Both the position numbers and the translations under genes were made by a program. This document shows positions 1 through 64,000 of a stretch of DNA of 64,000 nucleotides, in pieces (the stretch's first letter is position 1; each line of letters begins with the position of its first letter). This DNA is from Candidatus Spongiisociaceae bacterium. GTDB lineage: Bacteria; Actinomycetota; Acidimicrobiia; Spongiisociales; Spongiisociaceae. The stretch covers positions 3,584,001-3,648,000 of the forward strand of contig OZ253564.1 in the NCBI GenBank assembly GCA_965262915.1. The letters are read 5' to 3'. The notes under the pieces are model-generated. The model was not told the DNA's origin. It searched no databases and saw only the letters and a program-made list of their open reading frames with translations.

Positions 1-455
1 GCCTTGCTTCTGGCGGTGATGGAGATGTGTCAGTCTCGTGGACCGTTCCCGGCGATGACGGCGGCGCGCCGATCGAGGGCTACAGACTGCAGTGGAAATC
101 CGACGGTCAACAGTACGACCGGTCACGGCAGGTGGTGATCAGCGACCCGTCGACTCTCTACTTCCGTCCCGATGGTCTTATACCAGGTATCCGACATCAA
201 GTGCGGGTCCTCGCCTACAACACCAACGGTGACGGCACACCCTCAGACGACGTCACGGTGGTCACCGATGGCGACCTGTACCTGCACGCCGAATCCAATC
301 CGACCTGGAGCGCCGGTACCGTAACCTCCAGAACGGAGACAAGCATCGGCCATCCCGACTCTGTGATATGGGGTTGGCCGACCTCAACGAGTCCGGTTAC
401 CCCGGTGTGGCAGGCGACCGGATCAGCAATTCCCAGCGTGCGCAGCGTCCCGTAG
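1..455 (+). CDS. Fibronectin type III domain protein, C-terminal part (5' partial, tail may be degenerate)
   Basis: VSWTVPGDDGGAPIEGYRLQWK...GLIPGIRHQVRVLAYNTNGDGTPSD is a typical FN3 repeat. The frame is open to the window edge; sequence after ~270 is not FN3-like. Confidence 0.7.
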   Translation, partial: LASGGDGDVSVSWTVPGDDGGAPIEGYRLQWKSDGQQYDRSRQVVISDPSTLYFRPDGLIPGIRHQVRVLAYNTNGDGTPSDDVTVVTDGDLYLHAESNPTWSAGTVTSRTETSIGHPDSVIWGWPTSTSPVTPVWQATGSAIPSVRSVP

Positions 456-588
456 AACCTCACCTTGCGGCCCCGATGTCCTTTGAGAGGCAGAGACTTG
501 ATACATATGCGGAGATTATGCGGCACGCACGGAGCCCGCGACACGTATGTGTAACGCAAGAAGCAAGGCCGGACTTTCTTTGGTGAAT

Positions 589-1578
589 CTAGGTTATTCC
601 GCCATCCTTACCGTGCTGCACAATCAGGGTCCTATGCGGGAACGGCATCTCTATGCCCGCGGCATCAAGCGCCTCCTTGATCCGAAGGCGTAACTCGCGT
701 TCCGTCCTCCACTGCACGGAAGACCGTGTCTTGGCCCTTACCCGTATGAAGATGCCGGATTCACCCAGGGATTGAACGCCCTTGACTTGGGGCGGTTCGG
801 ATAGTTCGTCTCCACCCCATTCGGGGTCTTCCCACATCTCTTGCCCGGCTTGGCGGATTACTTCCATCGCTTGGCGCAGGTCACAGTCGTACGAGACTTC
901 TACATCTATCTGCGCTCGAGCCCATAGCTGAGAGAAGTTCGCCACAAAGTCTATTCTGCCGTTGGGAACAGTCCAGACGACACCCTGGCGAGTCCGGATC
1001 GAAGTCGACCTGAGAGAGACCTTCTCCACGGTTCCCCGGCCCTTTCCGAAATCGATGTCATCCCCAACGCTGTACGTGTCCTCAATCATCATGAACAGGC
1101 CACTCAAGAAATCTTCGATAGCTGCTTTGGACCCGAAACCTATGGCGACACCGGCGATACCGGCGCCGGCGATGAGTGGGGCCAGGTTGATGCCGAGTTG
1201 GCCTAGAGCCAGCAACCCCGTAAACACCCATATGAGGATCAGGGCCACACTACGAAACACGGTGGCCAGGGTGTCGGCCCTGGCCTTGGCTCGTAACTCT
1301 TCCGCTTCTTGCGAGACCAAGGGATCGCGCCCCACATCCCTGAGCGACGGCCTGTCTATCTTTTCCCTGAAATGTTCGATAGCCCGCTTGACAACCCGAG
1401 ACACCAGCCATCCGACCAGCAGTATCAGCAGAACCGTCAACCCGCGTTCGACGAACCAGGTCGCCAGTTCGGCCAGCAACCTGCTACCCGACCATTCGTA
1501 GACCCTTTCGCATACGAAGGTCGGTTGCTCGCCACATACCGCTGATACTTCGATGCCGGCTTGGGCTAGAACGATCAT
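589..1578 (-). CDS. Small-conductance mechanosensitive channel (MscS family)
   Basis: Three TM helices, AGAGIAGVAIGFG, then the DTYSVGDDI...GTVEKVSLRST...VPNG MscS beta-domain signature. Confidence 0.9.
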   Translation of the reverse strand: MIVLAQAGIEVSAVCGEQPTFVCERVYEWSGSRLLAELATWFVERGLTVLLILLVGWLVSRVVKRAIEHFREKIDRPSLRDVGRDPLVSQEAEELRAKARADTLATVFRSVALILIWVFTGLLALGQLGINLAPLIAGAGIAGVAIGFGSKAAIEDFLSGLFMMIEDTYSVGDDIDFGKGRGTVEKVSLRSTSIRTRQGVVWTVPNGRIDFVANFSQLWARAQIDVEVSYDCDLRQAMEVIRQAGQEMWEDPEWGGDELSEPPQVKGVQSLGESGIFIRVRAKTRSSVQWRTERELRLRIKEALDAAGIEMPFPHRTLIVQHGKDGGIT

Positions 1579-1697
1579 GGGGACACACCTTCGCTTGGAT
1601 TCGGGGAATGAGCCAACGGGGTGGGGTAGAACCGGATCCTAGCGCCTACCGGCGCTCTCAGGAGGAAGGCTCGCCTTTGGACCGCTCCCGGAAACCC

Positions 1698-2591
1698 TCA
1701 AGCCGTGGCCTGTTCGACCCGTAGCTTGAACGTCCGGGCGGAGTGCTGATCCAGCGCCCAATCCACCTCGATGACCTCGGGCAGCTTCGAGCGCTGCTCG
1801 CCGGACAGCCCGAGAGCATGAGTGGTCACCAGAACATCGTGCGGTCCCAGATCCGGAATGTCGTCCGCGCTACCCATGTGCGTCTCGATGCGACCCGCGT
1901 AATACTGCCTCACCAGTGACGAGATCCTCTCGATCCCTCTGGATGTCGGCAGGACCACTACGACCCGCCGGCGAGGGTCGAGCGTGGCGATGCGCCGGAG
2001 TGCGCCGGCCGAGGGAACGAAGTTGAGTTCCACGACCCGGTCCAGTCCTGGTGTCCGGCTGGCGATATCAGCCAGATGGAAGATAGGGACCGCCACCACA
2101 TCGAACTTCTTGTCCCAATCGTCGGACAGCTCCTCCAGGAGTACGGGCCTCACCACGACTCCGGTCGCGTTCTCGATAATGCGAGACATACGCTCGAGAT
2201 CGAATACGTTGCATTCGGCAAAGGCGGTCTGGGCGCTGGTGGTCGCAGAGACGAGTGCCTGCTCGAACATCTTCTCGATCCTGGATGCGGCGTACCCGGC
2301 TGCCATCGCCCGCGAGACGATGCGGACCAGGTCGTCGACGATCTGGGGTTCGGAGTCGACCCGGGACGGTTGCGTGGCAGTGACGAAAGTCCCCCGGCGT
2401 TCCTCGGTCCTTACCAGCCCATCGGCAGCCAATCGCCTGAGAGCACGGCTTACCGTGGAAGGATTGGAATCGAGGGCCCGGGCGAGGGCCCGGCAGGAAG
2501 GAAGGCGCGAACCGAGGGGGAAAGCACCCGAGCCGAGACGTTCCAGAACCAGCATGTAAACGTCATCCACGGATCGTGGCAGACGATTCAT
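1698..2591 (-). CDS. GntR-family transcriptional regulator with long C-terminal sensor domain
   Basis: N-terminal wHTH (GSRLPSCRALARALDSNPSTVSRALRRL...RRGTFV); ATGA overlap with the upstream gene at 2588-2591. Confidence 0.85.
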   Translation of the reverse strand: MNRLPRSVDDVYMLVLERLGSGAFPLGSRLPSCRALARALDSNPSTVSRALRRLAADGLVRTEERRGTFVTATQPSRVDSEPQIVDDLVRIVSRAMAAGYAASRIEKMFEQALVSATTSAQTAFAECNVFDLERMSRIIENATGVVVRPVLLEELSDDWDKKFDVVAVPIFHLADIASRTPGLDRVVELNFVPSAGALRRIATLDPRRRVVVVLPTSRGIERISSLVRQYYAGRIETHMGSADDIPDLGPHDVLVTTHALGLSGEQRSKLPEVIEVDWALDQHSARTFKLRVEQATA

Positions 2592-3559
2592 CGCTTCCTC
2601 CCGGTGTACAACGTGAGGGGGGCCTCATACGGTAGGAGTCGGGGCTCTTCGAAGCCCGCTTCCTCGAGCATGGCTTCCAGGGTCTGCCGCGCATGGGCTG
2701 CCCCTCCGGTCTCGACCCGCATCATCACATCGAAGAGCCTCCCGAACGCGCCGGGACCACGGTCGGCGGCGAAGTCGTTGACGACAACCCGGCCACCCGA
2801 CACCAAGGATCTCCGGACTCGCCTCAGCAGATCGACCCCCGCATTCCGGGGGAGATCGTGCAGCAGGTGCGACACCAGGGCCGCATCCATCGAACCCGGC
2901 GGGACACCGCAGGAGGGGTGCTCGAAGAGGTCGACCCCGATGACCGATACGCCCGTACCCGCCAGGCGATCCGCCGCCCACTCCGCCACCCGTGGCAGGT
3001 CCACCAGCGTGACCGTCGACCCGGCCTCGTCCAGCAGCCTCGAATAGGTCCCCAGACCTCCCCCCACGTCCAGCACCCGTTTGCGCGGTGCGAGATCGGC
3101 GATCTGTCGCAGCGGCGGTCCGCCGATCCTGGCCAGGACGTCAAGCGCTTCGAGAAAGGCACGCGCCCGGGCAGGGCGGGTTTCCAACATCGATCTCCAG
3201 GGCTCCATTACCGGACGACCCTCCACGATTACCTTGTCGAGATGGGCCCAGGCTTCCGCGAAGACGGCTTCCTTGGCTACGACCAGAGCCATCTGCCCGT
3301 CCCGGCCGAGGCGACAGACCGCATAGCGAGTGGCGGCGTACCCGTCCGCAGACCTCCCCACCAGGCCAAGGGAGCAGAGCGCTTCCAGCAGCGCAGCCAG
3401 GTTGGATGGATCTGCCGCAAGTTTGGCGGCCAGATCCTCGGCCCGCATCGGGACACGCCCCAGAGTCTCGAACACCCCGAGCCGCAGGGCGGTGGTGACC
3501 ACGGCAGCGGGCTGGTAGCCGGTTATGAGGTCGATCAGAGCCCAGTCGTTGTCGATCAT
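2588..3559 (-). CDS. SAM-dependent methyltransferase (Methyltransf_2, O/N-MT with dimerisation domain)
   Basis: N-terminal dimerisation HTH (TALRLGVFETL), VLDVGGGLG motif, VDLP, SHLLHD. Confidence 0.85.
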   Translation of the reverse strand: MIDNDWALIDLITGYQPAAVVTTALRLGVFETLGRVPMRAEDLAAKLAADPSNLAALLEALCSLGLVGRSADGYAATRYAVCRLGRDGQMALVVAKEAVFAEAWAHLDKVIVEGRPVMEPWRSMLETRPARARAFLEALDVLARIGGPPLRQIADLAPRKRVLDVGGGLGTYSRLLDEAGSTVTLVDLPRVAEWAADRLAGTGVSVIGVDLFEHPSCGVPPGSMDAALVSHLLHDLPRNAGVDLLRRVRRSLVSGGRVVVNDFAADRGPGAFGRLFDVMMRVETGGAAHARQTLEAMLEEAGFEEPRLLPYEAPLTLYTGRKR

Positions 3560-5130
3560 CGGCGTCTCAGACTTCGGTACAGGCGCCAGCCTCGCCAGGC
3601 GGCTGCGAGCCCGGATAGCCTGTCGCCGCGTACGCCTCTTCGACCAAGGTCCCCCAGGAGTGCCAGCGCGGCGTTCCTACCCGGCAGCCCGGACAGACCT
3701 CCTCCTGGGAAGGTCCCGGCGCCGGAGAGATAGAGCCATGGTACGTCGGCACGGTATCCGAGCCCGGTCGGGGGCCTCAGCGAGAACATCTGGTCGATGG
3801 TCATGTCTATGTGGTTGGGGTTCCCGAAGACGGCACCCGTGCGCCTCTCCCATGCGGGCGGTCCGGTGACCCTCATATCGACTATCCGGTCCCTGATGTC
3901 ATCCCCGGTCACGGCTACGAAACCATCGATGAGCCAGTCGGCCGTCTCGGCGACCGCCTCCTCGGTCCAATCGCCCCCGTGTAGGCGGGCCGGGACGAAG
4001 GTCGACATCCATGACGTTCCCCCACCCTGTGGCGCTGCCGAGGGATCGAGAGCGGACGGCGACGCCCAGAGCAGGGACGGTTCGGAAGGGCGGAGACCGG
4101 CCGCTATCTCCCCGAAGGAACGGGTCATCGCGCCTGGTCGCGGCTGGAGCATCCAGATGGCCTCCGGAGTTCCGAAGCCTCCCGGTTCAGCCGGGGCGGA
4201 AAGCGCTAAGTCGACCTTGAACTCGGCAACGTTGAGCGAACCGCTGGTTGCCATCCGTCCGGCATCCGTCACGGCGCGAGGTGGGCGGACGAGGAGGCGG
4301 CTGGTTCGTCGACTGTCGAGGGTGGACACCACCATGTCGAATCGTTCGCCGACGCCTACGGAGGTGGTGATGACGACACCCCGGTCCGACCCGTCCACCG
4401 ATGTTACGGCTGCGCTGTTGCGGAGTTCTCCCCCGGCGGAGTCCAGGGCGGCTGCCAGAGCATTGATCAACTGGACGGATCCGCCTATGGGCCTACCTGG
4501 ACCGTGACCGTGCGATCCGGCGAGCAGAAAACCGAACAGCCCCGTCCCGGGCAACCACGGAGGGAGTTGGGTGAACGCCCCGTACATGGTGAGCGCACCC
4601 GCCAGGTGCGGATCGCTCACATAGGTACCCACGATCTTTTCGGACGAACCCAAGATGAGGTGAAGGGGATCCATGCCTCCGATAGGACCGACTCGGGCGA
4701 TATCCGCGAGCGAAGGACCCTTCGACATTCCATCGAGCATCGCGAAGAGGTCGGAACCGACCCGCGATAGCGTCTCGTAGCCGGCGATGTCCTCCGGTTC
4801 CAGACGGGAGAAACCCCTGAGGGTGGTTTCGAGGTCTCGGTGGAACAGCAGCCGGGTTCCGTCCCCGTATGCGGCCCCGGCGGTCACATCCCGGAACACG
4901 TATTCCAGCCCGAACCGGGCGAGACCCAACTCGTCGACTACAGCGAGGATGGGGCCATGGTCTATCGCGCCGCGTTCGAGACGATGGCCCGACTGGAGCT
5001 GGTCTGTCCATATGCAACCTCCGGGCGTTGCGTTCGCTTCGAAGACCGTCACCTGCAGACCTGCGTTGGCGAGGAAGCAGGCACAGACGAGCCCGTTGTG
5101 GCCGCCACCGATTACTGCGACCCTGGTCAT
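3556..5130 (-). CDS. Phytoene desaturase-like (CrtI/PYROXD2-type) FAD oxidoreductase
   Basis: VIGGGHNGLVCA dinucleotide motif, PIGGS, LYLSGAGTFPGGGLSGLPGRNAA C-terminal motif. Confidence 0.85.
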   Translation of the reverse strand: MTRVAVIGGGHNGLVCACFLANAGLQVTVFEANATPGGCIWTDQLQSGHRLERGAIDHGPILAVVDELGLARFGLEYVFRDVTAGAAYGDGTRLLFHRDLETTLRGFSRLEPEDIAGYETLSRVGSDLFAMLDGMSKGPSLADIARVGPIGGMDPLHLILGSSEKIVGTYVSDPHLAGALTMYGAFTQLPPWLPGTGLFGFLLAGSHGHGPGRPIGGSVQLINALAAALDSAGGELRNSAAVTSVDGSDRGVVITTSVGVGERFDMVVSTLDSRRTSRLLVRPPRAVTDAGRMATSGSLNVAEFKVDLALSAPAEPGGFGTPEAIWMLQPRPGAMTRSFGEIAAGLRPSEPSLLWASPSALDPSAAPQGGGTSWMSTFVPARLHGGDWTEEAVAETADWLIDGFVAVTGDDIRDRIVDMRVTGPPAWERRTGAVFGNPNHIDMTIDQMFSLRPPTGLGYRADVPWLYLSGAGTFPGGGLSGLPGRNAALALLGDLGRRGVRGDRLSGLAAAWRGWRLYRSLRRR

Positions 5131-6515
5131 AGGGAGGAGTGGACGCCGGTCAGCCCTGCTCGGGCTGCCACGGTACGGGCCAGCGCACGGCTCCGGCCGA
5201 TCTGTTGGGGTTCGTCGATCGTGGTCAGCTCCCCGTCGGCGAGCAGCCGGCGCCCGTCCACCCAGACGTTGCTCACCGACCGGGGCCCGGCACAGTAGAC
5301 GACCTGCTGGTACGGATCGTGGATGGCGGCCAACTCGACGGTAGGGTCGAGAAGCACTACGTCGGCCCGCTTGCCGACCTTGAGGCTCCCGACAGTGCCG
5401 TCGACCCCCAGCGCACGGGCCCCGCCCAGGGTTGCCATCTCCAAAGCGTCATAGGCTGACATCACGGCCGGATCGAGGTGGTGCACCTTCTGCAGGAGGG
5501 CGGCCATCTTGACCGCCTCGAACATGTTCTGGGAGTCGTTGGAGGCGGGACCATCCGTGCCGATCCCGATCGCGAGACCCGCCGCCTTGAGGCGTCCGAG
5601 AGGGCATACACCGGAGCCGAGGATCATGTTGGCAACCGGGTTGTGGGCGACACCGACGCCGTGCGCGGAGAGCACATCGATGTCCTCCTGGGTGACCCAG
5701 ATGACGTGGGCCGCAAGCATCGGCATGTCTAGGAAGCCGAGGACGGACGCCATGGGTATCGGTCGCCGCCCCCAGCGCAGAGAGGCGTCGACGACCTCCT
5801 CCCTCACCTCCGCGAGGTGGGTGTGGACGGACCAATCGTTCTCCCGACAGGCGGCGGCACCGGCCTCGAGGAGCTCGTCGGACTGGCCGAGCAGGGTCCC
5901 GATCCCGTACCTGAAGTCCAGCATCTCCGATTCGCCTGCGGCCCTGGCCAGGTCGTGGTGCTCCTCGAGCACTTCATCCACCGACATGGCGGGTACCGAC
6001 GTCGTCTCTCCGAGAGCGTCCTCGGCGCCGAAGCTGACCGTGCCCCGCAGTCCGGCGTGTCTGAGACCTTCGACGACCCCGAGAGAGGCGCGGGTCCCGG
6101 GGTTGGAGTGAACGAACATGTCGTTCACATAGGTGATCCCGCTGCGGATCATCTCGATGGCTTTGAGCAGGGTTCCCTCGCGGGCCATCTCGAAGGTGAG
6201 GTTGCGGGATACGGGCGTGACGATGTCCTGGCCCCACTCGTAGAGCATCTTCTCCGAACCCATACCTGGTATCAGGGCTTCGGAGAGGTGGGTGTGGATA
6301 TTGACCATCCCCGGTATCACGATCCCGTTCCCGTCTCCGACCACCGGGGCGCTCGGGTGGAGGCGTCTCAGACGGCTGTACGGGCCGACGTCGGTGACTG
6401 TGCCTTCTGAGAGGCAGACCGCGCCGTCGGATACGGCGCCGCCCGAGCCCATGGTCAGGATCCAGGCAGCCCGCACCACCACCGTCTCGCGTGGCGGCAA
6501 GCACCTCATCGTCAA
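5127..6515 (-). CDS. Metal-dependent amidohydrolase (MTA/SAH-deaminase or 8-oxoguanine-deaminase-like)
   Basis: PGMVNIHTH, HTHLAE, AHVIW, HNPVANM, GTDG motifs. Confidence 0.85.
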   Translation of the reverse strand: MTMRCLPPRETVVVRAAWILTMGSGGAVSDGAVCLSEGTVTDVGPYSRLRRLHPSAPVVGDGNGIVIPGMVNIHTHLSEALIPGMGSEKMLYEWGQDIVTPVSRNLTFEMAREGTLLKAIEMIRSGITYVNDMFVHSNPGTRASLGVVEGLRHAGLRGTVSFGAEDALGETTSVPAMSVDEVLEEHHDLARAAGESEMLDFRYGIGTLLGQSDELLEAGAAACRENDWSVHTHLAEVREEVVDASLRWGRRPIPMASVLGFLDMPMLAAHVIWVTQEDIDVLSAHGVGVAHNPVANMILGSGVCPLGRLKAAGLAIGIGTDGPASNDSQNMFEAVKMAALLQKVHHLDPAVMSAYDALEMATLGGARALGVDGTVGSLKVGKRADVVLLDPTVELAAIHDPYQQVVYCAGPRSVSNVWVDGRRLLADGELTTIDEPQQIGRSRALARTVAARAGLTGVHSSL

Positions 6516-7771
6516 CCCGACAGGGAAGCCATCGACGTACCCAACACGTCAATGAAGCGATCGATCTCGGTATGCTCGATCACCAGCGGGGGCGCGACCC
6601 GGACCGTACCGGCGGAGTTCAGCATCGACCCGACTACGACCCCGCGTCGGGCCATGTCGTCGACGAGCGGCTGGGCGAGGTATGCGGGGTCGACATCGAA
6701 GGCACACCAAAGCCCGATACCTCTTGAACCTACGAGCGTACCCGGATAGCTCCGCTGCACGGATCGGAGACCGTCCCTTAGGTACTCCCCCATCTCGGTG
6801 GCCCTCTTCACCAGGCCATTTTCTTGGATGACATCGAAGGCGGCCACAGCCGCCGCGCACGAGACAGGATTGCCGCCGAAGGTGGTCAGGTGTGACAGCG
6901 GCGGGTCCAGGAAGGTCGAGAAGATGTCCTCCGTGGAGATGAACGCCCCCAATGGCAGACCACCCCCGAAAGCCTTGGCAATCGTGATCACGTCCGGTGT
7001 CACGTCCCAGTTCTGGCAGGAGAACCAGTGCCCGGAGCGGCCCATTGCCCCCTGTACCTCGTCGCAGACCAGAAGGGCGCCGCGGTCGGTGCACAGCTCG
7101 CGGAGCCCCGGCAAGAAGCTATCGGACGGGATCCGCACTCCCCCTTCGCCCTGGATCGGCTCGACGATGACGGCCGCAATGTCGTCATCGATGGCGAGCG
7201 CCGCGGCGTCCAGATCGTCGAACGGGACGAAACGCACCGGCCCGAGGAGCGGCTCGAAGGGCTTGCGCCACTCCTCTTTCCATGTGACAGACAGCGAACC
7301 GAAGGTCCGGCCGTGGAAGGAGCGCTCGAAGGCAACGAAACCGGGACGTCCGGTGTACTTGCGGGCCAACTTCAGGGCGCCTTCAGTGGCCTCGGTTCCG
7401 GTGCTGGTCAGGAAGGCGACGTCCAGGTTGCCGGGGGTGACCGATGCCAGGCGCCGGGCAATCTCCACCTGGGGCGGCAGCGTGAATCGTCCGTACACGT
7501 CGACGTGTGCGAAGCGGTCGAGCTGACTCTTGATCGCTTCAACCACCACCGGGTGGCAGTGCCCGACGTTCGAGACGGCGATTCCCGAGATCATGTCGAG
7601 CAGTATCCGCCCCTCAGCCGTCTTGAGGGAGCATCCGGCCGCGTCCACGATGACCGTCTCTTTGATACCCGGCACCGTCTGACACAGGTGAGCCACGAAG
7701 TCGGTCCGGTAGGCGTCGGCATCCGCGCCGGACATCACCGGCTTTGTATCTAGTAGCTTCGGAGCCGTCAC
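6512..7771 (-). CDS. Class III PLP aminotransferase (ArgD/putrescine aminotransferase-like)
   Basis: GTEATEGALK, SFHGRT, EPIQGEGG, DEVQ, AKAFGGG (PLP Lys). GTG start at 7771 overlaps the upstream stop (GTGA). Confidence 0.88.
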   Translation of the reverse strand: MTAPKLLDTKPVMSGADADAYRTDFVAHLCQTVPGIKETVIVDAAGCSLKTAEGRILLDMISGIAVSNVGHCHPVVVEAIKSQLDRFAHVDVYGRFTLPPQVEIARRLASVTPGNLDVAFLTSTGTEATEGALKLARKYTGRPGFVAFERSFHGRTFGSLSVTWKEEWRKPFEPLLGPVRFVPFDDLDAAALAIDDDIAAVIVEPIQGEGGVRIPSDSFLPGLRELCTDRGALLVCDEVQGAMGRSGHWFSCQNWDVTPDVITIAKAFGGGLPLGAFISTEDIFSTFLDPPLSHLTTFGGNPVSCAAAVAAFDVIQENGLVKRATEMGEYLRDGLRSVQRSYPGTLVGSRGIGLWCAFDVDPAYLAQPLVDDMARRGVVVGSMLNSAGTVRVAPPLVIEHTEIDRFIDVLGTSMASLSG

Positions 7772-8472
7772 GATCCCACCTGCCGTCGCTCGGCGGAGGC
7801 CGATCCATAGGTGCGGAGCATCCACTGCTTGGCGCGGATGAGTTCGGCATCCGAGTCCTCCAACCGCCTCTTCCATATCCGTTGGCGCTTCCCCATCATC
7901 CCTATACCTGCGCTGCGAGCCTGCACCACCACCCGGGCCCGCTCCTCGAGGAACCACAGGCGGGTACCCGCTTCGAGGAGGTCACCTCCCACCGACAGGC
8001 ACCCGTTGGCTTGCAGCAGCACGCTGAAATCGTCGCCGAGTGTGGCCGCGACTTCAGCCGCGGACTCCGGTGTCTTGATGAGTTCTATCTCCGGGTACAC
8101 CCGCACCACCGGGCCTGCCATGCCACCCAGCCCGTGGAGAAGAGGAAGACGCTCCGGAACTATGCCCCACACCACCACGTGGGGCGGATGCCCCCTACAG
8201 ATCGCCTCGACATCAGGACGGGCGTCGTAGATGGCAGCGTGCATGGGTGTTTCCAAGGGAAGTTCATCCACGGGGCCTGCGACCGGATTACCCGACTCGA
8301 CGACTATTACATCGTCCACCGTGGCGTCGAGCATGGGCCTGGTGCTGGTGATGAGAAACCCCGACGGGGTACGCGCCGAGACATGCCCGAAAGCTTCCAC
8401 CAACCCGGCGGCGGCCACCATTCGGGCGGTCGATGCCACGTCCGTACGTCGGACGGCGGATACGGAGCTCAC
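7768..8472 (-). CDS. Class II aldolase/adducin family protein
   Basis: GLVEAFGHVSAR, PLETPMHAAIYDARPDV, LLQANG; GTG start at 8472 overlaps the upstream TGA. Confidence 0.85.
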   Translation of the reverse strand: MSSVSAVRRTDVASTARMVAAAGLVEAFGHVSARTPSGFLITSTRPMLDATVDDVIVVESGNPVAGPVDELPLETPMHAAIYDARPDVEAICRGHPPHVVVWGIVPERLPLLHGLGGMAGPVVRVYPEIELIKTPESAAEVAATLGDDFSVLLQANGCLSVGGDLLEAGTRLWFLEERARVVVQARSAGIGMMGKRQRIWKRRLEDSDAELIRAKQWMLRTYGSASAERRQVGS

Positions 8473-9503
8473 ACAGTCTCCAACCACGCGGTGAGATGGG
8501 TCAAGATCTCGGGCAGTCCCAGCGGGGTGTCGTTGCCGTCCCCGCGGGCGTACACCGCTCGGACCGCGCCCGGAGTTGCCTTGCGACCTTCCGCCCGGAG
8601 CCTTACTGCGAGTCGGGCGCGTGCTTCCTCGAGTTGGTCCTGGCTCGGCATCACGGTCGCCAGACCGGGCGCCTTCTCTAGGACCCCGACCAGTCGGACC
8701 GGTCCTTCGAGCCCACTCCGCGACATCGCAAGACCCTCCGCTCTCCGAAAGGCCGTGTCCGCCATAAAGCTGCGATGCGTCAAACCGGGAGACACCCAGG
8801 CGGCGATGGCGGAGTAAGCAGGCGACAGTCGGGTGAGGGCCCGCCTTATCACGTCTGCGAGATAGTTGTGGGTCTCGGCGTACGCCTGACGTTCCCCAGG
8901 TCCCCACCTCCACCGGCCGTTCCCCAAAGGGACCGCGGTGCAGTCCGCCCGCTCCGGGGAAACCGACGTACCCCTCGCCTCGAAGAGACCCGGATCGTCG
9001 TAGACCGCAGCCGGGCTACGCCGGCCCCGCCAGTAGTAGATGTGGGGGTATGGCACCATGGCCATCGGCTCGGACAGGACGAAACGGTCCAGGTACACGT
9101 CACCCTTCCGCAGAGGCCCGTCGTGCAACAACTCCGGATCCTCCCCCTCCTCCAGGTAGTCGACCAGGGCATCGGGTGCGGTGGATACCCCGTCCGGCTT
9201 CCAACCTGCTGCCAGGAGGGCGCCGTTGATGGCGCGATGCTCGCGGCTCGTGGAGTAAGGCTTCAGCTTGGTGCAGGGAATGAGCAGCGCAACGCGGTGG
9301 GAACCGGCCGGAGTGGAAGGCGGTTCCCACCGGTCCTTGATGTACTCGTGGAATGCGGCCACCTCGGGATGGCTCATCGCATCCACGTTGGCCTGGGGCG
9401 AGTAGAAGCGCAGCGACGGGTCCAGCTCGAACGGCCGGCGGATCTTCCTCGCCGACTCGGACCAGCGTGCGTCTTGGGTTGCTTCCTTCGCGGTGGTGGT
9501 CAT
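8469..9503 (-). CDS. Stand-alone DUF5591/ArcS-like protein (PCxxxKPY motif), function unknown
   Basis: ALLIPCTKLKPYSTSREH...VLSEPMAMVP resembles the archaeosine-synthase catalytic-Cys domain; RBS GGAGG upstream. Confidence 0.65.
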   Translation of the reverse strand: MTTTAKEATQDARWSESARKIRRPFELDPSLRFYSPQANVDAMSHPEVAAFHEYIKDRWEPPSTPAGSHRVALLIPCTKLKPYSTSREHRAINGALLAAGWKPDGVSTAPDALVDYLEEGEDPELLHDGPLRKGDVYLDRFVLSEPMAMVPYPHIYYWRGRRSPAAVYDDPGLFEARGTSVSPERADCTAVPLGNGRWRWGPGERQAYAETHNYLADVIRRALTRLSPAYSAIAAWVSPGLTHRSFMADTAFRRAEGLAMSRSGLEGPVRLVGVLEKAPGLATVMPSQDQLEEARARLAVRLRAEGRKATPGAVRAVYARGDGNDTPLGLPEILTHLTAWLETV

Positions 9504-9521
9504 CCATTCCTCCTGTACTGC

Positions 9522-10124
9522 TCACTCATCCCGCACCCTCATCATCATCGAGGTCGGGTTGAAATCGTTGCATGGTGTGAGATCCTGGGGACAGGCCGAG
9601 AGCAGAACCACCAGGTCCTCGTGAACCAGCAAGGTCATGGTCGCGCCGGCCTCGTGAGCCGCCGGGTCCGTGACCACATCACCGTCGTCGGTCAACCGGT
9701 TGTGCATGAAGACGTTCCAGGCCGTCTCGCCGTGCAACTCGATGTCCTCGCCCAGCAGATCCCGGGCCTGTTCGAGATTCGCCAGGCAGTGGGGATGGTC
9801 GTCGAGGTCATAGTCGCGCTTGAACCGTTCGTGGTCGCAGCAGGGGACGATGATGTCGTGTTTCTCAACGTCATCCCTCACGATCGTGAAAACCGGATTG
9901 CGACGGTTGGAGAACAGTTGGGATCCGGTGACCAACAGGATCGAAGCGTTGCACGACACGGTATGGGTCGGGGACATGTACTCGGAGGGATCGTCTCGGA
10001 ACCAGGCAATCAGATCACCGACCTGATGACCTTCCAGGTCGACGATATCGAGCATCTGACCCTTTTGGACGTAGACGCCTCTGCCCCCCCGGGCCGGGAC
10101 TACTACTTCAACTGCGTGGCTCAT
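9522..10124 (-). CDS. DUF1989 urea-carboxylase-associated family protein
   Basis: DLEGHQVGD, HDIIVPCC, HCLANL, LSACPQDLTPCNDFNPT Zn motifs. Confidence 0.9.
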   Translation of the reverse strand: MSHAVEVVVPARGGRGVYVQKGQMLDIVDLEGHQVGDLIAWFRDDPSEYMSPTHTVSCNASILLVTGSQLFSNRRNPVFTIVRDDVEKHDIIVPCCDHERFKRDYDLDDHPHCLANLEQARDLLGEDIELHGETAWNVFMHNRLTDDGDVVTDPAAHEAGATMTLLVHEDLVVLLSACPQDLTPCNDFNPTSMMMRVRDE

Positions 10125-10140
10125 CTTGTCAAACTCCAGT

Positions 10141-10300
10141 TGTTAGTTGTCAGGTATCAGGTGTTAGCTTTGGTTGGTAGTTGGTAGTTGTTGGTTGCTG
10201 GTCGTCGGATACCGAACTCGACGGACCACCGACCACCGACCACCGACCACCGACCACCGACCACCGACCCCTGGCACCTGGCACCTGGCACCTGGCAAGT
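10141..10300. repeat. Heptamer tandem-repeat array forming an imperfect palindrome
   Basis: (GACCACC)x6 at 10224-10265, GACCCCT, (GGCACCT)x3 at 10273-10293. Left arm has period-7 units TGTCAGG/TATCAGG/TGGTAGT roughly complementary to them. Confidence 0.85.
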
Positions 10301-10303
10301 GGT

Positions 10304-11500
10304 TCATACATGCGCGGAACCCGGGAGTTCGCCCACCTCCGGGGTGACCGTAACCTGGCGGGCCGCGGCAGGCGTGTTGCGGCTCCGCAAGGCCCTGATC
10401 CGGCCGTCGATGAGAACTGCGCTGATACCGGGGATGTCACCGCGGGCCAGCGCGCCAAGAGCGTCTCCCCCATGCGATCCCCAGGGTGCGTCGGCGATGA
10501 CCACATCGGCCGGCCGGCCCACTTCGATCTTCCCGGCATCCAGGTCGTACACGTCCGCCGTAACACCGGAGGCCCAAGCCCAGACCACGGCCGGATCGGC
10601 TCGGGTGAGCGAAGACAACTCGGCCATGGTCTTGATGACCCCCAGCGGCATCACCCCCGTTCCGGTAGGGGTGTCGGAACCGATAATGATCCGGTGGTCG
10701 GCGCCATGCTCCAGGGCTGCGTCAACGATGTGGATGGCACTGCGGATGTTGCCGGCCTGCACGATCTGGAGCACCAGTTCGGTGCCGGTGACGATCTCGA
10801 GCAAACCCTCGTCGTCGAGGGAGGAAGGACCGCCGTTTATGTGGCCGCAGACATCGGGCCGCAGCAACATGAGGTGATCGGTGGTGATGGGCTTGGAACC
10901 AGGAATCGAGGCGCCCCCCGAATGGCACATGACGCGGATCCCGACCTCCTGGGCCGCCCTTACCTCGGGAAGGCCGTCAGCAGGATCCTCGTACAGACCG
11001 AACCCGAACTTGGCGAGGCGTACTCCCTGGTCCGCCATGTACCGGAAGTGTCTCCGCTCCAGGGTCGGTTCGAGCACCACCGCCCCGCCGTGCACCTTCA
11101 TACCGTTGGGCCGGTAGTTACTCCAAGACCGCTGGGCGAATACGGCCAGGGCCACTACGCCTTCGGCGTCGTGGGGACGGCCGGGTGCGTGGATCTCACC
11201 GGGCGAGATCGCCTGCGTAATCCCTCCATGTACATATGAGCTCAGAAAGCCGACCACGTTCTGGCGCGGGGTGAAGTCGCCGATCACAACATGGCAGTGG
11301 GAGTCGATCAGGCCCGGGCCCACCGTGGCGCCGTTGGCATCGATGATCTGATCAGCCTGTTCGGAGCCGTCGGCAGATCCGATCGAAGAGATCAACCCGT
11401 CTTCGATGAATAGTGCTTCGGCCTCACTCACCGGCCGGGCAAGGTCGCCGGTTACCAAGGTGCCTATGTTTATCACCGCAGTGCTGTACGCCTCGGCCAC
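10304..11500 (-). CDS. Enamidase-like amidohydrolase
   Basis: PGLIDSHCHVVIGDFTPRQ...SYVHGGIT, CHSGGASIPGS, GHINGG, GSDTPTGTGVMPLG resemble the enamidase subfamily. Confidence 0.82.
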   Translation of the reverse strand: MAEAYSTAVINIGTLVTGDLARPVSEAEALFIEDGLISSIGSADGSEQADQIIDANGATVGPGLIDSHCHVVIGDFTPRQNVVGFLSSYVHGGITQAISPGEIHAPGRPHDAEGVVALAVFAQRSWSNYRPNGMKVHGGAVVLEPTLERRHFRYMADQGVRLAKFGFGLYEDPADGLPEVRAAQEVGIRVMCHSGGASIPGSKPITTDHLMLLRPDVCGHINGGPSSLDDEGLLEIVTGTELVLQIVQAGNIRSAIHIVDAALEHGADHRIIIGSDTPTGTGVMPLGVIKTMAELSSLTRADPAVVWAWASGVTADVYDLDAGKIEVGRPADVVIADAPWGSHGGDALGALARGDIPGISAVLIDGRIRALRSRNTPAAARQVTVTPEVGELPGSAHV

Positions 11501-11503
11501 TTG

Positions 11504-12085
11504 CTAACGCAATCCGTCCTCACCGACCGCATCGGCAGCCGCCAGCCCGCCCAACCTGGCGTTGGGCCGTCCCCGGTTGGCCACCGCCACTGCGACCACC
11601 ACCTCGTCGGGCCGGGGCGCGTCGCCCGGATAGAGAGTGGCGGCGTCGTAGTGGTCTCGAACGTAGAGGGCATCCTTGTGGGCGAGCGGGATAGTGATCG
11701 GGGAGCCCGCGGCGGCGACGACCGTGGCGGAGGACATCCACGCCACCCCCCCTCCGACTGCCTCCCGGAGGGGGTTGGCCATGGCGGTGGAGAGGAACAT
11801 CACCACATGCTCCTGGGAACCGTTGAGACCGGCGATCCCGCCCTTGCCGTATGACAGGACCGGAGCTCGGAGCGCCTCGACCGCCATGGCCCCGAGCCGG
11901 GCGCCCAGACCGGCTGAGAACTCCACTGCCTCCGACAAGTCCTCGTGGTAGAAACCGGCAAAGGGGTTGTGGATCACCGCGGCGACGATAGCTTTGCGCA
12001 GAGGCGGGTCGGCCTGGATGCCCTCCCGGCTGCGCTCCTCGTCAACCTGAGTGATGAACTTGCGGATCGGGAAGGAGTAACTCAA
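11504..12085 (-). CDS. Amino acid synthesis family protein (DUF1185/AA_synth)
   Basis: AAVIHNPFAG, SYGKGGIAG, PLAHKDALYVRDHYD, DAPRPDE, GRPNARLGG. Confidence 0.88.
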   Translation of the reverse strand: MSYSFPIRKFITQVDEERSREGIQADPPLRKAIVAAVIHNPFAGFYHEDLSEAVEFSAGLGARLGAMAVEALRAPVLSYGKGGIAGLNGSQEHVVMFLSTAMANPLREAVGGGVAWMSSATVVAAAGSPITIPLAHKDALYVRDHYDAATLYPGDAPRPDEVVVAVAVANRGRPNARLGGLAAADAVGEDGLR

Positions 12086-12837
12086 CGGGACACCCTCCTC
12101 GCGGCTGCGGCAGCCGGGGGGTAGGTCCGGTCGAACAGACCTGGTCGCAGACCCCGCAGGTACGTGAGGACATCTTCGAGGTCGGTTACGTCCACGTACT
12201 TCATGTGCAGGTCGAACAGGGCGATCTTGTGGGACACCTCTCCACGGTCGAACACGGCCTCGTGAGGGATGGTCACCCTGAAGTCATATGACAAGGCATC
12301 GACGGCGCTGGCTCGGACGCACCCACTGGTGGTTGTGCCGGTGACAATCAGCGAATCGGCGCCCATCATGTTGAGATGGCTCACCAGGGGTGTACCGAAG
12401 AACGCGGAAGGCTTTCGCTTCTCGATGAGCAGGTCGTCGGGCTCTGGCGCAACCTCGGCCACGATCTCATTGCCCTTGTGTCCCATCACATCGACCTCGT
12501 CTTCGGATCGCGTGCTCTTGAGGGTCCACACCCCGAGGTCGAACCCGTCGGCACGCCGCGGGTTGGTGGTGTAGATCACCGGAAGGCGCTTGCGGCGTGC
12601 CACGTTGAGGATTGCGCGGATAGCCGGAATTCCCCTCTCCCAGGCCTCGGGTCCGCAGGAATAGCGCCACCTGCTGATCGATTCGAGGATCGGTTCGGCC
12701 CGGTCGCCGCAGAAGTTGTAGTTGACGTCGATCACCATGATCGCCGGCCGCTCGCCGTACCCGGCACGCTTGCCCCAGCCGGCCTCCTCGAAGACGGCCC
12801 GGTCAGTGTCGGTGAGTACGTCGTCCCAGATCTCCAT
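12082..12837 (-). CDS. Isochorismatase-family cysteine hydrolase (maleamate amidohydrolase / N-carbamoylsarcosine amidase-like)
   Basis: PAIMVIDV, KRKPSAFFGT, GTTTSGCVRASAVDA, HMKYVDV; true start is the ATG at 12837. Confidence 0.88.
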   Translation of the reverse strand: MEIWDDVLTDTDRAVFEEAGWGKRAGYGERPAIMVIDVNYNFCGDRAEPILESISRWRYSCGPEAWERGIPAIRAILNVARRKRLPVIYTTNPRRADGFDLGVWTLKSTRSEDEVDVMGHKGNEIVAEVAPEPDDLLIEKRKPSAFFGTPLVSHLNMMGADSLIVTGTTTSGCVRASAVDALSYDFRVTIPHEAVFDRGEVSHKIALFDLHMKYVDVTDLEDVLTYLRGLRPGLFDRTYPPAAAAARRVSR

Positions 12838-12839
12838 GG

Positions 12840-14450
12840 TCAACCCCCCGTGACTCCTCGATACCTGGTCGTCTCGGCGGCGAACCCCGGACGAACGAAC
12901 GCGTCGGCCAACCACCGATCGGTCGGGGCAACACGCACCGGACTGACGGGGTGGATCCCCCGTCTCTCGGGACGAAGCGACCGGGGCAAGTACTCGCCCC
13001 GCGGCTCCCCCACCGGGCGCATACCCGGGGAGTCGTCGGCCCACTCTGCCGACACCTCGCCGCGCAGGATGGTCATGATCGGCCAGCCTGTGAAGGTGTG
13101 ACCCTCCATGATCGACCATCCCGACCGGGTGTTGATGTGCTCCTTGCCCACGGTGACCTCCCGGCCCAGATCGATGATGACGAAGTCTGCATCGAACCCC
13201 GGTAGGAGCGATCCCTTCCGGCCCCACAGGCCAGCGGTCTTGGCCGGGTTCTCGCAACTGACCTGGACGGCTCTCTCCAGGCTGATCCGGCCCTTGTTGA
13301 CCCCTTCGGAAAGCATCACCGGCAGGAATAGCTCTACCCGGGAGAATCCGGTGCGGCAATCCCAGATGACAGGGTTGTACATCTCCTCGTGCGACGAGGG
13401 CTCCCACCCCACCACATGGTCCGATCCCACCACATCGACCGTGCCGTCGGCAAGGGCCACCCACAACGCCTCGATGTTGTCGCGACGGCGGAGCGGGACG
13501 TTGATGCGCCACCCGTACTCGGGCTCAGCCCACAACCAGGGCGGCCCTGTCTGGGCGTAGAGCTCGAGTCCTTCGGCTCGGGCCCTCGCCACCTCCTCGA
13601 AGGACAGCCTGGTGGTGCAGTGCTGCAGGTACAGCGGAACGTTGCCGGGGGTCTGCATGGCGAGATAGGCGTATGAGCGGATGTGCTGCGCCTCGAGGAA
13701 GTCGGGCGACCGATCGGTCCAGGATCCGAAGTCGGTTCTACCCCCTTCGCGGAGACGGTCCTCGAAGATCCGTCCGATCTCCCAGTTCTCAGGATGGATG
13801 TGAACGATTCCCGGGCGCCCGAGATGGGCTACCTCCTCCATGACCAGATAGACCGTTCCATCGTCGATTCCCTCCCCGAGACCGGCCCGGCGTGACGGCC
13901 AGTTGGTGTCCGCGTCGTCCGCCATGCCCTTCATGGAGCGGGTCTGCAGGTAGAGCTTGAAAGAGGTGACCCCGTGCTCCTCCGCGTATTGGGGAATCTC
14001 CCGGGCGTGTTCGTCGGTCTCGAGCATGTACGTCAGGTAGGCGTCGACCTGGCTGTGCTCGTTGATCACATCCCGGCCGGAAGGGAATGACTCGTTGAAG
14101 GAGACCACGTCGGATCTGGAAACCACCTCCTTGAAAGGAACCGTACCCAGCCGGGTGGTGGGCGCCTGGATACCCCAGGTGGTTATGCCGGCGGTTGCCG
14201 CCGCCTTCGATTCGGTCTTCATGTCGTAGTCAAACGGCACGTAGCAGCCCGGATGTGCTTCGGAGTCGACCACACCGGGAAGGATGTAGTTACCGCGAGC
14301 GTTGATCGTCCGGGCGGCGGGCGGTATCAACTCCTCAGGAGCGAGGATCGCCACCTTGCCGTCCTTGACCCCCACCGCTACGCGGTACCGCCCTTCCCCC
14401 AATACAACCGTTCCGTTGACTACCGCGAGATCGAGGGGTTCTCCTGCCAT
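12840..14450 (-). CDS. Dihydroorotase/allantoinase-like cyclic amidohydrolase
   Basis: PGVVDSEAH, SFKLY, HPEN, QHC, GSDH, ENPAKTAGL...GFDADFVI; ATG 14450 after GGAG. Confidence 0.85.
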   Translation of the reverse strand: MAGEPLDLAVVNGTVVLGEGRYRVAVGVKDGKVAILAPEELIPPAARTINARGNYILPGVVDSEAHPGCYVPFDYDMKTESKAAATAGITTWGIQAPTTRLGTVPFKEVVSRSDVVSFNESFPSGRDVINEHSQVDAYLTYMLETDEHAREIPQYAEEHGVTSFKLYLQTRSMKGMADDADTNWPSRRAGLGEGIDDGTVYLVMEEVAHLGRPGIVHIHPENWEIGRIFEDRLREGGRTDFGSWTDRSPDFLEAQHIRSYAYLAMQTPGNVPLYLQHCTTRLSFEEVARARAEGLELYAQTGPPWLWAEPEYGWRINVPLRRRDNIEALWVALADGTVDVVGSDHVVGWEPSSHEEMYNPVIWDCRTGFSRVELFLPVMLSEGVNKGRISLERAVQVSCENPAKTAGLWGRKGSLLPGFDADFVIIDLGREVTVGKEHINTRSGWSIMEGHTFTGWPIMTILRGEVSAEWADDSPGMRPVGEPRGEYLPRSLRPERRGIHPVSPVRVAPTDRWLADAFVRPGFAAETTRYRGVTGG

Positions 14451-14624
14451 GTCTCCCAAACTCCGTCCCTGTGTCTTGTCAGCAACAGAAACAGTAGCCC
14501 ATAGCGACACCGTCACCTAAGCAAGAAGCCGCCGTGATCGAGAACGGATATTCCCTCATCGGCAATCGTCCCGGACCCCACCTCGCCAGCGGGATCGAGT
14601 TATCCGACGCTGATAGTGCCATTA

Positions 14625-16418
14625 TCAGCGTCCGGCGGCAGTGCCCTCAACCTCGGTAATCGTCCGATGGTTCTCTTGGCGCGGATCATGGTTAGGTGGC
14701 GGGCGCGGCTGAACCTCCGACGAAGGCGCCAGGTACGGGAACTCCACCGGCGCAGTGGACACAGACATTCCGCTGGCGCCGTGGAGGGACACGATCACGT
14801 TACGAAGCCAGCCCTCATCATCCCGGTAGGGATAGTCGGCCCGGTGGTGAGCACCCCGGCTCTCGGTTCGGGCAACAGCGCTGTGACACAACGCTGCGGC
14901 TACCACCAGCAGGCTCTCCATATCCAGCGCCTCGTTCCATGCAAGGTTGTACTCACGGCCGCCCGCAGAACGAACTGACGAGAGGCGGGCTTGGGTGGTG
15001 TACAGCTTCTCGATGGTTCGGTCAAGACCTTGCTTCGTACACACTACTCCTGCACCCTCCCACATCGCCTCTTCGAGTTCCTGCCGAAGGTCATGGGGAT
15101 TCTCGTTACCTCCCGGCTCGCCAAGTAGCGATTCAGCCCGGCGGCGAATCGACTCAGCCTCTGCGGGCGAGGTCGCAGGAAGACACCTACCGGACGCGAA
15201 TCGAGCCATGGCCTCTCCGGCCCGAGCCCCGAATATCGTGGACTCGGCGACCCCGTTGCCGCCCAGACGGTTGCAGCCGTGGACACCACCCGCGTCCTCA
15301 CCGGCCACGAACAAACCCTCGATGGCGGTGCGGCCCATCGGGTCGATTCTGGCTCCACCCATGTGGAAGTGGGAGGTGGGGATCACCTCAATCGCCTCTC
15401 GGGCCAGATCGCGCCCTGCCAGAGAAGCGCGCTTGACCATGCCGGGGAACTCGGTAGCCACCCGATCCGCGCCTATGTGGCTGACATCGAGGTAGACACC
15501 CCCTTGCGGTGTCCCACGCCCCGCCACGACCTCCAGGTAGATCGCCCGCGATACGATGTCCCGCGTTGACCTCTCCATCCTCTCCGGGTCGTGGGATGCC
15601 ATGAACCGCTCCCCCGCCATGTTGAGGAGATAGCCGCCTACGCCGCGCAGCCCCTCCTCCACGACCGAGCCGGTGAGTATCGAATCGCCGGCCAATAGCC
15701 CGGTCGGGTGGAACTGGAGCATCTCCATGTCCATCAGGTCCAGCCCGGCACGGAAAGCCATCGCCACCCCATCGCCCGACTTCTCCATTGAGGGGGAGGA
15801 GTAGCGGTACATGCGGGCCCCGCCCCCGGTGGCTACCAGGACCGCCCTAGCTCTGATCACGACGAACTGACCCGTCCGAAGGTCGGAGGCGACCAACCCC
15901 CCTACCCGTGCTCCGTGGTCGGACACGAGGAGGTCGAGTGCCCGGTGCTCTTCGAGGATACGGACGTTGGGTTTGGTCATCACATGATCCGCCAGCCGGG
16001 AGACGATCTCGATACCGGTCAGATCCCTACGGTGTACCGTGCGGTCGTAGGTCATCCCACCGAACGGCTTGAGGTCGTAGCCACCTTCGGGAGTCCGGTC
16101 GAACCGGCACCCCAGAACCTCCTCCATTTCGTCGATTCGCAGCGGGGCGTCTTCGGTCAGAACCTTGGCAAGACGCTGATCGTTCAGGTATCCGCCGCCG
16201 ATGATCGTGTCCCTCAGGTGGATCGCGGGAGAGTCGCCGGCCTGCAACGCTGCGTTGTAGCCGCCCTGGACCATCCGGGTGCATCCGCTCTTCCCGAACA
16301 AACCTTTGACGACGATCACCACATTCAGGTCGGAGGGATGGTCAGTCGCCCGGAGAGCCGCGAACAGGCCGGCGCCACCCGATCCGACAATCGCGATGTC
16401 CGCGGTCAGTTCGTTCAA
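14625..16418 (-). CDS. Succinate dehydrogenase/fumarate reductase flavoprotein-like subunit
   Basis: GSGGAG, QFHPTG, STRDIVSR, HFHMGG, NRLGGN, RTESRGAH; TTG start overlaps the upstream stop. Confidence 0.88.
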   Translation of the reverse strand: MNELTADIAIVGSGGAGLFAALRATDHPSDLNVVIVVKGLFGKSGCTRMVQGGYNAALQAGDSPAIHLRDTIIGGGYLNDQRLAKVLTEDAPLRIDEMEEVLGCRFDRTPEGGYDLKPFGGMTYDRTVHRRDLTGIEIVSRLADHVMTKPNVRILEEHRALDLLVSDHGARVGGLVASDLRTGQFVVIRARAVLVATGGGARMYRYSSPSMEKSGDGVAMAFRAGLDLMDMEMLQFHPTGLLAGDSILTGSVVEEGLRGVGGYLLNMAGERFMASHDPERMERSTRDIVSRAIYLEVVAGRGTPQGGVYLDVSHIGADRVATEFPGMVKRASLAGRDLAREAIEVIPTSHFHMGGARIDPMGRTAIEGLFVAGEDAGGVHGCNRLGGNGVAESTIFGARAGEAMARFASGRCLPATSPAEAESIRRRAESLLGEPGGNENPHDLRQELEEAMWEGAGVVCTKQGLDRTIEKLYTTQARLSSVRSAGGREYNLAWNEALDMESLLVVAAALCHSAVARTESRGAHHRADYPYRDDEGWLRNVIVSLHGASGMSVSTAPVEFPYLAPSSEVQPRPPPNHDPRQENHRTITEVEGTAAGR

Positions 16419-17098
16419 TGCCGAGTCCTGAAGGTGAATGCCCTTCGGACGACCATCCGCTTCAGTTTGTGTATGGCCTGCGGGAGGGCGAGATCCTTGG
16501 GGCATGCAGCCAAGCAGTCAAGATGGCCTCGGCATCCGTAGATCCCGTCCGGCGTCGCCAATGCTCTCAAGCGGGTCTCGGCTTCAGATTCGCTGCCCTC
16601 CTCAACGAGGCGCAGCGCCCGGAACAATGCCGCGGGTCCTACGTAGCCCTGGTTGACGGCGGCCATGGTGCAAGCCGACAAGCATGCTCCGCAGGTGATG
16701 CAGTCCCCTAGCGTCTCCGGGTATGCGGGCGTGTCGCTGCGGAATGCTCCCCCAGCCGGATCCACCCGTCGGTAACGATCGAAGAACGGCTCAAGGTCGA
16801 CTACCAAGTCCTTGACGACCGGGAGGTTTCGCAGAGGACGGATACGCACACCGCTTCCACCGGGAGGCGCGGGCGTCTGGCAGGCGAGAACCTCTCGCCC
16901 GTCGACAACCACCGCGCAGGTGCCACACATTCCCACCCGGCACGCCGAGCGGAACGCAAGGGTGGGATCGTGGTGTTGAACGATCAACCTGAGCAGGTCA
17001 AGGATCGAGACCTGGGCCCCCGGCGCCACATCGTAGGTGGCCTCATGCGTGCCCCGTGTACGGTCGAAACGGGCGATCTGTACCTTGACTGTCTTCAC
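16415..17098 (-). CDS. SDH/FRD iron-sulfur subunit
   Basis: CRVGMCGTC..C (2Fe-2S), CITCGACLSAC, CRGHLDCLAACP clusters; GTG start at 17098. Confidence 0.88.
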   Translation of the reverse strand: MKTVKVQIARFDRTRGTHEATYDVAPGAQVSILDLLRLIVQHHDPTLAFRSACRVGMCGTCAVVVDGREVLACQTPAPPGGSGVRIRPLRNLPVVKDLVVDLEPFFDRYRRVDPAGGAFRSDTPAYPETLGDCITCGACLSACTMAAVNQGYVGPAALFRALRLVEEGSESEAETRLRALATPDGIYGCRGHLDCLAACPKDLALPQAIHKLKRMVVRRAFTFRTRH

Positions 17099-17457
17099 AG
17101 GGCGACCACGGCTCCCCAGACGGTGACCGCTGCGGCTATCACCACAAAGGGGATAGTGAGCCGGTCGGCTGTGCGTATCCATCCGGAGTCGATCATCATC
17201 GTGCGGATCCCGAATACGGCATGAAACGCCACTGCCCCGATGAGTATCACGTCCACCGCGCCGTTGGTGTGGATCTCCGAGAGGGAGGCCCCGCCGGGTA
17301 TGTCGCTCCTGAAAGCCCATCCGCTGATGACCTTCAGCGGTACCAGGACCAACAGCAGCACCGAGGTGACGCGCTGAACTACCCACGCCACAACCCCCCG
17401 TGTCGGCCGGCGGTCCCTCCAAGGCGAGCCGCTAGCACGGGAGGATGGCTCGGTCAC
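17095..17457 (-). CDS. SDH-type membrane anchor subunit (3 TM)
   Basis: AWVVQRVTS and FHAVFGIRTMMID heme-ligand motifs; start approximate. Confidence 0.75.
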   Translation of the reverse strand: MTEPSSRASGSPWRDRRPTRGVVAWVVQRVTSVLLLVLVPLKVISGWAFRSDIPGGASLSEIHTNGAVDVILIGAVAFHAVFGIRTMMIDSGWIRTADRLTIPFVVIAAAVTVWGAVVAL

Positions 17458-17658
17458 GTAACCGGCCCCGAAGGTACGACACGTCCGCCCCCCGTCAGGT
17501 GACGGGCATCCGAAGTCCCGTGCAGTTGATCCACGGGAATGTCGTTTGACAGCAGAGCAACCTCTAGCACGGAACACCCCGATCGGATCGACCCGGCGGC
17601 GATAGCGGCCGCCACGTCACAACCAGCGTGGCGTCAGAGCTGTTACCAGGGAGAAGTT

Positions 17659-17980
17659 CTACTCCAGAAGGCAACTGCACCATTCCTCGTCCACTTCGAA
17701 ATCGCGGATCGCCTTGCCGGCTAGCGAGCGAGCCGACATGCCCAGCAGCCCGACCGACTCGGCCAGGTTACGCGCCAGCACCGGCATCATCACGTTGATC
17801 CCGAAGTCGCCGTTGGCCGCCGCCCACACCACCGTGGCATCGTTACCGATGATATGCACCACCGGCCTGATCGCGTTGCAAGACCGCGTTCACCTCGGCT
17901 GGATCGGAAATGATCGAAGAACCCAGGTGGATAGGGTTCATGCGGTTCCCACCGATCGCCATCGTGGCCAGGAGTTCAGC
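17659..17980 (-). pseudogene. fumC: Class II fumarate hydratase remnant
   Basis: IIGNDATVVWAAANGDFGINVMMPVLARNLAESV matches the FumC C-terminal helix region; a MAIGGT-like patch lies near 17945-17970; most of the gene is deleted. Confidence 0.65.
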
Positions 17981-18267
17981 CAACGGGGATGATCGGTCAT
18001 CTTTAGGGGCGAGACCTCAATACCCCCACAGCAACGCTGACCATCACCGCGCCGCTGGCTGCTCCCCAAGAATCACCCGCCGGTGGCTGCTCCATAATAG
18101 GTGTCGGCCGACACTTCCAGTGCGCCGAGCGCATCCACCAATACGCTTGTGCGGTCTCATACGGCTCCGTCCTCCAAACCTCGACCGTCTCGATTAACCC
18201 GCATCGGACCGCCGCCGAACCCTCGGAGGGCCGCTTGCCGAGTTGCTCGCCCCAAGCCACCGCTCCA

Positions 18268-18984
18268 TTAGGAGGAACCCGTGGTTCTGTCGCCGGTGAG
18301 GCGCCGAACGGCGTCGTCCATATGCGCGGAGATCGCTCGCAACACCTCGTCACGGTCTCCGGATCGCAGAGCTGTCAGGATTCTTCGATGCTCTTCAGCT
18401 AGGTGAGTCCCCTCGTTGTAGGCGCCTTCCAGCCGGCGGAGGCAGACTGCCGTCTCGACGAGCAACGTCGCGAACATCCTCGTCAACCTCGCGCTGCCCG
18501 CCGCCTCGACGAGTTTCTCGTGGAAGTGGCGATCCGCCTCCAGAGTTGACCTCAGATCCGAGGAGGCGGCGGCATCCTCGAGGGAAGTCAGCGCGGCTTC
18601 CAGCACCTCCCAGTCAACATCTTGGGGCGCCCGCATGATCGCATCCGCCGCAGCCGTCTCGCACGCGGTACGGGCAAGGTAGACATCGATCACGTCCTCG
18701 CTCCGCAGCACTCTGATGAAAACACCCCGCCGCCGGTTCTCCGCCAGACCTTCCTGTATGAGGCGTTGCAGCGCCTCCCGTACGGGTGCTCGACTCACCC
18801 CCAGTTGTTCGGCCAGCCGTGTTTCCACCATCCGGGTGCCTGGGGCGAGTGTCCCGTCGAGAATCGCTTCTCGGACCCTGCGCGCGATGATGAGCGCGGT
18901 CGGGGGCCGGGCAATGGGCTGAAATTGGTCCAAACCTGTAGCTCGAGTGCGTCGCATCTCAGATGGGCGTGCCGAACCTTTCAT
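18268..18984 (-). CDS. GntR/FadR (FCD domain) transcriptional regulator
   Basis: PGTRMVETRLAEQLGVSRAPVREAL, DRHFH, AEEHRRI; start uncertain (18984 or 18957). Confidence 0.9.
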   Translation of the reverse strand: MKGSARPSEMRRTRATGLDQFQPIARPPTALIIARRVREAILDGTLAPGTRMVETRLAEQLGVSRAPVREALQRLIQEGLAENRRRGVFIRVLRSEDVIDVYLARTACETAAADAIMRAPQDVDWEVLEAALTSLEDAAASSDLRSTLEADRHFHEKLVEAAGSARLTRMFATLLVETAVCLRRLEGAYNEGTHLAEEHRRILTALRSGDRDEVLRAISAHMDDAVRRLTGDRTTGSS

Positions 18985-19058
18985 TCGTCCCCACTCCCCA
19001 TGGGCATGGACCCCGTCTCTTTCAGCGAATCGCCGGACGGAAGTGGGCTCCTTGAGAA

Positions 19059-19073
19059 TCGTCGATTGTCGAC
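19059..19073 (-). promoter_or_regulatory. Putative GntR operator site 1 (GTCGACAATCGACGA)
   Basis: Identical 15-mer at 21808-21822 and 14/15 at 22890-22904; lies 12 nt downstream of a TAGGCT -10 hexamer (19091-19086). Confidence 0.65.
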
Positions 19074-19115
19074 GAATGATCAATCAGCCTAGCATCCGGA
19101 GAAACACCCCTCTAG

Positions 19116-19215
19116 GAGGGTGGTGTGAAACTCCCTTCACGGCCCGTCGACCGATAACATAATGCCTGTTCAGAGGAAGACGGGCCGTTGCTCCCCACCG
19201 TTTTAGACCACCCTC
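19116..19215 (+). mobile_element. MITE family A copy 1 (100 bp, IS5/IS1182-like ends)
   Basis: TIR GAGGGTGGTGTGAAA / TTTTAGACCACCCTC flanked by CTAG on both sides; homologous copy at 35287-35385. Confidence 0.8.
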
Positions 19216-19328
19216 CTAGGAGAATGCGGAAGAATGACCAAGGCCGTCGGCCGGTCGCCGAAGGACCGGGCCTGCTGTGGATGGGCGAAGGGCCGCTGGT
19301 GGACTCCTCAGGATCCTCGTAGCTCACA

Positions 19329-20333
19329 GTGATCAAGCATCGTCCAGTATCGAAACCGTCCGTTGTGGTCGTAGGGGAACTCGATGGACGCCTTCCCCCG
19401 GGACTCTCGACCGTCACCGACCGAGTGAACGTTCACAAGGTGGGAACAGCGTCGGAGCTAGTGAGGGTTCTGCCTGACAGTGAGATCGTGTTGCTCTGGG
19501 ACTTCAATTCTCGTCTCCTCCGACAGCACTTCCACCGAGCACGCGCTTTGCAATGGGTTCACGTCGCCGGAGCCGGAGTCGACGCCGTCATGACCCCGGA
19601 GATATCAGCCAGCGATGTCGTGGTTACGAACGCAAGAGGCGTGTTCAACCAATCCATCGCTGAAACTGTCGTAGCGATGATGCTTGTGTTCACCAAGGAC
19701 ATGCTGACAACAATCGCCCTCCAGTCAGAGCAGAGATGGGTTCATAGGGACACAGAAATGTTGGCGGGCCAGACCGCTCTCATACTTGGCGCCGGGGAGA
19801 TCGGACGGGCCATCGGCAGGGCCGTAGGTGCGCTCGGCGTCGAGGTAATCGGGGTGGCGACATCGGAACGACGTGATCACGACCTCGGGCAGGTGCGCTC
19901 CATCGAAGATCTCGACACCCTTCTACCCACTGCCGACTTCGTCGTGCTTGTCCTACCTCTGACCGACTTCACGCGCGGAATCATCGGAGCCGAGCAATTC
20001 GCATTGATGAAGACAACCGCCCGTCTCATCAATGTGGGCAGGGGACAACTCGTCGATGAAGGCGCGCTTGTCGATGTGCTGCAATCCGGATCGATAGCCG
20101 GCGCTGCGCTCGACGTATTCCAAACCGAGCCGCTGCCGTTGGACAGCCCTCTGTGGACGATGCCCAACGTCATCGTTTCGCCGCATATGTCAGCGGACTT
20201 TCACGGATGGCTCGAAGCCCTGGCAGCCCAGTTTGTCGATAACCTCGATAGGTGGCTAAGCGGTAAGCCCCTGTTCAACGTAGTTGACAAGACACTGGGA
20301 TACGTGACGGGAAGTGCGACACATCCGTCCTGA
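19329..20333 (+). CDS. D-2-hydroxyacid dehydrogenase family protein
   Basis: AGAGVD, VTNARG, ILGAGEIG, INVGRG, LDVFQTEPLP, SPHMS. Confidence 0.9.
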   Translation: MIKHRPVSKPSVVVVGELDGRLPPGLSTVTDRVNVHKVGTASELVRVLPDSEIVLLWDFNSRLLRQHFHRARALQWVHVAGAGVDAVMTPEISASDVVVTNARGVFNQSIAETVVAMMLVFTKDMLTTIALQSEQRWVHRDTEMLAGQTALILGAGEIGRAIGRAVGALGVEVIGVATSERRDHDLGQVRSIEDLDTLLPTADFVVLVLPLTDFTRGIIGAEQFALMKTTARLINVGRGQLVDEGALVDVLQSGSIAGAALDVFQTEPLPLDSPLWTMPNVIVSPHMSADFHGWLEALAAQFVDNLDRWLSGKPLFNVVDKTLGYVTGSATHPS

Positions 20334-20526
20334 CCTGACGGGATCCCGGATGCCGGCCTTGACTCGGCGAGACCTAGAGGACGGTCAAGAACGGGTCCGA
20401 TCCCGGGCATGCGATTCCGTGGATGGATTCTTCGTTGCGAACGTAACCCCGATAGGCCCTTGTCACAACTACTCCTCTCAGTTCACTCGAGTTGATAGCG
20501 ATAGGGGTAGAGAAGCCCTGTAATCG

Positions 20527-21807
20527 CTATGCGGTGGCGTCGGCGATCGCTTCGTCGAAGACCCCGGCCGCCTCCTTCACTTGGGCCTCCGAGACGATCA
20601 ACGGTGGAAGCCACCGCACCACCTGGCCGAACGCCCCGCACGCAAGGAGCAGCAACCCGCGGCGTTCGCACTGACGTCGCACCTCGGTGGCAGTGTCGCC
20701 GTCGGGTGTTCCATCGGAACCAGTGAACTCCGTCCCGATCATCAAGCCTCTGCCCCTGACATCCCCTATGATCTCGTGCCGTTCGGCGACTTCCTGTAGT
20801 TCGGCAACCAATCGAGCACCTACCGTCGCGGCGTTCTCCACCAGTCGCTCTTCCTCGATGACATCGAGGGTGGCAAGCGCCGCGGCACAAGCAACAGCGT
20901 TCCCACCGTAGGTACCTCCTTGGGACCCGGGCCAGGCTTTCCCCATGAGATCGCGGCTCGCTGCCATCGCCGCCAGGGGCATCCCGGAAGCCAACCCCTT
21001 CGCCGAGATCACGACATCGGGGACTACACCTGATCGATCATGCCCCCAGAAACTACCTGTTCGCCCGAACCCTGCCTGCACCTCATCGATGATCAGCAGA
21101 ATTCCATGACGATCGCATCGCTCCCGGAGTCCCTGGAGGAATCGATCAGGAGCCGGAACGAAGCCACCTTCACCCAACACGGGCTCGACAACCATGGCAG
21201 CCGTCTCATTGGGTGCGGTTTGGGTGGCAAGCATGAAGTCCAACTCGGCCAGGCAAAAGTCTACGGTCTCCTCCTCTTCCCAGCCGTACCGATACGCATA
21301 GGGAAACGGGGCCACGAACACACCGGCCATCAGAGGTTGAAGCCCATCTCCGTACCCCGTCTTCGAGGTGGTCATCGACAATGACGCGGTTGTTCGACCG
21401 TGGAATCCGCCGTGGAACACGATCAGGTTTGACTTGCCCGTTGCGTTACGAGCCAGGCGAACCGAGGCTTCAACTGCTTCGGTTCCGGCGCTTGCGTAGA
21501 AGAGACTATCGATCTCGCCGGGGAGCACGAGCGTCAGGCGGGCGGCGAGTTCCTCGAGAAGCGGATGGAGAATGGTGGTGTACTGGCCATGTATCAGCGT
21601 CTCGGCTTGACGCTTGATGGCCTCGACGACCTTCGGATGACAGTGTCCGGTGCTCGTAACGCCGATGCCTGACGTGAAGTCGAGGTACCGCCTGCCTTCG
21701 GGATCGAGGATGAACACACCCTCCCCCCGGGCGGCATGCACACCGGTGGCCCGCATTAGGAGGGGAGACACATGGCGAGGCTCTGCGTACGGCATGTCCA
21801 ACTCCAT
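20527..21807 (-). CDS. Class III aminotransferase (4-aminobutyrate aminotransferase-like)
   Basis: AGTEAVE, GFHGRT, EPVLGEGG, DEVQAGFGRTG, AKGLASG, GGTYGGN. Confidence 0.9.
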   Translation of the reverse strand: MELDMPYAEPRHVSPLLMRATGVHAARGEGVFILDPEGRRYLDFTSGIGVTSTGHCHPKVVEAIKRQAETLIHGQYTTILHPLLEELAARLTLVLPGEIDSLFYASAGTEAVEASVRLARNATGKSNLIVFHGGFHGRTTASLSMTTSKTGYGDGLQPLMAGVFVAPFPYAYRYGWEEEETVDFCLAELDFMLATQTAPNETAAMVVEPVLGEGGFVPAPDRFLQGLRERCDRHGILLIIDEVQAGFGRTGSFWGHDRSGVVPDVVISAKGLASGMPLAAMAASRDLMGKAWPGSQGGTYGGNAVACAAALATLDVIEEERLVENAATVGARLVAELQEVAERHEIIGDVRGRGLMIGTEFTGSDGTPDGDTATEVRRQCERRGLLLLACGAFGQVVRWLPPLIVSEAQVKEAAGVFDEAIADATA

Positions 21808-21822
21808 TCGTCGATTGTCGAC
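21808..21822 (-). promoter_or_regulatory. Putative GntR operator site 2
   Basis: Same 15-mer as 19059-19073, between a TAGAGT -10 (21838-21833) and the aminotransferase start. Confidence 0.65.
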
Positions 21823-21927
21823 AGGAGCCCGGACTCTAGCCCGACTGCCGGAGAGGCGATCCGTTAATCGGGCCGGAATCGACAGTTGTCCGAGCGATTC
21901 CCCTCGGTGCCGATAGACTTGATTCCG

Positions 21928-22776
21928 ATGCGCTTTGCTCTCAACGTTCCGAATTTCGGTGCCCTGTCCGATCCTTGGACCCTGGTGGATCTGGCAGTTG
22001 ATGCCGAACGATGTGGTTGGGACGGGTTCTTCCTATGGGATCACATACTCCTGTGGGACAGTAATCCGATCGCGGATCCTTGGATCGTGCTGGCCGCGAT
22101 CGCCGCTCGAACCGAACGGATCACGATCGGTCCGATGGTGACACCTATCGCTCGAAGGAGACCGTGGAAAGTCGCTAGGGAGGCAACGTCACTCGACCAC
22201 CTGTGCAGGGGACGGTTGATCCTCGGGGCAGGTCTCGGCAACCCGGCCGACGCCGAATTCGAAGCGTTCGGCGAGGATCCCGATCCGCATGTGCGCGCCG
22301 CCAAGCTCGATGAGGGCCTCGAGGTCACCACCGGCATGTGGAGGGGAGAACTATACGAATTCCGGGGTGAGTACAACCGGCTCGAACCCTTCGTATTCCT
22401 CCCGCGCCCCGTCCAGCAACCTCGCATCCCCGTATGGATCGCCGGTAAATGGCCCAACCGAGCACCCTTCCGCCGAGCCGCTCTTTGGGACGGGGTCTTT
22501 CCGATGAAAGTAGGTGACAGCCAGATGACCCCGGACGAGGTGGGAGAGGTGCTCAGCTACCTGTACAGATACCGTGACCCCGACAAGCCGTTCGACGTGT
22601 CCATCTTCCTGGAAGGGATGCTGAACCGCGAAGGGCTACAACCCGGGCTGATCGAGCGATTCGCCCGAGCCGGGGTGACCTGGCTGCATGACGGCCCGGG
22701 CTTCGATGATGCGACGGACGCCGGCGTCAACGCCTTCCGTCATCACATTCTGGAGGGTCCCCCGACCCTTTCCTGA
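21928..22776 (+). CDS. LLM-class flavin-dependent oxidoreductase
   Basis: AERCGWDGFFLWDH, DPWIVLAAIA, RRRPWKVARE, PVQQPRIPVW. TAGACT 8 nt before the ATG suggests a leaderless mRNA. Confidence 0.88.
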   Translation: MRFALNVPNFGALSDPWTLVDLAVDAERCGWDGFFLWDHILLWDSNPIADPWIVLAAIAARTERITIGPMVTPIARRRPWKVAREATSLDHLCRGRLILGAGLGNPADAEFEAFGEDPDPHVRAAKLDEGLEVTTGMWRGELYEFRGEYNRLEPFVFLPRPVQQPRIPVWIAGKWPNRAPFRRAALWDGVFPMKVGDSQMTPDEVGEVLSYLYRYRDPDKPFDVSIFLEGMLNREGLQPGLIERFARAGVTWLHDGPGFDDATDAGVNAFRHHILEGPPTLS

Positions 22777-22885
22777 GCGGGCGGATGCGGTCGGCTTCCT
22801 GGCACCGGACGCTGTAGACCGCGACAACTCGGTCGAATCCCGACAGTTGCGCCTCAGGGTTCCGGCCTGTAGAGTTTCCGGCGCA

Positions 22886-22904
22886 TATTGTCGACAATAG
22901 ACGA
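22886..22904 (+). promoter_or_regulatory. Putative GntR operator site 3 (palindrome TATTGTCGACAATA)
   Basis: Perfect 14-bp palindrome plus GACGA tail, downstream of a TAGAGT -10 at 22870-22875. Confidence 0.7.
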
Positions 22905-22958
22905 CCGGCGAAGAGTCGCGCGAGTCTGTCACGATTGAGCACTGGAGGAGATGGCACT

Positions 22959-24173
22959 GTGACCCTGACGCCTGTGAAAGCCCCGCCGCCACGCGGCGAT
23001 TTTGTCCACAGCACGCCGGAAGAGCGGGAGCGCCGCTTAGGTCTCCTGCGGGAGGGAATGGCACAGGAAGGCCTCGCCGCGCTCGTCGTTTGTGGTCGAG
23101 ACGACATTCGCTACCGGGGACGGACATTCTGGGTTTCCGATGTATGGCAGTTGCTGGCCGACACCCACGTCGTGATCCTACCGGAAGGTGATCCCATCTT
23201 CATCGGAGGTCAGGTGTTCGGACTCGAACAGGCCGAGCAGGCCCTTTGGCCCGGCGAGTTCAGGGTGAGCGGCCTGTCGGGTGTCGAGATCGCCGATGTC
23301 CTCAGCTCGAACGGCCTGGGCGATGCCGCGGTGGGAATCACTGGTCTCTCGGATGCTTCGTTCGCGGCTGCGCATCTCCAGCAAATCAATGACGCCCTCC
23401 CCGGGTTGGAGATCCATGACGCCACCCAACTGTTCGAGGATGCCCGGCACACCAACAGCGAAGAGGAACTCGGGTATCTGTACGCCACCTCGGAACTGTT
23501 CAACGAACTCTACGAGGTGCTCGAACCGAGTATCCGTCCGGGCATGACCGAGATAGAACTCGCCGCCGAGTCCCACAAGGTGTCTCGGGAGTTCGGGCTG
23601 CGGGATCCGATGGTTCTCATGCAGACCACACCGTATGGACCACTCAGCTTCGGCACGACCAAGGTGATCGAGAAGGACGACATCGTCACCGTATGGATCG
23701 AATCGGCCGGCCCGTCCGGGTACTGGCTGGAATACCGTCGCTGCTACAGCTTCGGCCCTCCGGCGCCCGAGTTCCAGGAGTTCTGGGACCTATCGGTGGA
23801 TTCGCTCAACGCGGGGCTGGCCGCCATGAAACCGGGAGCGATGGCGTCGGCGTTCGTGGAGGGCGTCCACAACTACCTCGTGGAGGATTCCGAATACGAC
23901 CTGGGTTACACCCACGCCACGAACCCACACTCGATGTTCAGCCTGCATGGAATCGATTGCGACGCGATCAAAGGCGTCTGGGTTCCCGGTAATGACCGTG
24001 TCCTGAAAGACACGGAGGTGGTGAACATCCACCCGACGGTCGAGTTCAAGGACCACGCAACGTTCGAGAGGTTCGGCTGGCTGGGGATCACGGACAACGC
24101 GCTGGTCACCGAGTCGGGCGGGGTCCTGATGACTCACTCGCCTGACCTGCCCGACGGCTTCAAACAACTGTGA
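22959..24173 (+). CDS. M24 (creatinase/prolidase fold) hydrolase lacking canonical peptidase metal ligands
   Basis: Creatinase_N-like start, IRPGMTEIEL, GYWLE, HGI, NIHP; GTG after GGAGGAG. Confidence 0.78.
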   Translation: MTLTPVKAPPPRGDFVHSTPEERERRLGLLREGMAQEGLAALVVCGRDDIRYRGRTFWVSDVWQLLADTHVVILPEGDPIFIGGQVFGLEQAEQALWPGEFRVSGLSGVEIADVLSSNGLGDAAVGITGLSDASFAAAHLQQINDALPGLEIHDATQLFEDARHTNSEEELGYLYATSELFNELYEVLEPSIRPGMTEIELAAESHKVSREFGLRDPMVLMQTTPYGPLSFGTTKVIEKDDIVTVWIESAGPSGYWLEYRRCYSFGPPAPEFQEFWDLSVDSLNAGLAAMKPGAMASAFVEGVHNYLVEDSEYDLGYTHATNPHSMFSLHGIDCDAIKGVWVPGNDRVLKDTEVVNIHPTVEFKDHATFERFGWLGITDNALVTESGGVLMTHSPDLPDGFKQL

Positions 24174-24211
24174 GATCAACCTTCGGCAGCAAGCACTAGG
24201 AGGCCGCCATC

Positions 24212-25000
24212 ATGCGCTTGGAGAACCGAACCGCCATCGTCACGGGAGCCGCGTCCGGCATCGGGCGTGCCATCGCCCGTCGTTTTGCGAGGGAGGGCGC
24301 CTCGGTCGTGGTGAGCGACATCCGCGAGACCCCGATCTGGGCTCCCGAAGGCGATGATCTACCGACCACGGATGCCATCCTGGCCGAGGGAGGCAGGGCC
24401 GAGTTCGTCCAGACAGACGTGAGTAGTTGGGACAGTATGGACGCCTTGGTGGGCGGAACCGTCGACAAGTCCGGCCGGCTCGACATCATGGTGAACAGTG
24501 CCGCAGTATTCGAGTCCACCAACATCCTGGAGACCACCGTCGAGAACTGGGACGAGGTGATGGCCGTCAACCTCCGGGGCCAGTTCTTCGGCTGCAAGCG
24601 GGCGGTCATGCAGATGATCGATCAGGACCTCGTCGGGGAGGTCAGGGGACGGATTGTCAACCTGTCCTCCCAGCACGGCATGATAGGACCACCTAACTAC
24701 TTTGCCTACGCGGTCAGCAAAGCCGGCATCGCACAGATGACCCGCCAGTTGGCTGTGGACTACGCCAAGCACGGGATCATGGTCAACGCCGTGGCGCCGG
24801 GACGCATCATAACGGGAACACACCCCGGAGAACCCGACATGACAGACCCGGAACTCCCCTACTCATACTCCCGCACGCCCTTCTCGAGGCTAGGCAGACC
24901 GGATGACATCGCAGGCGCAGCGCTTTACCTGGCCTCCGATGACTGCACGTTCGTCTCAGGACATAACCTTCTCGTCGACGGAGGATGGATGGCGTATTGA
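24212..25000 (+). CDS. Short-chain dehydrogenase/reductase
   Basis: TGAASGIG, NLSS, YAVSK, VNAVAPG, VDGG. Confidence 0.92.
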   Translation: MRLENRTAIVTGAASGIGRAIARRFAREGASVVVSDIRETPIWAPEGDDLPTTDAILAEGGRAEFVQTDVSSWDSMDALVGGTVDKSGRLDIMVNSAAVFESTNILETTVENWDEVMAVNLRGQFFGCKRAVMQMIDQDLVGEVRGRIVNLSSQHGMIGPPNYFAYAVSKAGIAQMTRQLAVDYAKHGIMVNAVAPGRIITGTHPGEPDMTDPELPYSYSRTPFSRLGRPDDIAGAALYLASDDCTFVSGHNLLVDGGWMAY

Positions 25001-25141
25001 GTCGGACGCGAACTGAACTCGAGCGCCAAACCCAAGGCGTCGGAGACCCCGTGGTTATTCGCTCTTCGCGGGTCGCATTGTTTTTACGGCGACTCAGAAG
25101 TTCGACCGGGAACAGACACTTTAACTAACAGGAGGTATCCA

Positions 25142-26539
25142 GTGTCAAGATGGTTCAAGAAGTGGCCAACTCTGGCCGTGTTGCTCGTCCTAGCGCTAGT
25201 GGCGGCCGCATGCGGTGAAGACGAGCCTGCCGAAACAACCGCGGCGGCCACCACCCAGGCCCAAGCGACCACGGCCGCGACCGAGGCAGAGCCGATGTCG
25301 GTCGACGAGATGCTCGCCATGTGCAATGTCGAGATACCGCAGGTCAGCGTGAACTTCGGTATGGCACCATTCGGTGACCACACCATCTACTCACATGCTA
25401 TGGCCGAGGGTTGGTTCGAGGATGTGGGGATCAACATCAACGAGAAGTTCGCGACCATCCCGTACGAACAGATCGTGGCCCTGTTGGTCAACGAGGACTA
25501 TGACTTCACGACCCAGTACGGACCCAACGAACTCCAGAGCATGCTCCGTGCCCCCGATGTACAGCAGATAACGTTCAGCGACGCCTACGTCGGCCTGTAC
25601 TTCCTTGCACCTCCTGACAGCGGGCTCGATACGGTTCCTGATCTGGTCGCATCCGGTATGAGTTACGAAGATGCCTTCAAGCAAGTCGTCGGCCAGATGG
25701 TCGGCGCGCGTGTTGCCATCGATGACACCGGGTCCCACCGCTCCTTCGTCGATGCGGTCTTCGAAGCGGGCGGTGTCACACCCGATGACTTCGCCGAACT
25801 GATAGCGGTCGACGATGCTCGCATGCTGCTCCTAGGTCGTGGCGGGCAGGCCGACTTCGTCAAGCCCCTGGGCGGCGCTCAGAACGCCGAATTGATCCAG
25901 GATGGTTGGTACCCGATCCTGGGTGCAACCGACCTGATCGCCCTGCTTCCGCCCGGTGACCCCCGGGGTGCAACCGGAATCGGCCACACTGGTTTGGGAG
26001 CTCGAGCCAGCCACTACGCAGAGGACCCCGACACGTTCCTGCGGGTCGTGAGCGTGATGTACCGCGTGATCGACGCCATCAAGAGGGACGTAGCCGAGGG
26101 TACAGATGACGCCTTGGCCAACATCCTTCCGGTGCTCGAGTCAGCTGCCGCGGTGGAGATCGGCATCGACGGTCTGAGGATCATCTACGGTCAGATCGAC
26201 CCGATGAAGTCCTTCGAGGAGCAGACGGAATACTGGGACGACGAGAACAACCCGTTCCACTACAAGAACGTCTACCGGCCCCAGATCGAGGCTGCCCAGG
26301 AAGGCGGCATCCTGCCGGCCGACCAGGACATCGACCCGTCCCTGGGGTTCGGCCTCGCCGAAGAGATCTACGACGCCCTCGTGGAACTCCGGGACAGCTA
26401 TGACTCGATGGTGTCACAGGCGGCAGGTCTGGAAGGCGCATACGCGGAGATGGCCGCTATGGCAGCCACTCACTATGAAAACCGCAACTACCTCGATGCG
26501 GCTCGCATGCTCGAGGCCGCAGTCGGAGGCGGTTGCTGA
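25142..26539 (+). CDS. ABC substrate-binding lipoprotein (NitT/TauT/NMT1-like)
   Basis: Lipobox VAAAC, Thr/Ala linker, AMAEGWFEDVGI; followed by NitT/TauT ATPase and permeases. Confidence 0.8.
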   Translation: MSRWFKKWPTLAVLLVLALVAAACGEDEPAETTAAATTQAQATTAATEAEPMSVDEMLAMCNVEIPQVSVNFGMAPFGDHTIYSHAMAEGWFEDVGININEKFATIPYEQIVALLVNEDYDFTTQYGPNELQSMLRAPDVQQITFSDAYVGLYFLAPPDSGLDTVPDLVASGMSYEDAFKQVVGQMVGARVAIDDTGSHRSFVDAVFEAGGVTPDDFAELIAVDDARMLLLGRGGQADFVKPLGGAQNAELIQDGWYPILGATDLIALLPPGDPRGATGIGHTGLGARASHYAEDPDTFLRVVSVMYRVIDAIKRDVAEGTDDALANILPVLESAAAVEIGIDGLRIIYGQIDPMKSFEEQTEYWDDENNPFHYKNVYRPQIEAAQEGGILPADQDIDPSLGFGLAEEIYDALVELRDSYDSMVSQAAGLEGAYAEMAAMAATHYENRNYLDAARMLEAAVGGGC

Positions 26540-26563
26540 TCACCCGATAGAAAGCTAGAGGCA

Positions 26564-26617
26564 GGAGGATTGGATTCCGCGGGAAACTCCGGAGCGAACC
26601 CGCGGGATCCATCTCCT
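26564..26617 (+). terminator. Stem-loop after SBP gene
   Basis: GGATTCCGCGGG ... CCCGCGGGATCC inverted repeat. Confidence 0.5.
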
Positions 26618-26761
26618 TTCCCCGTGCCCGGACAGGAAAGGGTCAGGGCAGCAACCTCCCTCTCGGTAACCAGGCCGGAGAGAGTGCGCGACTCTGGCTT
26701 CCCACTGATAGCCTTGCGAATCAGAAACGGATTGGCGAAGACCTCTGATATGGGTGCCTAG

Positions 26762-26871
26762 GAGGGTGCTGAAAAATCAATCTTGCGGGGTTCGCCGGTT
26801 GGCAAACCACTTGGTCAGAGAGTTGTAGACTGGCGAGCGAACCCCTTTGTACGGACTTTTTCAGCACCCTC
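26762..26871. mobile_element. MITE family B (110 bp, IS5/IS1182-like ends)
   Basis: Perfect 15-bp TIR GAGGGTGCTGAAAAA / TTTTTCAGCACCCTC, flanks CTAG and CTAA, internal GGGGTTCGC/GCGAACCCC stem. Confidence 0.8.
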
Positions 26872-26902
26872 CTAAGGGAGCGCGAGGGAGGCGGCTGGTT
26901 AG

Positions 26903-27772
26903 ATGCAGGATCAGGATATGGACAGTTCTCGAACAAAGGCATCGGTAGGCTCACCTGGGAACCTTGTCAAACCCACTCCCTCCGAGGGACCCTCCAAGGA
27001 CTCCCCTCCTCCTGCGATCGAACTCAGATCGGTCTCGAAGACCTTCGTCCTCGAGTCCGGCGAGGAACTCGTTGCTGTGCGGGATGCGTCGCTCATCGTG
27101 GCTCGGGGAGAGTTCGTTTGTGTGGTGGGTCCGTCCGGACACGGCAAGTCAACACTCCTGAACCTGATTGCCGGGTTCATAGAGCCGTCCAACGGTGAAG
27201 TCTTCGTGAACGGAAGGCGCGTCGCAGGACCCGGACCTGATCGGGGGGTGGTCTTCCAGCGCGACACGCTGTTCCTCTGGCGACGAGTCGCCGACAACAT
27301 CTCTTTCGGGCTCGAGGCACGCGGGGTACCCAAACAGGAGCGAAACGCCACAGTCGAGCGATATCTCAAGACGGTAGGCCTCGAGGACTTCGCCGGTGCA
27401 TGGCCTCGCCAGCTGTCAGGAGGGATGCGGCGCAGGGTGGCCATTGCAGCCGTGTTCGCCAACGAACCGGATGTGTTCCTGATGGATGAACCATTCGTGG
27501 GCTTGGACTATCTGAGGAGGGCACAACTCCACAGGGTTCTCCTGGATCTGTGGGCGGAAGGTGGCCATAGAGCGGTTTTCATGATCACCCACGATGTAGA
27601 TGAGGCTCTCGCCCTCGGCGACCGCATCCTCGTAGTCAAGGAAGGACAGATTGTCGAGAACGTCGAAGTCGCCCTTCCAAGACCACGCTCCACCTACATG
27701 ATCACCGGTGAAGAAGCATCGATCATCAGACGAAACGTCGTGCTCCACTTCGGAGATCTGGAAGTCGGATGA
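26903..27772 (+). CDS. ABC transporter ATPase (NitT/TauT family)
   Basis: GPSGHGKST, LSGGM, LMDEPF, ITHD. Confidence 0.92.
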   Translation: MQDQDMDSSRTKASVGSPGNLVKPTPSEGPSKDSPPPAIELRSVSKTFVLESGEELVAVRDASLIVARGEFVCVVGPSGHGKSTLLNLIAGFIEPSNGEVFVNGRRVAGPGPDRGVVFQRDTLFLWRRVADNISFGLEARGVPKQERNATVERYLKTVGLEDFAGAWPRQLSGGMRRRVAIAAVFANEPDVFLMDEPFVGLDYLRRAQLHRVLLDLWAEGGHRAVFMITHDVDEALALGDRILVVKEGQIVENVEVALPRPRSTYMITGEEASIIRRNVVLHFGDLEVG

Positions 27773-28689
27773 GTCAGACCGCGCAAGGGATCGAGTCGCG
27801 CTCCGACCAGACCCCCCCGCATGGAGCCCAAGCCGCCTCTAAGCGTGTTGACCCGTCTGACACGAGGAAAACCCGCCAGTGGCACCCGCTCACCCTGCTG
27901 TCCTTCTTGGCGATCATCGCCGGCTGGCAAGCAGCCTCGATGGCGTTCGGAGAAACAGTCGGCTACAAACGCGTTCCGGGCATCGAAGATGTCTCACGAG
28001 CCTTTATCAAATACGCCGGTTACTGGCAGGGCGGCTTGGGTGCCGAGTCCACCCGAACCGGAGCAGAGCCCACCAACTGGGGCGCTGCCCTGGGCCTGGC
28101 TCACAACACGCTGGTGACGATGGTGAGAACCATCGCCGGCTACACGATCGGCGCTGTCGTTGGTATCGGATTGGGGTTTCTCATCGCTTGGTCGCGGGTT
28201 GCCAGGGATCTGCTGACCTTCCCGGCTCACCTCGCACGGATGATGCCGCTCCTCGCCATGATCCCGCTGTTCGCCCTCTGGTTCGGCAACAGCGAACTCG
28301 GGGTGTTGACGTTCATAGCCTTCGCCGTGGGAATCCTGATGTTCGCCATAACGATCAACGCGATTGGCAATGTCCCGACTCACTTCTGGCAGTACGCCAG
28401 AAGTCTCGGAGCCAGTCCCCTGCGTACGTACGCTCGCGTGGTGTTCCCCGCCGCGTTCCCGCAACTCAGGGGCGGCTTGCTGCTCGCGGTGGCCTTTTCC
28501 TGGAGCGCGGCACTAGCGGCAGAGTTCCTCGGACAGCAGGTGGGCCTCGGCCATGTCCTGCAGAGCGCTCTCTACTATGCGTCGACCGATGTCGTGGCAT
28601 TGACAGGGCTAGTGGTGATCGCGTTCGCTGCCGTCACCTACCTCGTAGCGAACAGGTTGCTGGCGTGGCTGACACGGTGGGCAGAATAG
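27769..28689 (+). CDS. ABC transporter permease (NitT/TauT family)
   Basis: TM helices, EAA-like ARSLGAS, ALAAEFLG. Confidence 0.9.
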   Translation: MSQTAQGIESRSDQTPPHGAQAASKRVDPSDTRKTRQWHPLTLLSFLAIIAGWQAASMAFGETVGYKRVPGIEDVSRAFIKYAGYWQGGLGAESTRTGAEPTNWGAALGLAHNTLVTMVRTIAGYTIGAVVGIGLGFLIAWSRVARDLLTFPAHLARMMPLLAMIPLFALWFGNSELGVLTFIAFAVGILMFAITINAIGNVPTHFWQYARSLGASPLRTYARVVFPAAFPQLRGGLLLAVAFSWSAALAAEFLGQQVGLGHVLQSALYYASTDVVALTGLVVIAFAAVTYLVANRLLAWLTRWAE

Positions 28690-28786
28690 CCGAAGTATTG
28701 CCCCGATCCGATCAGGGTTCCCGTTGAGGCGTGGCCGTGGACACAGATCCGGACATCGCTCTGAACGTTAGAGAAAGGGTTCGCAG

Positions 28787-29716
28787 ATGGCCTTCCAGTT
28801 CGTCAGGACACCCGGTCCGCCACGGGATCTCGTAGGATACGGCGCCCGTTTACCCAAGGTCCGCTGGCCTGGTGATGCTCACGTCGCAGTCAACATCGTC
28901 GTGAACTACGAGGAAGGATCCGAATACTCGTTTCCTGCCGGAGACGGGGGGAACGAGCACCATGGGGGCGAGGAGAACTATCCCTTCCCGGATGACAAGA
29001 GGAACCTCGCTCAGGAAACGATTTACGAATACGGAAGCCGGGCGGGCATCTGGAGACTGCTCCGGCTCTTCGACGAGTACGGCGTGAACGCGACCATGTT
29101 CGCCTGTGCGGCAGCCTTCGAACTGAACCCCGAGGTTGCGACGGTGGCCAAGGCCTCCGGGCACGATCTCATGTCCCACGGCTGGCGATGGAGCGAACAC
29201 TGGCGCTTGAGCCGCGATGAAGAGGCGGAGCACATGCGGCTCGCCATCGAGTCCTTCAAGAGTACATGGGGCGAGCGACCCGTCGCCTGGTACTGCCGCT
29301 ACGGACCGTCGGTCCACACCCGAGACCTCGTGGTCGCAGACGGCGGTTTCGTATACGACTCGGACGCCTACAACGACGATTTCCCGTATTTTGTCACCGT
29401 ACGAGGCAGACGACACCTCGTGGTGCCCTACAGCCTCACCTACAACGACCTTCAGGGAACGCTGAGTCCGGTCGACTTTCTGGAATACCTGAAACGTGGA
29501 CTCGACGAGTTGTGGCGCGAGGGCGCCGCCGGCTATCCGAAGATGATGTCGGTAGGTCTCCATCCCCGTATCGTCGGCCAAGCCGGACGGACCTCGGCGT
29601 TGAGGGAATTCATCGAACACGGGCTGCAACTCGGCAACGTCTGGTTCGCTCGCCGCCTCGACATTGCCAATTGGTGGATAGATCATCACGAGGAGTTCAC
29701 GGGTCAGAACGGCTGA
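28787..29716 (+). CDS. PuuE-like allantoinase / polysaccharide-deacetylase-fold hydrolase
   Basis: VVNYEEGSE, YEYGSRAGIWRL, SHGWRW, YDSDAYNDD, MMSVGLHPRIVG. Confidence 0.85.
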   Translation: MAFQFVRTPGPPRDLVGYGARLPKVRWPGDAHVAVNIVVNYEEGSEYSFPAGDGGNEHHGGEENYPFPDDKRNLAQETIYEYGSRAGIWRLLRLFDEYGVNATMFACAAAFELNPEVATVAKASGHDLMSHGWRWSEHWRLSRDEEAEHMRLAIESFKSTWGERPVAWYCRYGPSVHTRDLVVADGGFVYDSDAYNDDFPYFVTVRGRRHLVVPYSLTYNDLQGTLSPVDFLEYLKRGLDELWREGAAGYPKMMSVGLHPRIVGQAGRTSALREFIEHGLQLGNVWFARRLDIANWWIDHHEEFTGQNG

Positions 29717-29718
29717 GC

Positions 29719-30882
29719 ATGAACACCCCCCTCTGCGATATCCCGGCAACAGGAGCATCCATCGGGTATGACGTCTTGGCCAACCGCTGGAACCGGGTAA
29801 GACTTCTAGCCAGAGCCGAAGCCCTTGGTCCACTGATCGTCTACGGCTCGGGGGTGCTCGGGCAGTACGGATTGGTCCACTACCTGACCGGGACCTTCCC
29901 AGACCCGAAAGGAACCTACGTCGTGTTCGGCAACCAAACACCACCGGTGATCGTTGCGAGATCTCCGCAGGAACGTCTGAGGTTGCAACGCTACGGCAAT
30001 TCGCCCGTAGAGATCGCCTACCCGAGCAGTGGTTCGCGCCATGCCCGGTTACAACGTGTAGCAGAGCTCGTCGCGACGCAACGGGACCGCAACCCTCCCG
30101 CCGTAGCCGCAGGAAGCTTGCGCGGCTTGCCTTGGAGCGATCATCAGAGGTTGATGACGCTTCTCGATGTGCCGGGATTCGCCGACGCCTCCCGAATCCT
30201 GAACCTGGCAAAGAGACCAAAAACTCCAACCGACCTGGTAGGAATGGAATGCTCGATCAGGCTGGCAGAGGAAGCTCTTGACCTATTCCTCGCCGACGGC
30301 CGCGTCGGGATGACCGAGCGGGAGGCCGCAGCGCTGATCGAGTCACATCTTCGTGCATATGGTGCATTGACCTCTCTCGTCGATGTCAGTGCCGGGCCCT
30401 ATCTGAGTCAGGCGCCAACCGGGCGGGTCATAGCAAGCGGAGATCTAGTCACCGTCTTCATAGAGACTGCCGGCGCTGACGGCTACTGGGTGGAGTTGGG
30501 AGTCCTTGTGGCGTTCGGCACGGTAGCGGACAGCCTATGGACCTTGGCGGAACAGACTATCGAGACAACCCGACGGGCCGAACTTCTTGCCACCCCGGGC
30601 TGCATCGTTTCGGATCTTGCACACAGCATCGACCAGTTAGTTGAGAGGTTCGGCCGTCCTGCCTTCGGTTACGGACACGGGGTGGGCATCGACGAGGAAC
30701 AGCCGACAGTCTCGCGTGATGACGATTCGATCCTGGAGACGGGGATGACGCTCGCGCTACACCCTTCGATCCTGACCGAGACCGGAGACCGCTCGTTGGC
30801 GGTGGCCAACACCTATTTCATCGACAGCCGCAGGGCAGTACCGCTTTCTGAACGACCTTACGGCGTCTACCGGATCCCATGA
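29719..30882 (+). CDS. Second M24-fold hydrolase lacking canonical metal ligands
   Basis: GMTERE, GYWVE, GHGVGID, LALHP. Confidence 0.75.
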   Translation: MNTPLCDIPATGASIGYDVLANRWNRVRLLARAEALGPLIVYGSGVLGQYGLVHYLTGTFPDPKGTYVVFGNQTPPVIVARSPQERLRLQRYGNSPVEIAYPSSGSRHARLQRVAELVATQRDRNPPAVAAGSLRGLPWSDHQRLMTLLDVPGFADASRILNLAKRPKTPTDLVGMECSIRLAEEALDLFLADGRVGMTEREAAALIESHLRAYGALTSLVDVSAGPYLSQAPTGRVIASGDLVTVFIETAGADGYWVELGVLVAFGTVADSLWTLAEQTIETTRRAELLATPGCIVSDLAHSIDQLVERFGRPAFGYGHGVGIDEEQPTVSRDDDSILETGMTLALHPSILTETGDRSLAVANTYFIDSRRAVPLSERPYGVYRIP

Positions 30883-30933
30883 AGGCACCGAAGATAGACG
30901 GCTAACATTCGGGAGGAGAGACACGAGTCGAAG

Positions 30934-31761
30934 ATGACATCACGAAACCTAACGGAGATCGCTGCACGACGGTTCAATATATCGAGTCGCGCCCGTCAAG
31001 TTATCCTGGCATCGCTCGGTGTCGGTCTGGTGCTGGTGGTCTGGTCGCTCGCGGCAGCGGCCACCGAACCCGTGAGGATCCCTTCTCCGATTCTCGTATT
31101 CCAGGCGATTCGCGAGAACCTATTCGAGATTCGTGCCCTCGAGTTCGCATCCTTCGGATCGGGCGGCATCATCCAGAACCTGACCTATACAGCTGTCAAT
31201 GTGCTGATAGGCGTGGGCACCGGAGCGGTCGCCGGCTTCGCGATCGGCCTACTGATCGGTCGTGTGAGGGTGATTCGCGATCTGTTGGAGCCGCCGCTCC
31301 TATTCGTCGGAACCGTTCCGGTCCTGGTTCTGCTTCCGTTCCTCTCGCTCTGGTTCGGCACCGGCCGCCTGGCCACGAACGGGATGGTCATCTTCTATAC
31401 CATGGTCACGGTTGCGGTAGTAACCCAGCAGGCAACCACCAACATCTCCAACTACTACGACAACTACGCACTCAGCCTCGGAGCAAGCTCCACTCGAGTG
31501 CTTCTTCAGGTCATCAGGCCGGCTGTGATCCCCGAAGTACTCGGCGCGGTTCGCGTTGCGCTCGCTTTCGGTTGGGGGTTCCAAGCAATCGCGGAAGTAC
31601 TCGGTGGGCAGATAGGGGCGGGCCGGGTAATACGGGTCTACGCACAGTACGCGGCCACCGCCGAGATACTTTCGATAGTGTTCTGTGTCGGTGTCCTAGC
31701 GGTTGTGATCGATGGAATCGTGGCCGGTGTCGGGAGATGGGTGGTCCGGTGGCAGGAGTAG
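30934..31761 (+). CDS. ABC transporter permease (NitT/TauT family)
   Basis: IPSP, TM helices, ALSLGAS, IAEVLG. Confidence 0.88.
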   Translation: MTSRNLTEIAARRFNISSRARQVILASLGVGLVLVVWSLAAAATEPVRIPSPILVFQAIRENLFEIRALEFASFGSGGIIQNLTYTAVNVLIGVGTGAVAGFAIGLLIGRVRVIRDLLEPPLLFVGTVPVLVLLPFLSLWFGTGRLATNGMVIFYTMVTVAVVTQQATTNISNYYDNYALSLGASSTRVLLQVIRPAVIPEVLGAVRVALAFGWGFQAIAEVLGGQIGAGRVIRVYAQYAATAEILSIVFCVGVLAVVIDGIVAGVGRWVVRWQE

Positions 31762-31928
31762 GAGCCTCTACGCTCTCGTGAGCGACCTCGACTCGGATAC
31801 CGGCGCTCAGTGCCATGTTCAGTACGAGAGCCCTCAGCCCGTCCGGGTGCCGCGGCGTACCCCTGCCTGGTGGTCATCGCACGTCGTCGAGGACTCGAGG
31901 GGATTGTGACACCGCACGGAGGGCTCGG

Positions 31929-32909
31929 ATGAACCACGAATCGATAGCGGCCGCACAAATAGTGGTCAACGAAGTCCTCGGCATTCAGGCCGGTGAGTCC
32001 GTCCTTATCACGAACGATTCGCGCAAGACGCTGGAGTTGTCGTCGCTGCTCGCGGGGGTCGTCCTGGAGGGTGGGGCAACTCCTGTTGAGTTGACTATGA
32101 CCAAGTTGGCCCGGCCCGGCGTTGCACTCCCCCACCTGATCGCCAAGGCCGCTCAGCACGCCGATGTGTGGATCGAACTCAACGAGATCTACATCCTGGG
32201 GACTGTGGCGGACCATGACGCTCGACGAGCCGGGGTCCGTCGGTTCTACAGTCTCTCCGGAATGACCGTTGACGACCTGATCCTTCTTGAGTTGAAAGTG
32301 AACCGATCGGCTCTGACGGAGCTCGGAGAACGCTTGGGAGTGTTGACAACCGGGAAGGAAGAACTGCGGATCACGTGTGGTAACGGATCCGACTTCCGCG
32401 CGAGTATCCGCGACCGTGTCGCTATCCCTGACACGACCACCATGCCGCTCGGACAGACACATATCTCACCCGTCGAGGAGTCGGTAACCGGACGTCTGGT
32501 GTTTGACGGAACTGCGTTTCCTCCCAAGTCGTTGGCGGTGCTGAGGGACACAACCACCGTAGAGTTCGCGGACGGACTTTCCCGAGTGACCGGTGACGGG
32601 AGGGAAGACGAGGTATTGGCCAGTTGGCGGGAGTGGAACGATGATCCGGGAATCTACCGACTCAACCACGTCTCATATGGCTACCACCCCAATGTCCCGT
32701 TGCCGACAGGTCGTCTCGTGGCGGACGAAAGGGTCTTCGGGTGCTTGTGTGTAGGTTTCGGCCCGCCCCAGCCCTACACGTGTCACTCCGATGTCACCAT
32801 CCTCGGAGCGAACGTACACGTCGACGGCGAACCCATCCAGCTGAACGGACGTTATGTTGATTCCGAGGTGCGGAGGCTAGCCCGCTTCCTCAGGGCACCA
32901 GGCTATTGA
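31929..32909 (+). CDS. M29/aminopeptidase-T-fold protein with NicX-like His...His-x-Asp triad
   Basis: GESVLITND, GRLVFDG, NHVSYGYHP, DERVFG, CHSD. Confidence 0.65.
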   Translation: MNHESIAAAQIVVNEVLGIQAGESVLITNDSRKTLELSSLLAGVVLEGGATPVELTMTKLARPGVALPHLIAKAAQHADVWIELNEIYILGTVADHDARRAGVRRFYSLSGMTVDDLILLELKVNRSALTELGERLGVLTTGKEELRITCGNGSDFRASIRDRVAIPDTTTMPLGQTHISPVEESVTGRLVFDGTAFPPKSLAVLRDTTTVEFADGLSRVTGDGREDEVLASWREWNDDPGIYRLNHVSYGYHPNVPLPTGRLVADERVFGCLCVGFGPPQPYTCHSDVTILGANVHVDGEPIQLNGRYVDSEVRRLARFLRAPGY

Positions 32910-33114
32910 GATAGCCGGAGGGAGGCATCGCTGTCATCCGGTACCCTGCTCGACGAAGCCGACAACGAGGACCGTCGGGTTGTCCAATGCCTCCCAGCGT
33001 ATTCTTGGATGTACGGTGCAACCGACTGGATATCCCGATGCGGACGACACCAAGAATCTATATGACAACTTCATCTAAGCCGACCCGGTTACCTATCGGT
33101 GTGCCGAACCGCCG

Positions 33115-33993
33115 GTGACCTACGTTAGGGCCGAGTCCATCTCCGAGGCGATCTCGCTCCTGGCGGATAACGGTCCGGATGCTCGGATCCTGGCGGGCGG
33201 CCAGAGCCTCATACCGATAATGTCCGCCGGGCTGGCCCGTCCTTCACTGCTGATCGACGTCATGCAGATCCAGGATGCTCCCCGGTTGGCATTGGCGGGC
33301 GATCATGTCCGTATCGGGTTTCGAGCGCGTCACATCGATGTCGAGCGAGCGGACAACGCTATCGCGACTGCCGCTCCGCTGCTTCCGGCAGCGGCTCCAT
33401 TCGTCGGAAACCGGGCGGTCAGAAATCGAGGCACCGTCGTAGGGAGCGTGGCCCACGCTGACCCGGCGGGAGAGTGGCCCGCCGTCGGGATCGCTCTCGA
33501 CGCAACCGCCCATCTGAGGAGCCGGACGGGATCCCGCCGAGTCCGGATCGCTGACCTCATCCTGGGTCCCATGTGGGCGGATCTGGCTCCAGATGAGATG
33601 ATCACCGCGATCGCGGTTCCCGTAGCCAGAATCGAAGCGGGCCATTCGGCGGGAGCCGGTGTCTACGAGTTGGCACATCGGCGCGGCGACTACGCGATTG
33701 TCGGATGTGTTGCCCAAGCTGTACTCGACCCCGAGGCAAGGATCGTAGACGCCCGCTTCGCTCTCTTCGGCCTTGGGAACGCTCCTTGGCGAAGCATCGA
33801 ACTCAACCAGGGTCTAACGGGTGCTCGTCGCAGCGATATCCCCGAACTGACCGCAGAGATCCCCGACCGCATCGATACCGTCACTGACGCCAAGGCGTCG
33901 GCAGGGTACCGGCGGCGGGTGTCCGGTGTGGTGACAGCGCGCGCATTGACACGTGCATTCGACGACGCACTTTCCGGTCTTGCTTCCGGATAG
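33115..33993 (+). CDS. Xanthine/CO dehydrogenase FAD-binding (medium) subunit
   Basis: ILAGGQSLIP, VRNRGTVVGSVAHADP, HRRGDYA, ASAGYRR. Confidence 0.88.
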   Translation: MTYVRAESISEAISLLADNGPDARILAGGQSLIPIMSAGLARPSLLIDVMQIQDAPRLALAGDHVRIGFRARHIDVERADNAIATAAPLLPAAAPFVGNRAVRNRGTVVGSVAHADPAGEWPAVGIALDATAHLRSRTGSRRVRIADLILGPMWADLAPDEMITAIAVPVARIEAGHSAGAGVYELAHRRGDYAIVGCVAQAVLDPEARIVDARFALFGLGNAPWRSIELNQGLTGARRSDIPELTAEIPDRIDTVTDAKASAGYRRRVSGVVTARALTRAFDDALSGLASG

Positions 33994-34096
33994 GTACGCG
34001 GAGTAAGGCGCCGGGGCCCAAGCGAGCCGGCCGAGAACCTGGCAATACCTCTTCCCCTCTGTGCGCTCGCCCCCGGCGGTCGAAGTGGCGCCGTGC

Positions 34097-35269
34097 TCAG
34101 GGTCGTCTCCGGAAACGACCTGCCATGATCACCGATCCCAGGAACGCCATGGCTAATGACAGCGACCAGAGGACCAGATAGTCACCGCTGAGGTCCACAC
34201 TCCAGCCCTGGATAGGCGGTCCGATGCCGAGACCCGCCATGAATCCGAACATGATCACCCCCGATTGCGATCCCGCCTGGCTCGATCTTGCTCGACTTAT
34301 GACGGCCAGCATCCCGACCGAGTTCCATGAACTGGTCGTGAAACCCATCAGGAGGGCTCCGACTGCCAGCTGCCAAGCCCCGGCTCCATAAGGAGCAGCC
34401 AGTATCAGGCCGAATGAAACGACGCCACCTATAGCCTGCCACCGAAGCGTCTCCTCGAACCGGCCACTTCGGTCTGCAAGCCGCGCCCACACCACGCGGC
34501 CTACTACCGCAGCGAACCCAGTCAGACCGGCCGTGGCCCCGCTCAGTACCGGACTGAGGCCGAAGATCTCATGCGCGTAGAGCGGCATGAACGCTATCGC
34601 GGAATTGGCGAACCCCAGCAGGAACGCGAACACGGTAAGCACCACAAGGCCCCGATCAAGGCGAAGGTCAGCGACGCTGGACCCCCTGGACCGCTGATCC
34701 CCCGGATCTCGAGGAACGACGAATCCCACAGAGACCGCTGCGATGACCGTCAAGACTCCGACCATCCCGAGAGAGGCCCTCCACCCCAGATGCAGCGCCA
34801 GGGGCGGGAGCGCGACGCCGCTGGCAAGGAGCGCAAGAGACACCCCCGACTGCTTTACTCCGGTCACGATCCCTCTCCGTCGGGGCGAGAGGTGAAGGGC
34901 GATGGTCTTGTTGGTGGCGGAGTTGGCTGCCGACAGGGGCACGGACGCGATCGCAGAGGCCACGTACATGACCACCATGTTCCTGGCGATGGCGTATAGG
35001 AAGAACGACAATGCGCTCAACGCGAACACAGCAAGCAAAGAACGCTTGGCCCCGATCACATCAACTGCCCGTCCCGACGGGATGGCGACCACCGCGCCGA
35101 GGGCCGAACTCACCGCGATCACCGCTCCGAGTTCCGCCCGGGTTATCGAGAACTCGTCGATCAGGAAGCTCGCCAGGATACCCAGTGCATGCGAGGTCAT
35201 GGTGCTCACGGCCATCGCCAGCACCATGAGGGTCGTTAGCGCGACGGGGGTCCTGAAATCCTCTGTCAC
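34097..35269 (-). CDS. MFS transporter
   Basis: About 12 TM helices, GRAVDVIGAK and RLADRSGR motifs. The longer ORF start runs into the MITE; GTG 35269 is the likely start. Confidence 0.88.
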   Translation of the reverse strand: MTEDFRTPVALTTLMVLAMAVSTMTSHALGILASFLIDEFSITRAELGAVIAVSSALGAVVAIPSGRAVDVIGAKRSLLAVFALSALSFFLYAIARNMVVMYVASAIASVPLSAANSATNKTIALHLSPRRRGIVTGVKQSGVSLALLASGVALPPLALHLGWRASLGMVGVLTVIAAVSVGFVVPRDPGDQRSRGSSVADLRLDRGLVVLTVFAFLLGFANSAIAFMPLYAHEIFGLSPVLSGATAGLTGFAAVVGRVVWARLADRSGRFEETLRWQAIGGVVSFGLILAAPYGAGAWQLAVGALLMGFTTSSWNSVGMLAVISRARSSQAGSQSGVIMFGFMAGLGIGPPIQGWSVDLSGDYLVLWSLSLAMAFLGSVIMAGRFRRRP

Positions 35270-35286
35270 CAACAGCGGGCCTTTAG

Positions 35287-35385
35287 GAGGGTGCGGCAGA
35301 ACGGTGGGGCGCAACGGCCCGTCTTCCTCTGAACAGGCATTATGTCATCGGCCGGCGAGCCGTGAAGAGGTTCCGCACCACCCTC
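35287..35385 (-). mobile_element. MITE family A copy 2 (99 bp)
   Basis: Reverse-complement homologue of 19116-19215 (shared core GCAACGGCCCGTCTTCCTCTGAACAGGCATTATGT); flanks TTAG/CTGG. Confidence 0.8.
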
Positions 35386-35799
35386 CTGGCCCGACGGTCG
35401 AGCGTTGCAGCGATCCCCTCCGCACGCGAATACTCCGGGAGTCAGGCGTTGCAGCCCATGCCGCTTCTCGATCCACGACCTGCCCGCTGCCGCCAACCGA
35501 ACGACACGAACGCGTCACGGACGCGCGTCACGGCGCGGCGCCCCGACACTACAAGTCTCGTCAGATGAGATTTCTCGACTCCACACAGATTTCAGTACCA
35601 GGGTACCTGTCACCGGAGTAAGCCCGCCGTTATACTCTTCGTGATCTCACGGAGGTTCCCGCTTGACTGCAGTTCGGATTGTGAACGCTCATCAGCATCC
35701 CGAACTGCAGTCCCGGCGCCCAAACCCAACCGTTCCTCGTGTCCACGCTTCCGATAGATCCGAACGGCTCAATCCTCATCCTCCAGACGGCGCGGACCC

Positions 35800-36630
35800 G
35801 TGGCCCCAATAACCGCGGCGCCTGACCCCGATCCTCGCGCGCGATCGGTGAGGCGTCCCGCCGTCGTTACACGTGACCTATCGATCGTCTACGGCTCCGG
35901 CAAAGACGCGGTCGTTGCACTCGACGGTTTCAACGCCACGTTCGACGAGAACGAGTTCGTAGCGATCATCGGTCCGTCCGGATGTGGCAAGTCATCGCTC
36001 CTGAAAGCCATCTGCGATCTCTTGCCCGGCGAGGTCGTACAAGGTGTGATTGAAGTCCATGGAAAATCACCTTATGACGCTCGTCGTGACAACGCGTTCG
36101 CCTTCGTATTCCAGGATCCGGTACTGGCTCCTTGGCGTACGGTCGTAGGAAATGTATCACTTCCTCTTGAAGTCGTTGATTCGGACCGATCCGACATCCA
36201 TACGAGGCCGCAAGAACTCGTGGAACTAGTTGGCCTCAGCGGATTCGAGAACGCTTTGCCCCATTCGCTGTCGGGAGGCATGAGGCAGCGTGTGGCGATA
36301 GCACGCGCGCTCACCCTCGATCCGTCGATTCTGCTGTTGGACGAACCATTCGGTTCTTTGGATGAGTTGACACGGGACTACATGCATGACGAACTCCTAA
36401 AAATATGGCGTACCACAGAGGCTAGCGTACTACTGATAACGCACTCTATTCCGGAGGCCGTATATCTCTCCGACCGCGTATTGGTCCTCAGCGCCCGCCC
36501 AGGTCGGCTGGTCGGCTCAGTCGATATTCCATTCTCTCGCCCACGAGACCCGGACATCAAGACATCGATAGAGTTTCTGAAGAAGACGAACGAAGTTAGA
36601 GCATCCCTCAGCCAGGAGTTCTATGACTGA
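35800..36630 (+). CDS. ABC transporter ATPase (NitT/TauT family)
   Basis: GPSGCGKS, LSGGMRQR, LLDEPF, ITHS. Confidence 0.92.
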   Translation: MAPITAAPDPDPRARSVRRPAVVTRDLSIVYGSGKDAVVALDGFNATFDENEFVAIIGPSGCGKSSLLKAICDLLPGEVVQGVIEVHGKSPYDARRDNAFAFVFQDPVLAPWRTVVGNVSLPLEVVDSDRSDIHTRPQELVELVGLSGFENALPHSLSGGMRQRVAIARALTLDPSILLLDEPFGSLDELTRDYMHDELLKIWRTTEASVLLITHSIPEAVYLSDRVLVLSARPGRLVGSVDIPFSRPRDPDIKTSIEFLKKTNEVRASLSQEFYD

Positions 36631-36645
36631 AAGCTTGCGAACAAC

Positions 36646-37485
36646 ATGAGCAGCGAGTCAGGTGGCCGGTCAGCTTCCGATCTCCGGGTTGCGGTGATAC
36701 CACCTGAGCAGCAGCCCAGACGCCTGCAAGAGATCGCCAAGAGATCGATGGTCCTCGTCGTGCTCATCGCTACGATTCTTGTTTGGGAAGCGTGGGTCCG
36801 ATGGCGAGAGATTCCCAACTACCTATTTCCTAGGCCGACGACCGTCGTGGATCGGTTCGTGGCTAAGCCAAGTGTGATGGCCGAGGCCTTCTTCTTCACC
36901 TTGTGGGAGTCACTAATCGGATTCGTCCTTGCGTCTTTGGTCGGGATTGCTCTAGCGATACTCATCGCTCGATCCGCGCTGCTGGAACGGCTCGTATATC
37001 CGTACCTGAATATCATCAGGGTCACACCGATTATTGCCATAGCTCCTCTGTTGACGATCTGGTTCGGTCACGGAATACTTCCCCAAGCGCTGATCGCCGC
37101 CCTGATCGCCTTCTTTCCGATCGTCGTAACAACCGTTCTCGGCCTGAAGTCCGTAGATCCGGAGCTGGTCAGTCTGATGAAACTCCTGAATGCCACCGAG
37201 GCGAAGGAACTCTGGAAGATCAGGCTTCCCAATGCCCTACCCTACATCTTCTCAGCCTTCAGGATATCGGCGCCGTTGACCGTTGTGGGGGCCCTCGTCG
37301 GCGAGTTCGTCGGAGGTGCCCAAGGTCTGGGTTGGATCCTGATCACCGCGAGGGGTCGTCTGGATACGAGCACCGTGTTCCTGATGGTTGTGCTAGCTGT
37401 GCTACTTGGAATTGCATCGTTCACGATCGTCGTCGCTTTCGAGAAGAGGTTTGTCAAGTGGCACCCCGCTGTCGTACTCGAATAG
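36646..37485 (+). CDS. ABC transporter permease (NitT/TauT family)
   Basis: TPIIAIAPLL, RLPNALP, LVGEFVG. Confidence 0.92.
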   Translation: MSSESGGRSASDLRVAVIPPEQQPRRLQEIAKRSMVLVVLIATILVWEAWVRWREIPNYLFPRPTTVVDRFVAKPSVMAEAFFFTLWESLIGFVLASLVGIALAILIARSALLERLVYPYLNIIRVTPIIAIAPLLTIWFGHGILPQALIAALIAFFPIVVTTVLGLKSVDPELVSLMKLLNATEAKELWKIRLPNALPYIFSAFRISAPLTVVGALVGEFVGGAQGLGWILITARGRLDTSTVFLMVVLAVLLGIASFTIVVAFEKRFVKWHPAVVLE

Positions 37486-37556
37486 CCGGGGAGCAACACA
37501 AGGAAGGACAGAGAAAGCCGTTCTTCTGGACGGCACGAACGGAAGGAAGGAAAAGC

Positions 37557-38597
37557 GTGAAGTTAATGAAACTCGTATTCGGGCGAGGTGCGAATTCGCC
37601 CCGACGGTCGATCGCAAAGGCCTTGGTTCTGGTTGCAGTGGTGTCGCTGGTCGCAGCCGCGTGCGCCGAAGAAGAAGCCGATGATGTGGTGATCCGTTTC
37701 AGCTTCGACTGGAAGATGGACGGCGACTGGGCCCCGCTGATCTGGGCCGGCGAAAACGGCTACTTCGAGGAAGAGGGTCTCAACGTCGAGTGGATGGAGG
37801 GCGACGGATCGAGCGCCGTACTGCCGCTTCTCGGCACAGGTGAACTCGAGATCGGGCAGATATCGGCGCCACCGCTCGTCCTGAGCGTTCCCGAAGGGAT
37901 CCCGGTAACGGTCGTAGGTGTCCAAGGGACGGGCAGCCCGAATGTGTTCCTCTGCGACCCGTCGATCCAAACGCCCGCCGACCTGGCCGGAAAGAAGTAT
38001 GCCGACCAAGTGGGTGAGTTCGAACACGCACTGTGGATCGCGTGGACGGCCGCGAACAACGTGAACATCGCTGACGTGGATGTCGTACCCGCCACCGGTC
38101 AGAGCGGCGACGTTCTCTTCATAGAAGGAGAACTCGACTGCTACATCGACTTCTGGACGTCGGGAGTGATACCCGAGGTGTTGAACGCACGTGACGGCGA
38201 GGAGTCCCTCTTCTTCGTGCGGGACAGCCTGGCCATCTACGGGCAGTCCATGGCGGTCAACAACGACTTCCTGGCCGAGCATCCTGACGCGGTCAGAGGG
38301 TTCCTGCGTGCCTACGCGAAGGGTGTCCAGTACGCAGTCAACAACCGTGACGCGACGCTGCAGAAACTCATCGACGAGATGCCGGCGAACGATCCGAACT
38401 CGTTGGCGTGGTCGATCGACCGGTACATCGAGCAGTGGGATAACGAACTGTCGCGGGCTGAAGGAATCCTGGCCTTCGAGGCGAGAGGTTTCGAAGCGAC
38501 GAAGCAAGCCCTGGTGGAGGCCGACCTGATGCCGGACGTGGACATCAGCGGTCTCTATACGTTCGACTATCTGCCGGATCCGCCCATAAAGCCCTAA
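37557..38597 (+). CDS. NMT1/THI5-like substrate-binding lipoprotein
   Basis: Lipobox VAAAC, FDW, GYFEEEGLNV, DLAGKK, HPDAVRGFLRA. Confidence 0.88.
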   Translation: MKLMKLVFGRGANSPRRSIAKALVLVAVVSLVAAACAEEEADDVVIRFSFDWKMDGDWAPLIWAGENGYFEEEGLNVEWMEGDGSSAVLPLLGTGELEIGQISAPPLVLSVPEGIPVTVVGVQGTGSPNVFLCDPSIQTPADLAGKKYADQVGEFEHALWIAWTAANNVNIADVDVVPATGQSGDVLFIEGELDCYIDFWTSGVIPEVLNARDGEESLFFVRDSLAIYGQSMAVNNDFLAEHPDAVRGFLRAYAKGVQYAVNNRDATLQKLIDEMPANDPNSLAWSIDRYIEQWDNELSRAEGILAFEARGFEATKQALVEADLMPDVDISGLYTFDYLPDPPIKP

Positions 38598-38608
38598 CCA
38601 TCCAGTTG

Positions 38609-38652
38609 GCGTGTCGGCCACCTTCGGGAAGTTCCTCGAGGGTGGCCGACAC
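38609..38652 (+). terminator. Stem-loop after SBP gene
   Basis: GTGTCGGCCACC ... GGTGGCCGACAC inverted repeat. Confidence 0.55.
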
Positions 38653-38681
38653 CCATCGAACCTGTAGATTCGAGAAACCGA

Positions 38682-39659
38682 ATGAACGGCGTAACGACAG
38701 TCTCCACGGAGGCTCTTCGTAACTACTGGCACCCGGTGGCGTTCTCCGCCGATGTAACGGACCGTCCCCGCGCTATCACCTTGCTCGACGAACGGGTGGT
38801 TCTCTACAGGACCGCTAGCGGACAAGCCGTTGCCCACAAGGACCTGTGCATTCACCGGGGGACGCCTCTGTCGCTCGGCTGGGTCGAGGAGGAGACGCTG
38901 GTGTGCGCCTACCACGGCTGGTCGTACGCACCGGACGGCAAATGCATCCGCATTCCCTCAGTGGACCCGGCTCGCAAGATCCCACCGAAAGCCCGACTGA
39001 CCACGTTCAAGGTCGATGAGCGGTACGGAATCGTCTGGGTGTGTTTCGGAGAGCCTGCTGCGCCCGTAGCCGACTTCCCGGAATTCGACGACGCGAGTTT
39101 CCGAACATTCCTCACCGAACAGGACGATTGGAACGCAAACGCGGCCCGGCTGGTCGAGAACTTCGTGGACACCGCCCACTTCGCCTGGGTTCATCCCGGC
39201 CTTCTGGGAAACCGGGACAAGCCGCGGGTTCCTCCCATCACGGTCTCCCCCAAGGCACATACAATCGATGTGACCATCAGGATGGAAGTCGCGAACGCGG
39301 TGCACAAGGGCGCGTACAGCGAGATATACGACCAGATAACCCTCCCGTTCACCCTGCGGCAGGTGAGAACCGATCCGGACGGAGGACGTCACATCGTCTT
39401 CCTGGCCATATCTCCGGTCAGTTCGAACCGACTCCGGCGGTTTTCCTACAAGATGCGTGACTACGATCTCGATGCTCCCAACGATCGTTTTATCGAGAAA
39501 TCGTCGATCGTTGCCGCACAGGACCGGGCCATCGTGGAGGAGCAACGACCGGAAGAGCTTCCGGTGAACCTGACCGCCGAGCTCCACATCAAGGGTCCGG
39601 ACGACCCGGCCCTGGTGTACCGGAAGGCCTTGGCCGCCATCGGAGTGGAAGTTCATTGA
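38682..39659 (+). CDS. Rieske non-heme iron oxygenase (VanA/NdmA-type demethylase-like)
   Basis: CIHRG...CAYHGW Rieske motif; ENFVDTAHFAWVH and QDRAIVE iron ligands. Confidence 0.9.
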   Translation: MNGVTTVSTEALRNYWHPVAFSADVTDRPRAITLLDERVVLYRTASGQAVAHKDLCIHRGTPLSLGWVEEETLVCAYHGWSYAPDGKCIRIPSVDPARKIPPKARLTTFKVDERYGIVWVCFGEPAAPVADFPEFDDASFRTFLTEQDDWNANAARLVENFVDTAHFAWVHPGLLGNRDKPRVPPITVSPKAHTIDVTIRMEVANAVHKGAYSEIYDQITLPFTLRQVRTDPDGGRHIVFLAISPVSSNRLRRFSYKMRDYDLDAPNDRFIEKSSIVAAQDRAIVEEQRPEELPVNLTAELHIKGPDDPALVYRKALAAIGVEVH

Positions 39660-39809
39660 ACGTCCTCTCCGGCCGATGTACTCGAAGGCGGGGGAGGTGC
39701 GGCTCTGACCGGCGACTCGGCAAGTCTCCGACTCGGATTCCGAGTTCTCCACGTCCGGGCGGGAACGAACCGACTTTGATCCCCAAGACATGAGGAGTCA
39801 CCCCCCCGG

Positions 39810-40643
39810 ATGATCATTGACATGCACGCAAACCTCCTCCCCGATGAGCCGGAAGCCATCGAGCAGATGCGCTACATCGGCAACGTGATCGCCGATCCAG
39901 CTCAATGTACGCTGTCAGGTACCCTCGACCGCCTCGACACTCACGGCATAGATCGAGCAGTGGTATGGCGTATCGGCAGATCGGCCGGCGAGTGTCGACG
40001 CAACAATGAGTTCATCGCCGACGCCGCGGCGCTCCATCCCGATCGGCTCATTCCCTTCGCGACCGTGTGGCCACACGACCCGAACGAGGCGGCCACCGAG
40101 GCGGAGCGCGCCGTCCTCGAATTGGGGATGAGAGGTATCAAGCTGCATCCGGTGCTGATGGAGGAAGAGATAGGAGGGTCCGGGTTTCTCACGGTGGTCG
40201 AGTGCGCTCGGGAGTTGGGGGTTCCTTTCGTGACCCACGTCAACCTCACGGTTCTGGGCCAGCTCACGCCAGGCGGTCCGTACACAGCAGCCGATCGGCC
40301 GCGTCCCGAGGACCGATCCCGGTTCGCGGAGCCGGAGGGACTCTCGGAGGTCCTGAAAGTGTGGGACTCCCCCCAGGTACAGGCCGCACATATGGGGGGA
40401 CTCTGGCTCGACGAGGTCCGCTCGTCGACGATCACGTTCCAGACCACCGGCGCATCGCGCCACGTCCTCCAGTGGGCGGTCGACACGATCGGCGCCGAGA
40501 GGATCGTCTTCGGCGCCGACTACCCGTTCTACTTCGTCGACGACGAGCTGGCCAAGGTGAACGCTCTGGAGGCGTCGCGCGCCGAGAAGGGAGCGATCCT
40601 CTCCGGCAACGCACTCACGCGGGTCCTGTCCCTCCCTGCGTAG
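39810..40643 (+). CDS. Amidohydrolase_2 family protein
   Basis: IDMHAN, GIKLHP, AHMGG, FGADYP. Confidence 0.85.
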   Translation: MIIDMHANLLPDEPEAIEQMRYIGNVIADPAQCTLSGTLDRLDTHGIDRAVVWRIGRSAGECRRNNEFIADAAALHPDRLIPFATVWPHDPNEAATEAERAVLELGMRGIKLHPVLMEEEIGGSGFLTVVECARELGVPFVTHVNLTVLGQLTPGGPYTAADRPRPEDRSRFAEPEGLSEVLKVWDSPQVQAAHMGGLWLDEVRSSTITFQTTGASRHVLQWAVDTIGAERIVFGADYPFYFVDDELAKVNALEASRAEKGAILSGNALTRVLSLPA

Positions 40644-40762
40644 TAGGGTCTTTGCGACCACCCCTGACCAGGCACATCGCCCGAGAGCACGAGACGACGT
40701 CACCTCTAGTACTAGCCCTGATTCACTCATACTGGGGGGTGCCCCGTTTGTTGGGGGGTCGG

Positions 40763-40813
40763 TGCGATGATGGGGGTGGCCCCCCGGTCCAAGGGGCCAC
40801 CCCCATCATCGCA
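40763..40813. repeat. Perfect 21-bp inverted repeat between convergent genes
   Basis: TGCGATGATGGGGGTGGCCCC / GGGGCCACCCCCATCATCGCA with a 9-nt loop. Confidence 0.85.
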
Positions 40814-41483
40814 GGCAGCCCCCAAAGGAAAGAGCCATTCCATTATGAGTGAAATTCAATGATCGAGACTGGTGACTTTCAATGATCGTCAACATGGTGT
40901 CTTCGAGGAAGAGACGCTCCGGGATGTGGACAAGCCAGCGCTCGTATTGTTCGTAGCTCCAGCCGAGATCCTCGATAAGCCTGCGGACAACCGGTGCACT
41001 GTCGATGGCGAGGATCAGATCGATGGCCTCGTCTTTGGAGACATCTGCGCGAAGAACTTCGGGTGGAAAGAGGATGTCGAATACTGTTTCGGAGTCTTGC
41101 CGCTTGCCTTGCACTGCTTGGTGGGCGAGTTCTCGGAGCCTGGTGTCGGTGGCGATCGTGTCGAAGATCATGGTCTCGAACTCCAGCATTCCGGATTCCC
41201 ACATTGCTCTCGAGAGTCGGGCGGCTATGCGCATCCGCTGTCTCGGGTCGGTTTCGAGGCGTAGGGCACTCCACGCCTCAGACTCGCCGATGGAAACAGG
41301 GTCCTCCTGTCAGGCGACAACCCGCTCGGCTACTGCATAGAGCAAAGAAGTCCTATCTCCGAAAGCGTCGTAGACAGTCTGTCGGGCCACTTGGGCATGC
41401 TCGGCGATTGCCTCGATCGATGTGGCGGCGTACCCCTTCTCCAGAAACAGCTGGTGTGCCGCGTCGAGGATTGCCCGTCGAGT
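40806..41483 (-). pseudogene. TetR-family regulator, frameshifted and 5'-fused to an AstE fragment
   Basis: TRRAILDAAHQLFLEKGYAATSIEAIAEHAQVARQTVY HTH stops at 41310; the C-terminal domain (..GWSYEQYERWL) continues in another frame. Confidence 0.75.
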
Positions 41484-41972
41484 CGCATCACCGGTGCGGT
41501 GGGTAATGATGAAACAATCTATGTCCTCGTCCCACTCCCCTCCGTGCACATCGATCACGGCATATGAGCGTTCTATGAATTCGGTTGTGATCTTGTGGGC
41601 TATCCGCTATGTCAGGGTGGCGTCTGGCTTGCCTGGCCATCCACAATTCAGATTCTTGCCATCAAGCGGATTGACGTAGGCGCTATGCCCTTCCAATGCG
41701 GCACTATCGGCGCAGAGAACCACTCGAACCGAGCCTTTAAGGCTCGCCTGATCGATTTCATACCCAAACTCTAGAGTTCCCTCCTGTGCCGCATATTCAG
41801 TACCGTGAGCGCCCCCGATCACTGCCACACCTGGACCTTCCTCGTCTCCGACTGCAACTCCTACTGGGATCTGTGCTGTGTAGTTGTAGCTCGGAACATC
41901 GATCTCGAATGTGACGATCTCTTTACTTGCCACATCCTCGACTCCGATCGGTGTAGCCGCTCGGAAGGTCAA
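41484..41972 (-). pseudogene. Succinylglutamate desuccinylase/aspartoacylase (AstE/M14) N-terminal fragment
   Basis: GGAHGTEY, DGKNLN, in-frame TAG at 41607-41609, then IDVHGG; truncated by fusion to TetR. Confidence 0.75.
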
Positions 41973-41978
41973 CTGGCA

Positions 41979-43043
41979 TTATGAAACCGTTCCTTGGTAC
42001 TCCATCACACGTTCACCGTCCCGACGCTTAACCTGATACCAGCTGACCGGAGCATCAAGACGTTCACCATCGGCATCGAACCTGATAGTGCCTGTTACAC
42101 CGTCGTAGGGGAAGAGAGAGCGAAATGCGTTCAACACCGCTGAGCGCGTGGCCTCTCCTGCTTTGGCAAGGGCATCAACGATGAGACAGACACTGTCGTA
42201 GGCCTCGGGGCTGTAGGTGCTGTCCTCGGGCCACCGAGCGACATACGCGTCCCTGAGTCCTTTCGCCGACGGTAGACGTCGGAAGTCCGCTCCCGAGTGC
42301 GTGTGAAAGGCTTCTGCCCGCGGGTCACCACCTCCGAGGAAAAAGGAGGTCTTGAGGCCGTCGGTTCCTAAGAATGCCGCATCCACACCAGCCTGGCGAA
42401 TTGCCGACGAGACAAGCAGACCCTCCGTGGCGTGTACGGCGAAGAAGACTACATCGGGCGATGAGTCAGACACGACCTCGGCCAGACCGGAGAAGTCCGT
42501 TGCTCCGTCGCCATACCCTTCACGTGCGACGATCATCCCACCAAGTTCACTGAATGCTTCGCTGAACTTGTCAGCAACGGTGGTTCCGAAGGCATCGCCA
42601 TCATGCACGACCGCGGCTTTGTGTGCGACAAGCTCGCAACGCGCCAGCCTTGCGAGCGCGGAGCCCTGTACGATTTCGTTGGGCACCAGGCGGTAAAAGG
42701 TCCTGAAGCCTTGTTGACATAGATCGGGATGGGATGCACACGGGCTGACCTGGAGCAGGCCAGCGTCATCGAAAATCGGGGTGTTGGCGAAGGCTTCCGT
42801 TGAGCCCATCGGACCGACGACCGCGATGAAACGGTCGTCCGCAACGACGGTTTCAGCGAGTAGGGCCGCCTGGTCGGGATCGCCGTGATCGTCGAACATC
42901 ACCCAGTCGATGGGAGGGTGCAAATCTGTTCGCCTAGCGGCGTGTTCCATGGCTAAGAGAAAGCCACGGAACGATGGCAGTGTCAGTGCGGTCCCGTACG
43001 AACGTGAGCCGATCGAGAGTGCGATTCGCGCTCTGTCAACCAT
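41979..43043 (-). CDS. LivJ/AmiC-type periplasmic-binding-fold protein without signal peptide
   Basis: DDHGDP, VVGPMGS, RLVPNE, DAFG, GTDG, EAYD, GVTGTIRFDADGE; ATG 43043 after GAGGAGG. Confidence 0.82.
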   Translation of the reverse strand: MVDRARIALSIGSRSYGTALTLPSFRGFLLAMEHAARRTDLHPPIDWVMFDDHGDPDQAALLAETVVADDRFIAVVGPMGSTEAFANTPIFDDAGLLQVSPCASHPDLCQQGFRTFYRLVPNEIVQGSALARLARCELVAHKAAVVHDGDAFGTTVADKFSEAFSELGGMIVAREGYGDGATDFSGLAEVVSDSSPDVVFFAVHATEGLLVSSAIRQAGVDAAFLGTDGLKTSFFLGGGDPRAEAFHTHSGADFRRLPSAKGLRDAYVARWPEDSTYSPEAYDSVCLIVDALAKAGEATRSAVLNAFRSLFPYDGVTGTIRFDADGERLDAPVSWYQVKRRDGERVMEYQGTVS

Positions 43044-43093
43044 TCCAGCCTCCTCGTGTGGTGCTAATCCTCGTGTGGCGCTTCTACCAACAT

Positions 43094-43330
43094 TCACGAA
43101 CTCCCGGACCAGCAAGGGCAGAATCCCCTGGTGCTCACTAGTCCGTAAGCGGGTTTCAGCGCACCCGCGCCCCAGTATGACGCGGGGAGGCTAACGGAAC
43201 CGCCTGTATCAGTTCCCACGGCTCCGTAGCGGAAACCGGATATCCCACCGGCCGCCGAACCGAACCGACCGGGCGGGGTTGGCTGCAACCGCCAGCTGTG
43301 AAACACCATCCCCGAGGACGGCCGGCCTGA
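43094..43330 (-). pseudogene. Amidase-signature enzyme remnant
   Basis: GAVGTDTGGSVSLPASYWG..LKPAYGLVS is the amidase signature; the rest of the gene is missing. Confidence 0.7.
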
Positions 43331-43350
43331 GAACCGTGGGCACTTGAGAG

Positions 43351-45117
43351 TCAGCGACTCGATCGCACTGCTTCCGTCCCGATAGCGTCGACCACCCACC
43401 CTCGATCCGGCAACCGCTCAAGCACGACACCATAGTCTCTCTTCGCCGCTTCTTGAGACACCCAGCCCGCATGGACGTCGCGCAGGACCAGATCGGGCGA
43501 TCGGTCATAGGGATCTCCGTATCCACCGCCACCTGAGCCTATTCCGACCACCCGCTCCCCATCCCGTACCACCTGCGACGAGACAACGGCTGGGAGAGGC
43601 CGCCACTCATCGCCCTCCGAAACAACGAAGGCTCGGCACGAAGTGCCTTCGGGTGCCCCCCGTACTCCCTTAGGAGGCGTCTCATGACCGTCCGATGGGA
43701 AGGAGAGGCTCAGCGTTCCCCCGTTCGGGCCAATCGAAATGCGCGTTGCCGGACCGCCCCGGAATCTCCCTGGGCCGGCGGAGTCCTGCTCGACCCGATT
43801 CTCCCAGTAGATGACTGGATACTTCTGCTCGTCTATTTCGATGGAATCACGGTAGATCAGACCTGCGGCGACGGGCACGCCATAGGTGAGCCAACCATCA
43901 TTTCGACTCGTTGCCGGCCCGCCGTTGCCCAAGAATAGAATCTGATTCTGGAACACGTCGCCTTCACGACCCGGCCTCCGGTCAATACCCGCGATGACGC
44001 AGTGGTGAACGCCCAGGCCGAGCCCACCCTCCGCTAACCCGATCCCGTCTGTCAGTTCCGCAAATGCACTCTGAATCATGTTGACGAGCCGGTCCGCGAT
44101 ATTGGTAGTCGAGAGAGATGCGGAGTATGGATGCTTGACAATTCCAGCCACGCAGTTCTCCCGGAGTTTTAGGGAGATGCGATCCAGACTGCCAGAGTTG
44201 ACAGGAACGTCGCCACCCAACACGTTCATAAGACCTATCAGAACGCTGGCCATACAGGTCGCTTCCGTCTGATTGAGCCCAGCGGGTATGCAATCCGGAT
44301 TATCGCGCAGATCGACCTCGATTCTTCCCTCATCGCCATCCACCACAATCTCAGCTTTGAGATCGACACCTTCAGGAACGCTTGGAATAGGGTCGTGGGC
44401 ACCACGCACGGTGATCCGGCCACTGGGCAGGGTCCGAATTGCCGACACCATGCGGCGTTTGGAGTATTCGAACCAGGCGTCGAGGAATTCTAGAATCACC
44501 TCATCGCCGTACTCCTCGACTAGCTCGATCAGACGCCTTTCGCCGATACGGCAGGCGCCGATCTGAGCCTTAAAATCACCATACCATTGATCTGGTATAC
44601 GTATCCGTCGCTTGCACATCCGAATGATTTCATGGACATCGGTGAAGTCCCTCTGAACGCGCACGCAAGGGAAGTTCAACGCACCTTCACGGTAGATGTC
44701 CTGAGCCTCCGCGTCGTACGTGGTCGGGTGGTAATTGCCACAATCGGCTTGATGTGCCTTGGCGCACACCGTGAAGAGGTGCTTTCCTTCTACGAATACA
44801 GGCACCATTACGGTGTAGTCGGCATGATGTGTGCCGCCATCATAGGGATCATTATGGAGAAATGCATCCCCTGGAGCGAGGTCGTCATAGTAGAGATTCA
44901 GTCCCCTCGTTTCCAACAGACTGCCTATGACATGAGTTGGGAGAGCCTCAGGAGCAGCGATCAACTCTCCGGCAGCGGTCATGATCGAACATGTGAAGTC
45001 GCGCGCGACTGTAATCACAGCTGATCGCCCGGAACGCAAGAGGGTATCGGTAATCTCGCGTGCGATAGCATCAAATCTGTTTCCGAGAACGGCTAGCCTG
45101 ATCGCATCAATCGACAT
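43351..45117 (-). CDS. Hydantoinase B / oxoprolinase family protein
   Basis: ARDFTCSI, NDPYDGGTHHAD, KAHQADCG, SAGPGRFRGG, GGGGYGDP. Confidence 0.92.
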   Translation of the reverse strand: MSIDAIRLAVLGNRFDAIAREITDTLLRSGRSAVITVARDFTCSIMTAAGELIAAPEALPTHVIGSLLETRGLNLYYDDLAPGDAFLHNDPYDGGTHHADYTVMVPVFVEGKHLFTVCAKAHQADCGNYHPTTYDAEAQDIYREGALNFPCVRVQRDFTDVHEIIRMCKRRIRIPDQWYGDFKAQIGACRIGERRLIELVEEYGDEVILEFLDAWFEYSKRRMVSAIRTLPSGRITVRGAHDPIPSVPEGVDLKAEIVVDGDEGRIEVDLRDNPDCIPAGLNQTEATCMASVLIGLMNVLGGDVPVNSGSLDRISLKLRENCVAGIVKHPYSASLSTTNIADRLVNMIQSAFAELTDGIGLAEGGLGLGVHHCVIAGIDRRPGREGDVFQNQILFLGNGGPATSRNDGWLTYGVPVAAGLIYRDSIEIDEQKYPVIYWENRVEQDSAGPGRFRGGPATRISIGPNGGTLSLSFPSDGHETPPKGVRGAPEGTSCRAFVVSEGDEWRPLPAVVSSQVVRDGERVVGIGSGGGGYGDPYDRSPDLVLRDVHAGWVSQEAAKRDYGVVLERLPDRGWVVDAIGTEAVRSSR

Positions 45118-45128
45118 AGTATGCTTCG

Positions 45129-47228
45129 TTACTGCTCGGTCGCTTCATCCGCACTTATCGGGCGCGCAACGTAGTTTCCGTGTTCCGTCACATCAACACC
45201 ATAGTCCGGATATACTACGAGTGTAGTCGTCGGTTCCTGTATGATAGCAGGACCCACAATCCTGCAGCCTCTATCTAGAGTCCGGCCCTGAAACACCGGT
45301 ACAGCCTCGTATCGTTCTGAACCAAAATAGGCTAATCTATGATCCAACACGCTTACGTTACTCCCTTGAGTTTGCGGTCTGCGCTGTATCGCAGGCGGTT
45401 GGCCGAGTTTTGCGGTCCGCCGAGCCTTCCAGTTCACAAACTCCACCTCATCTGTTTGCTCGAATCCGAAGACTCTCTTGTGAAGTCGTGAGAACTCCTC
45501 GACGAGAGTCACAATATCTCGCTCCGAATCAAAGTGCTTTCTGGTCATCGGTATTTGTAGCTCCCACACTTGATGCCGGTAGCGAGCATCAACGACGAAC
45601 TCATTCTCAATGTCCGAGATCTCGAGTCGAGCCTCGAGTTCGGACGTGAATTCGGACAGTGTTCTCGTCAAACCAGACAGCGTGTCGTTGATGCCATCAG
45701 TGTCGAAGTCTTTAGAGGATGTGAAGTGACTCGTTGAGAACTCTGCTATCAGGTCAGTGAATTGACCACCACATGCAGTCAGGGCCCCGGCGGTACGAGG
45801 TACTAACACATACTGGCAACCAAGCTCGCGGGCGATCGACAAGATATTGAGCCCCGCCGCCCCCCCACCAGCGACCAGCAAACAGTCACGGGGATCTACG
45901 CCTTCCGCCACCGTGATCGATTGTATGGCCCTGATCATGTGTTGATTTGCGATGGTCAGAATTGCCCAGGCGGCCTTCTCTACTGACTCGTTCAACGAAG
46001 AACCCAGGTCCGACACGACCGCACGTGCGGCTTCCACATCCAAACCCATGCTCCCGCCGAGGAAGTATTCGGGGTCGAGATAGCCCAAGACAACAGCCGC
46101 ATCCGTCACGGTCGGCATGGTTCCGCCGTGCCCGTAGCATGCCGGGCCGGGTGAAGCACCCGCGCTATGGGGTCCGACCCTCAACAGGCCGCCATCGTCG
46201 ATCCAAGCTATCGAACCTCCCCCGGCGCCGATACTGTGCGTCTTTACAGATGAGACCCCGAACAAGTGTCCGGTAAACCGGTCTCCGATCCAATTCTCTC
46301 TCGTTGTCAGAATCGAGCCACCACGGATAAGACTTACGTCGAAACTGGTTCCTCCTGCGTCACAGACAATGATGTCGGCATGCGTCTGATCTGCTTCTGC
46401 TTGCGAATAGGCCCAACCAGCGACCGGCGCCAACGCCGGCCCAGCCCCCAGCGTATAGACCGGCCGCTCGATGAGGTCATTCATGTGACCGACCCCTCCA
46501 TAGGATGTCCCCAACAGCAGCTCACCGCCGAAACCCGATTTCCGTAGACCACTCTCGACGTTCACTAGATGAGCGACCATTTCTGGTTTGAGCGAGGCGT
46601 CGATCGCGGTCGTCGAAGCACGAGGATACTCGCGGACTACTGGGTTGACGCTGTGAGAGAGACTATAGGGTATGTCCCCCAATTCCTCTCGGATTATCTC
46701 CCCGATTATGAGCTCATGACTGGGATTAACTACAGACCACAGGAAGCAGACACCGATAGCCTCGGCCTTCAGCTGCCTTATAATCCTACGGGATCCACCT
46801 TCGTCTAGGGCCCTGACTACTCGCCCCGCCGCATCAATCCGCTCCGGGATCTCATATGTTAATGAACGAGGAATATATGGCTCGGGGAAATCCAGGTGCA
46901 GATTAAAGGTACCCAGCTTGCCTCCGCCGCGTAGTGTGAGAATATCGGCAAATCCTTCGGTCACGAGAAGAGCGGTTTTCGCTACCTTCTTCTGGATCAC
47001 CGCGTTCACAGGATGAGTAGTGGTGTAGTTAACAAGGTCGGAGGACTCAAGCAGTCTTTCGATCGTTATACCACGATCCGATGCTGCTCGGCTCAGTGCC
47101 GTACTGATTCCCTCGTATATATCCGCGTTGTTAGTCGGAGCCTTAGCTACTGTGAGAGATCCATCCCTATCAGCAACGACGACGTCGGTGAAGGTCCCGC
47201 CCGTGTCGACAGCAATTCGATACCTCAT
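45129..47228 (-). CDS. Hydantoinase A / oxoprolinase family protein
   Basis: VDTGGTFTD, DAGGTSFD, IGAGGGSIA, SAGASPGPACYG, PTVTDA. Confidence 0.92.
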   Translation of the reverse strand: MRYRIAVDTGGTFTDVVVADRDGSLTVAKAPTNNADIYEGISTALSRAASDRGITIERLLESSDLVNYTTTHPVNAVIQKKVAKTALLVTEGFADILTLRGGGKLGTFNLHLDFPEPYIPRSLTYEIPERIDAAGRVVRALDEGGSRRIIRQLKAEAIGVCFLWSVVNPSHELIIGEIIREELGDIPYSLSHSVNPVVREYPRASTTAIDASLKPEMVAHLVNVESGLRKSGFGGELLLGTSYGGVGHMNDLIERPVYTLGAGPALAPVAGWAYSQAEADQTHADIIVCDAGGTSFDVSLIRGGSILTTRENWIGDRFTGHLFGVSSVKTHSIGAGGGSIAWIDDGGLLRVGPHSAGASPGPACYGHGGTMPTVTDAAVVLGYLDPEYFLGGSMGLDVEAARAVVSDLGSSLNESVEKAAWAILTIANQHMIRAIQSITVAEGVDPRDCLLVAGGGAAGLNILSIARELGCQYVLVPRTAGALTACGGQFTDLIAEFSTSHFTSSKDFDTDGINDTLSGLTRTLSEFTSELEARLEISDIENEFVVDARYRHQVWELQIPMTRKHFDSERDIVTLVEEFSRLHKRVFGFEQTDEVEFVNWKARRTAKLGQPPAIQRRPQTQGSNVSVLDHRLAYFGSERYEAVPVFQGRTLDRGCRIVGPAIIQEPTTTLVVYPDYGVDVTEHGNYVARPISADEATEQ

Positions 47229-47429
47229 CGAAGTTCTACGGGATCAAAGAATGGTTTAAGGGATCTTACCGAGTGGTTGCAGTGTTGTGCACTAGTCATC
47301 ATCTATTGTAATGCTAGCTAGGTAAGTGGCTGCAGGCAATCATAGGAGCTCTTCGCGAAAGGGTGGGGAGTAGCGGATCTGCCAGGGGGAGGCGGAATCC
47401 GCCAGAAATGATGGGGGGTCCTCCATAAT

Positions 47430-47760
47430 CGGTTGCCGGTAAATGACATCCGAGTCAGGTGGACCCTGGTGGTGGCTGATCCGACGCCGTGCGTGCGACT
47501 GCGGGTAGGCTTGGGCGAGGTGGAGATGGGCGGCATCGACGATGCGCGAAGGGCCGCTGGAGGTGGTGGTTCCCTCTCGTAGAGCCCGCCCGGCCTCTGG
47601 GGTCTTTGGTGGTAGGGTGTAGTCTAAGGGCTATCGGTCGGGGTGTTGGTGGACTTGCCGCCGTTCGGTCGGCCGATGCGGTTGTGGTGGCAGAAGCAGC
47701 GCTGGACGTGCCCTGATGCCGAGTGTGGTGTGTGATCGTTCATCGAACACGACTCACCGC
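47430..47760 (+). pseudogene. ISL3 transposase N-terminal remnant
   Basis: LVDLPPFGRPMRLWWQKQRWTCPDAEC zinc-finger-region motif; broken frames. Confidence 0.6.
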
Positions 47761-47986
47761 CGCCCACGTAGGCATCAGCGACCGGGGCCGAACATGCCTA
47801 CGTGGCCTCCTCGACGCCGGCGACCCCCACGGAGAAGTCCGCACCGCCTGAGTACGCCAAGCAACCCGTCGGGGCATCTACGGGATCGACAGCCCCGCTG
47901 CCGATGTCGACCTCGTTCTCGTCCGGGGCTGGACCCAATCTGCTGTATAGTTGTCAACGATTTACCTCCAAGGTCGGAGGGAGAAC

Positions 47987-49300
47987 ATGGCATCTCCAAG
48001 GGCGGCCTCTGAAGAGCTCATCGCGCTTGAAACCGGGCTCCTCGCGGCGTCTTTCAAGAATCCACAGTTCCCGCTTTCCATTGCCCGATCCGAAGGTAGG
48101 CGGATTTGGGATGAAGACGGAAATGAGTATCTCGACTTCACGGGTGCGGCAGCGGTAGCGCTCACCGGATACCACGAGCCACGACTCGACAGATCGCTAG
48201 CGGAGGCCATATCGACCCATTGGTTCCATGTGAGCCCGTTGGCAACGTCGAAGCCGGTGCTCGCCCTGGCCCAAGATCTGCTCCACCTTCTCTCTATGCC
48301 TTTTGAATCACGGGTGTGGTTCGGTGTGTCTGGAAGTGAGGCCATGGACTTTCTCTTCAAGGCTATCCCCTTGGCATCCGGGAGGCAGCGAGCAATAGCG
48401 TTTATCGGTGGCTTCGCTGGAACGACTACAGGCTCATCCATGATCTCCGGTTTTCCAACACATGCCAGAGCGATGAACAGCCCCTTCGTCACGAAGGCCC
48501 CGTTTCCTAATGGATATCGGTGTCCTATGGGCTCAAGCTCAGACTTAGAAAGCGCCAAACTGTGTCTTGACTTCCTGGACGACCACCTGCTGACGTCCGT
48601 ATCCCCTGCAGACGAGACTGGTGCAATCTTCGTGGAGGCTGTCCAGGCAGACAACGGAGCCGTCCGACCGCACGACTACTTCTTGCAGGGCCTAAGGAAG
48701 ATCTGCGATCGATACGGCATCTGGCTTGTCCTAGATGAAGTCAAGGTCGGCCTTGGCCGTACTGGACGTATGTTCGCCTATGAGCATGCGAACATAGAGC
48801 CGGATGCAGTGGTCCTCGGGAAGGCGTTAGGGGGAGGTCTGCCACTGTCCGCCGTCGTCGGACGCTCTGAAATACTCGATCTCAATATGATGATCAATTC
48901 GACGATGGGTGGGCATCCTGCGGCCTGCGCGACATCATCGACCTTGCTATCTATCATTGCCGAGGACTCCCTCGTGGATAGAGCAGCTACTGCCGGGCGC
49001 CGCCTGTTGGATGGCCTGAAAGAGCTCGAGGCCACACACTCTGTCGTTGGAGACTGCCGCGGTCTTGGTCTTGAGATTGGAATCGAACTCGTGGTCGATC
49101 ACAACGACAAGACTCCGGCGCCGGCTATAGCGCGAAGTGTTGTTAAAGCAGCGTTCGAGGCAGGACTGATCGTTACAACTGCTGGAGTTTTCGGGAACGT
49201 TCTGGAGCTCTCACCGCCTCTGAACGTGACCGGAGACGAGATCGAAGAGGCTGTCGGTATCCTCGATCAGAGTATCGCTGTTGCCACCACTACAACCTAA
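47987..49300 (+). CDS. Class III aminotransferase
   Basis: SGSEA, EAVQADNG, DEVKVGLGRTG, GKALGGG, TMGGHP. Confidence 0.88.
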   Translation: MASPRAASEELIALETGLLAASFKNPQFPLSIARSEGRRIWDEDGNEYLDFTGAAAVALTGYHEPRLDRSLAEAISTHWFHVSPLATSKPVLALAQDLLHLLSMPFESRVWFGVSGSEAMDFLFKAIPLASGRQRAIAFIGGFAGTTTGSSMISGFPTHARAMNSPFVTKAPFPNGYRCPMGSSSDLESAKLCLDFLDDHLLTSVSPADETGAIFVEAVQADNGAVRPHDYFLQGLRKICDRYGIWLVLDEVKVGLGRTGRMFAYEHANIEPDAVVLGKALGGGLPLSAVVGRSEILDLNMMINSTMGGHPAACATSSTLLSIIAEDSLVDRAATAGRRLLDGLKELEATHSVVGDCRGLGLEIGIELVVDHNDKTPAPAIARSVVKAAFEAGLIVTTAGVFGNVLELSPPLNVTGDEIEEAVGILDQSIAVATTTT

Positions 49301-49483
49301 GAATAGCGAAACGGGTTCAGCCGCTTGATCGCATCCTTTAGCGCGCTATCACAAGTAGATTCGCTACATCGGTCGAGCCCCGACCAACTGATGCCGTATA
49401 CCACCCTAGACTATTTCCAGATAGCATCAACTTAGCCTGACACATTCTCGATTCTTTGGCTACGGTACGCCATTACGTGTGAT

Positions 49484-50368
49484 CTACTGGAGAGCCGAGG
49501 AGGGGGCGGCGGTCGGTAGATTCCGTCGTAGTGAGCGAATTATTAGCACTACGTATATAGCAACTAGCATCGCGGCCGTCAAGAAGAACACGATTCCAAG
49601 AGCAAAGAGTGAGGGGGTGACCCTGATTCGAGCAGCAGATACCAAATCGAGTGGGAGTGTCCGGTCGCTTGCCATGATGAATATGGAGCGTGTGAATTCA
49701 TCCAAACTGAGCATGAAAGCGAAGAGCAGAGAGCCAGCGATGGCTGGTCGCATCACGGGAAACGTTACATGAAGCCATGTCTTCAGGCGGCTCGCTCCCA
49801 GCGTATAGGCTGACTCTTCCAGCCGACGGTCGAACCTTCTGAACATGACCACGAGGAAGATGAAACAAAACGGCAGGGTCCAAGTCACGTGGATCGGCAG
49901 ACCGGTGACAAACAGTCCTGGTGTGATACCTAGTTCACCCGCAAGCGACACCGTACCAACGCTCAACGCTAGCCCTGGTACCACTAGGGCGACAATCATA
50001 GTGTAAGCAATGATTGAATGGCCCCGGAATCGCGTTCGATAGGCCTGTGCAGCCATCAAAGCCAAGAATGTGGATACTAACGCCGTCGTTGTCGCGAGTA
50101 CCAGGGATCTCACAATCGACGGACGGAAGTCTGTAAGAGGCTGGCCCCGATATGCGGGATGCTCGGTAATCGCTCTCAGGTCGATCAGTGACTCATACCA
50201 AATCAACGTCGGCTCGGTGATTGGAAGGGTGACGCCACCAAGGGGACCCTGAAAGGACAAAACAATCGACAGCAGAATCGGTGCATAAACACCTGCGAAG
50301 ACGAGGACAGCCGGAACGCCGAGAAGGAGGCGGGCACGCTTGCTCAATCGAAGATCGCGACTACTCAC
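49484..50368 (-). CDS. PotC-like ABC permease
   Basis: LEESAYTLGAS, LSLDEF, TLP. Confidence 0.9.
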   Translation of the reverse strand: MSSRDLRLSKRARLLLGVPAVLVFAGVYAPILLSIVLSFQGPLGGVTLPITEPTLIWYESLIDLRAITEHPAYRGQPLTDFRPSIVRSLVLATTTALVSTFLALMAAQAYRTRFRGHSIIAYTMIVALVVPGLALSVGTVSLAGELGITPGLFVTGLPIHVTWTLPFCFIFLVVMFRRFDRRLEESAYTLGASRLKTWLHVTFPVMRPAIAGSLLFAFMLSLDEFTRSIFIMASDRTLPLDLVSAARIRVTPSLFALGIVFFLTAAMLVAIYVVLIIRSLRRNLPTAAPSSALQ

Positions 50369-50386
50369 GTGGTCGGCCGTTTAGCT

Positions 50387-51388
50387 TCACCGTATATCAT
50401 CGCTGAGCTTCCCGAACTTCACGAACAAACCGACGATTGCAAAGGTGACTGCAATCAGGACGACGGCATATGCACTGGCCTGCGGCCAGAGTAGTAGCTC
50501 CGCTCTCCTCCAGACCGTCCCTGCGAGCATCGGAGACAGCCCTCCCCCGATGACGCGCTCGACCGCGAAGTCGGTTAGGACAATGACTGATACGAATAGC
50601 CATCCAGCGAAGATGGCTTGCCTGGCTAGCGGAAGCTCTATCGTCCGGAATATCTGAGTAGGCGTTGCCGACAAGTTCTGTGCGGCGGAGATCAGATCTC
50701 TATCAATCTGCAACAACTTGAAGCAGACTGGTCCAATGAAAAAGGCTATTGACAGAAATACGAGGGCTATGATGATGGCTGTTGGGGAGAACAGCAGCTG
50801 ATCACTGGGCTCGCCGAATATCCCTAAGCTGACGGCAAGTCGATTGATGAGACCTGCCCGGCCGAACATCGGAAGCCAAGTTATCAAGCGAATGACGTAG
50901 CTAACTACGAACGGAACGAATAACCCGAACAGCAAGGCAGCTCTTAGAGCGTTGTTGGTAATAGCAGCCGCCAAGAAGTAGGCCACCGGAACACCTAGTA
51001 GTGTCACAATGGCTAAAACAACGAGTAGTATGAACAGTGTCCAGAGCACGAGGCCCCAAAACGCCCCGGATCCGAGTATCGACTGGTAGTTGCTGATGGT
51101 CAGTTCCGGGATCATCGCAAATGATGTCCCCGTCCAGAAGCTGAAGAGTACGACCGCCGACAGGGGTCCACCCAGACCTACGGCGAGCCAAAGTAGCGCC
51201 GGCAGTGCCATCCACCTCTGCTCAGTTTCAAGCCCGACCTCCAGGGGAGGTCCCCCCTCCCCTGGAGGCGTCTTTGGATGTTCCCTTGCAGATGGGTCTG
51301 GTCGACTACCGAATGCCTTGGAATCCGCCGTTGAACCCGTCACTTCGTCCCCTGTCGCGTTGCACCCGGAAGGTCGCTGGCGGGCCAC
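50387..51388 (-). CDS. PotB-like ABC permease
   Basis: SYVIR, GLIN, LISAAQNLSA; start uncertain. Confidence 0.88.
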   Translation of the reverse strand: MARQRPSGCNATGDEVTGSTADSKAFGSRPDPSAREHPKTPPGEGGPPLEVGLETEQRWMALPALLWLAVGLGGPLSAVVLFSFWTGTSFAMIPELTISNYQSILGSGAFWGLVLWTLFILLVVLAIVTLLGVPVAYFLAAAITNNALRAALLFGLFVPFVVSYVIRLITWLPMFGRAGLINRLAVSLGIFGEPSDQLLFSPTAIIIALVFLSIAFFIGPVCFKLLQIDRDLISAAQNLSATPTQIFRTIELPLARQAIFAGWLFVSVIVLTDFAVERVIGGGLSPMLAGTVWRRAELLLWPQASAYAVVLIAVTFAIVGLFVKFGKLSDDIR

Positions 51389-51450
51389 TTGTGTAACAGT
51401 GACCTCGGTACGTGACTTCTCATGACGTGAAGGGGGCGCTCCAGGGCCGG

Positions 51451-52746
51451 TTAGGCTGAGACAAACTCCTCCCAGCGATTGGCCAGGTACTCGGACTCAT
51501 CGGGGAACTGCCACCACCAGCCTCCATTGGAGGCGATATCGGCGGCCGATCCTCTATCTCGACCCCCACCGGCATACCAATACTCCCACGCATCGACGCC
51601 TTCGACCGGCGACTCAGTCTCCCTCAAGAGATCCTCAGCAGTGTCCGGGATCGGGGTCATATACCCCGAGTTGACCACCTTCGATGCAGGAAATCCGCTG
51701 TGCCAGAAGTTGATGAACGCGATAGCAGCTTCGCGGTTCGGTGTATCGGAAGAGACTGAGATTCCGTGGAACCACATGTTGTAGCCCTCCCGCACCGGCG
51801 CGTATAGCGCTGGGAGCCCTCGTGACCTAACCTCGGTTACGATAGTTTCCCAAGCATTCAAGAGGGAGATCTCTCCGTTGGCTAGAAGCTCAACAGCTTG
51901 TCCGTAGTCGTCCCAGAGAACTCTGAATTGGCCCTCTCGTTTACGCTCGATTAAGAAATCAATCGCATAGTCGATATCGGCTTGACTCGGGTTGCCGATG
52001 GTGCCTTCCAGCTGGTACGAGCCATCGTAGGATACGGTAGCAAGGACTTCCATTGGAGCTCGCAATGACGAGTTGAAGATGCCCACCTGGCCCCGGTACT
52101 TCGGATCCCACAATGCACCATAGGAATTGAGGTTCTCGTCAATCAGATCCGTCCGGTAGCCAATCGTATCACCATTCCACACGGTGGGCACAACCCAGAA
52201 CTCATCATCGCGCCCCGAATCCATAGCTTCCTGTGTATAGATCTGCGAATACGGATTCATCTCGGCATCTTGCCCGGCAGCTCCCGGCTCCCTAAACACA
52301 GGCAATGCTTTGTCCCAATGCTCGAGTTCTGATCCTAGAACCACCTGTAGGGTGCCAGCCTCGATCAGGGGAGCCATCTGCGCTCCCTGCGGTGCGATCG
52401 TATCCCAACGTGTATATCCGCCTTGCACCCATTCCGGGACGAGGCCTTCGAAGGTTATGACCGTACTCTCGGTAGGTATACCCGACACCCGTTGGAATTC
52501 TTGGGCATTTATCTCAGGGTTGAAAGCGCTGTGCTCAGCATGGTGCAGTGTTAGGGTTTGAAGCGTTGTGGTGGGCGCCAGTGTTGTGGCAGCAACTGTA
52601 CCGCTTGTTCCCTCGTTATCCTGTTCGTCGGTGCCACAGCCGACGATGGTGAGGCTGGCTAAGCCAACAGCACCCAGGCCTGCACTCCGTAGGAACTCCC
52701 GTCGACTAAGGTGACGGGGTATATGTGTCTGGTTTTGGCCCTTCAT
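51451..52746 (-). CDS. PotD/PotF-like substrate-binding Tat lipoprotein
   Basis: SRREFLR twin-arginine motif, lipobox IVGC, LWDPKYRG, REGY. Confidence 0.85.
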   Translation of the reverse strand: MKGQNQTHIPRHLSRREFLRSAGLGAVGLASLTIVGCGTDEQDNEGTSGTVAATTLAPTTTLQTLTLHHAEHSAFNPEINAQEFQRVSGIPTESTVITFEGLVPEWVQGGYTRWDTIAPQGAQMAPLIEAGTLQVVLGSELEHWDKALPVFREPGAAGQDAEMNPYSQIYTQEAMDSGRDDEFWVVPTVWNGDTIGYRTDLIDENLNSYGALWDPKYRGQVGIFNSSLRAPMEVLATVSYDGSYQLEGTIGNPSQADIDYAIDFLIERKREGQFRVLWDDYGQAVELLANGEISLLNAWETIVTEVRSRGLPALYAPVREGYNMWFHGISVSSDTPNREAAIAFINFWHSGFPASKVVNSGYMTPIPDTAEDLLRETESPVEGVDAWEYWYAGGGRDRGSAADIASNGGWWWQFPDESEYLANRWEEFVSA

Positions 52747-52822
52747 TCGTCTCGGCCTCCTCCGTGTTGGGTCCCGATACATCGACTACATATCGGAGCA
52801 CGTGTATGTGAGTAGCTGTTGG

Positions 52823-54058
52823 TTAGCTCCCTTCATACGTTTGGTTGACGTCGCGATCTGTAGACCGGTCACCGGAAAGTATGTGTGGCGATCCACCTTG
52901 CCACTCAACGATGACCTGATCTCCGGGATGGTATGGATTCATGGCCCTAAGGAAGGCATTCTCTTCTATGGAGAGGGAAAGAGTTGGCTCTGTTTCGGTC
53001 TTGACACTATAGGTAACCCTGGCTCCCTCGTACTTAGCTCCGACCACCGTGGCAGTAAACTGGAATCCAGACCGATTAGGCTCTCGAGTTCTATTCTCGA
53101 GCGATTTTGTATCAACGAGTTTCAGAGTGTCCGGACGGATCACCAATGTAACTTGCTGTCCGATCAGGTTCTCGCTCGGTCCGAGGCACACAAGGGTTCC
53201 GAGAGGTGTTGCGATCTCCATTTCATCCTTCGAGATGCCGGTCACGTAACCATCGATCAGATTGTTGTTGCCAACGAACTTGGCTACGAACCGGGTCGCG
53301 GGTCGGCTGAAGATGTTTTGTGGACTGGCCAACTGTTCGACGCGCCCCGCGTTCAGGACGAGAATCCGGTCCGCCATCGCCAATGCCTCGCTTTGATCGT
53401 GTGTGACGTGGATCACAGCGCATCCCAGGACACGCTGAAGGCGCCGCAGTTCAGCCTGCATTTCGATGCGTAGAGCTGCATCGAGCGACCCCAAAGCCTC
53501 GTCAAGCAAGAGAACACGGGGTCTAGCAACAATTGCTCGAGCCAAAGCAACACGCTGCTGCTGTCCACCACTCAATTGATTCGGTTGCCTGCCACCGAGA
53601 CCGGCGAGACCAACGGTCTCCAGTGCCTTCTCAGCGGCTTGAGAGCGGTCTGACCGCTTTTCTCCTCTCATCCTGAGCGGGAATGCCACATTCTCGATCA
53701 CATTGAGGTGAGGAAAGAGTGCAAAATGTTGAAACACCATTGGGCAATCCCTCCGGTAGGGAGGTATGCCCACCACAGACTCTCCGAAGAAGCTGATCTT
53801 TCCGTCCGACAATGCCTCGAGGCCAGCGATCATTCTGATGGTTGTGGTCTTCCCAGAGCCACTAGGACCGATAATCGAGAAAAACTCGCCTTGCTCCACG
53901 TCGAACGAGATACCGTCAACCGCAACGTATTCGCCGAAGCGCCTTGAGACGTTTTCGAGGCTGACCGCGGGAGAACTCGATGCAATGCTACCGGCGGCAT
54001 CCGGCCTTGCTCTATCGACGGCGTCTCGATCGGTCAACGCCTTTTCCTGCCGTGTCAC
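52823..54058 (-). CDS. PotA-like ABC ATPase
   Basis: GPSGSGKTT, LSGGQQQRVALAR, VTHDQSEAL, TOBE-like tail; start uncertain. Confidence 0.92.
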   Translation of the reverse strand: MTRQEKALTDRDAVDRARPDAAGSIASSSPAVSLENVSRRFGEYVAVDGISFDVEQGEFFSIIGPSGSGKTTTIRMIAGLEALSDGKISFFGESVVGIPPYRRDCPMVFQHFALFPHLNVIENVAFPLRMRGEKRSDRSQAAEKALETVGLAGLGGRQPNQLSGGQQQRVALARAIVARPRVLLLDEALGSLDAALRIEMQAELRRLQRVLGCAVIHVTHDQSEALAMADRILVLNAGRVEQLASPQNIFSRPATRFVAKFVGNNNLIDGYVTGISKDEMEIATPLGTLVCLGPSENLIGQQVTLVIRPDTLKLVDTKSLENRTREPNRSGFQFTATVVGAKYEGARVTYSVKTETEPTLSLSIEENAFLRAMNPYHPGDQVIVEWQGGSPHILSGDRSTDRDVNQTYEGS

Positions 54059-54189
54059 GTTGCGACCATCATGGATATGAGTCGCCAAATGTGCATCTGA
54101 TGCACGGATGGTCAATGCTCCCACATCAAAACGGTACCTAAGTGGGAACAGGGTGTCAACCGATTTTGGACTGGCTCTACGGTACCCGA

Positions 54190-54396
54190 CCCGGGACGGA
54201 GCCGTCGGTCCCGCTCAGTTCCTCCCCGGCTCCTGGGCCAACTCCGGACAGGACGCCAACCACGATGGAACGGACGACCCGCAGAATGTGTTCGACGCCG
54301 CCCTCGCCACCGTCGCCCACCTCTGTCTCCCCAGCCCCGGCGACTACGCCAACTTGGCAGACCTCGCCAGGTCCCTGCGGCGTTACAACAACTCGC
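54190..54396 (+). pseudogene. Lytic transglycosylase (SLT_2-like) fragment
   Basis: AVGPAQFLPGSW...DANHDG..DPQNVFDAALAT...RYNNS; no N-terminus, cut by the IS nest. Confidence 0.7.
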
Positions 54397-54422
54397 CCCT
54401 GCGCGAAAACACTCATACTTAT

Positions 54423-54543
54423 AGGGTTTCCGGTTGGGGCCGGGTCTGACTCACGCGAAAACTGGCCTTTGGTGCCTTTCCCACGATCTGTCGACCTGGC
54501 CCCGGCTAGGAACCCTGAACCGGGGAGCGGGGTGACTTGATAG
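54423..54543 (+). ncRNA. Bridge RNA of outer IS110, 5' part (target-binding loop and start of donor-binding loop)
   Basis: Stem 54423-54446/54493-54516 encloses CGCGAAAAC (= left flank 54402-54410) and CCCACGAT (reverse complement of right junction 57359-57366). Confidence 0.8.
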
Positions 54544-54563
54544 ACACCCCAGGAGCGTAAATG

Positions 54564-55784
54564 TCAAGCTGCGGCTCGGTCGAGCATGGTTCGGTGTGCC
54601 CAGGCGGTGTGTTCGTCGTAGGGGGTTCGGTGTTTGAGGCAGCCGTGGAGGATGCCGACGAGCCGGTTGGCGAGGGCTCGTAGTGCTTGGTGGTGGAGGT
54701 CGCCGGCTGCTTTTCGTTGGTCGTAGAAGGCTCGCGCTCCTGGACTGTTGTTGAGGGAACAGAATGCCCATTGGTCCAAAGCGTTGGGGAGTCGCCGGTT
54801 GCGGACCTGGCGGGCAACGACGGCGTGTTTGCGGCCTGATGCGATGGTGATGGGCGACGTGCCGGCGTAGTTTCTGCGAGACTTGGCGCTGGTGTAGCGG
54901 TCGGGGTCATCCCCGAACTCACCGAGCGCCCGGGCGCCGAGCACGGTACCGAGTCCTGGCTGGGAGTGGTAGATGACGGCGTCCGGGTGTTCTTCAAAAT
55001 GGGCCTCGAGGGTTTCTTCGAGGTCGGCGATCTGGCGGTTGGTTTCCGCGATGATCTTGACCAGCGAAGCAACGATCGTCCCGAAGGCGTCCGCGACCGG
55101 CCCGGGTGCGGTGAGGTGGGCACCTCTGAGGCCTTTCTGTATGCGGCGGGCAACCTTGTCGAGGTTGCGTTTCCGTCCGCCTCTCTGTACCGCTGCTCTG
55201 ATCTGGGGAAGTGTCAGGCGGGCGCCCCGGGTGGGGGTGGGTGCCCGACCGAGTATGGCTAGGGCGTCGCGATGGGCCAGGTCATCGAACGTTTCCAGGG
55301 CTGCAGGGTAGTACTCGCGCAGCGCGTTGCGCATCTGGTTGGTGTGGCGGGTCCGCGCCCAGATCAGGTTCTGATGGGCACGGGCCATGATCTTGATGCC
55401 GTCCGCGTCTGGGCTGTCCCCGGCTACCGGACGGTGGTTGTGACGGTCGGTTCGTACCAGATCGGCTAACACCTTGGCGTCTCCTCGGTCTGATTTGGCT
55501 CCACCCTGGCGGTGACGGTCCCGGTAACGGGAAACTGCCATCGGGTTGATCGCATACACCTGATAACCCGCCCCGACCAGAGCACCGACCCACAGACCAC
55601 GGTCGGTCTCGATCCCTACCACCACCTCGGCCGCATCCGATGCGTGTTTGGCGACCATCTCGTGCAAGCGGGCCACACCCGCCAGGCCCTCCGGTAGACG
55701 GGAGAACCCCAGGCGGGCTCCCTCCTCGTCCAGCAGATACACATCGTGATGTCCCTCAGCCCAGTCGTTACCCACAAAGATCAT
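54564..55784 (-). CDS. IS110 DEDD recombinase/transposase (inner)
   Basis: VGNDWAE (D), GIET (E), KSDRGDA (DD), TSPITIASG catalytic Ser. Confidence 0.95.
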   Translation of the reverse strand: MIFVGNDWAEGHHDVYLLDEEGARLGFSRLPEGLAGVARLHEMVAKHASDAAEVVVGIETDRGLWVGALVGAGYQVYAINPMAVSRYRDRHRQGGAKSDRGDAKVLADLVRTDRHNHRPVAGDSPDADGIKIMARAHQNLIWARTRHTNQMRNALREYYPAALETFDDLAHRDALAILGRAPTPTRGARLTLPQIRAAVQRGGRKRNLDKVARRIQKGLRGAHLTAPGPVADAFGTIVASLVKIIAETNRQIADLEETLEAHFEEHPDAVIYHSQPGLGTVLGARALGEFGDDPDRYTSAKSRRNYAGTSPITIASGRKHAVVARQVRNRRLPNALDQWAFCSLNNSPGARAFYDQRKAAGDLHHQALRALANRLVGILHGCLKHRTPYDEHTAWAHRTMLDRAAA

Positions 55785-55809
55785 CCTTCGCCCCTTCCTT
55801 GCGCGGGTC

Positions 55810-56015
55810 CACTCTCTGCTGAGCTGTGGAGAACGCCTGGCGGCGACCTAATGGATCAGTGCTCTGTGGCACGCCACCCCCTCAGCGCTACAAGCGGCCC
55901 TCACTCACCGGCCGGGGCACGATCTATCAGCAGGAATCAACGTTCCAGGAGCCTGGAGTACTCACCGGCCAGCCAGCTCAACCACCACACCCTCCCAGAA
56001 ACACCGGCAGAAGTG
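55810..56015 (-). ncRNA. Bridge RNA of inner IS110 (boundaries approximate)
   Basis: Minus-strand guides AGGCTCCT (55954-55947), TGATAG (55929-55924), GGGGTGGC (55880-55873), CCATTAG (55854-55848) match the target flanks and element ends; each guide pair is separated by a small hairpin. Confidence 0.82.
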
Positions 56016-56030
56016 GTGGACCCCCATTAG

Positions 56031-56095
56031 GAGCCTTCGACTTTTGCACCGTGAGTGTTCTGTCCGCCGCTCTGCCCGGCTCCGGGGGTTGGATT
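56031..56095 (+). ncRNA. Bridge RNA of outer IS110, 3' part (rest of donor-binding loop)
   Basis: GAGC completes ATAGGAGC (= right end 57351-57358); TGAGTGTT (56052-56059) is the reverse complement of left junction 54408-54415; 56067-56079 pairs with 54520-54530. Confidence 0.78.
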
Positions 56096-56121
56096 CTAGG
56101 CAGCCGACGAAAGGCGAGCAC

Positions 56122-57354
56122 ATGGCGGAGCAAGTTAGGGCCGATGGGGTAGGTGTGGTTGGCGGGGTGGACACACATCGGGATTTCCACGTTGGGGCGG
56201 TGGTGGATGGCGCGGGTCGCCTGTTGGGATCCGCCCAGTTCGGCGCTGATACCTCCGGTTATGCCCAACTGGTCGCCTGGATGGAGTCGTGGGGTCGGAT
56301 CACACGGGTCGGGGTGGAAGGAACGGGCAGCTACGGCGCTGGGCTCACACGTCATCTCACCGAGGCGGGTATCGGTGTGGTGGAGGTGAACCGTCCCAAC
56401 CGCCAGCTTCGCCGGCGGCGGGGCAAGGATGACACCACCGACGCTGAGGCAGCAGCCCGGGCTGCTCTCAACGGTGAAGCGACCGCCCTACCCAAGACGG
56501 GCGACGGACCGGTAGAAGCCACCAGGATGCTGCGGGTAGTTCGCCGCTCCGCGGTCAAAGCCCGCACCCAGGCCGCCAACCAGCTGCACGCTCTGGTAGT
56601 AACCGCTCCTGAGCCGCTCAAACACCAACTCCGGGATCTCCCGACCCGGACACAGGTCAAGGTCTGTGCCCGCTTCCGTCCAGCCACAGCGCAGACCACT
56701 GCGGCATACGCCAAGCGGGCACTGCGGCTTCTAGCCCGCCGATACCAGAATCTAGACACCGAGATCACACAGGTCGACAAACAGATCCGCGGTCTCTGCG
56801 CACGGGCCAACCCTGCGTTGCTGGCCGCCTACGGAGTAGGACCCGACACCGCCGCTGCTCTGCTGGTCGCTGCTGGTGACAACCCACGACGTATGAACTC
56901 AGAAGCAGCCTTCGCGGCCCTCTGCGCCCTCAGCCCCGTAGCCGCATCATCGGGACCGATAGTGCGGCACCGTCTCAACCGAGGCGGCAACCGCCAAGCA
57001 AACAACGCGCTATGGCGGATCGCTACCAACCGAATGCGCACCGACGCTGCCACCAAAGAATATGTCACCAGACGCGAAGCGGAAGGAAAAACCCACACCG
57101 AAATAATCCGCTGCCTGAAACGCCACATCACCCGCGAGATATACCACCTCCTCACCGACCCGCCCCCAACACCCCACGGAACCGACCTACGCCACCGCCG
57201 AACCCAAGCCCGAATCACCCTCACCCGCGCCGCCCACCACCTCGACACACAGCCCACCGTCCTATCACAACTCGAACGAGGCCTCCACCACAACCACCAC
57301 CTCGCTACCCGATACCAACACTGGCTCACCCAACAACCGATTTGCAAAACATAG
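56122..57354 (+). CDS. IS110 DEDD recombinase (outer) with C-terminal XRE-like HTH
   Basis: GGVDTH, GVEGTGSYG, KDDTTDA, PVAASSG, RLNRGGNRQAN; tail LRHRRTQARITLTRAAHHLDTQPTVLSQLERG. Confidence 0.93.
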   Translation: MAEQVRADGVGVVGGVDTHRDFHVGAVVDGAGRLLGSAQFGADTSGYAQLVAWMESWGRITRVGVEGTGSYGAGLTRHLTEAGIGVVEVNRPNRQLRRRRGKDDTTDAEAAARAALNGEATALPKTGDGPVEATRMLRVVRRSAVKARTQAANQLHALVVTAPEPLKHQLRDLPTRTQVKVCARFRPATAQTTAAYAKRALRLLARRYQNLDTEITQVDKQIRGLCARANPALLAAYGVGPDTAAALLVAAGDNPRRMNSEAAFAALCALSPVAASSGPIVRHRLNRGGNRQANNALWRIATNRMRTDAATKEYVTRREAEGKTHTEIIRCLKRHITREIYHLLTDPPPTPHGTDLRHRRTQARITLTRAAHHLDTQPTVLSQLERGLHHNHHLATRYQHWLTQQPICKT

Positions 57355-57450
57355 GAGCATCGTGGGTTGGGTGGGGTGAAATCCTTGGAATGGGGGTGAG
57401 GCCTCGCTGGAATCGGTGAAGTAGCAACTCGCCGATGCCAGGAGGCCTCG

Positions 57451-58649
57451 ATGTCTGATGTTATGTCTGTTCGCCTGCACCTGTCGGGTGTTCGGGTGCT
57501 GGGGGTACTGGTCGAACTCTGTTGACCGCCTCGAGGTCGAAGTTGAATCGACCCGGGGGTGGTCGAGGTGTCCCCATTGCGGGTTTCCGCTGCTATCGGG
57601 GTGTGGGACAGGAGGGCGAAGCGGGTTCGTGACTTGGGCGTGAGCGGCCGTCGCACGACGCTGGTGTGGCGACGCCGCCGGTTCTGCTGTGACAACTGCG
57701 GGGAAGCGGCATCTCGAGGACCACGACCAGTTCAGAGCCGGCCTCATCCGCCGCCTCGCCCATCGCTTAGTCCAAGACGCGAGGGTGATGTCGATTAGGG
57801 CAGCGTCCCGCCATCATGGGGTGGGGTGGCATCGGATCATGGGCCTGGTGAGGGCCGAGTCGGCTCGGGTGGCGGATCGTCGCCGGGCCCGGCTCTGTCG
57901 GGTGCTGTTGGTGGACGAGACATCGATCCGCCATCGGCACCGGTATGTGACCGTGGTTGCCTGGTGGTGATTCCGGCGAGGTGTTGGCGATGATCCCGGG
58001 CCGTACGAAAGCATCCCTCACCAGGTTCTTCAGGGATCAAGGAGCCTGGTGGTGCCGGCAGGTGGAGATAGTCGTCTCCGACGGGTCCCGCTCATATCAG
58101 GCAGCCATCGCGCAGTATCTGCCCGACGCTCTCCACGTGTTGGACCGTTTTCATGTGGCTAGATGGTTCACCGAAGGACTCACCCTCGTGCGGCGAGAGA
58201 TACAACGCCGCCCCCCGGAGCAGCGGCCCCCAACATACGAACCGGACCTGTTCCGAGCCCGCTTCACCCTCCTGCACCTGGCGGATCATCTCAACGACGC
58301 CCACCAGGTGCACCTCGACCGGCTGTTCGACGCTCATCCCCGTCTCCGAACCGCGTGGGACGCGCTCCAAGAGCTCTACCAGCTGTATGAGGCCGACGAC
58401 CGCGACCAGGCCAACGAGGCGCTGGGACGGTTCGCTGACCTCTATGCCACAGGCCAGATCCCCGGATACCTCGACATCGTGGACACCATCATCGCCTGGG
58501 GAGAAGAAATACTGGCCTACCACCCCAGCAGACGGGCATCCAACGGACCCCTCGAAGGGATCAACAACCTCCTCCAGGTCCTACGACGAGTCGCTCACGG
58601 GTTCACTAACTACGACAACTACGCAGCCAGAGGAGTTCTCGTAACATGA
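57451..58649 (+). pseudogene. ISL3 transposase, multiply frameshifted
   Basis: CPHCG and RRRFCCDNCG zinc finger, LVDETS, VVSDG, LDRFHV, SNGPLEGINN..RRVAHGFTN spread over several frames. Confidence 0.85.
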
Positions 58650-58817
58650 CTCCCACACCGACAACAGCGCCCGAAACCCACGAAATCGCGCAGCCTCACC
58701 TACTTACTGACCGGGGGCGCCTTGTGTTGGGTCTCGTCCGATTCGGTGCCGGCTATGGTGGACTATTGTCGGGTTCGGAGGAGCGAGACGGCCGGGTCCG
58801 CCGGCACGACAGACGAG

Positions 58818-59161
58818 CTAGGCTGTGCGTCCTCCCGGCAGGGACAGTTGCTCAACCAAGAGCGGCACATCAACCGTGGCGATATCCTAAAGGCGCTCAT
58901 AATCAATCGCGCCGTACTCGTGGGCTAATACATTCCTTACCCAACAATGTCAGACCACGGTATGTCCGGATAACCACTCCTGACATGCCCACTTAAGTGT
59001 GCGGCTGCTTCTCCGATGTTCTGCAAGCACCGTTCCATAGCCCGTCGCGCTAAGAACGCGTCCCCGAGGTAGACCTCCCGACCCAGCTCCGCGATCTGGC
59101 GAACCTCGTTACCGAATTGAATGATGTCCTCCATGTAACCGTAGTCTCTGCTCGACGTCAT
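58818..59161 (-). pseudogene. HepT-like (DUF86/HEPN) toxin, inactivated
   Basis: AMERCLQNIGEAA..YPDIPW; a frameshift near 58940 puts the RNVLAHEY (Rx4H) motif out of frame, and an in-frame TAG follows at 58887-58889. Confidence 0.8.
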
Positions 59162-59460
59162 AGCGGCACTGCCTCACCGAGGATGTTCTCGCGCCGAGAG
59201 GGGGATCTCCCATCCAATTCTCGGAGCAGCCCGTCCATGCTTATGACATCAACCTCGCGGCCCAGCAGTTCTGCAAGTGCGCGCCGGATACGGATCAGGT
59301 CGAAGAGGCTACCTTCCTTTTCGAGCTTTACCAGAAAGTCGATGTCGCTGTCTGGTCCGTCGTCGCCCCGCACTACGGAGCCGAAGACATGCACTTCCTT
59401 CCCCCGATGTGACCGAACGACCCCTAGTATCTCCTGTCGCCGTTCCTCTAGGAGGCGCAT
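59158..59460 (-). CDS. MntA-like minimal nucleotidyltransferase antitoxin
   Basis: VFGSVVRGDDGPDSDIDFLV, LLGREVDV; ATGA overlap with the HEPN gene. Confidence 0.88.
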   Translation of the reverse strand: MRLLEERRQEILGVVRSHRGKEVHVFGSVVRGDDGPDSDIDFLVKLEKEGSLFDLIRIRRALAELLGREVDVISMDGLLRELDGRSPSRRENILGEAVPL

Positions 59461-59799
59461 CGAAGACCTTCCAGATCCGTCCATCGCTATCAACCCCCAA
59501 ACCTACGCAGCCATCCCATGAGGCCGGTCATCGCCGACCAACCCTGTCATAGAGACCCCACGGGTACCACATGTAAGATTCTACCACCAACGACCCAGGG
59601 CGCCGAGGGAGACTGACTCCTCCTATTTCGGCTAAGAGGGCTAGCGGATAGGTGCTCACGTGGGGAGACACGGGCTGCGACATTTCAAGAACCGCCCGCG
59701 ATGACCTGGGGTTTCCCGACCAGCAGCCGCCTCGGAATGACTACACGGGCACCCAACCCGCGATCCCGACACCGCCCAACACCCGAAGACACCGTAGTG

Positions 59800-61233
59800 T
59801 CAACCATGTGAGTGGACGTGACCATCGCCGCGGCGTGAGACGCTGGTGGTGCTCAGCCAGGATCCCCGGACCTCGTCTTCCAGTCCTGCCGCGTGAATAG
59901 TCTCACGCGAGACTTCGGCTGCCTCGGCAAGGAGCTCCGGAACGTTCACCCCTACCGGGTCCCCATGACGCAGAAGCAATTCACCGCCGACCAGCACGTG
60001 TTGAACGGCGTGGCTGTCGGCGGAGAAGACCAGCGCGTCCACGGGGTTGGGGGTCGGCCAGGATCCCAGCGTCGCCAGATCGATCACGGCTACATCGGCG
60101 GGGGCATCCGGCCTCAGGATTCCGGAGTCGAGCCCCAGAGCCAGCGCCCCGTCACGTGTCGCCATCTGCAGGGCCCTCTCCGGAGTGATGGCCTTCGGAT
60201 TCCCGCTCACGGCCTTGTGGAGGAGCGCCGCGTACCGCAACTCGCTGAGCATGTCGTACCGGTCATTCACCATGCCGCCGTCGGTACCTAGCCCTACGTT
60301 GATGTCACGAGCGAGCATCGGCAGCACGGGGGCAACTCCGGCGCCGGTTCGCGAGTTCGAACTGGGGCAGTGCGAAACCGACGTCTCGGTTCGCTGGAGG
60401 ACACCGAGATCGGACTCGTCGAGGTGGACTCCGTGCGAGATGACCGTTGCGGGACCAAGCAACCCGAGCGACTCCGCGTAGTCGAGCGTTCCCAGACCGG
60501 TGCCCACCCGAACCGCTTCCACATCGGCCCTCTGCTCCGCGCAATGAAACGTGAGCGGAAGCCGGTGTTGCTCCATCGCACCGGAGAGAGCCTCACCGAG
60601 GCGCCGGTCCGCCCCACTCAGCACGCGCAGCCCGAGCCAGAGGGCAACCCTCTCCTGGTTGTCCCGCCGCCACCGCCTGACGAACTCGGGGAACTCCGGA
60701 TCGGCCAGGTCGAGAGAGTCGGATCCGGCGTGTGAGTGATGATGATGCCCTTGCGAATGCGAGGAGGCGCCGTAACCGGCCCCGGAAGCGACTGCCACCG
60801 CGAGTCCTGCCCGGATGCCGATCTCTCCGGTAGCTGCCGCGACCTGATGCACCAGATGGGCGGGCACCTCCGGGTCGAGCACCGCCGTGGTGCCCGAGCG
60901 GAGCATCTCCACGCAAGCCAACCGGATGCCCACTCCGATGGATTCCGCATCGAGCTGGGCCATCAGGGGATGCTTGCGGTTGGCTATCCAGGCGATGGTG
61001 TTCTGCTCGCCGCCGCATCCCCGCCAGAGAACTTCGGCCATGTGAGCATGGGTATTGACGAAACCCGGCATGACAATCGAGCCGCGGCAATCGATCGATT
61101 CCTTGTGCTGGACGTGGCCCTCGACGATCCCGGCTACACGTCCCTCCTCGATCACCACAGTGGCCTCGGCGTATGCGGGTCCGGCGGGGTCCATCGTCAG
61201 CACCAACCCACCCGAGAGGCTGCCGACATTCAT
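59800..61233 (-). CDS. Metal-dependent amidohydrolase (deaminase type) with His-rich insert
   Basis: PGFVNTHAH, FHCAE, SHGVH, HCPSSN, GTDG. Confidence 0.87.
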   Translation of the reverse strand: MNVGSLSGGLVLTMDPAGPAYAEATVVIEEGRVAGIVEGHVQHKESIDCRGSIVMPGFVNTHAHMAEVLWRGCGGEQNTIAWIANRKHPLMAQLDAESIGVGIRLACVEMLRSGTTAVLDPEVPAHLVHQVAAATGEIGIRAGLAVAVASGAGYGASSHSQGHHHHSHAGSDSLDLADPEFPEFVRRWRRDNQERVALWLGLRVLSGADRRLGEALSGAMEQHRLPLTFHCAEQRADVEAVRVGTGLGTLDYAESLGLLGPATVISHGVHLDESDLGVLQRTETSVSHCPSSNSRTGAGVAPVLPMLARDINVGLGTDGGMVNDRYDMLSELRYAALLHKAVSGNPKAITPERALQMATRDGALALGLDSGILRPDAPADVAVIDLATLGSWPTPNPVDALVFSADSHAVQHVLVGGELLLRHGDPVGVNVPELLAEAAEVSRETIHAAGLEDEVRGSWLSTTSVSRRGDGHVHSHG

Positions 61234-63536
61234 GAAGCGTACGGTCCCTCCCCGCCATCTCGAGCAGCGAGCGCCGACAGTACCCGCTCCGGGGTTACGG
61301 GAAGGGTGGTGATGCTGAGTCCCACCGCGTCGAGCACCGCGTTGGCGACAGCCGGAGCCGGGAGCATTATGCTGGGCTCCCCTGCTCCTTTGGCACCGAA
61401 CGGTCCGGTCGGGTCGGGGCATTCGACGACGCACACCTCGATGGACGGCCCGTCGCCCGCGTACATCACCGCGTAGTCCATGAGGGTCCCGTTCATCAGG
61501 ACCCCGCCCTCGTCGACGATGAGTTCCTCTGTGAGGGCGAAGCCCAAACCTTGGTGGGTGGCGCCCTCGATCTGCCCTTCCACGATGGTCGGGTTGATCG
61601 CTCTCCCCACATCCTGGACTGCCAGCAGACGGTTTACGGTCACCTCCCCTGTCGCGACATCGATGTCCACCTCGGCGCAGTGAACCGCGTAGGTGGGGGC
61701 GTTCTCGAACTCCGTGTATGCAGTCTCTACGATGTCGAGCCCTCTCATGAGGGCTTTGCGGGCGATGTCAGCTATCGAGATGCTGTAGCCTGGCGCGCCG
61801 ATCGCGAAGATCAGCCCGGCATCGGCTGTCAGATCGGCAGCATCCACCTCCAAGTGGTCCGCCGCGATTTCCAGGAGTCGATCGCGTGCCCTCCTAGCTG
61901 CGGCGACGACCGCCTGGCCGCATCTATAGAGGGAGCGGCTTGCGTGCGCACCCGAATCGAAGGGCGTGGAGCCGGTGTCGGCCGATGTGGTCCTCACGTT
62001 CCCGACGTCGACCCCGAGCGTATCGGCGCAGATCTGCGCCAGCGTCGTTCTGATCCCCGTGCCCATCTCTATGGCTGCGACCCTCAGATCGACGGTGCCG
62101 TCGAGATTCATGCACACGGTCGCCCCGCTGAGGTCTATCGACCCGGGCTTGCCGGCAATACCGCTCTTCCAGGCTGTCATAGCCATTCCGCGGCCTCTTC
62201 GTAGGTGGCGTTCCGGTGGCGGATCGACAGGATTGCCCCATCCGAAGGCCTCGGTAGCGACACGCAGGGTCTCGTCGAATCCGGAGAGGTCGAGCGGCCG
62301 GCTCTGCGGACCCCAGGATATGCCGTCCCTCATCCGGTGACGCTGCCTGAACGAGACGGGATCGGCGCCCATCTCCCTTGCTGCGAGGTCCATCATGTGT
62401 TCGAGCGCGAACACCGACTGCGGTCCGCCATAGCCACGGAACGCGCCGGCGACCGGGGTGTTGGTGAACACGCCAACCACCTCGATCTCGGCGTTGACGA
62501 TGTCGTACGTCTGGAGGAACTGGTTGGCGATGACCCTGAGCACCCGTGGGCTGTGGCTCCGGTAGGCGCCGCAGTCGACCAGGCATCTGGCTCGGAAGCC
62601 GGTGATTACCCCGTGGGTCGAGAGAGCGATCGACACGTCCGCGACCATCGGGTGGCGCGACTCCGTACCCACGAAATCCTCGGTCCGGTCGAACACCAGC
62701 CGGACCGGCCTCTCCGTCACCAGAGACAGGGCTAGAGCGTAGGGCTCGGCGGTCAGGGCGTCACCCTTACCGAAGGCACCACCGATTTCGGGGTTGACCA
62801 CTCGCAGCCGGGATTCGGGAATGGAAAAGAGGTGCGCGAGCGTGCTCCGCGCCCGGTGTGGCGCCTGGTGGGGAGTCCACACGTCGATCCGGCCGTCGGG
62901 GGTCGGGATCACCAGGCATCCGGTGGGCTCGAGCTGGCATTGCTTCTGTCTCGGTGTTGCGAAGCGTCGTTCGAGAACTCGATCCGCATCAGCAAAGGCA
63001 GACCCCGGATCGCCGGTGACGACCCGCACCGTGTCGGCGACGTTCGAGGACATCGAGTCGTGAATGACGATCGCATCCGCCGACATGGCGTCCTCGATCG
63101 TCACCGCCGATCCGAGCGGCTGGTAACCGACATCGACACGGCTCGCGGCGGCTTGAGCCTCCTTCCGGGTGCGAGCCGCTACCGCCGCAACCGGCTCTCC
63201 CACGTAGCGGACCCGCCGACCAAGCAGCCGGCAGTCACCGGGATGGGGCTCGAAGGCGGGGTCCCGCTCGAAGTCGTGGCACGCGGGGTCGAAGGACCGG
63301 GTTCCAGGTGCGACCGCTTCGATGGTCAGGGAGGAAAGAACCGCCTCGACACCGGCTGCTGCACGGGCGGGGCCCTCGTCGACAGTTGCTACGGCATGGT
63401 TCGATAGGCTCCTGGCGAGTGCGGCGTGCAGCATGCCCGGCACCTGAATGTCCTCCACATACCTGGCTGTGCCGAGAACCTTCGACATCCCGTCAACTCG
63501 CTCGATGCGCTGCCCGACGAACCGGGTGCTACTCAT
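61230..63536 (-). CDS. Xanthine dehydrogenase-family molybdopterin-binding subunit
   Basis: IGGAFGK, AFRGYGGPQ, EMGTG, ASRS, GQIEGA, KGAGEP. Confidence 0.92.
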   Translation of the reverse strand: MSSTRFVGQRIERVDGMSKVLGTARYVEDIQVPGMLHAALARSLSNHAVATVDEGPARAAAGVEAVLSSLTIEAVAPGTRSFDPACHDFERDPAFEPHPGDCRLLGRRVRYVGEPVAAVAARTRKEAQAAASRVDVGYQPLGSAVTIEDAMSADAIVIHDSMSSNVADTVRVVTGDPGSAFADADRVLERRFATPRQKQCQLEPTGCLVIPTPDGRIDVWTPHQAPHRARSTLAHLFSIPESRLRVVNPEIGGAFGKGDALTAEPYALALSLVTERPVRLVFDRTEDFVGTESRHPMVADVSIALSTHGVITGFRARCLVDCGAYRSHSPRVLRVIANQFLQTYDIVNAEIEVVGVFTNTPVAGAFRGYGGPQSVFALEHMMDLAAREMGADPVSFRQRHRMRDGISWGPQSRPLDLSGFDETLRVATEAFGWGNPVDPPPERHLRRGRGMAMTAWKSGIAGKPGSIDLSGATVCMNLDGTVDLRVAAIEMGTGIRTTLAQICADTLGVDVGNVRTTSADTGSTPFDSGAHASRSLYRCGQAVVAAARRARDRLLEIAADHLEVDAADLTADAGLIFAIGAPGYSISIADIARKALMRGLDIVETAYTEFENAPTYAVHCAEVDIDVATGEVTVNRLLAVQDVGRAINPTIVEGQIEGATHQGLGFALTEELIVDEGGVLMNGTLMDYAVMYAGDGPSIEVCVVECPDPTGPFGAKGAGEPSIMLPAPAVANAVLDAVGLSITTLPVTPERVLSALAARDGGEGPYAS

Positions 63537-64000
63537 GACTCGTCTCCCATGAGCACCGCGGAGACCGCGTCGACGATCTTCTCGTAGCCGGTACAACGGC
63601 AGAGGCTGCCTGAGAGACCCTCGGCGATGGCTTGGCGGGTGATCGGTCCACGATGGTCCGCCACAAGAGCGGCGGCTGCTACCAGGAATCCCGGGGTGCA
63701 GAAACCGCACTGGATGGCGCCCTTGAAGATGAACTCCTCCTGCAGGACGTGCAGGTTCGATCTGGATCCGAGACCCTCCACCGTCGTGATCTCGCGACCT
63801 TCCGCCTGGATGGCGAGCATGAGGCAGGACCGGGCAAGCTCACCGTCGATTAGGACGTTGCAGGACCCGCAGACACCTTCACGGCATCCGATCTTCACAC
63901 CTTGCTTACCCAGCCGCTCCCGCAGGGTGTCTACGAGTAGTTCGAAGGGGTCCGCAAAGAGGTCGTGCGATCTGTTGTCGACCCTCAGCGATAGGGAAAT
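63533..64000 (-). CDS. Mo-hydroxylase 2Fe-2S small subunit (5' partial)
   Basis: GCREGVCGSC, QCGFCTPG, LCRCTGY; frame open to the window edge. Confidence 0.92.
   Translation of the reverse strand: MSLSLRVDNRSHDLFADPFELLVDTLRERLGKQGVKIGCREGVCGSCNVLIDGELARSCLMLAIQAEGREITTVEGLGSRSNLHVLQEEFIFKGAIQCGFCTPGFLVAAAALVADHRGPITRQAIAEGLSGSLCRCTGYEKIVDAVSAVLMGDES

Follow-up and report, generated by a model that had tools for sequence, protein, structure and literature searches.

An IS110 element probably guided by its own bridge RNA into the donor guide of a second IS110 in a sponge symbiont genome

In the window, the 64,000-nucleotide stretch of DNA analysed here, three insertion sequences are nested: an inner IS110 lies inside the 5' leader of an outer IS110, which lies inside the left inverted repeat of a broken ISL3 element. 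Sequence comparisons make it very likely that the inner IS110 was placed by its own bridge RNA into the DNA encoding the left donor guide of the outer IS110. The element boundaries, the covariation of guides with flanks in both IS110 families, the identity of donor guide and element end, and the recurrence at homologous sites are all observed directly. A preliminary description had called the arrangement a three-layer RNA-guided nest with limits at 54397 and 58695; the three layers stand, but only the two IS110s are RNA-guided, as ISL3 uses a DDE transposase, and those limits are roughly the ISL3 ends, the outer IS110 itself occupying 54411-57359 (+ strand).

The enclosing ISL3 (about 54399-58693, + strand) belongs to the ISL3 family, having a DDE_Tnp_ISL3 transposase, a zinc ribbon and terminal inverted repeats (read from the sequence), and other copies in the genome are 83-86% identical. 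The outer tip of its left inverted repeat (54399-54410, + strand) includes the AC core (54409-10) at the left junction of the outer IS110, and the remainder (57362-58693, + strand) holds the inner part of the left repeat, a transposase split over at least three frames in the list of open-reading frames, and the right repeat; at other places in the genome, ISL3 left ends that lack an insertion read ...tgcgcg(g/a)aaa followed directly by CGTGGGTTGGG. The transposase gene is broken, because PF01610 (1.3e-50) and PF14690 (4e-6) fall on separate open-reading frames, both downstream of the outer IS110. No direct repeat was seen at the ISL3 flanks.

The inner IS110 (type A) is complete, on the minus strand at 54542-56030, with a copy of the CT core at each end (+ strand AG at 54542-43 and 56029-30). 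With this interval as query we found 11 full-length copies in the same genome, ten aligning over 1-1489 and one over 6-1489, whose flanks diverge exactly at the element ends and which carry CT at both junctions (11/11), confirming the ends and core first proposed. A 246-nt non-coding leader precedes an intact recombinase gene of 406 aa (54564-55784, minus strand) with PF01548 (4.3e-35; N-terminal DEDD, RuvC-like) and PF02371 (5.4e-9; C-terminal Tnp_20) domains, and a 22-nt tail follows it. The long leader, the lack of terminal inverted repeats and the 2-nt core at both junctions are traits of the IS110 group, to which the inner element belongs within the IS110 family, and its recombinase shares 25% identity over 125 aa with that of the outer element.

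Both inner target guides lie where the preliminary description had placed them, on the minus strand: the left guide AGGCTCCT (55947-55954) matches its own flank at 8/8 positions and the right guide TGATAG (55924-55929) at 6/6. These two guides are the only blocks of the inner leader that vary between subtypes, and they vary in step with the flanks. Across 26 elements, agreement between the left-guide block and the adjoining flank is 8/8 in nine rows, 7/8 in five, 6/8 in nine, 5/8 in two and 4/8 in one, and types B, C, A', D and E carry other versions of this block that follow their flanks. For the right-guide block, agreement is 6/6 in 22 of 25 rows, with five variants in this genome that each fit their own flank (TGATAG, TGCCAG, TGTCAG, TGCTAG and ACATAG). 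The two guides fit a target-binding loop, matching the flanks with the core included, and the hairpin between them is conserved in the family, with one change on both sides in L031. This covariation across the family supports RNA-guided insertion by the inner element's own bridge RNA. Alignment of leader and ends also gave two candidate donor guides on the minus strand, GGGGTG (55865-55870), which matches the inner right end, and CCATTAG (55848-55854), which is complementary to the core and left end; matches of 6-7 nt and 7 nt occur in 8/11 copies, the other three having a different allele of the second block, one that fails to match their left end. The single-sequence fold of the inner leader was weak (z = -0.67), no better than shuffles.

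The outer element likewise belongs to the IS110 group of the IS110 family, as its recombinase domains, 5' leader, flank-matching target guides and end-matching donor guides attest. Its left part (54411-54541, + strand), a 100% match to uninterrupted outer copies at 541943 and 546193, comprises the left end, the target-binding loop, the 5' side of the donor-binding loop and the left donor guide as far as its second base. Its right part (56031-57359, + strand) comprises the rest of that guide (56031-34), the right donor guide TGAGTG (56052-57, + strand), an intact recombinase gene of 410 aa (56122-57354, + strand; PF01548, 1.5e-23; PF02371, 3.8e-17) and the right end. The left target guide (54454-54462, + strand) equals the ISL3 repeat tip plus core and the right target guide (54480-54485, + strand) is the reverse complement of the core C plus GTGGG of the ISL3 repeat; they covary with the left and right flank, respectively, across seven outer subfamilies, whose differing 9-nt and 6-nt leader blocks equal their own flanks. 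In a consensus fold of the outer leaders these blocks stay single-stranded, with a basal stem on one side and a hairpin on the other, and 4/29 predicted pairs are changed on both sides; the donor-loop structure was not recovered in it, the single-sequence fold was weak (z = -2.09), and Rfam held no family matching either bridge-RNA leader.

The inner IS110 cuts the outer element within its left donor guide, which equals the outer right end, as originally noted. This right end (57351-57361, + strand) consists of the 8-mer ATAGGAGC (57351-58), within which the TAG stop codon of the recombinase gene sits, an A and the TC core (57360-61). The left donor guide is identical to the element's own right end in 11/11 aligned outer leaders. 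ATAGGAGC is invariant in nine of these, and O8a and O8b read GTAGGAGC, with the G also present in their right ends, so that the covariation of guide and end is a change at one position (A-to-G) in two sequences. Among 31 outer-like tails, where a single right end is entered as both O7 and O8a, 29 share TAGGAGCA plus TC, and O5g is without it. The block downstream of the left donor guide pairs with left-end bases 1-5 in 11/11 leaders and with the sixth in 9/11. An unbiased search for substrings shared by leader and tail returned the donor guide as the longest in 5/5 close outer-like elements of another genome, G401.

Removal of the inner element had been said to restore a contiguous guide, and two uninterrupted outer copies in the same genome (541943-543404 and 546193-544732) indeed carry ...GTGACTTGAT-AG-GAGCCTTCG... 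without a break. The 12-mer target TGATAGGAGCCT, expected 0.36 times by base composition, occurs empty twice in 5.05 Mb, both times in these uninterrupted leaders, and all three occupied type A sites in the genome (3/3) restore it perfectly; empty sites with one mismatch number 22, of which 12 are in outer-like leaders, and those with two mismatches 234. The host was also proposed to be unable to mutate this sequence easily. This holds for the eight guide bases, but 4/12 target bases fall outside the 8-nt guide, and these four vary among outer subfamilies.

Copies of the inner element with the same guides recur in outer-type leaders and not in non-IS DNA, at 3/3 sites here, where the hosts are O1 elements twice and O6e once, and in two related sponge-symbiont genomes, G403 and, at the same locus, G402. 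Each of these two yielded a single close (~70%) outer-like copy, the one carrying the insertion, and this copy has been broken further. A variant inner element in G401 has the guide AAGCTCCT and adjoins the host site GAGCTT, its guide being altered to fit the variant site; one of its two copies there apparently originates in non-IS DNA, with a partial match only. The same host site holds a 21-nt remnant of the inner left end in two metagenome contigs. Outer-type right ends are occupied by a sister type, C, whose guides are ATGCTCCT and ACATAG; it is represented here by a decayed C1 copy and a 214-nt leader fragment and in G401 by one clean copy. The junction pattern occurred in 0/400 other genomes of the class sample, many of which are small assemblies whose repeats may be unassembled. 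One RNA run gave five small contigs at low depth, all inside the inner gene.

We propose that the outer IS110 would first have been guided into the ISL3 left inverted repeat, and that both bridge RNAs are presumably transcribed. The inner leader guides, AGGCTC plus CT and the reverse complement of CT plus ATCA, match both sides of the CT core (on the + strand, TGAT-AG-GAGCCT), of which the TGAT half lies at 54538-54541, its last two bases beginning the outer left donor guide. The recombinase would join the circular inner element to this site, leaving one core copy per junction. The site hit lies in DNA for the left donor guide of the donor-binding loop in a second, distantly related IS110, an 8-nt guide that must equal that element's own right end. 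The split leader would probably yield no working outer bridge RNA, the outer gene would also be severed from its upstream leader, and excision of the inner element would be expected to restore both site and RNA. It is conceivable that the inner left guide, complementary to the guide region of the outer RNA, also interferes at the RNA level.

The same mechanism might operate with no antagonism at all, IS110s favouring conserved multi-copy sequence and the donor guide being struck incidentally in a leader that is merely a harmless abundant repeat. We find this reading quite plausible, though somewhat short of evenly balanced: other types of the inner family target repeats (type B, with seven copies, 8-bp tandem repeats; type E in relatives, with repeat-like flanks), the outer family likewise inserts at several sites of ISL3 elements, and repeats and transposon ends are reported targets of IS110/IS1111 elements (PMC11208160, PMC11187229). 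Set against it, two inner types between them aim at both occurrences of the 8-mer, one in the guide and the other in the actual right end, the G401 guide changed in step with its host site, and in G402 and in G403 the sole close outer-like copy is the hit and broken one; none of these points is a measure of fitness. It is possible, and we suggest it tentatively, that the donor-recognition module of one IS110 lineage, comprising the right end and the mirror of it that the bridge-RNA gene must carry, has become the specialised target of another, in a guide-against-guide arms race. If so, the outer elements would escape by varying the target bases that flank the 8-mer (TG/TA/TT upstream, CC/CT downstream), the inner elements would retarget (AGGCTC to AAGCTC; leader site versus right-end site), and the insertion would be a reversible off-switch for its victim.

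Other readings fare less well. That the outer right end is the true target, with leader hits arising off-target through the shared 8-mer, is quite improbable: type C does occupy right ends, and IS621 is reported to use half-matching sites (10.64898/2026.08.31.748434), but the type A guides fit the leader site at 12/12 positions and would mismatch the right-end 12-mer at 3/12, leader sites hold all three type A copies of this genome as well as the G402/G403 copy, and six perfect right-end 12-mers in the genome are unoccupied. A single old insertion, later copied as a composite or inherited and involving no recurrent targeting, seems unlikely overall, even if part of the pattern fits it. At 14 sites the interrupted O1 copies, two in number, agree with each other and differ from the two intact ones; they are sisters and may represent one insertion copied as a composite, giving fewer events than copies, and G402 and G403 have one locus in common, including a further insertion in the outer gene; yet the A3 copy differs from the window copy at only 13/1489 bases while sitting in an outer subfamily ~70% identical to O1, the G403 inner copy is 89% identical to the window copy, the G401 variant differs in both guide and host sequence, and at least four separate events would be needed for these facts. 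A chance nest or an assembly artefact is hardly credible. The source is an IS-rich single contig of metagenome type, and contigs assembled from public short-read runs stop at these repeats, but the junctions of three copies are clean, the same genome has empty sites at other positions, independently assembled genomes show the same arrangement, and base composition predicts the 12-mer only 0.36 times.

Placement of the inner IS110 by its own bridge RNA would be a natural case of a programmable bridge-RNA target that is another element's bridge-RNA gene. The requirement that a donor guide equal the element end duplicates a recognition sequence that would otherwise be unique, and the duplicate is open to attack. 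A single genome here supplies reprogrammed guides whose natural targets are known (at least three inner specificities and seven outer), from which the guide rules of two IS110 lineages far removed from IS621 could be learned. The nest also points to layered parasitism, ISL3 by IS110 and IS110 by IS110, in IS-rich sponge symbionts, and suggests a simple way to turn a bridge recombinase system off and back on.

Our literature search found no description of an IS110 guided into another IS110's donor-guide sequence. Local expansion, tandem loci and a lack of target immunity have been reported for IS110s (bioRxiv 10.64898/2026.08.14.744561), and the accumulation of IS110s at or beside occupied IS110 loci is alike here; the available text of that report covers growth beside a conserved site, tandem duplication and half-matched donor arms, uses "nested" and "inserted into" 0 times each, and does not describe a second lineage guided into a donor guide. 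Compared with IS621 and the IS110 group (Durrant et al. 2024, PMC11208160), both elements are alike in the DEDD plus Tnp_20 recombinase and the long 5' leader. The outer element has the guides of both loops, in which the left guide is the top strand and the right guide complementary, both with the core; the inner element has those of the target-binding loop and candidates for those of the donor-binding loop, and shares the CT core. The outer left donor guide has a mismatch just before the core, consistent with the tolerance at left-donor position 7 reported for IS621 (PMC11208160). Against the published account of IS621 (PMC11208160), the inner target is DNA encoding another IS110's donor guide and not a genomic repeat, and the outer family core is NC, its first base differing between the junctions, as read here from the DNA only. 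A known DEDD-type insertion sequence that targets the functional end of a mobile element parallels the outer IS110 in the ISL3 repeat and type C in the outer right end, but its victim is the end of a DDE transposon, whereas here one victim site is the RNA-guide gene of an RNA-guided element, and one 8-mer gives two alternative target places. Similarly to the seekRNA reprogramming reported for ISEc11 and ISXne4 (PMC11187229), close relatives differ mainly in target-matching blocks and their sites differ correspondingly, but here a single family has at least six specificities, of which three are found within one genome, and types A, A' and C all have another IS110 as their target.

The window holds insertion sequences nested three deep. 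The innermost is an IS110 on the minus strand (54542-56030, hereafter the inner element), which lies in the 5′ leader of a second IS110 (the outer element), itself enclosed by an ISL3 element (about 54399-58693). DEDD_Tnp_IS110 and Transposase_20 domains are present in the recombinases of both the inner element (406 aa, minus strand, 54564-55784) and the outer element (410 aa, plus strand, 56122-57354). As the two proteins share only 25% identity over 125 residues, they belong to two distant IS110 lineages. The zinc-ribbon and DDE domains of ISL3 fall on separate open-reading frames downstream of the outer gene, so the ISL3 transposase is broken; it is split across at least three frames (57362-58693), and no direct repeat flanking ISL3 was seen at about 54399 and 58693 of the window.

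The boundaries of the two IS110s could be fixed by comparison with other copies in the same genome. A search of the 5.05-Mb genome with 54542-56030 recovered 11 full-length inner copies (ten aligned over 1-1489 and one over 6-1489), the flanks of which diverge exactly at the element ends, with AG on the plus strand, or CT on the strand of the element, at both junctions of each copy. These fall into three types. Type A numbers three copies at 99-100% identity, those of the window, 4420449-4421937 and 287300-288788; type B has seven at 85-87% identity to type A, all within 8-bp tandem repeat arrays, and type C has one (C1, about 290123-291611) at 84%. In two uninterrupted copies of the outer element (541943-543404 and 546193-544732), sequences matching its two halves are separated by AG alone, and the contiguous outer sequence that the preliminary description had restored by removing the inner element thus exists as such. 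The stretch 541943-546193 is one ISL3 with identical, inverted outer copies at both ends. Comparison with empty ISL3 left ends places the outer limits at 54411-57359, which puts the element inside the left repeat of ISL3. Its left junction reads AC and its right junction TC. The outer right end, TAGGAGCA followed by TC, is common to 29 of the 31 outer-like tails listed (O7 and O8a being one right end entered twice) and is lacking in the element O5g. Elements of the outer family start with ACTCATA. At their left junction the target's first core base, which may be A, C or T, is retained; the sequence at the right junction is invariably TC.

When the 11 inner leaders were aligned, systematic differences were confined to two short blocks, both of which change with the flanks. 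Block 1 reproduces the core together with the six bases to its left; block 2 is the reverse complement of a stretch made up of the core and the four bases after it. Among 26 inner elements from this genome and its relatives (one locus entered twice), block 1 fits its own flank at 8/8 positions in nine rows, 7/8 in five, 6/8 in nine, 5/8 in two and 4/8 in one, and block 2 fits at 6/6 in 22 of 25 rows, 5/6 in one and 4/6 in two. Three right-guide variants occur in type B, each adjoining its matching flank; in copies such as 371390-372875 and 1359845-1361329 the 8-bp arrays come in two variants and the right guides fit the flanking one. This covariation bears out the proposal that the target guides of the inner element match both sides of its insertion site, and the layout is that described for IS621 (PMC11208160), in which both guides include the core, the left one pairing with the bottom strand and the right one with the top. 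The single-sequence fold of the inner leader was unconvincing (z = −0.67, with 50 of 200 shuffles as good). The presumed donor loop (about 55848-55880, minus strand) contains two small blocks with two alleles each, reshuffled among near-identical copies such that the three type A copies all differ from one another, and the second block has one allele that is at odds with the left end of the element; gene conversion or another donor specificity could account for this.

The outer family is programmed in the same terms. Two leader blocks of fixed position, one of 9 nt and one of 6 nt, differ among seven subfamilies and in each equal the element's own flanks; for O1, the subfamily of the window copy, the left target guide (54454-54462) equals the ISL3 repeat tip plus core and the right target guide (54480-54485) is the complement of the bases following the core. 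Overall the family preys on ISL3 elements (e.g. at 4997572, 2009343 and 4438367): O1 strikes the tip of the ISL3 left repeat, O8b and O8c about 24 bp further in, O2 directly past the ISL3 transposase stop, and O5 and O6 the 3′ end of a second ISL3-type transposase. In the RNAalifold consensus of 11 outer leaders both target blocks are left unpaired, with a basal stem on one side and a small hairpin on the other, and four of the 29 predicted pairs are altered on both sides; the target loop was recovered from this alignment and the donor loop was not. The single-sequence fold of the outer leader was likewise unconvincing (z = −2.09, with 3 of 200 shuffles as good). An Rfam search gave no bridge-RNA family match, returning only Ms_AS-4 within the inner gene and a sub-threshold Actino-ugpB. 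The Ms_AS-4 match (86.9 bits, E 3.7e-13) lies at 54882-54963 on the plus strand, antisense inside the recombinase gene, and this family may represent a conserved segment of transposase genes of the IS110 type rather than an independent sRNA.

The insertion site of the inner element is the donor guide of the outer one. The right-end 8-mer also occurs in each outer-type leader, about 97-103 nt before the start codon (a distance taken from five elements of the related sponge-symbiont genome G401), and is invariant in nine of the 11 aligned leaders; in O8a and O8b its first position is G for A, and the right ends of both show the same G. A block complementary to the left end follows 15-25 bases past the 8-mer, with five of six pairs in all 11 leaders and the sixth in nine, and the frames of this pair of blocks resemble those of the target guides. 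An unbiased comparison of the leader with the sequence past the stop codon gave this guide as their longest common substring in all five close outer-like elements of G401. A single mismatch in the left donor guide, directly ahead of the core, agrees with the tolerance that PMC11208160 reports for left-donor position 7. The identity of leader 8-mer and right end across the aligned leaders upholds the reading of the site as the left donor guide, and the inner insertion divides this 8-mer after its second base. The outer gene is intact in the window and frameshifted in the other interrupted O1 copy.

From base composition, the 12-mer target of type A would be expected 0.36 times in this genome. 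It is restored by all three type A copies, and its two empty sites both lie in intact O1 leaders. Sites with one mismatch number 22, 12 of them in outer-like leaders, and those with two number 234. The type A hosts are O1 twice and O6e once, O1 and O6e being about 70% identical. The two intact O1 copies are identical, and at 14 sites the two interrupted ones agree with each other against them; the interrupted pair may stem from one insertion later copied as a composite, giving at least two type A insertion events in this genome. Type C guides spell the 12-mer of the outer right end, and one type C element of G401 forms a clean insertion in the right end of an outer-type element. In O6e (within 286900-291900; gene intact, 409 aa), which was struck twice, the decayed copy C1 lies in the right end and type A in the donor guide of the leader. 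Both places of the 8-mer, the guide copy and the right end, are thus used by differently programmed relatives. At C1, six extra right-end bases echo the left half of the target to give an 8-bp direct repeat, and a type C leader fragment is present at 4018494. A tree of 24 inner elements gave a poorly resolved backbone, compatible with one origin or several for types A, A′ (a G401 variant of A) and C, in any order.

Sponge-associated Acidimicrobiia assemblies supply the nearest relatives of the inner recombinase, at 83-86% identity. The related genome G403 has a full type A copy, 89% identical to that of the window, in an outer-like leader, where its 8-nt right-guide block fits the flank at 8/8 positions, and G402 has the same locus with a truncated inner copy. 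Each of the two genomes yielded a single close (~70%) outer-like copy; it is this copy that carries the type A insertion, and a 1.3-kb insertion breaks its gene further. In variant A′ the left guide is changed at one base and the adjoining host site at the corresponding base. Its two copies are inverted and separated by 4.8 kb. Beside one of them a host site survives as its right half, together with the outer gene; beside the other, an outer leader survives as its left half, and the remaining flanks are unrelated DNA. We infer an inversion between two copies, the first originally at a donor-guide site and the second at a site outside any IS that matched only in part. Among other scar-like remnants of inner-type ends, G401 has a short palindromic left-end fragment inside or beside an outer-like leader, and in G402 a more distant IS110 has 15 nt of the inner right end adjoining TTGAT in its leader. 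A metagenome scan returned three stretches, two of which (L138, 454-472, and L140, 328-346) carry the same scar, 21 nt left over from the inner left end, at the donor-guide site; the third, L139, was rejected as a chance match in AT-rich DNA. The junction pattern was found in none of 400 other genomes of the class, which says little as only five are of the same family, all assemblies of 2.3-2.8 Mb. Four public runs gave short contigs broken at repeats. A joint of 54540 to 56028 in one of them could derive from the intact outer copies, and the RNA run covered only 54818-55572 at a depth of 1-4; the runs speak neither for nor against expression or excision.

Judged by sequence, both elements would class as bridge-recombinase elements of the IS110 group. 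The observation in the preliminary description, an IS110 whose target guides match a site in the donor-guide sequence of another, is confirmed, and its interpretation of the insertion as guided is supported with caveats: type A targeting could be either an adaptation against the outer element or the plain use of a conserved, multi-copy sequence. We found no IS110 aimed at the guide-encoding DNA of another IS110 in the portions of the literature available, and the supplementary target tables of PMC11208160 and PMC11187229 may hold such cases; likewise we found no work joining hyperparasitism with IS110 or bridge RNA. The nest is of high interest for bridge-recombinase research and for the ecology of insertion sequences. 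IS4321/IS5075, with the Tn21 repeats as target, are a precedent for aiming at the functional end of another mobile element (reference 1 of PMC11187229), and natural retargeting among close relatives is described in PMC11187229 itself.

Follow-up and report, generated by a model that had tools for sequence, protein, structure and literature searches.

The window studied here, a stretch of 64,000 nucleotides, contains an IS110-family insertion sequence that splits the terminal inverted repeat of an ISL3 element. The best explanation for this arrangement, to which we assign a probability of roughly 0.88, is that the IS110 element is guided by its own bridge RNA into the terminal repeats of one ISL3 family. 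An earlier note had already proposed such guiding, and the proposal gained from two sets of relatives: those in another species, which retain both guide and site, and those carrying other guides, which lie at matching sites.

Anatomy of the nested elements

The IS110 element, 1463 bp long, occupies 54411-57360 and is not continuous in the window, where a second IS110 lies inside it. We refer to the two as outer and inner IS110. The features of the region are the following, in window coordinates.

54395..54410, + strand: outer 16 nt of the ISL3 left terminal inverted repeat (GCCC followed by CTGCGCGAAAAC), which the insertion severs from the remaining ISL3
54411..54543, + strand: left end of the outer IS110, part 1, beginning ACTCAT..., with the stem and target-binding loop of the predicted bridge RNA
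54454..54462, + strand: left target guide CGCGAAAAC, in the sense of the left flank (9/9 in three copies, 8/9 in the fourth)
54480..54486, + strand: right target guide CCCACG(A), reverse complement of the right flank CGTGGG at 57361-57366
54544..56030, - strand: inner IS110 of another subfamily, with a CT core, 1487 bp
54567-55784, - strand: transposase of the inner IS110, within that element
55785-56030, - strand: predicted bridge RNA of the inner IS110, putatively directed at the donor-loop gene of the outer element
56031..56121, + strand: left end of the outer IS110, part 2, with the rest of the putative donor-binding loop
56122..57354, + strand: transposase gene of the outer IS110, open, 410 aa plus stop
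57355..57361, + strand: right end of the outer IS110, ...GAGCAT plus the single C common with the target (crossover base)
57362..58697, + strand: remainder of the ISL3: inner portion of the left repeat, broken transposase gene (57451-58649), right repeat (58675-58697)

The segment 54411..54543 is 100% identical to positions 1-133 of uninterrupted copies of the outer IS110. An uninterrupted copy has 223 nt ahead of the ATG and 6 nt past the stop codon, within ...CATAGGAGCAT, and its ends (ACTCAT... and ...GGAGCAT) form no terminal inverted repeats. The long open reading frame carries the N-terminal, RuvC-like DEDD domain (PF01548, E 1.5e-23, residues 41-185) and the C-terminal transposase domain with the catalytic serine (PF02371, E 3.8e-17), and it scores 191.8 bits on the NCBIfam model NF033542, 'IS110 family RNA-guided transposase' (cut-off 140). 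The outer transposase found no match in the PDB at E 0.001, and the inner transposase alone reaches IS621 and ISCro4. However distant, the D, E and D..D positions of the outer protein align to the inner one, itself alignable to ISCro4 and IS621, and its AASSG motif aligns with the inner ASG, which in turn aligns with the ISCro4 ESG. As judged from its DEDD/serine transposase, long 5' non-coding end and 6-nt 3' end, the outer element is an IS110-group insertion sequence. The hallmarks of the IS1111 group were not found: the non-coding region lies upstream, the downstream end measures 6 nt and there are no subterminal inverted repeats.

The host ISL3 spans 54395-58697, with ends that agree at ~20/23 nt. 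Elements of this family generate an 8-bp target duplication, and because such duplications (AGAAGGTT and GGCAACCA) surround two other ISL3 copies of the genome, the tip is placed 4 nt beyond the earlier string (GGCC/GCCC...CTGCGCG). The window copy itself has no 8-bp target duplication. Its transposase pieces match PF01610 at 1.3e-50, together with the ISL3 zinc-ribbon and HTH domains, and intact relatives of 398 aa score 277 and 284 bits on NF033550 (cut-off 180). The gene is indeed frameshifted, as the earlier note had claimed, with pieces in frames 2, 3, 2, 3 and 1 and with stops, all in the first ~170 residues. This decay is not explained by the IS110 insertion: another ISL3 with an IS110 in both repeats keeps an intact 398-aa transposase gene, and the copy at 3670462-3671776, an ISL3 whose ends are both free, is likewise broken.

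Guides, target site and occupied ISL3 ends

The two guides read like the two halves of the insertion site. CGCGAAAAC at 54454-54462 equals the left flank 54402-54410 at 9/9 positions, and CCCACG at 54480-54485 is the reverse complement of CGTGGG at 57361-57366 at 6/6, both as originally noticed; the extra A of the right guide pairs with the T from the end of the element itself. A scan of the 64-kb window for CGCGAAAAC-N(10-25)-CCCACG gave a single occurrence, against 0/100 dinucleotide-preserving shuffles with the pattern. Both guides sit, within the 5' non-coding end, inside an internal loop of a conserved stem, with opposite polarity on the two sides of the loop and a conserved hairpin between them. 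CGCGAAAAC would pair with the bottom strand of the left half-site and CCCACG(A) with the top strand of the right half-site, and jointly they would specify the 14-nt site CGCGAAA-AC-GTGGG, i.e. nt 8-21 of the ~23-bp ISL3 terminal inverted repeat. One mismatch concerns the right guide: at the first core base of the ISL3 target it predicts T, and A is present. Rejoining the flanks gives CTGCGCGAAAAC followed by GTGGGTT, and the claimed agreement of this string with the reverse complement of 58675-58693 (genome 3642675-3642693) was reproduced at 16/19 positions, with three substitutions.

Is the ISL3 end the regular landing site of the outer IS110? We tabulated the flanks of all copies, and 4/4 copies in the genome lie at ISL3 ends in the same position, 16 nt from the tip of the ~23-bp terminal repeat. 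Each is flanked by CTGCGCG(A/G)AAAC and CGTGGGTT, and the DNA beyond is unrelated. Left and right ISL3 ends are both used, and one ISL3 is capped at both ends by two inverted outer IS110 copies, with its 8-bp duplication outside them. The IS110 copies are 98.6-100% alike and the host ISL3 copies 83-87% alike; the insertions were therefore independent, and the idea of ISL3 ends as a multicopy safe harbour is supported by this shared position and independence. A search of the genome for the rejoined site returned uninterrupted ISL3 ends that read exactly CTGCGCGAAAACGTGGGTT (19/19) at genome 67879 and 689267. Since these ends read exactly as the rejoined sequence, one C is common to both junctions, and comparison with the empty sites gave no multi-base target duplication.

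Occupancy of ISL3 ends tracks the match to the guides. Three ends without a mismatch are occupied and three are free, one end with a single mismatch is occupied and four are free, and with at least two mismatches 0/17 listed sites are occupied, some of these not being true ISL3 ends. The right repeat of the window ISL3 (58675-58697), with three mismatches, is unoccupied. Counter-points are the copy in the one-mismatch site and the three perfect sites left unoccupied.

Four sequencing runs cover the locus, all with contigs that break at repeats, and left-junction contigs extend just 16-17 nt into the element, less than the 31 nt required of a crossing. Neither the left junction unique to the window (31 nt) nor the target loop of the outer IS110 (40 nt, 7 of them N) had any match (0 each) among the metagenome contigs. 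A joint that skips 1487 nt (54540 to 56028, three sequencing runs) was considered as a polymorphism and rejected, as it equals the uninterrupted form, which is present elsewhere in the genome.

The relatives extend the correlation of guide and site beyond a single element. Elements with the same scaffold and other guides lie at matching sites, namely two further sites in ISL3, one in the repeat of another ISL3 family, and one at the end of an IS3-like element. Across eight element types, the guides agree with their own flanks at 115/120 positions; mispairings of guides and flanks (n=14,833) reach a mean of 63.7 and a maximum of 90, with none at 115. The guide segments are the sole hypervariable stretches of an otherwise conserved RNA scaffold, and in the eight types they change along with the insertion site. 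A relative in another species, with 75% amino-acid identity, has the identical guide, adjoins an ISL3 transposase C-terminus and sits in an ISL3 repeat. In that species three copies carry this guide, one of which (L019) occupies a near-matching site and has no ISL3 gene close by. In the sister types IS110-B and S, the two guide halves meet end to end on the target, as opposed to the one-base overlap of the outer element, a register difference of 1 nt. Anatomy, site specificity and guide-target covariation are established by these comparisons.

For IS110-B, we also considered whether a single-C ISL3-B end (genome 306090) is the true target and the common CC form an escape variant. This was rejected because the ISL3-B tree has occupied copies interspersed with free ones and because the site of the sister element S exists in the genome in the longer form only.

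Most probably, the 5' end is the source of a bridge RNA (seekRNA) whose target-binding loop bears the two guides. The stem that encloses them shows compensatory changes in 9/23 pairs among 14 relatives. A second loop would carry one match to each end of the element, ATAGGAGC for the right and GTGAGTG for the left: GAGC at 56031-56034 completes ATAGGAGC, equal to the right end, and GTGAGTG at 56051-56057 complements C+ACTCAT of the left end with one G-T pair. The base following the donor-loop match covaries with the last target base; the stem closing the donor loop is absent from the RNAalifold output. In relatives, a TTGACA-17-CATAAT promoter (11/12) arises only across joined ends. Across its joined ends the outer element itself has a weak promoter candidate (TTGCAA-17-CATACT, 8/12), and no promoter was found in its integrated copy. 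An Rfam search of 53500-59500 returned no bridge-RNA family, its single match being the sRNA family Ms_AS-4 within the inner transposase gene. In one RNA run, a handful of short contigs fell on the transposase gene of the inner IS110; the outer element had none, and the run is uninformative for either. The guides of the inner IS110 match the donor-loop gene of the outer element, and its insertion splits the predicted bridge RNA gene of the outer element in the window copy.

For the RNA, the circle and the chemistry, we infer by homology the following course. The outer IS110 would excise as a circle and then recombine with the ISL3 repeat at one C, to give the junctions ...GAAAAC|ACTCAT... and ...GGAGCAT|CGTGGG.... 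A top-strand exchange of the IS621 type after a 2-nt core, with AC as target core and TC as donor core, predicts exactly these junctions. Any ISL3 end that retains the site would be a possible landing pad, and the element could therefore multiply without hitting host genes.

Rival readings and consequences for ISL3

What does the insertion do to the ISL3? It is reasonable to infer that the splitting of its repeat would immobilise it. One could go further and regard the insertion mainly as a brake on ISL3, through inter-element competition or host benefit, rather than as a neutral safe harbour, since a repeat split 16 nt from its tip would stop the ISL3 transposase from using that end. We regard this as possible, if on the whole unlikely. 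The repeat is physically split, the ISL3 with the intact transposase gene has both repeats split, and the composites show no general co-mobilisation. The tree of the second ISL3 family has a single clade of identical elements that were copied recently, and in it eight copies are free and one is occupied; longer branches carry most occupied copies. However, older copies, longer exposed to hits, would explain the branch lengths equally, and broken ISL3 copies with free ends exist. A braking effect concerns the consequence of the insertion and not its mechanism, and it is compatible with guided landing as the best explanation.

The common position might alternatively reflect descent, if an ISL3 was duplicated, or moved as a composite, with the IS110 already in place. 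In line with such passive spread, the window copy and the copy at 4422068..4419118 are ~99% alike with an identical position of the inner element, so that the unit of outer and inner IS110 may be copied whole, and a sister pair of occupied copies in the second ISL3 family has both parts similar, 3.0% apart in ISL3 and 1.4% apart in IS110. Nevertheless, the hosts have diverged far more than the IS110 copies that they carry, and left as well as right ISL3 ends are used, in the orientation set by the symmetry of the site and including both ends of one ISL3. The sister system points the same way: IS110-B copies only 0-0.7% apart lie inside ISL3-B copies 6-12% apart, the ISL3-B tree intersperses occupied and free copies, and the Mantel correlation is low (r 0.19; 286/5000 permutations as high). 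Movement of ISL3 and IS110 as a single composite unit was tested and is unsupported in general. We therefore consider passive spread highly improbable as the general account.

Least credible is direct reading of the ISL3 repeat by the transposase protein, with the matches in the 5' end as by-products such as captured target sequence: many site-specific recombinases do read DNA through protein contacts and the RNA is so far predicted only, but the matching segments flank a conserved hairpin with opposite polarity on the two sides of an internal loop, they alone are hypervariable in the scaffold and co-vary with the site in eight element types, and this architecture is the one experimentally demonstrated for IS621 (PMC11208160) and ISEc11-type elements (PMC11187229) in the portions of these papers that describe it.

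Guided landing, the preferred reading, has natural evidence here that is unusually clear for the end-repeat of another element. The relatives form a natural guide-swap panel, in which one RNA scaffold carries different 9+6-nt guides, each at the site that it spells out and with empty sites for comparison. For a branch this distant within the family, the panel can define guide length, handshake positions and the tolerance of the core (AC vs TC), and the sister elements supply ready-made pairs for a heterologous assay. With a nested IS110 on a predicted guide-RNA gene and a doubly capped ISL3, a possible silencing of hosts becomes directly testable.

More tentatively, and in our view rather improbably, the window could be a node in a layered network of RNA-guided elements that prey on mobile elements, an arms race among transposons. 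One IS110 clade would have re-programmed its target loop at least five times against insertion-sequence ends (three ISL3-A sites, the ISL3-B right repeat and the IS3-like repeat), and a second IS110 family would have that clade as its own target, at the donor-loop gene or the right end. If repeat hits stop ISL3 and donor-loop hits disable the bridge RNA, guide switching would amount to such an arms race and, if true, to natural RNA-guided silencing between elements.

Relation to known systems

The bridge-RNA (seekRNA) mechanism, known since 2024, and the strategy of landing in terminal repeats are both in print; ISL3 as the host is new. A link of IS110 to an ISL3 repeat was not found in the literature searched, and Supplementary Table 1 of PMC11208160, which covers known targets, may hold one.

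Two precedents resemble the outer element in strategy. In Pseudomonas putida H, IS1383 reportedly inserts in the inverted repeats of IS1384, an observation attributed to Muller, Lauf and Herrmann in 2001, and IS4321/IS5075 are said, after Partridge and Hall in 2003, to target the terminal repeats of Tn21-family transposons. Like IS1383, the outer element is an IS110-family member that specifically targets the inverted repeat of another insertion sequence. The hosts differ, being ISL3 here and IS5 there, in unrelated bacteria. According to a table in PMC5141477, IS1383 belongs to the IS110 family and IS1384 to the IS5 family, which rules out IS1384 as an ISL3 member. With IS4321/IS5075, the outer element shares orientation-specific insertion at one position in the terminal inverted repeat of another mobile element. 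These two are elements of the IS1111 group, characterised in the relevant part of PMC11187229 by subterminal inverted repeats and a guide RNA downstream of the transposase gene, whereas the outer element has no subterminal repeats and its non-coding region lies upstream. ISPpu9, for which the abstract-level description in PMC12288879 gives REP sequences as landing sites, is likewise an IS110-family element on a multicopy genomic repeat, in its case a repeat of the host and not a mobile element.

The closest mechanistic model is IS621, for which the guide loops of an IS110-group bridge RNA were shown experimentally (Durrant et al. 2024, PMC11208160), and the relation between the next base and the last target base was described for its handshake guides (Hiraizumi et al. 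2024, PMC11208158). As far as the sections on IS621 in these papers go, the outer element has in common with the IS110 group a transposase of the DEDD and serine type, ends of which the 5' one is long and non-coding and the 3' one short, a predicted target loop with the left guide in target sense and the right guide complementary to it, and a crossover at a short core. A putative donor loop, with matches to the two ends and handshake-like positions, also resembles the model, as does the promoter that forms across the joined ends in relatives, of which the outer element has a weak version (8/12). By the same sections, the outer element differs in its core, (A/T)C instead of CT, with junction cores that differ between left and right (AC, TC); its transposase is, moreover, too distant for a direct PDB match. 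Finally, the natural target described for IS621 is a REP-type sequence, whereas the outer IS110 lands in the terminal repeat of another mobile element.

Nested elements in the ISL3 terminal repeat

The locus is built of three nested levels, an ISL3-family element that contains an outer IS110, which in turn contains an inner IS110:

54395-58697: ISL3-family element
54411-57360: outer IS110, inserted 16 nt inside the left terminal repeat of the ISL3
54544-56030, minus strand: inner IS110 of a different subfamily, interrupting the 5' non-coding end of the outer element
56122-57354: outer transposase gene, open, 410 aa, PF01548 and PF02371
54567-55784, minus strand: inner transposase gene, open, 406 aa, PF01548 and PF02371

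Both IS110 transposases exceed the cut-off of 140 bits for NCBIfam NF033542, "IS110 family RNA-guided transposase" (outer 191.8 bits, inner 184.9 bits), and they share an identity of only 23%. The ISL3 transposase is indeed frameshifted, as the earlier note had claimed, with fragments in frames 2, 3, 2, 3 and 1 compared to an intact 398-aa relative; stops are present as well, and the damage is confined to the first ~170 residues. The 8 nt beyond its two tips (AACAACTC versus ACCTACTT, 58698-58705) form no duplication, and this ISL3 copy has probably undergone rearrangement. An ORF at 54108-54449, which extends into the ISL3 left tip, shows a partial SLT_2 transglycosylase match (E 7e-6).

Guide match and occupancy of ISL3 ends

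The earlier note had proposed that two target guides of the outer element spell its insertion site and that this site is an ISL3 end, and all three matches on which it relied were reproduced. The left guide CGCGAAAAC (54454-54462) is identical to the left flank (54402-54410), the right flank (57361-57366) read in reverse complement gives the right guide CCCACG (54480-54485), and 16/19 positions of the rejoined site agree with the ISL3 right end in reverse complement. The window contains this two-guide pattern a single time, and 0/100 shuffles reproduce it. Empty sites, i.e. intact ISL3 ends with exactly CTGCGCGAAAACGTGGGTT, were found at genome 67879 and 689267, and the insertion therefore consists of the element plus one C. 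The ISL3 tips, placed by two copies with 8-bp duplications, sit 4 nt beyond CTGCGCG; thus, the 14-nt guide-defined site comprises nt 8-21 of the ~23-bp repeat.

Four copies of the outer element are present in the genome (one contig, 5.06 Mb). The copy in the window and a second one (genome 4422068..4419118) carry the inner element, and two uninterrupted copies of 1463 bp each lie at genome 541943-543405 and 546193..544731. In the flanks of the copies, the tabulation of which had been suggested earlier, CTGCGCG(A/G)AAAC precedes and CGTGGGTT follows the element in 4/4 cases, and the DNA farther out is unrelated. The two uninterrupted copies, inverted to each other, occupy both terminal repeats of one ISL3 with an intact 398-aa transposase gene, and an 8-bp target duplication (AGAAGGTT) is found outside the entire composite. 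The outer IS110 copies are 98.6-100% similar, but similarity among the ISL3 copies hosting them is 83-87%; the IS110 copies therefore entered ISL3 copies that were already old and diverged, each in its own insertion, and do not stem from one composite that has been multiplied.

Site occupancy tracks the guide match. Three ISL3 sites without guide mismatches are occupied and three are free, one site with a single mismatch is occupied and four are free, and among the 17 listed sites with at least two mismatches, some of which are non-ISL3 sites that passed the context filter, none is occupied. The right repeat of the window ISL3 is empty and carries three mismatches, all in the left half-site. 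The immobilisation of the ISL3 that the earlier note had inferred finds no support in these data: the ISL3 capped on both sides retains its intact gene, and the genome also contains a broken ISL3 copy whose two ends are free.

The outer element's guide is kept in a relative of 75% amino-acid identity from a Candidatus Spongiisociaceae MAG, which adjoins an ISL3 transposase C-terminus. The same MAG holds a second same-guide copy at an ISL3-type end and a third whose site matches nearly and lacks an ISL3 gene. The site motif is present in 10/24 other genomes of Spongiisociaceae and in 0/16 genomes from other families of Spongiisociales (reversed-motif control, 0-1 hits), and an ISL3 transposase gene lies beside it in 4/10 fetched loci. 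Metagenome contigs gave 0 matches to the left junction of the window (31 nt) or to the outer target loop (40 nt). None of the conclusions draws on genome G028, which is unpublished.

The predicted guide RNA and its interruption

An uninterrupted copy begins with 223 non-coding nt, and 6 nt separate its stop codon from the right end. Minimum-free-energy folding of the element and a consensus structure from 14 relatives concur in an internal loop enclosed by a long stem; the left guide occupies the 5' side of the loop and the right guide the 3' side, with a small hairpin (TGGC...GCC) on top. Of the 23 predicted stem pairs, nine are preserved via changes on both sides, and the alignments show a conserved scaffold that is hypervariable only at the two guide segments. 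Downstream of this target loop, ATAGGAGC is identical to the right end of the outer element, and GTGAGTG can pair with C+ACTCAT at the left end, including one G-T pair. The base adjoining GTGAGTG covaries with the last left-flank base in 4/5 types, resembling the handshake guides of IS621 as described in PMC11208158. Since the RNAalifold consensus contains no closing stem for this putative second (donor) loop, the sequence matches are what point to it. A near-consensus promoter, TTGACA-17-CATAAT, occurs in relatives only across the joined ends, where the homologous hexamers of the outer element reach 8/12; no promoter-like site was found in the integrated outer copy.

We infer the RNA, the circle and the chemistry of the outer element by homology, in a guided mechanism modelled on the work on IS621 (PMC11208160) and seekRNA elements (PMC11187229). 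The element would leave as a circle, the target loop of its RNA would pair with both strands of CGCGAAA-AC-GTGGG and the donor loop with the joined element ends, and strands would be exchanged adjacent to the 2-nt core. If top strands are exchanged after the core, with AC as the core of the target and TC as that of the donor, exactly the junctions found would arise: the left one retains AC and the right one TC.

The inner IS110 has a CT core and its own predicted two-loop RNA. Its guide AGGCTCCT is identical to the left flank plus core, TGATAGA can pair with the core plus right flank, and CCATTAG and GGGGTG match its own ends. The outer element's donor-loop gene serves as the target (TGATAGGAGCCT), and 3/3 near-identical copies (window 54544-56030, minus strand; genome 4420449-4421935; genome 287302-288788) lie inside donor-loop genes of the clade formed by the outer IS110 and its sister elements. 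Judged by these matches, the inner IS110 is a predicted guide-RNA element directed at another element's guide-RNA gene. Its insertion splits the outer RNA gene between the two loops, and the outer copy in the window probably relies on intact copies for its RNA.

Inner relatives (84-87% identical) bear other guides, and one occupies a clade element's right end. Some (85-87%; genome 737779-739262, 371392-372875, 1359845-1361327 and others) lie inside tandem CACCTG(G/A) heptamer repeats fitting their guides. The inner transposase matches ISCro4 (E 3e-8) and IS621 (E 1e-7) in the PDB; the resemblance of its residues 213-314 to the TIGR-Tas RNA-guided endonuclease (NCBIfam NF052498) is weak, at 24.6 bits for a cut-off of 100. 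Antisense within its gene lies a match to Rfam RF02464 Ms_AS-4, an actinobacterial sRNA family (54882-54963, plus strand; 86.9 bits, E 4e-13).

Sister elements with other guides and known systems

The clade has 39 right ends and many left ends in the genome. On one shared scaffold, sister elements carry other guides, each fitting its own flanks, in ISL3-A (the family hosting the outer element), in a second family, ISL3-B, and in an IS3-like element:

Guides and sites of the sister elements
r5: CCTCGTAAC / GTCATG; ISL3-A stop-codon region, ~47 bp from the right tip
T3: GGTGAAATC / CCAAGG; ~30 bp inside the ISL3-A left end
IS110-B: ACTGAAATC / TCATCG; 8 nt from the tip of the ISL3-B right repeat
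S: CCGGGAAAC / CCCCGG; end of an IS3-like element
Sister elements in ISL3-A whose guides match their sites: L067, genome 4996112-4997572; L068, genome 2007816-2009343

For eight element types, some of them relatives in other genomes, 115/120 guide positions match the element's own flanks, and mispaired guides and flanks (14,833 combinations) reach a maximum of 90. The guide halves abut on the target in IS110-B and S (15-nt site) and overlap at the crossover C in the outer element, r5 and T3 (14-nt site); scaffold length is equal despite this 1-nt register difference. The r5 type recurs adjoining an intact ISL3 gene in genome G007 (L004). Element S (L071, genome 962696-964180) targets CCGGGAAACCCGGGGCGGTTCA, the end of a multicopy IS3-like element with 20 or more such sites (e.g. 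genome 617926). At two loci (L003 in genome G021; L049 in an Acidimicrobiia MAG), a full element stands behind a duplicate of its own first ~50 nt, which stops at the left guide, and a resident copy's left-guide sequence seems to have been its insertion site. A clade member in a Candidatus Spongiisociaceae MAG (L018) has guides TTGACAAAC / TCTATG, and the site they spell is its own clade's right end (...TTGACAAACATAGGAGCAT); its left flank matches at 8/9 positions, and no right end was detected at this locus.

ISL3-B has ~37 full copies in the genome (e.g. L070; 4455389-4456812), ~17 of them occupied by IS110-B, which is confined to the right repeat; the left repeat is without a target site. 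Occupied copies are mixed among free ones in the ISL3-B tree, and one groups with eight identical free copies. IS110-B copies differ by 0-0.7% and their hosts by 6-12%, and co-phylogeny is slight (Mantel r 0.19; 286/5000 permutations equally high). This pattern fits independent hits without general composite movement, and does not prove silencing.

Landing in the terminal repeat of another element is shared with IS1383, which reportedly inserts into the terminal repeats of IS1384, and with IS4321/IS5075, which are said to insert into those of the Tn21 type. PMC5141477 assigns IS1384 to the IS5 family. RNA-guided site choice and natural re-programming are already published in PMC11187229, in the text of which "ISL3" is absent. 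The literature searched gave no ISL3 as IS110 host; further targets may appear in Supplementary Table 1 of PMC11208160. Next to these systems, the chief value of the locus is an unusually complete natural panel of guides and sites.
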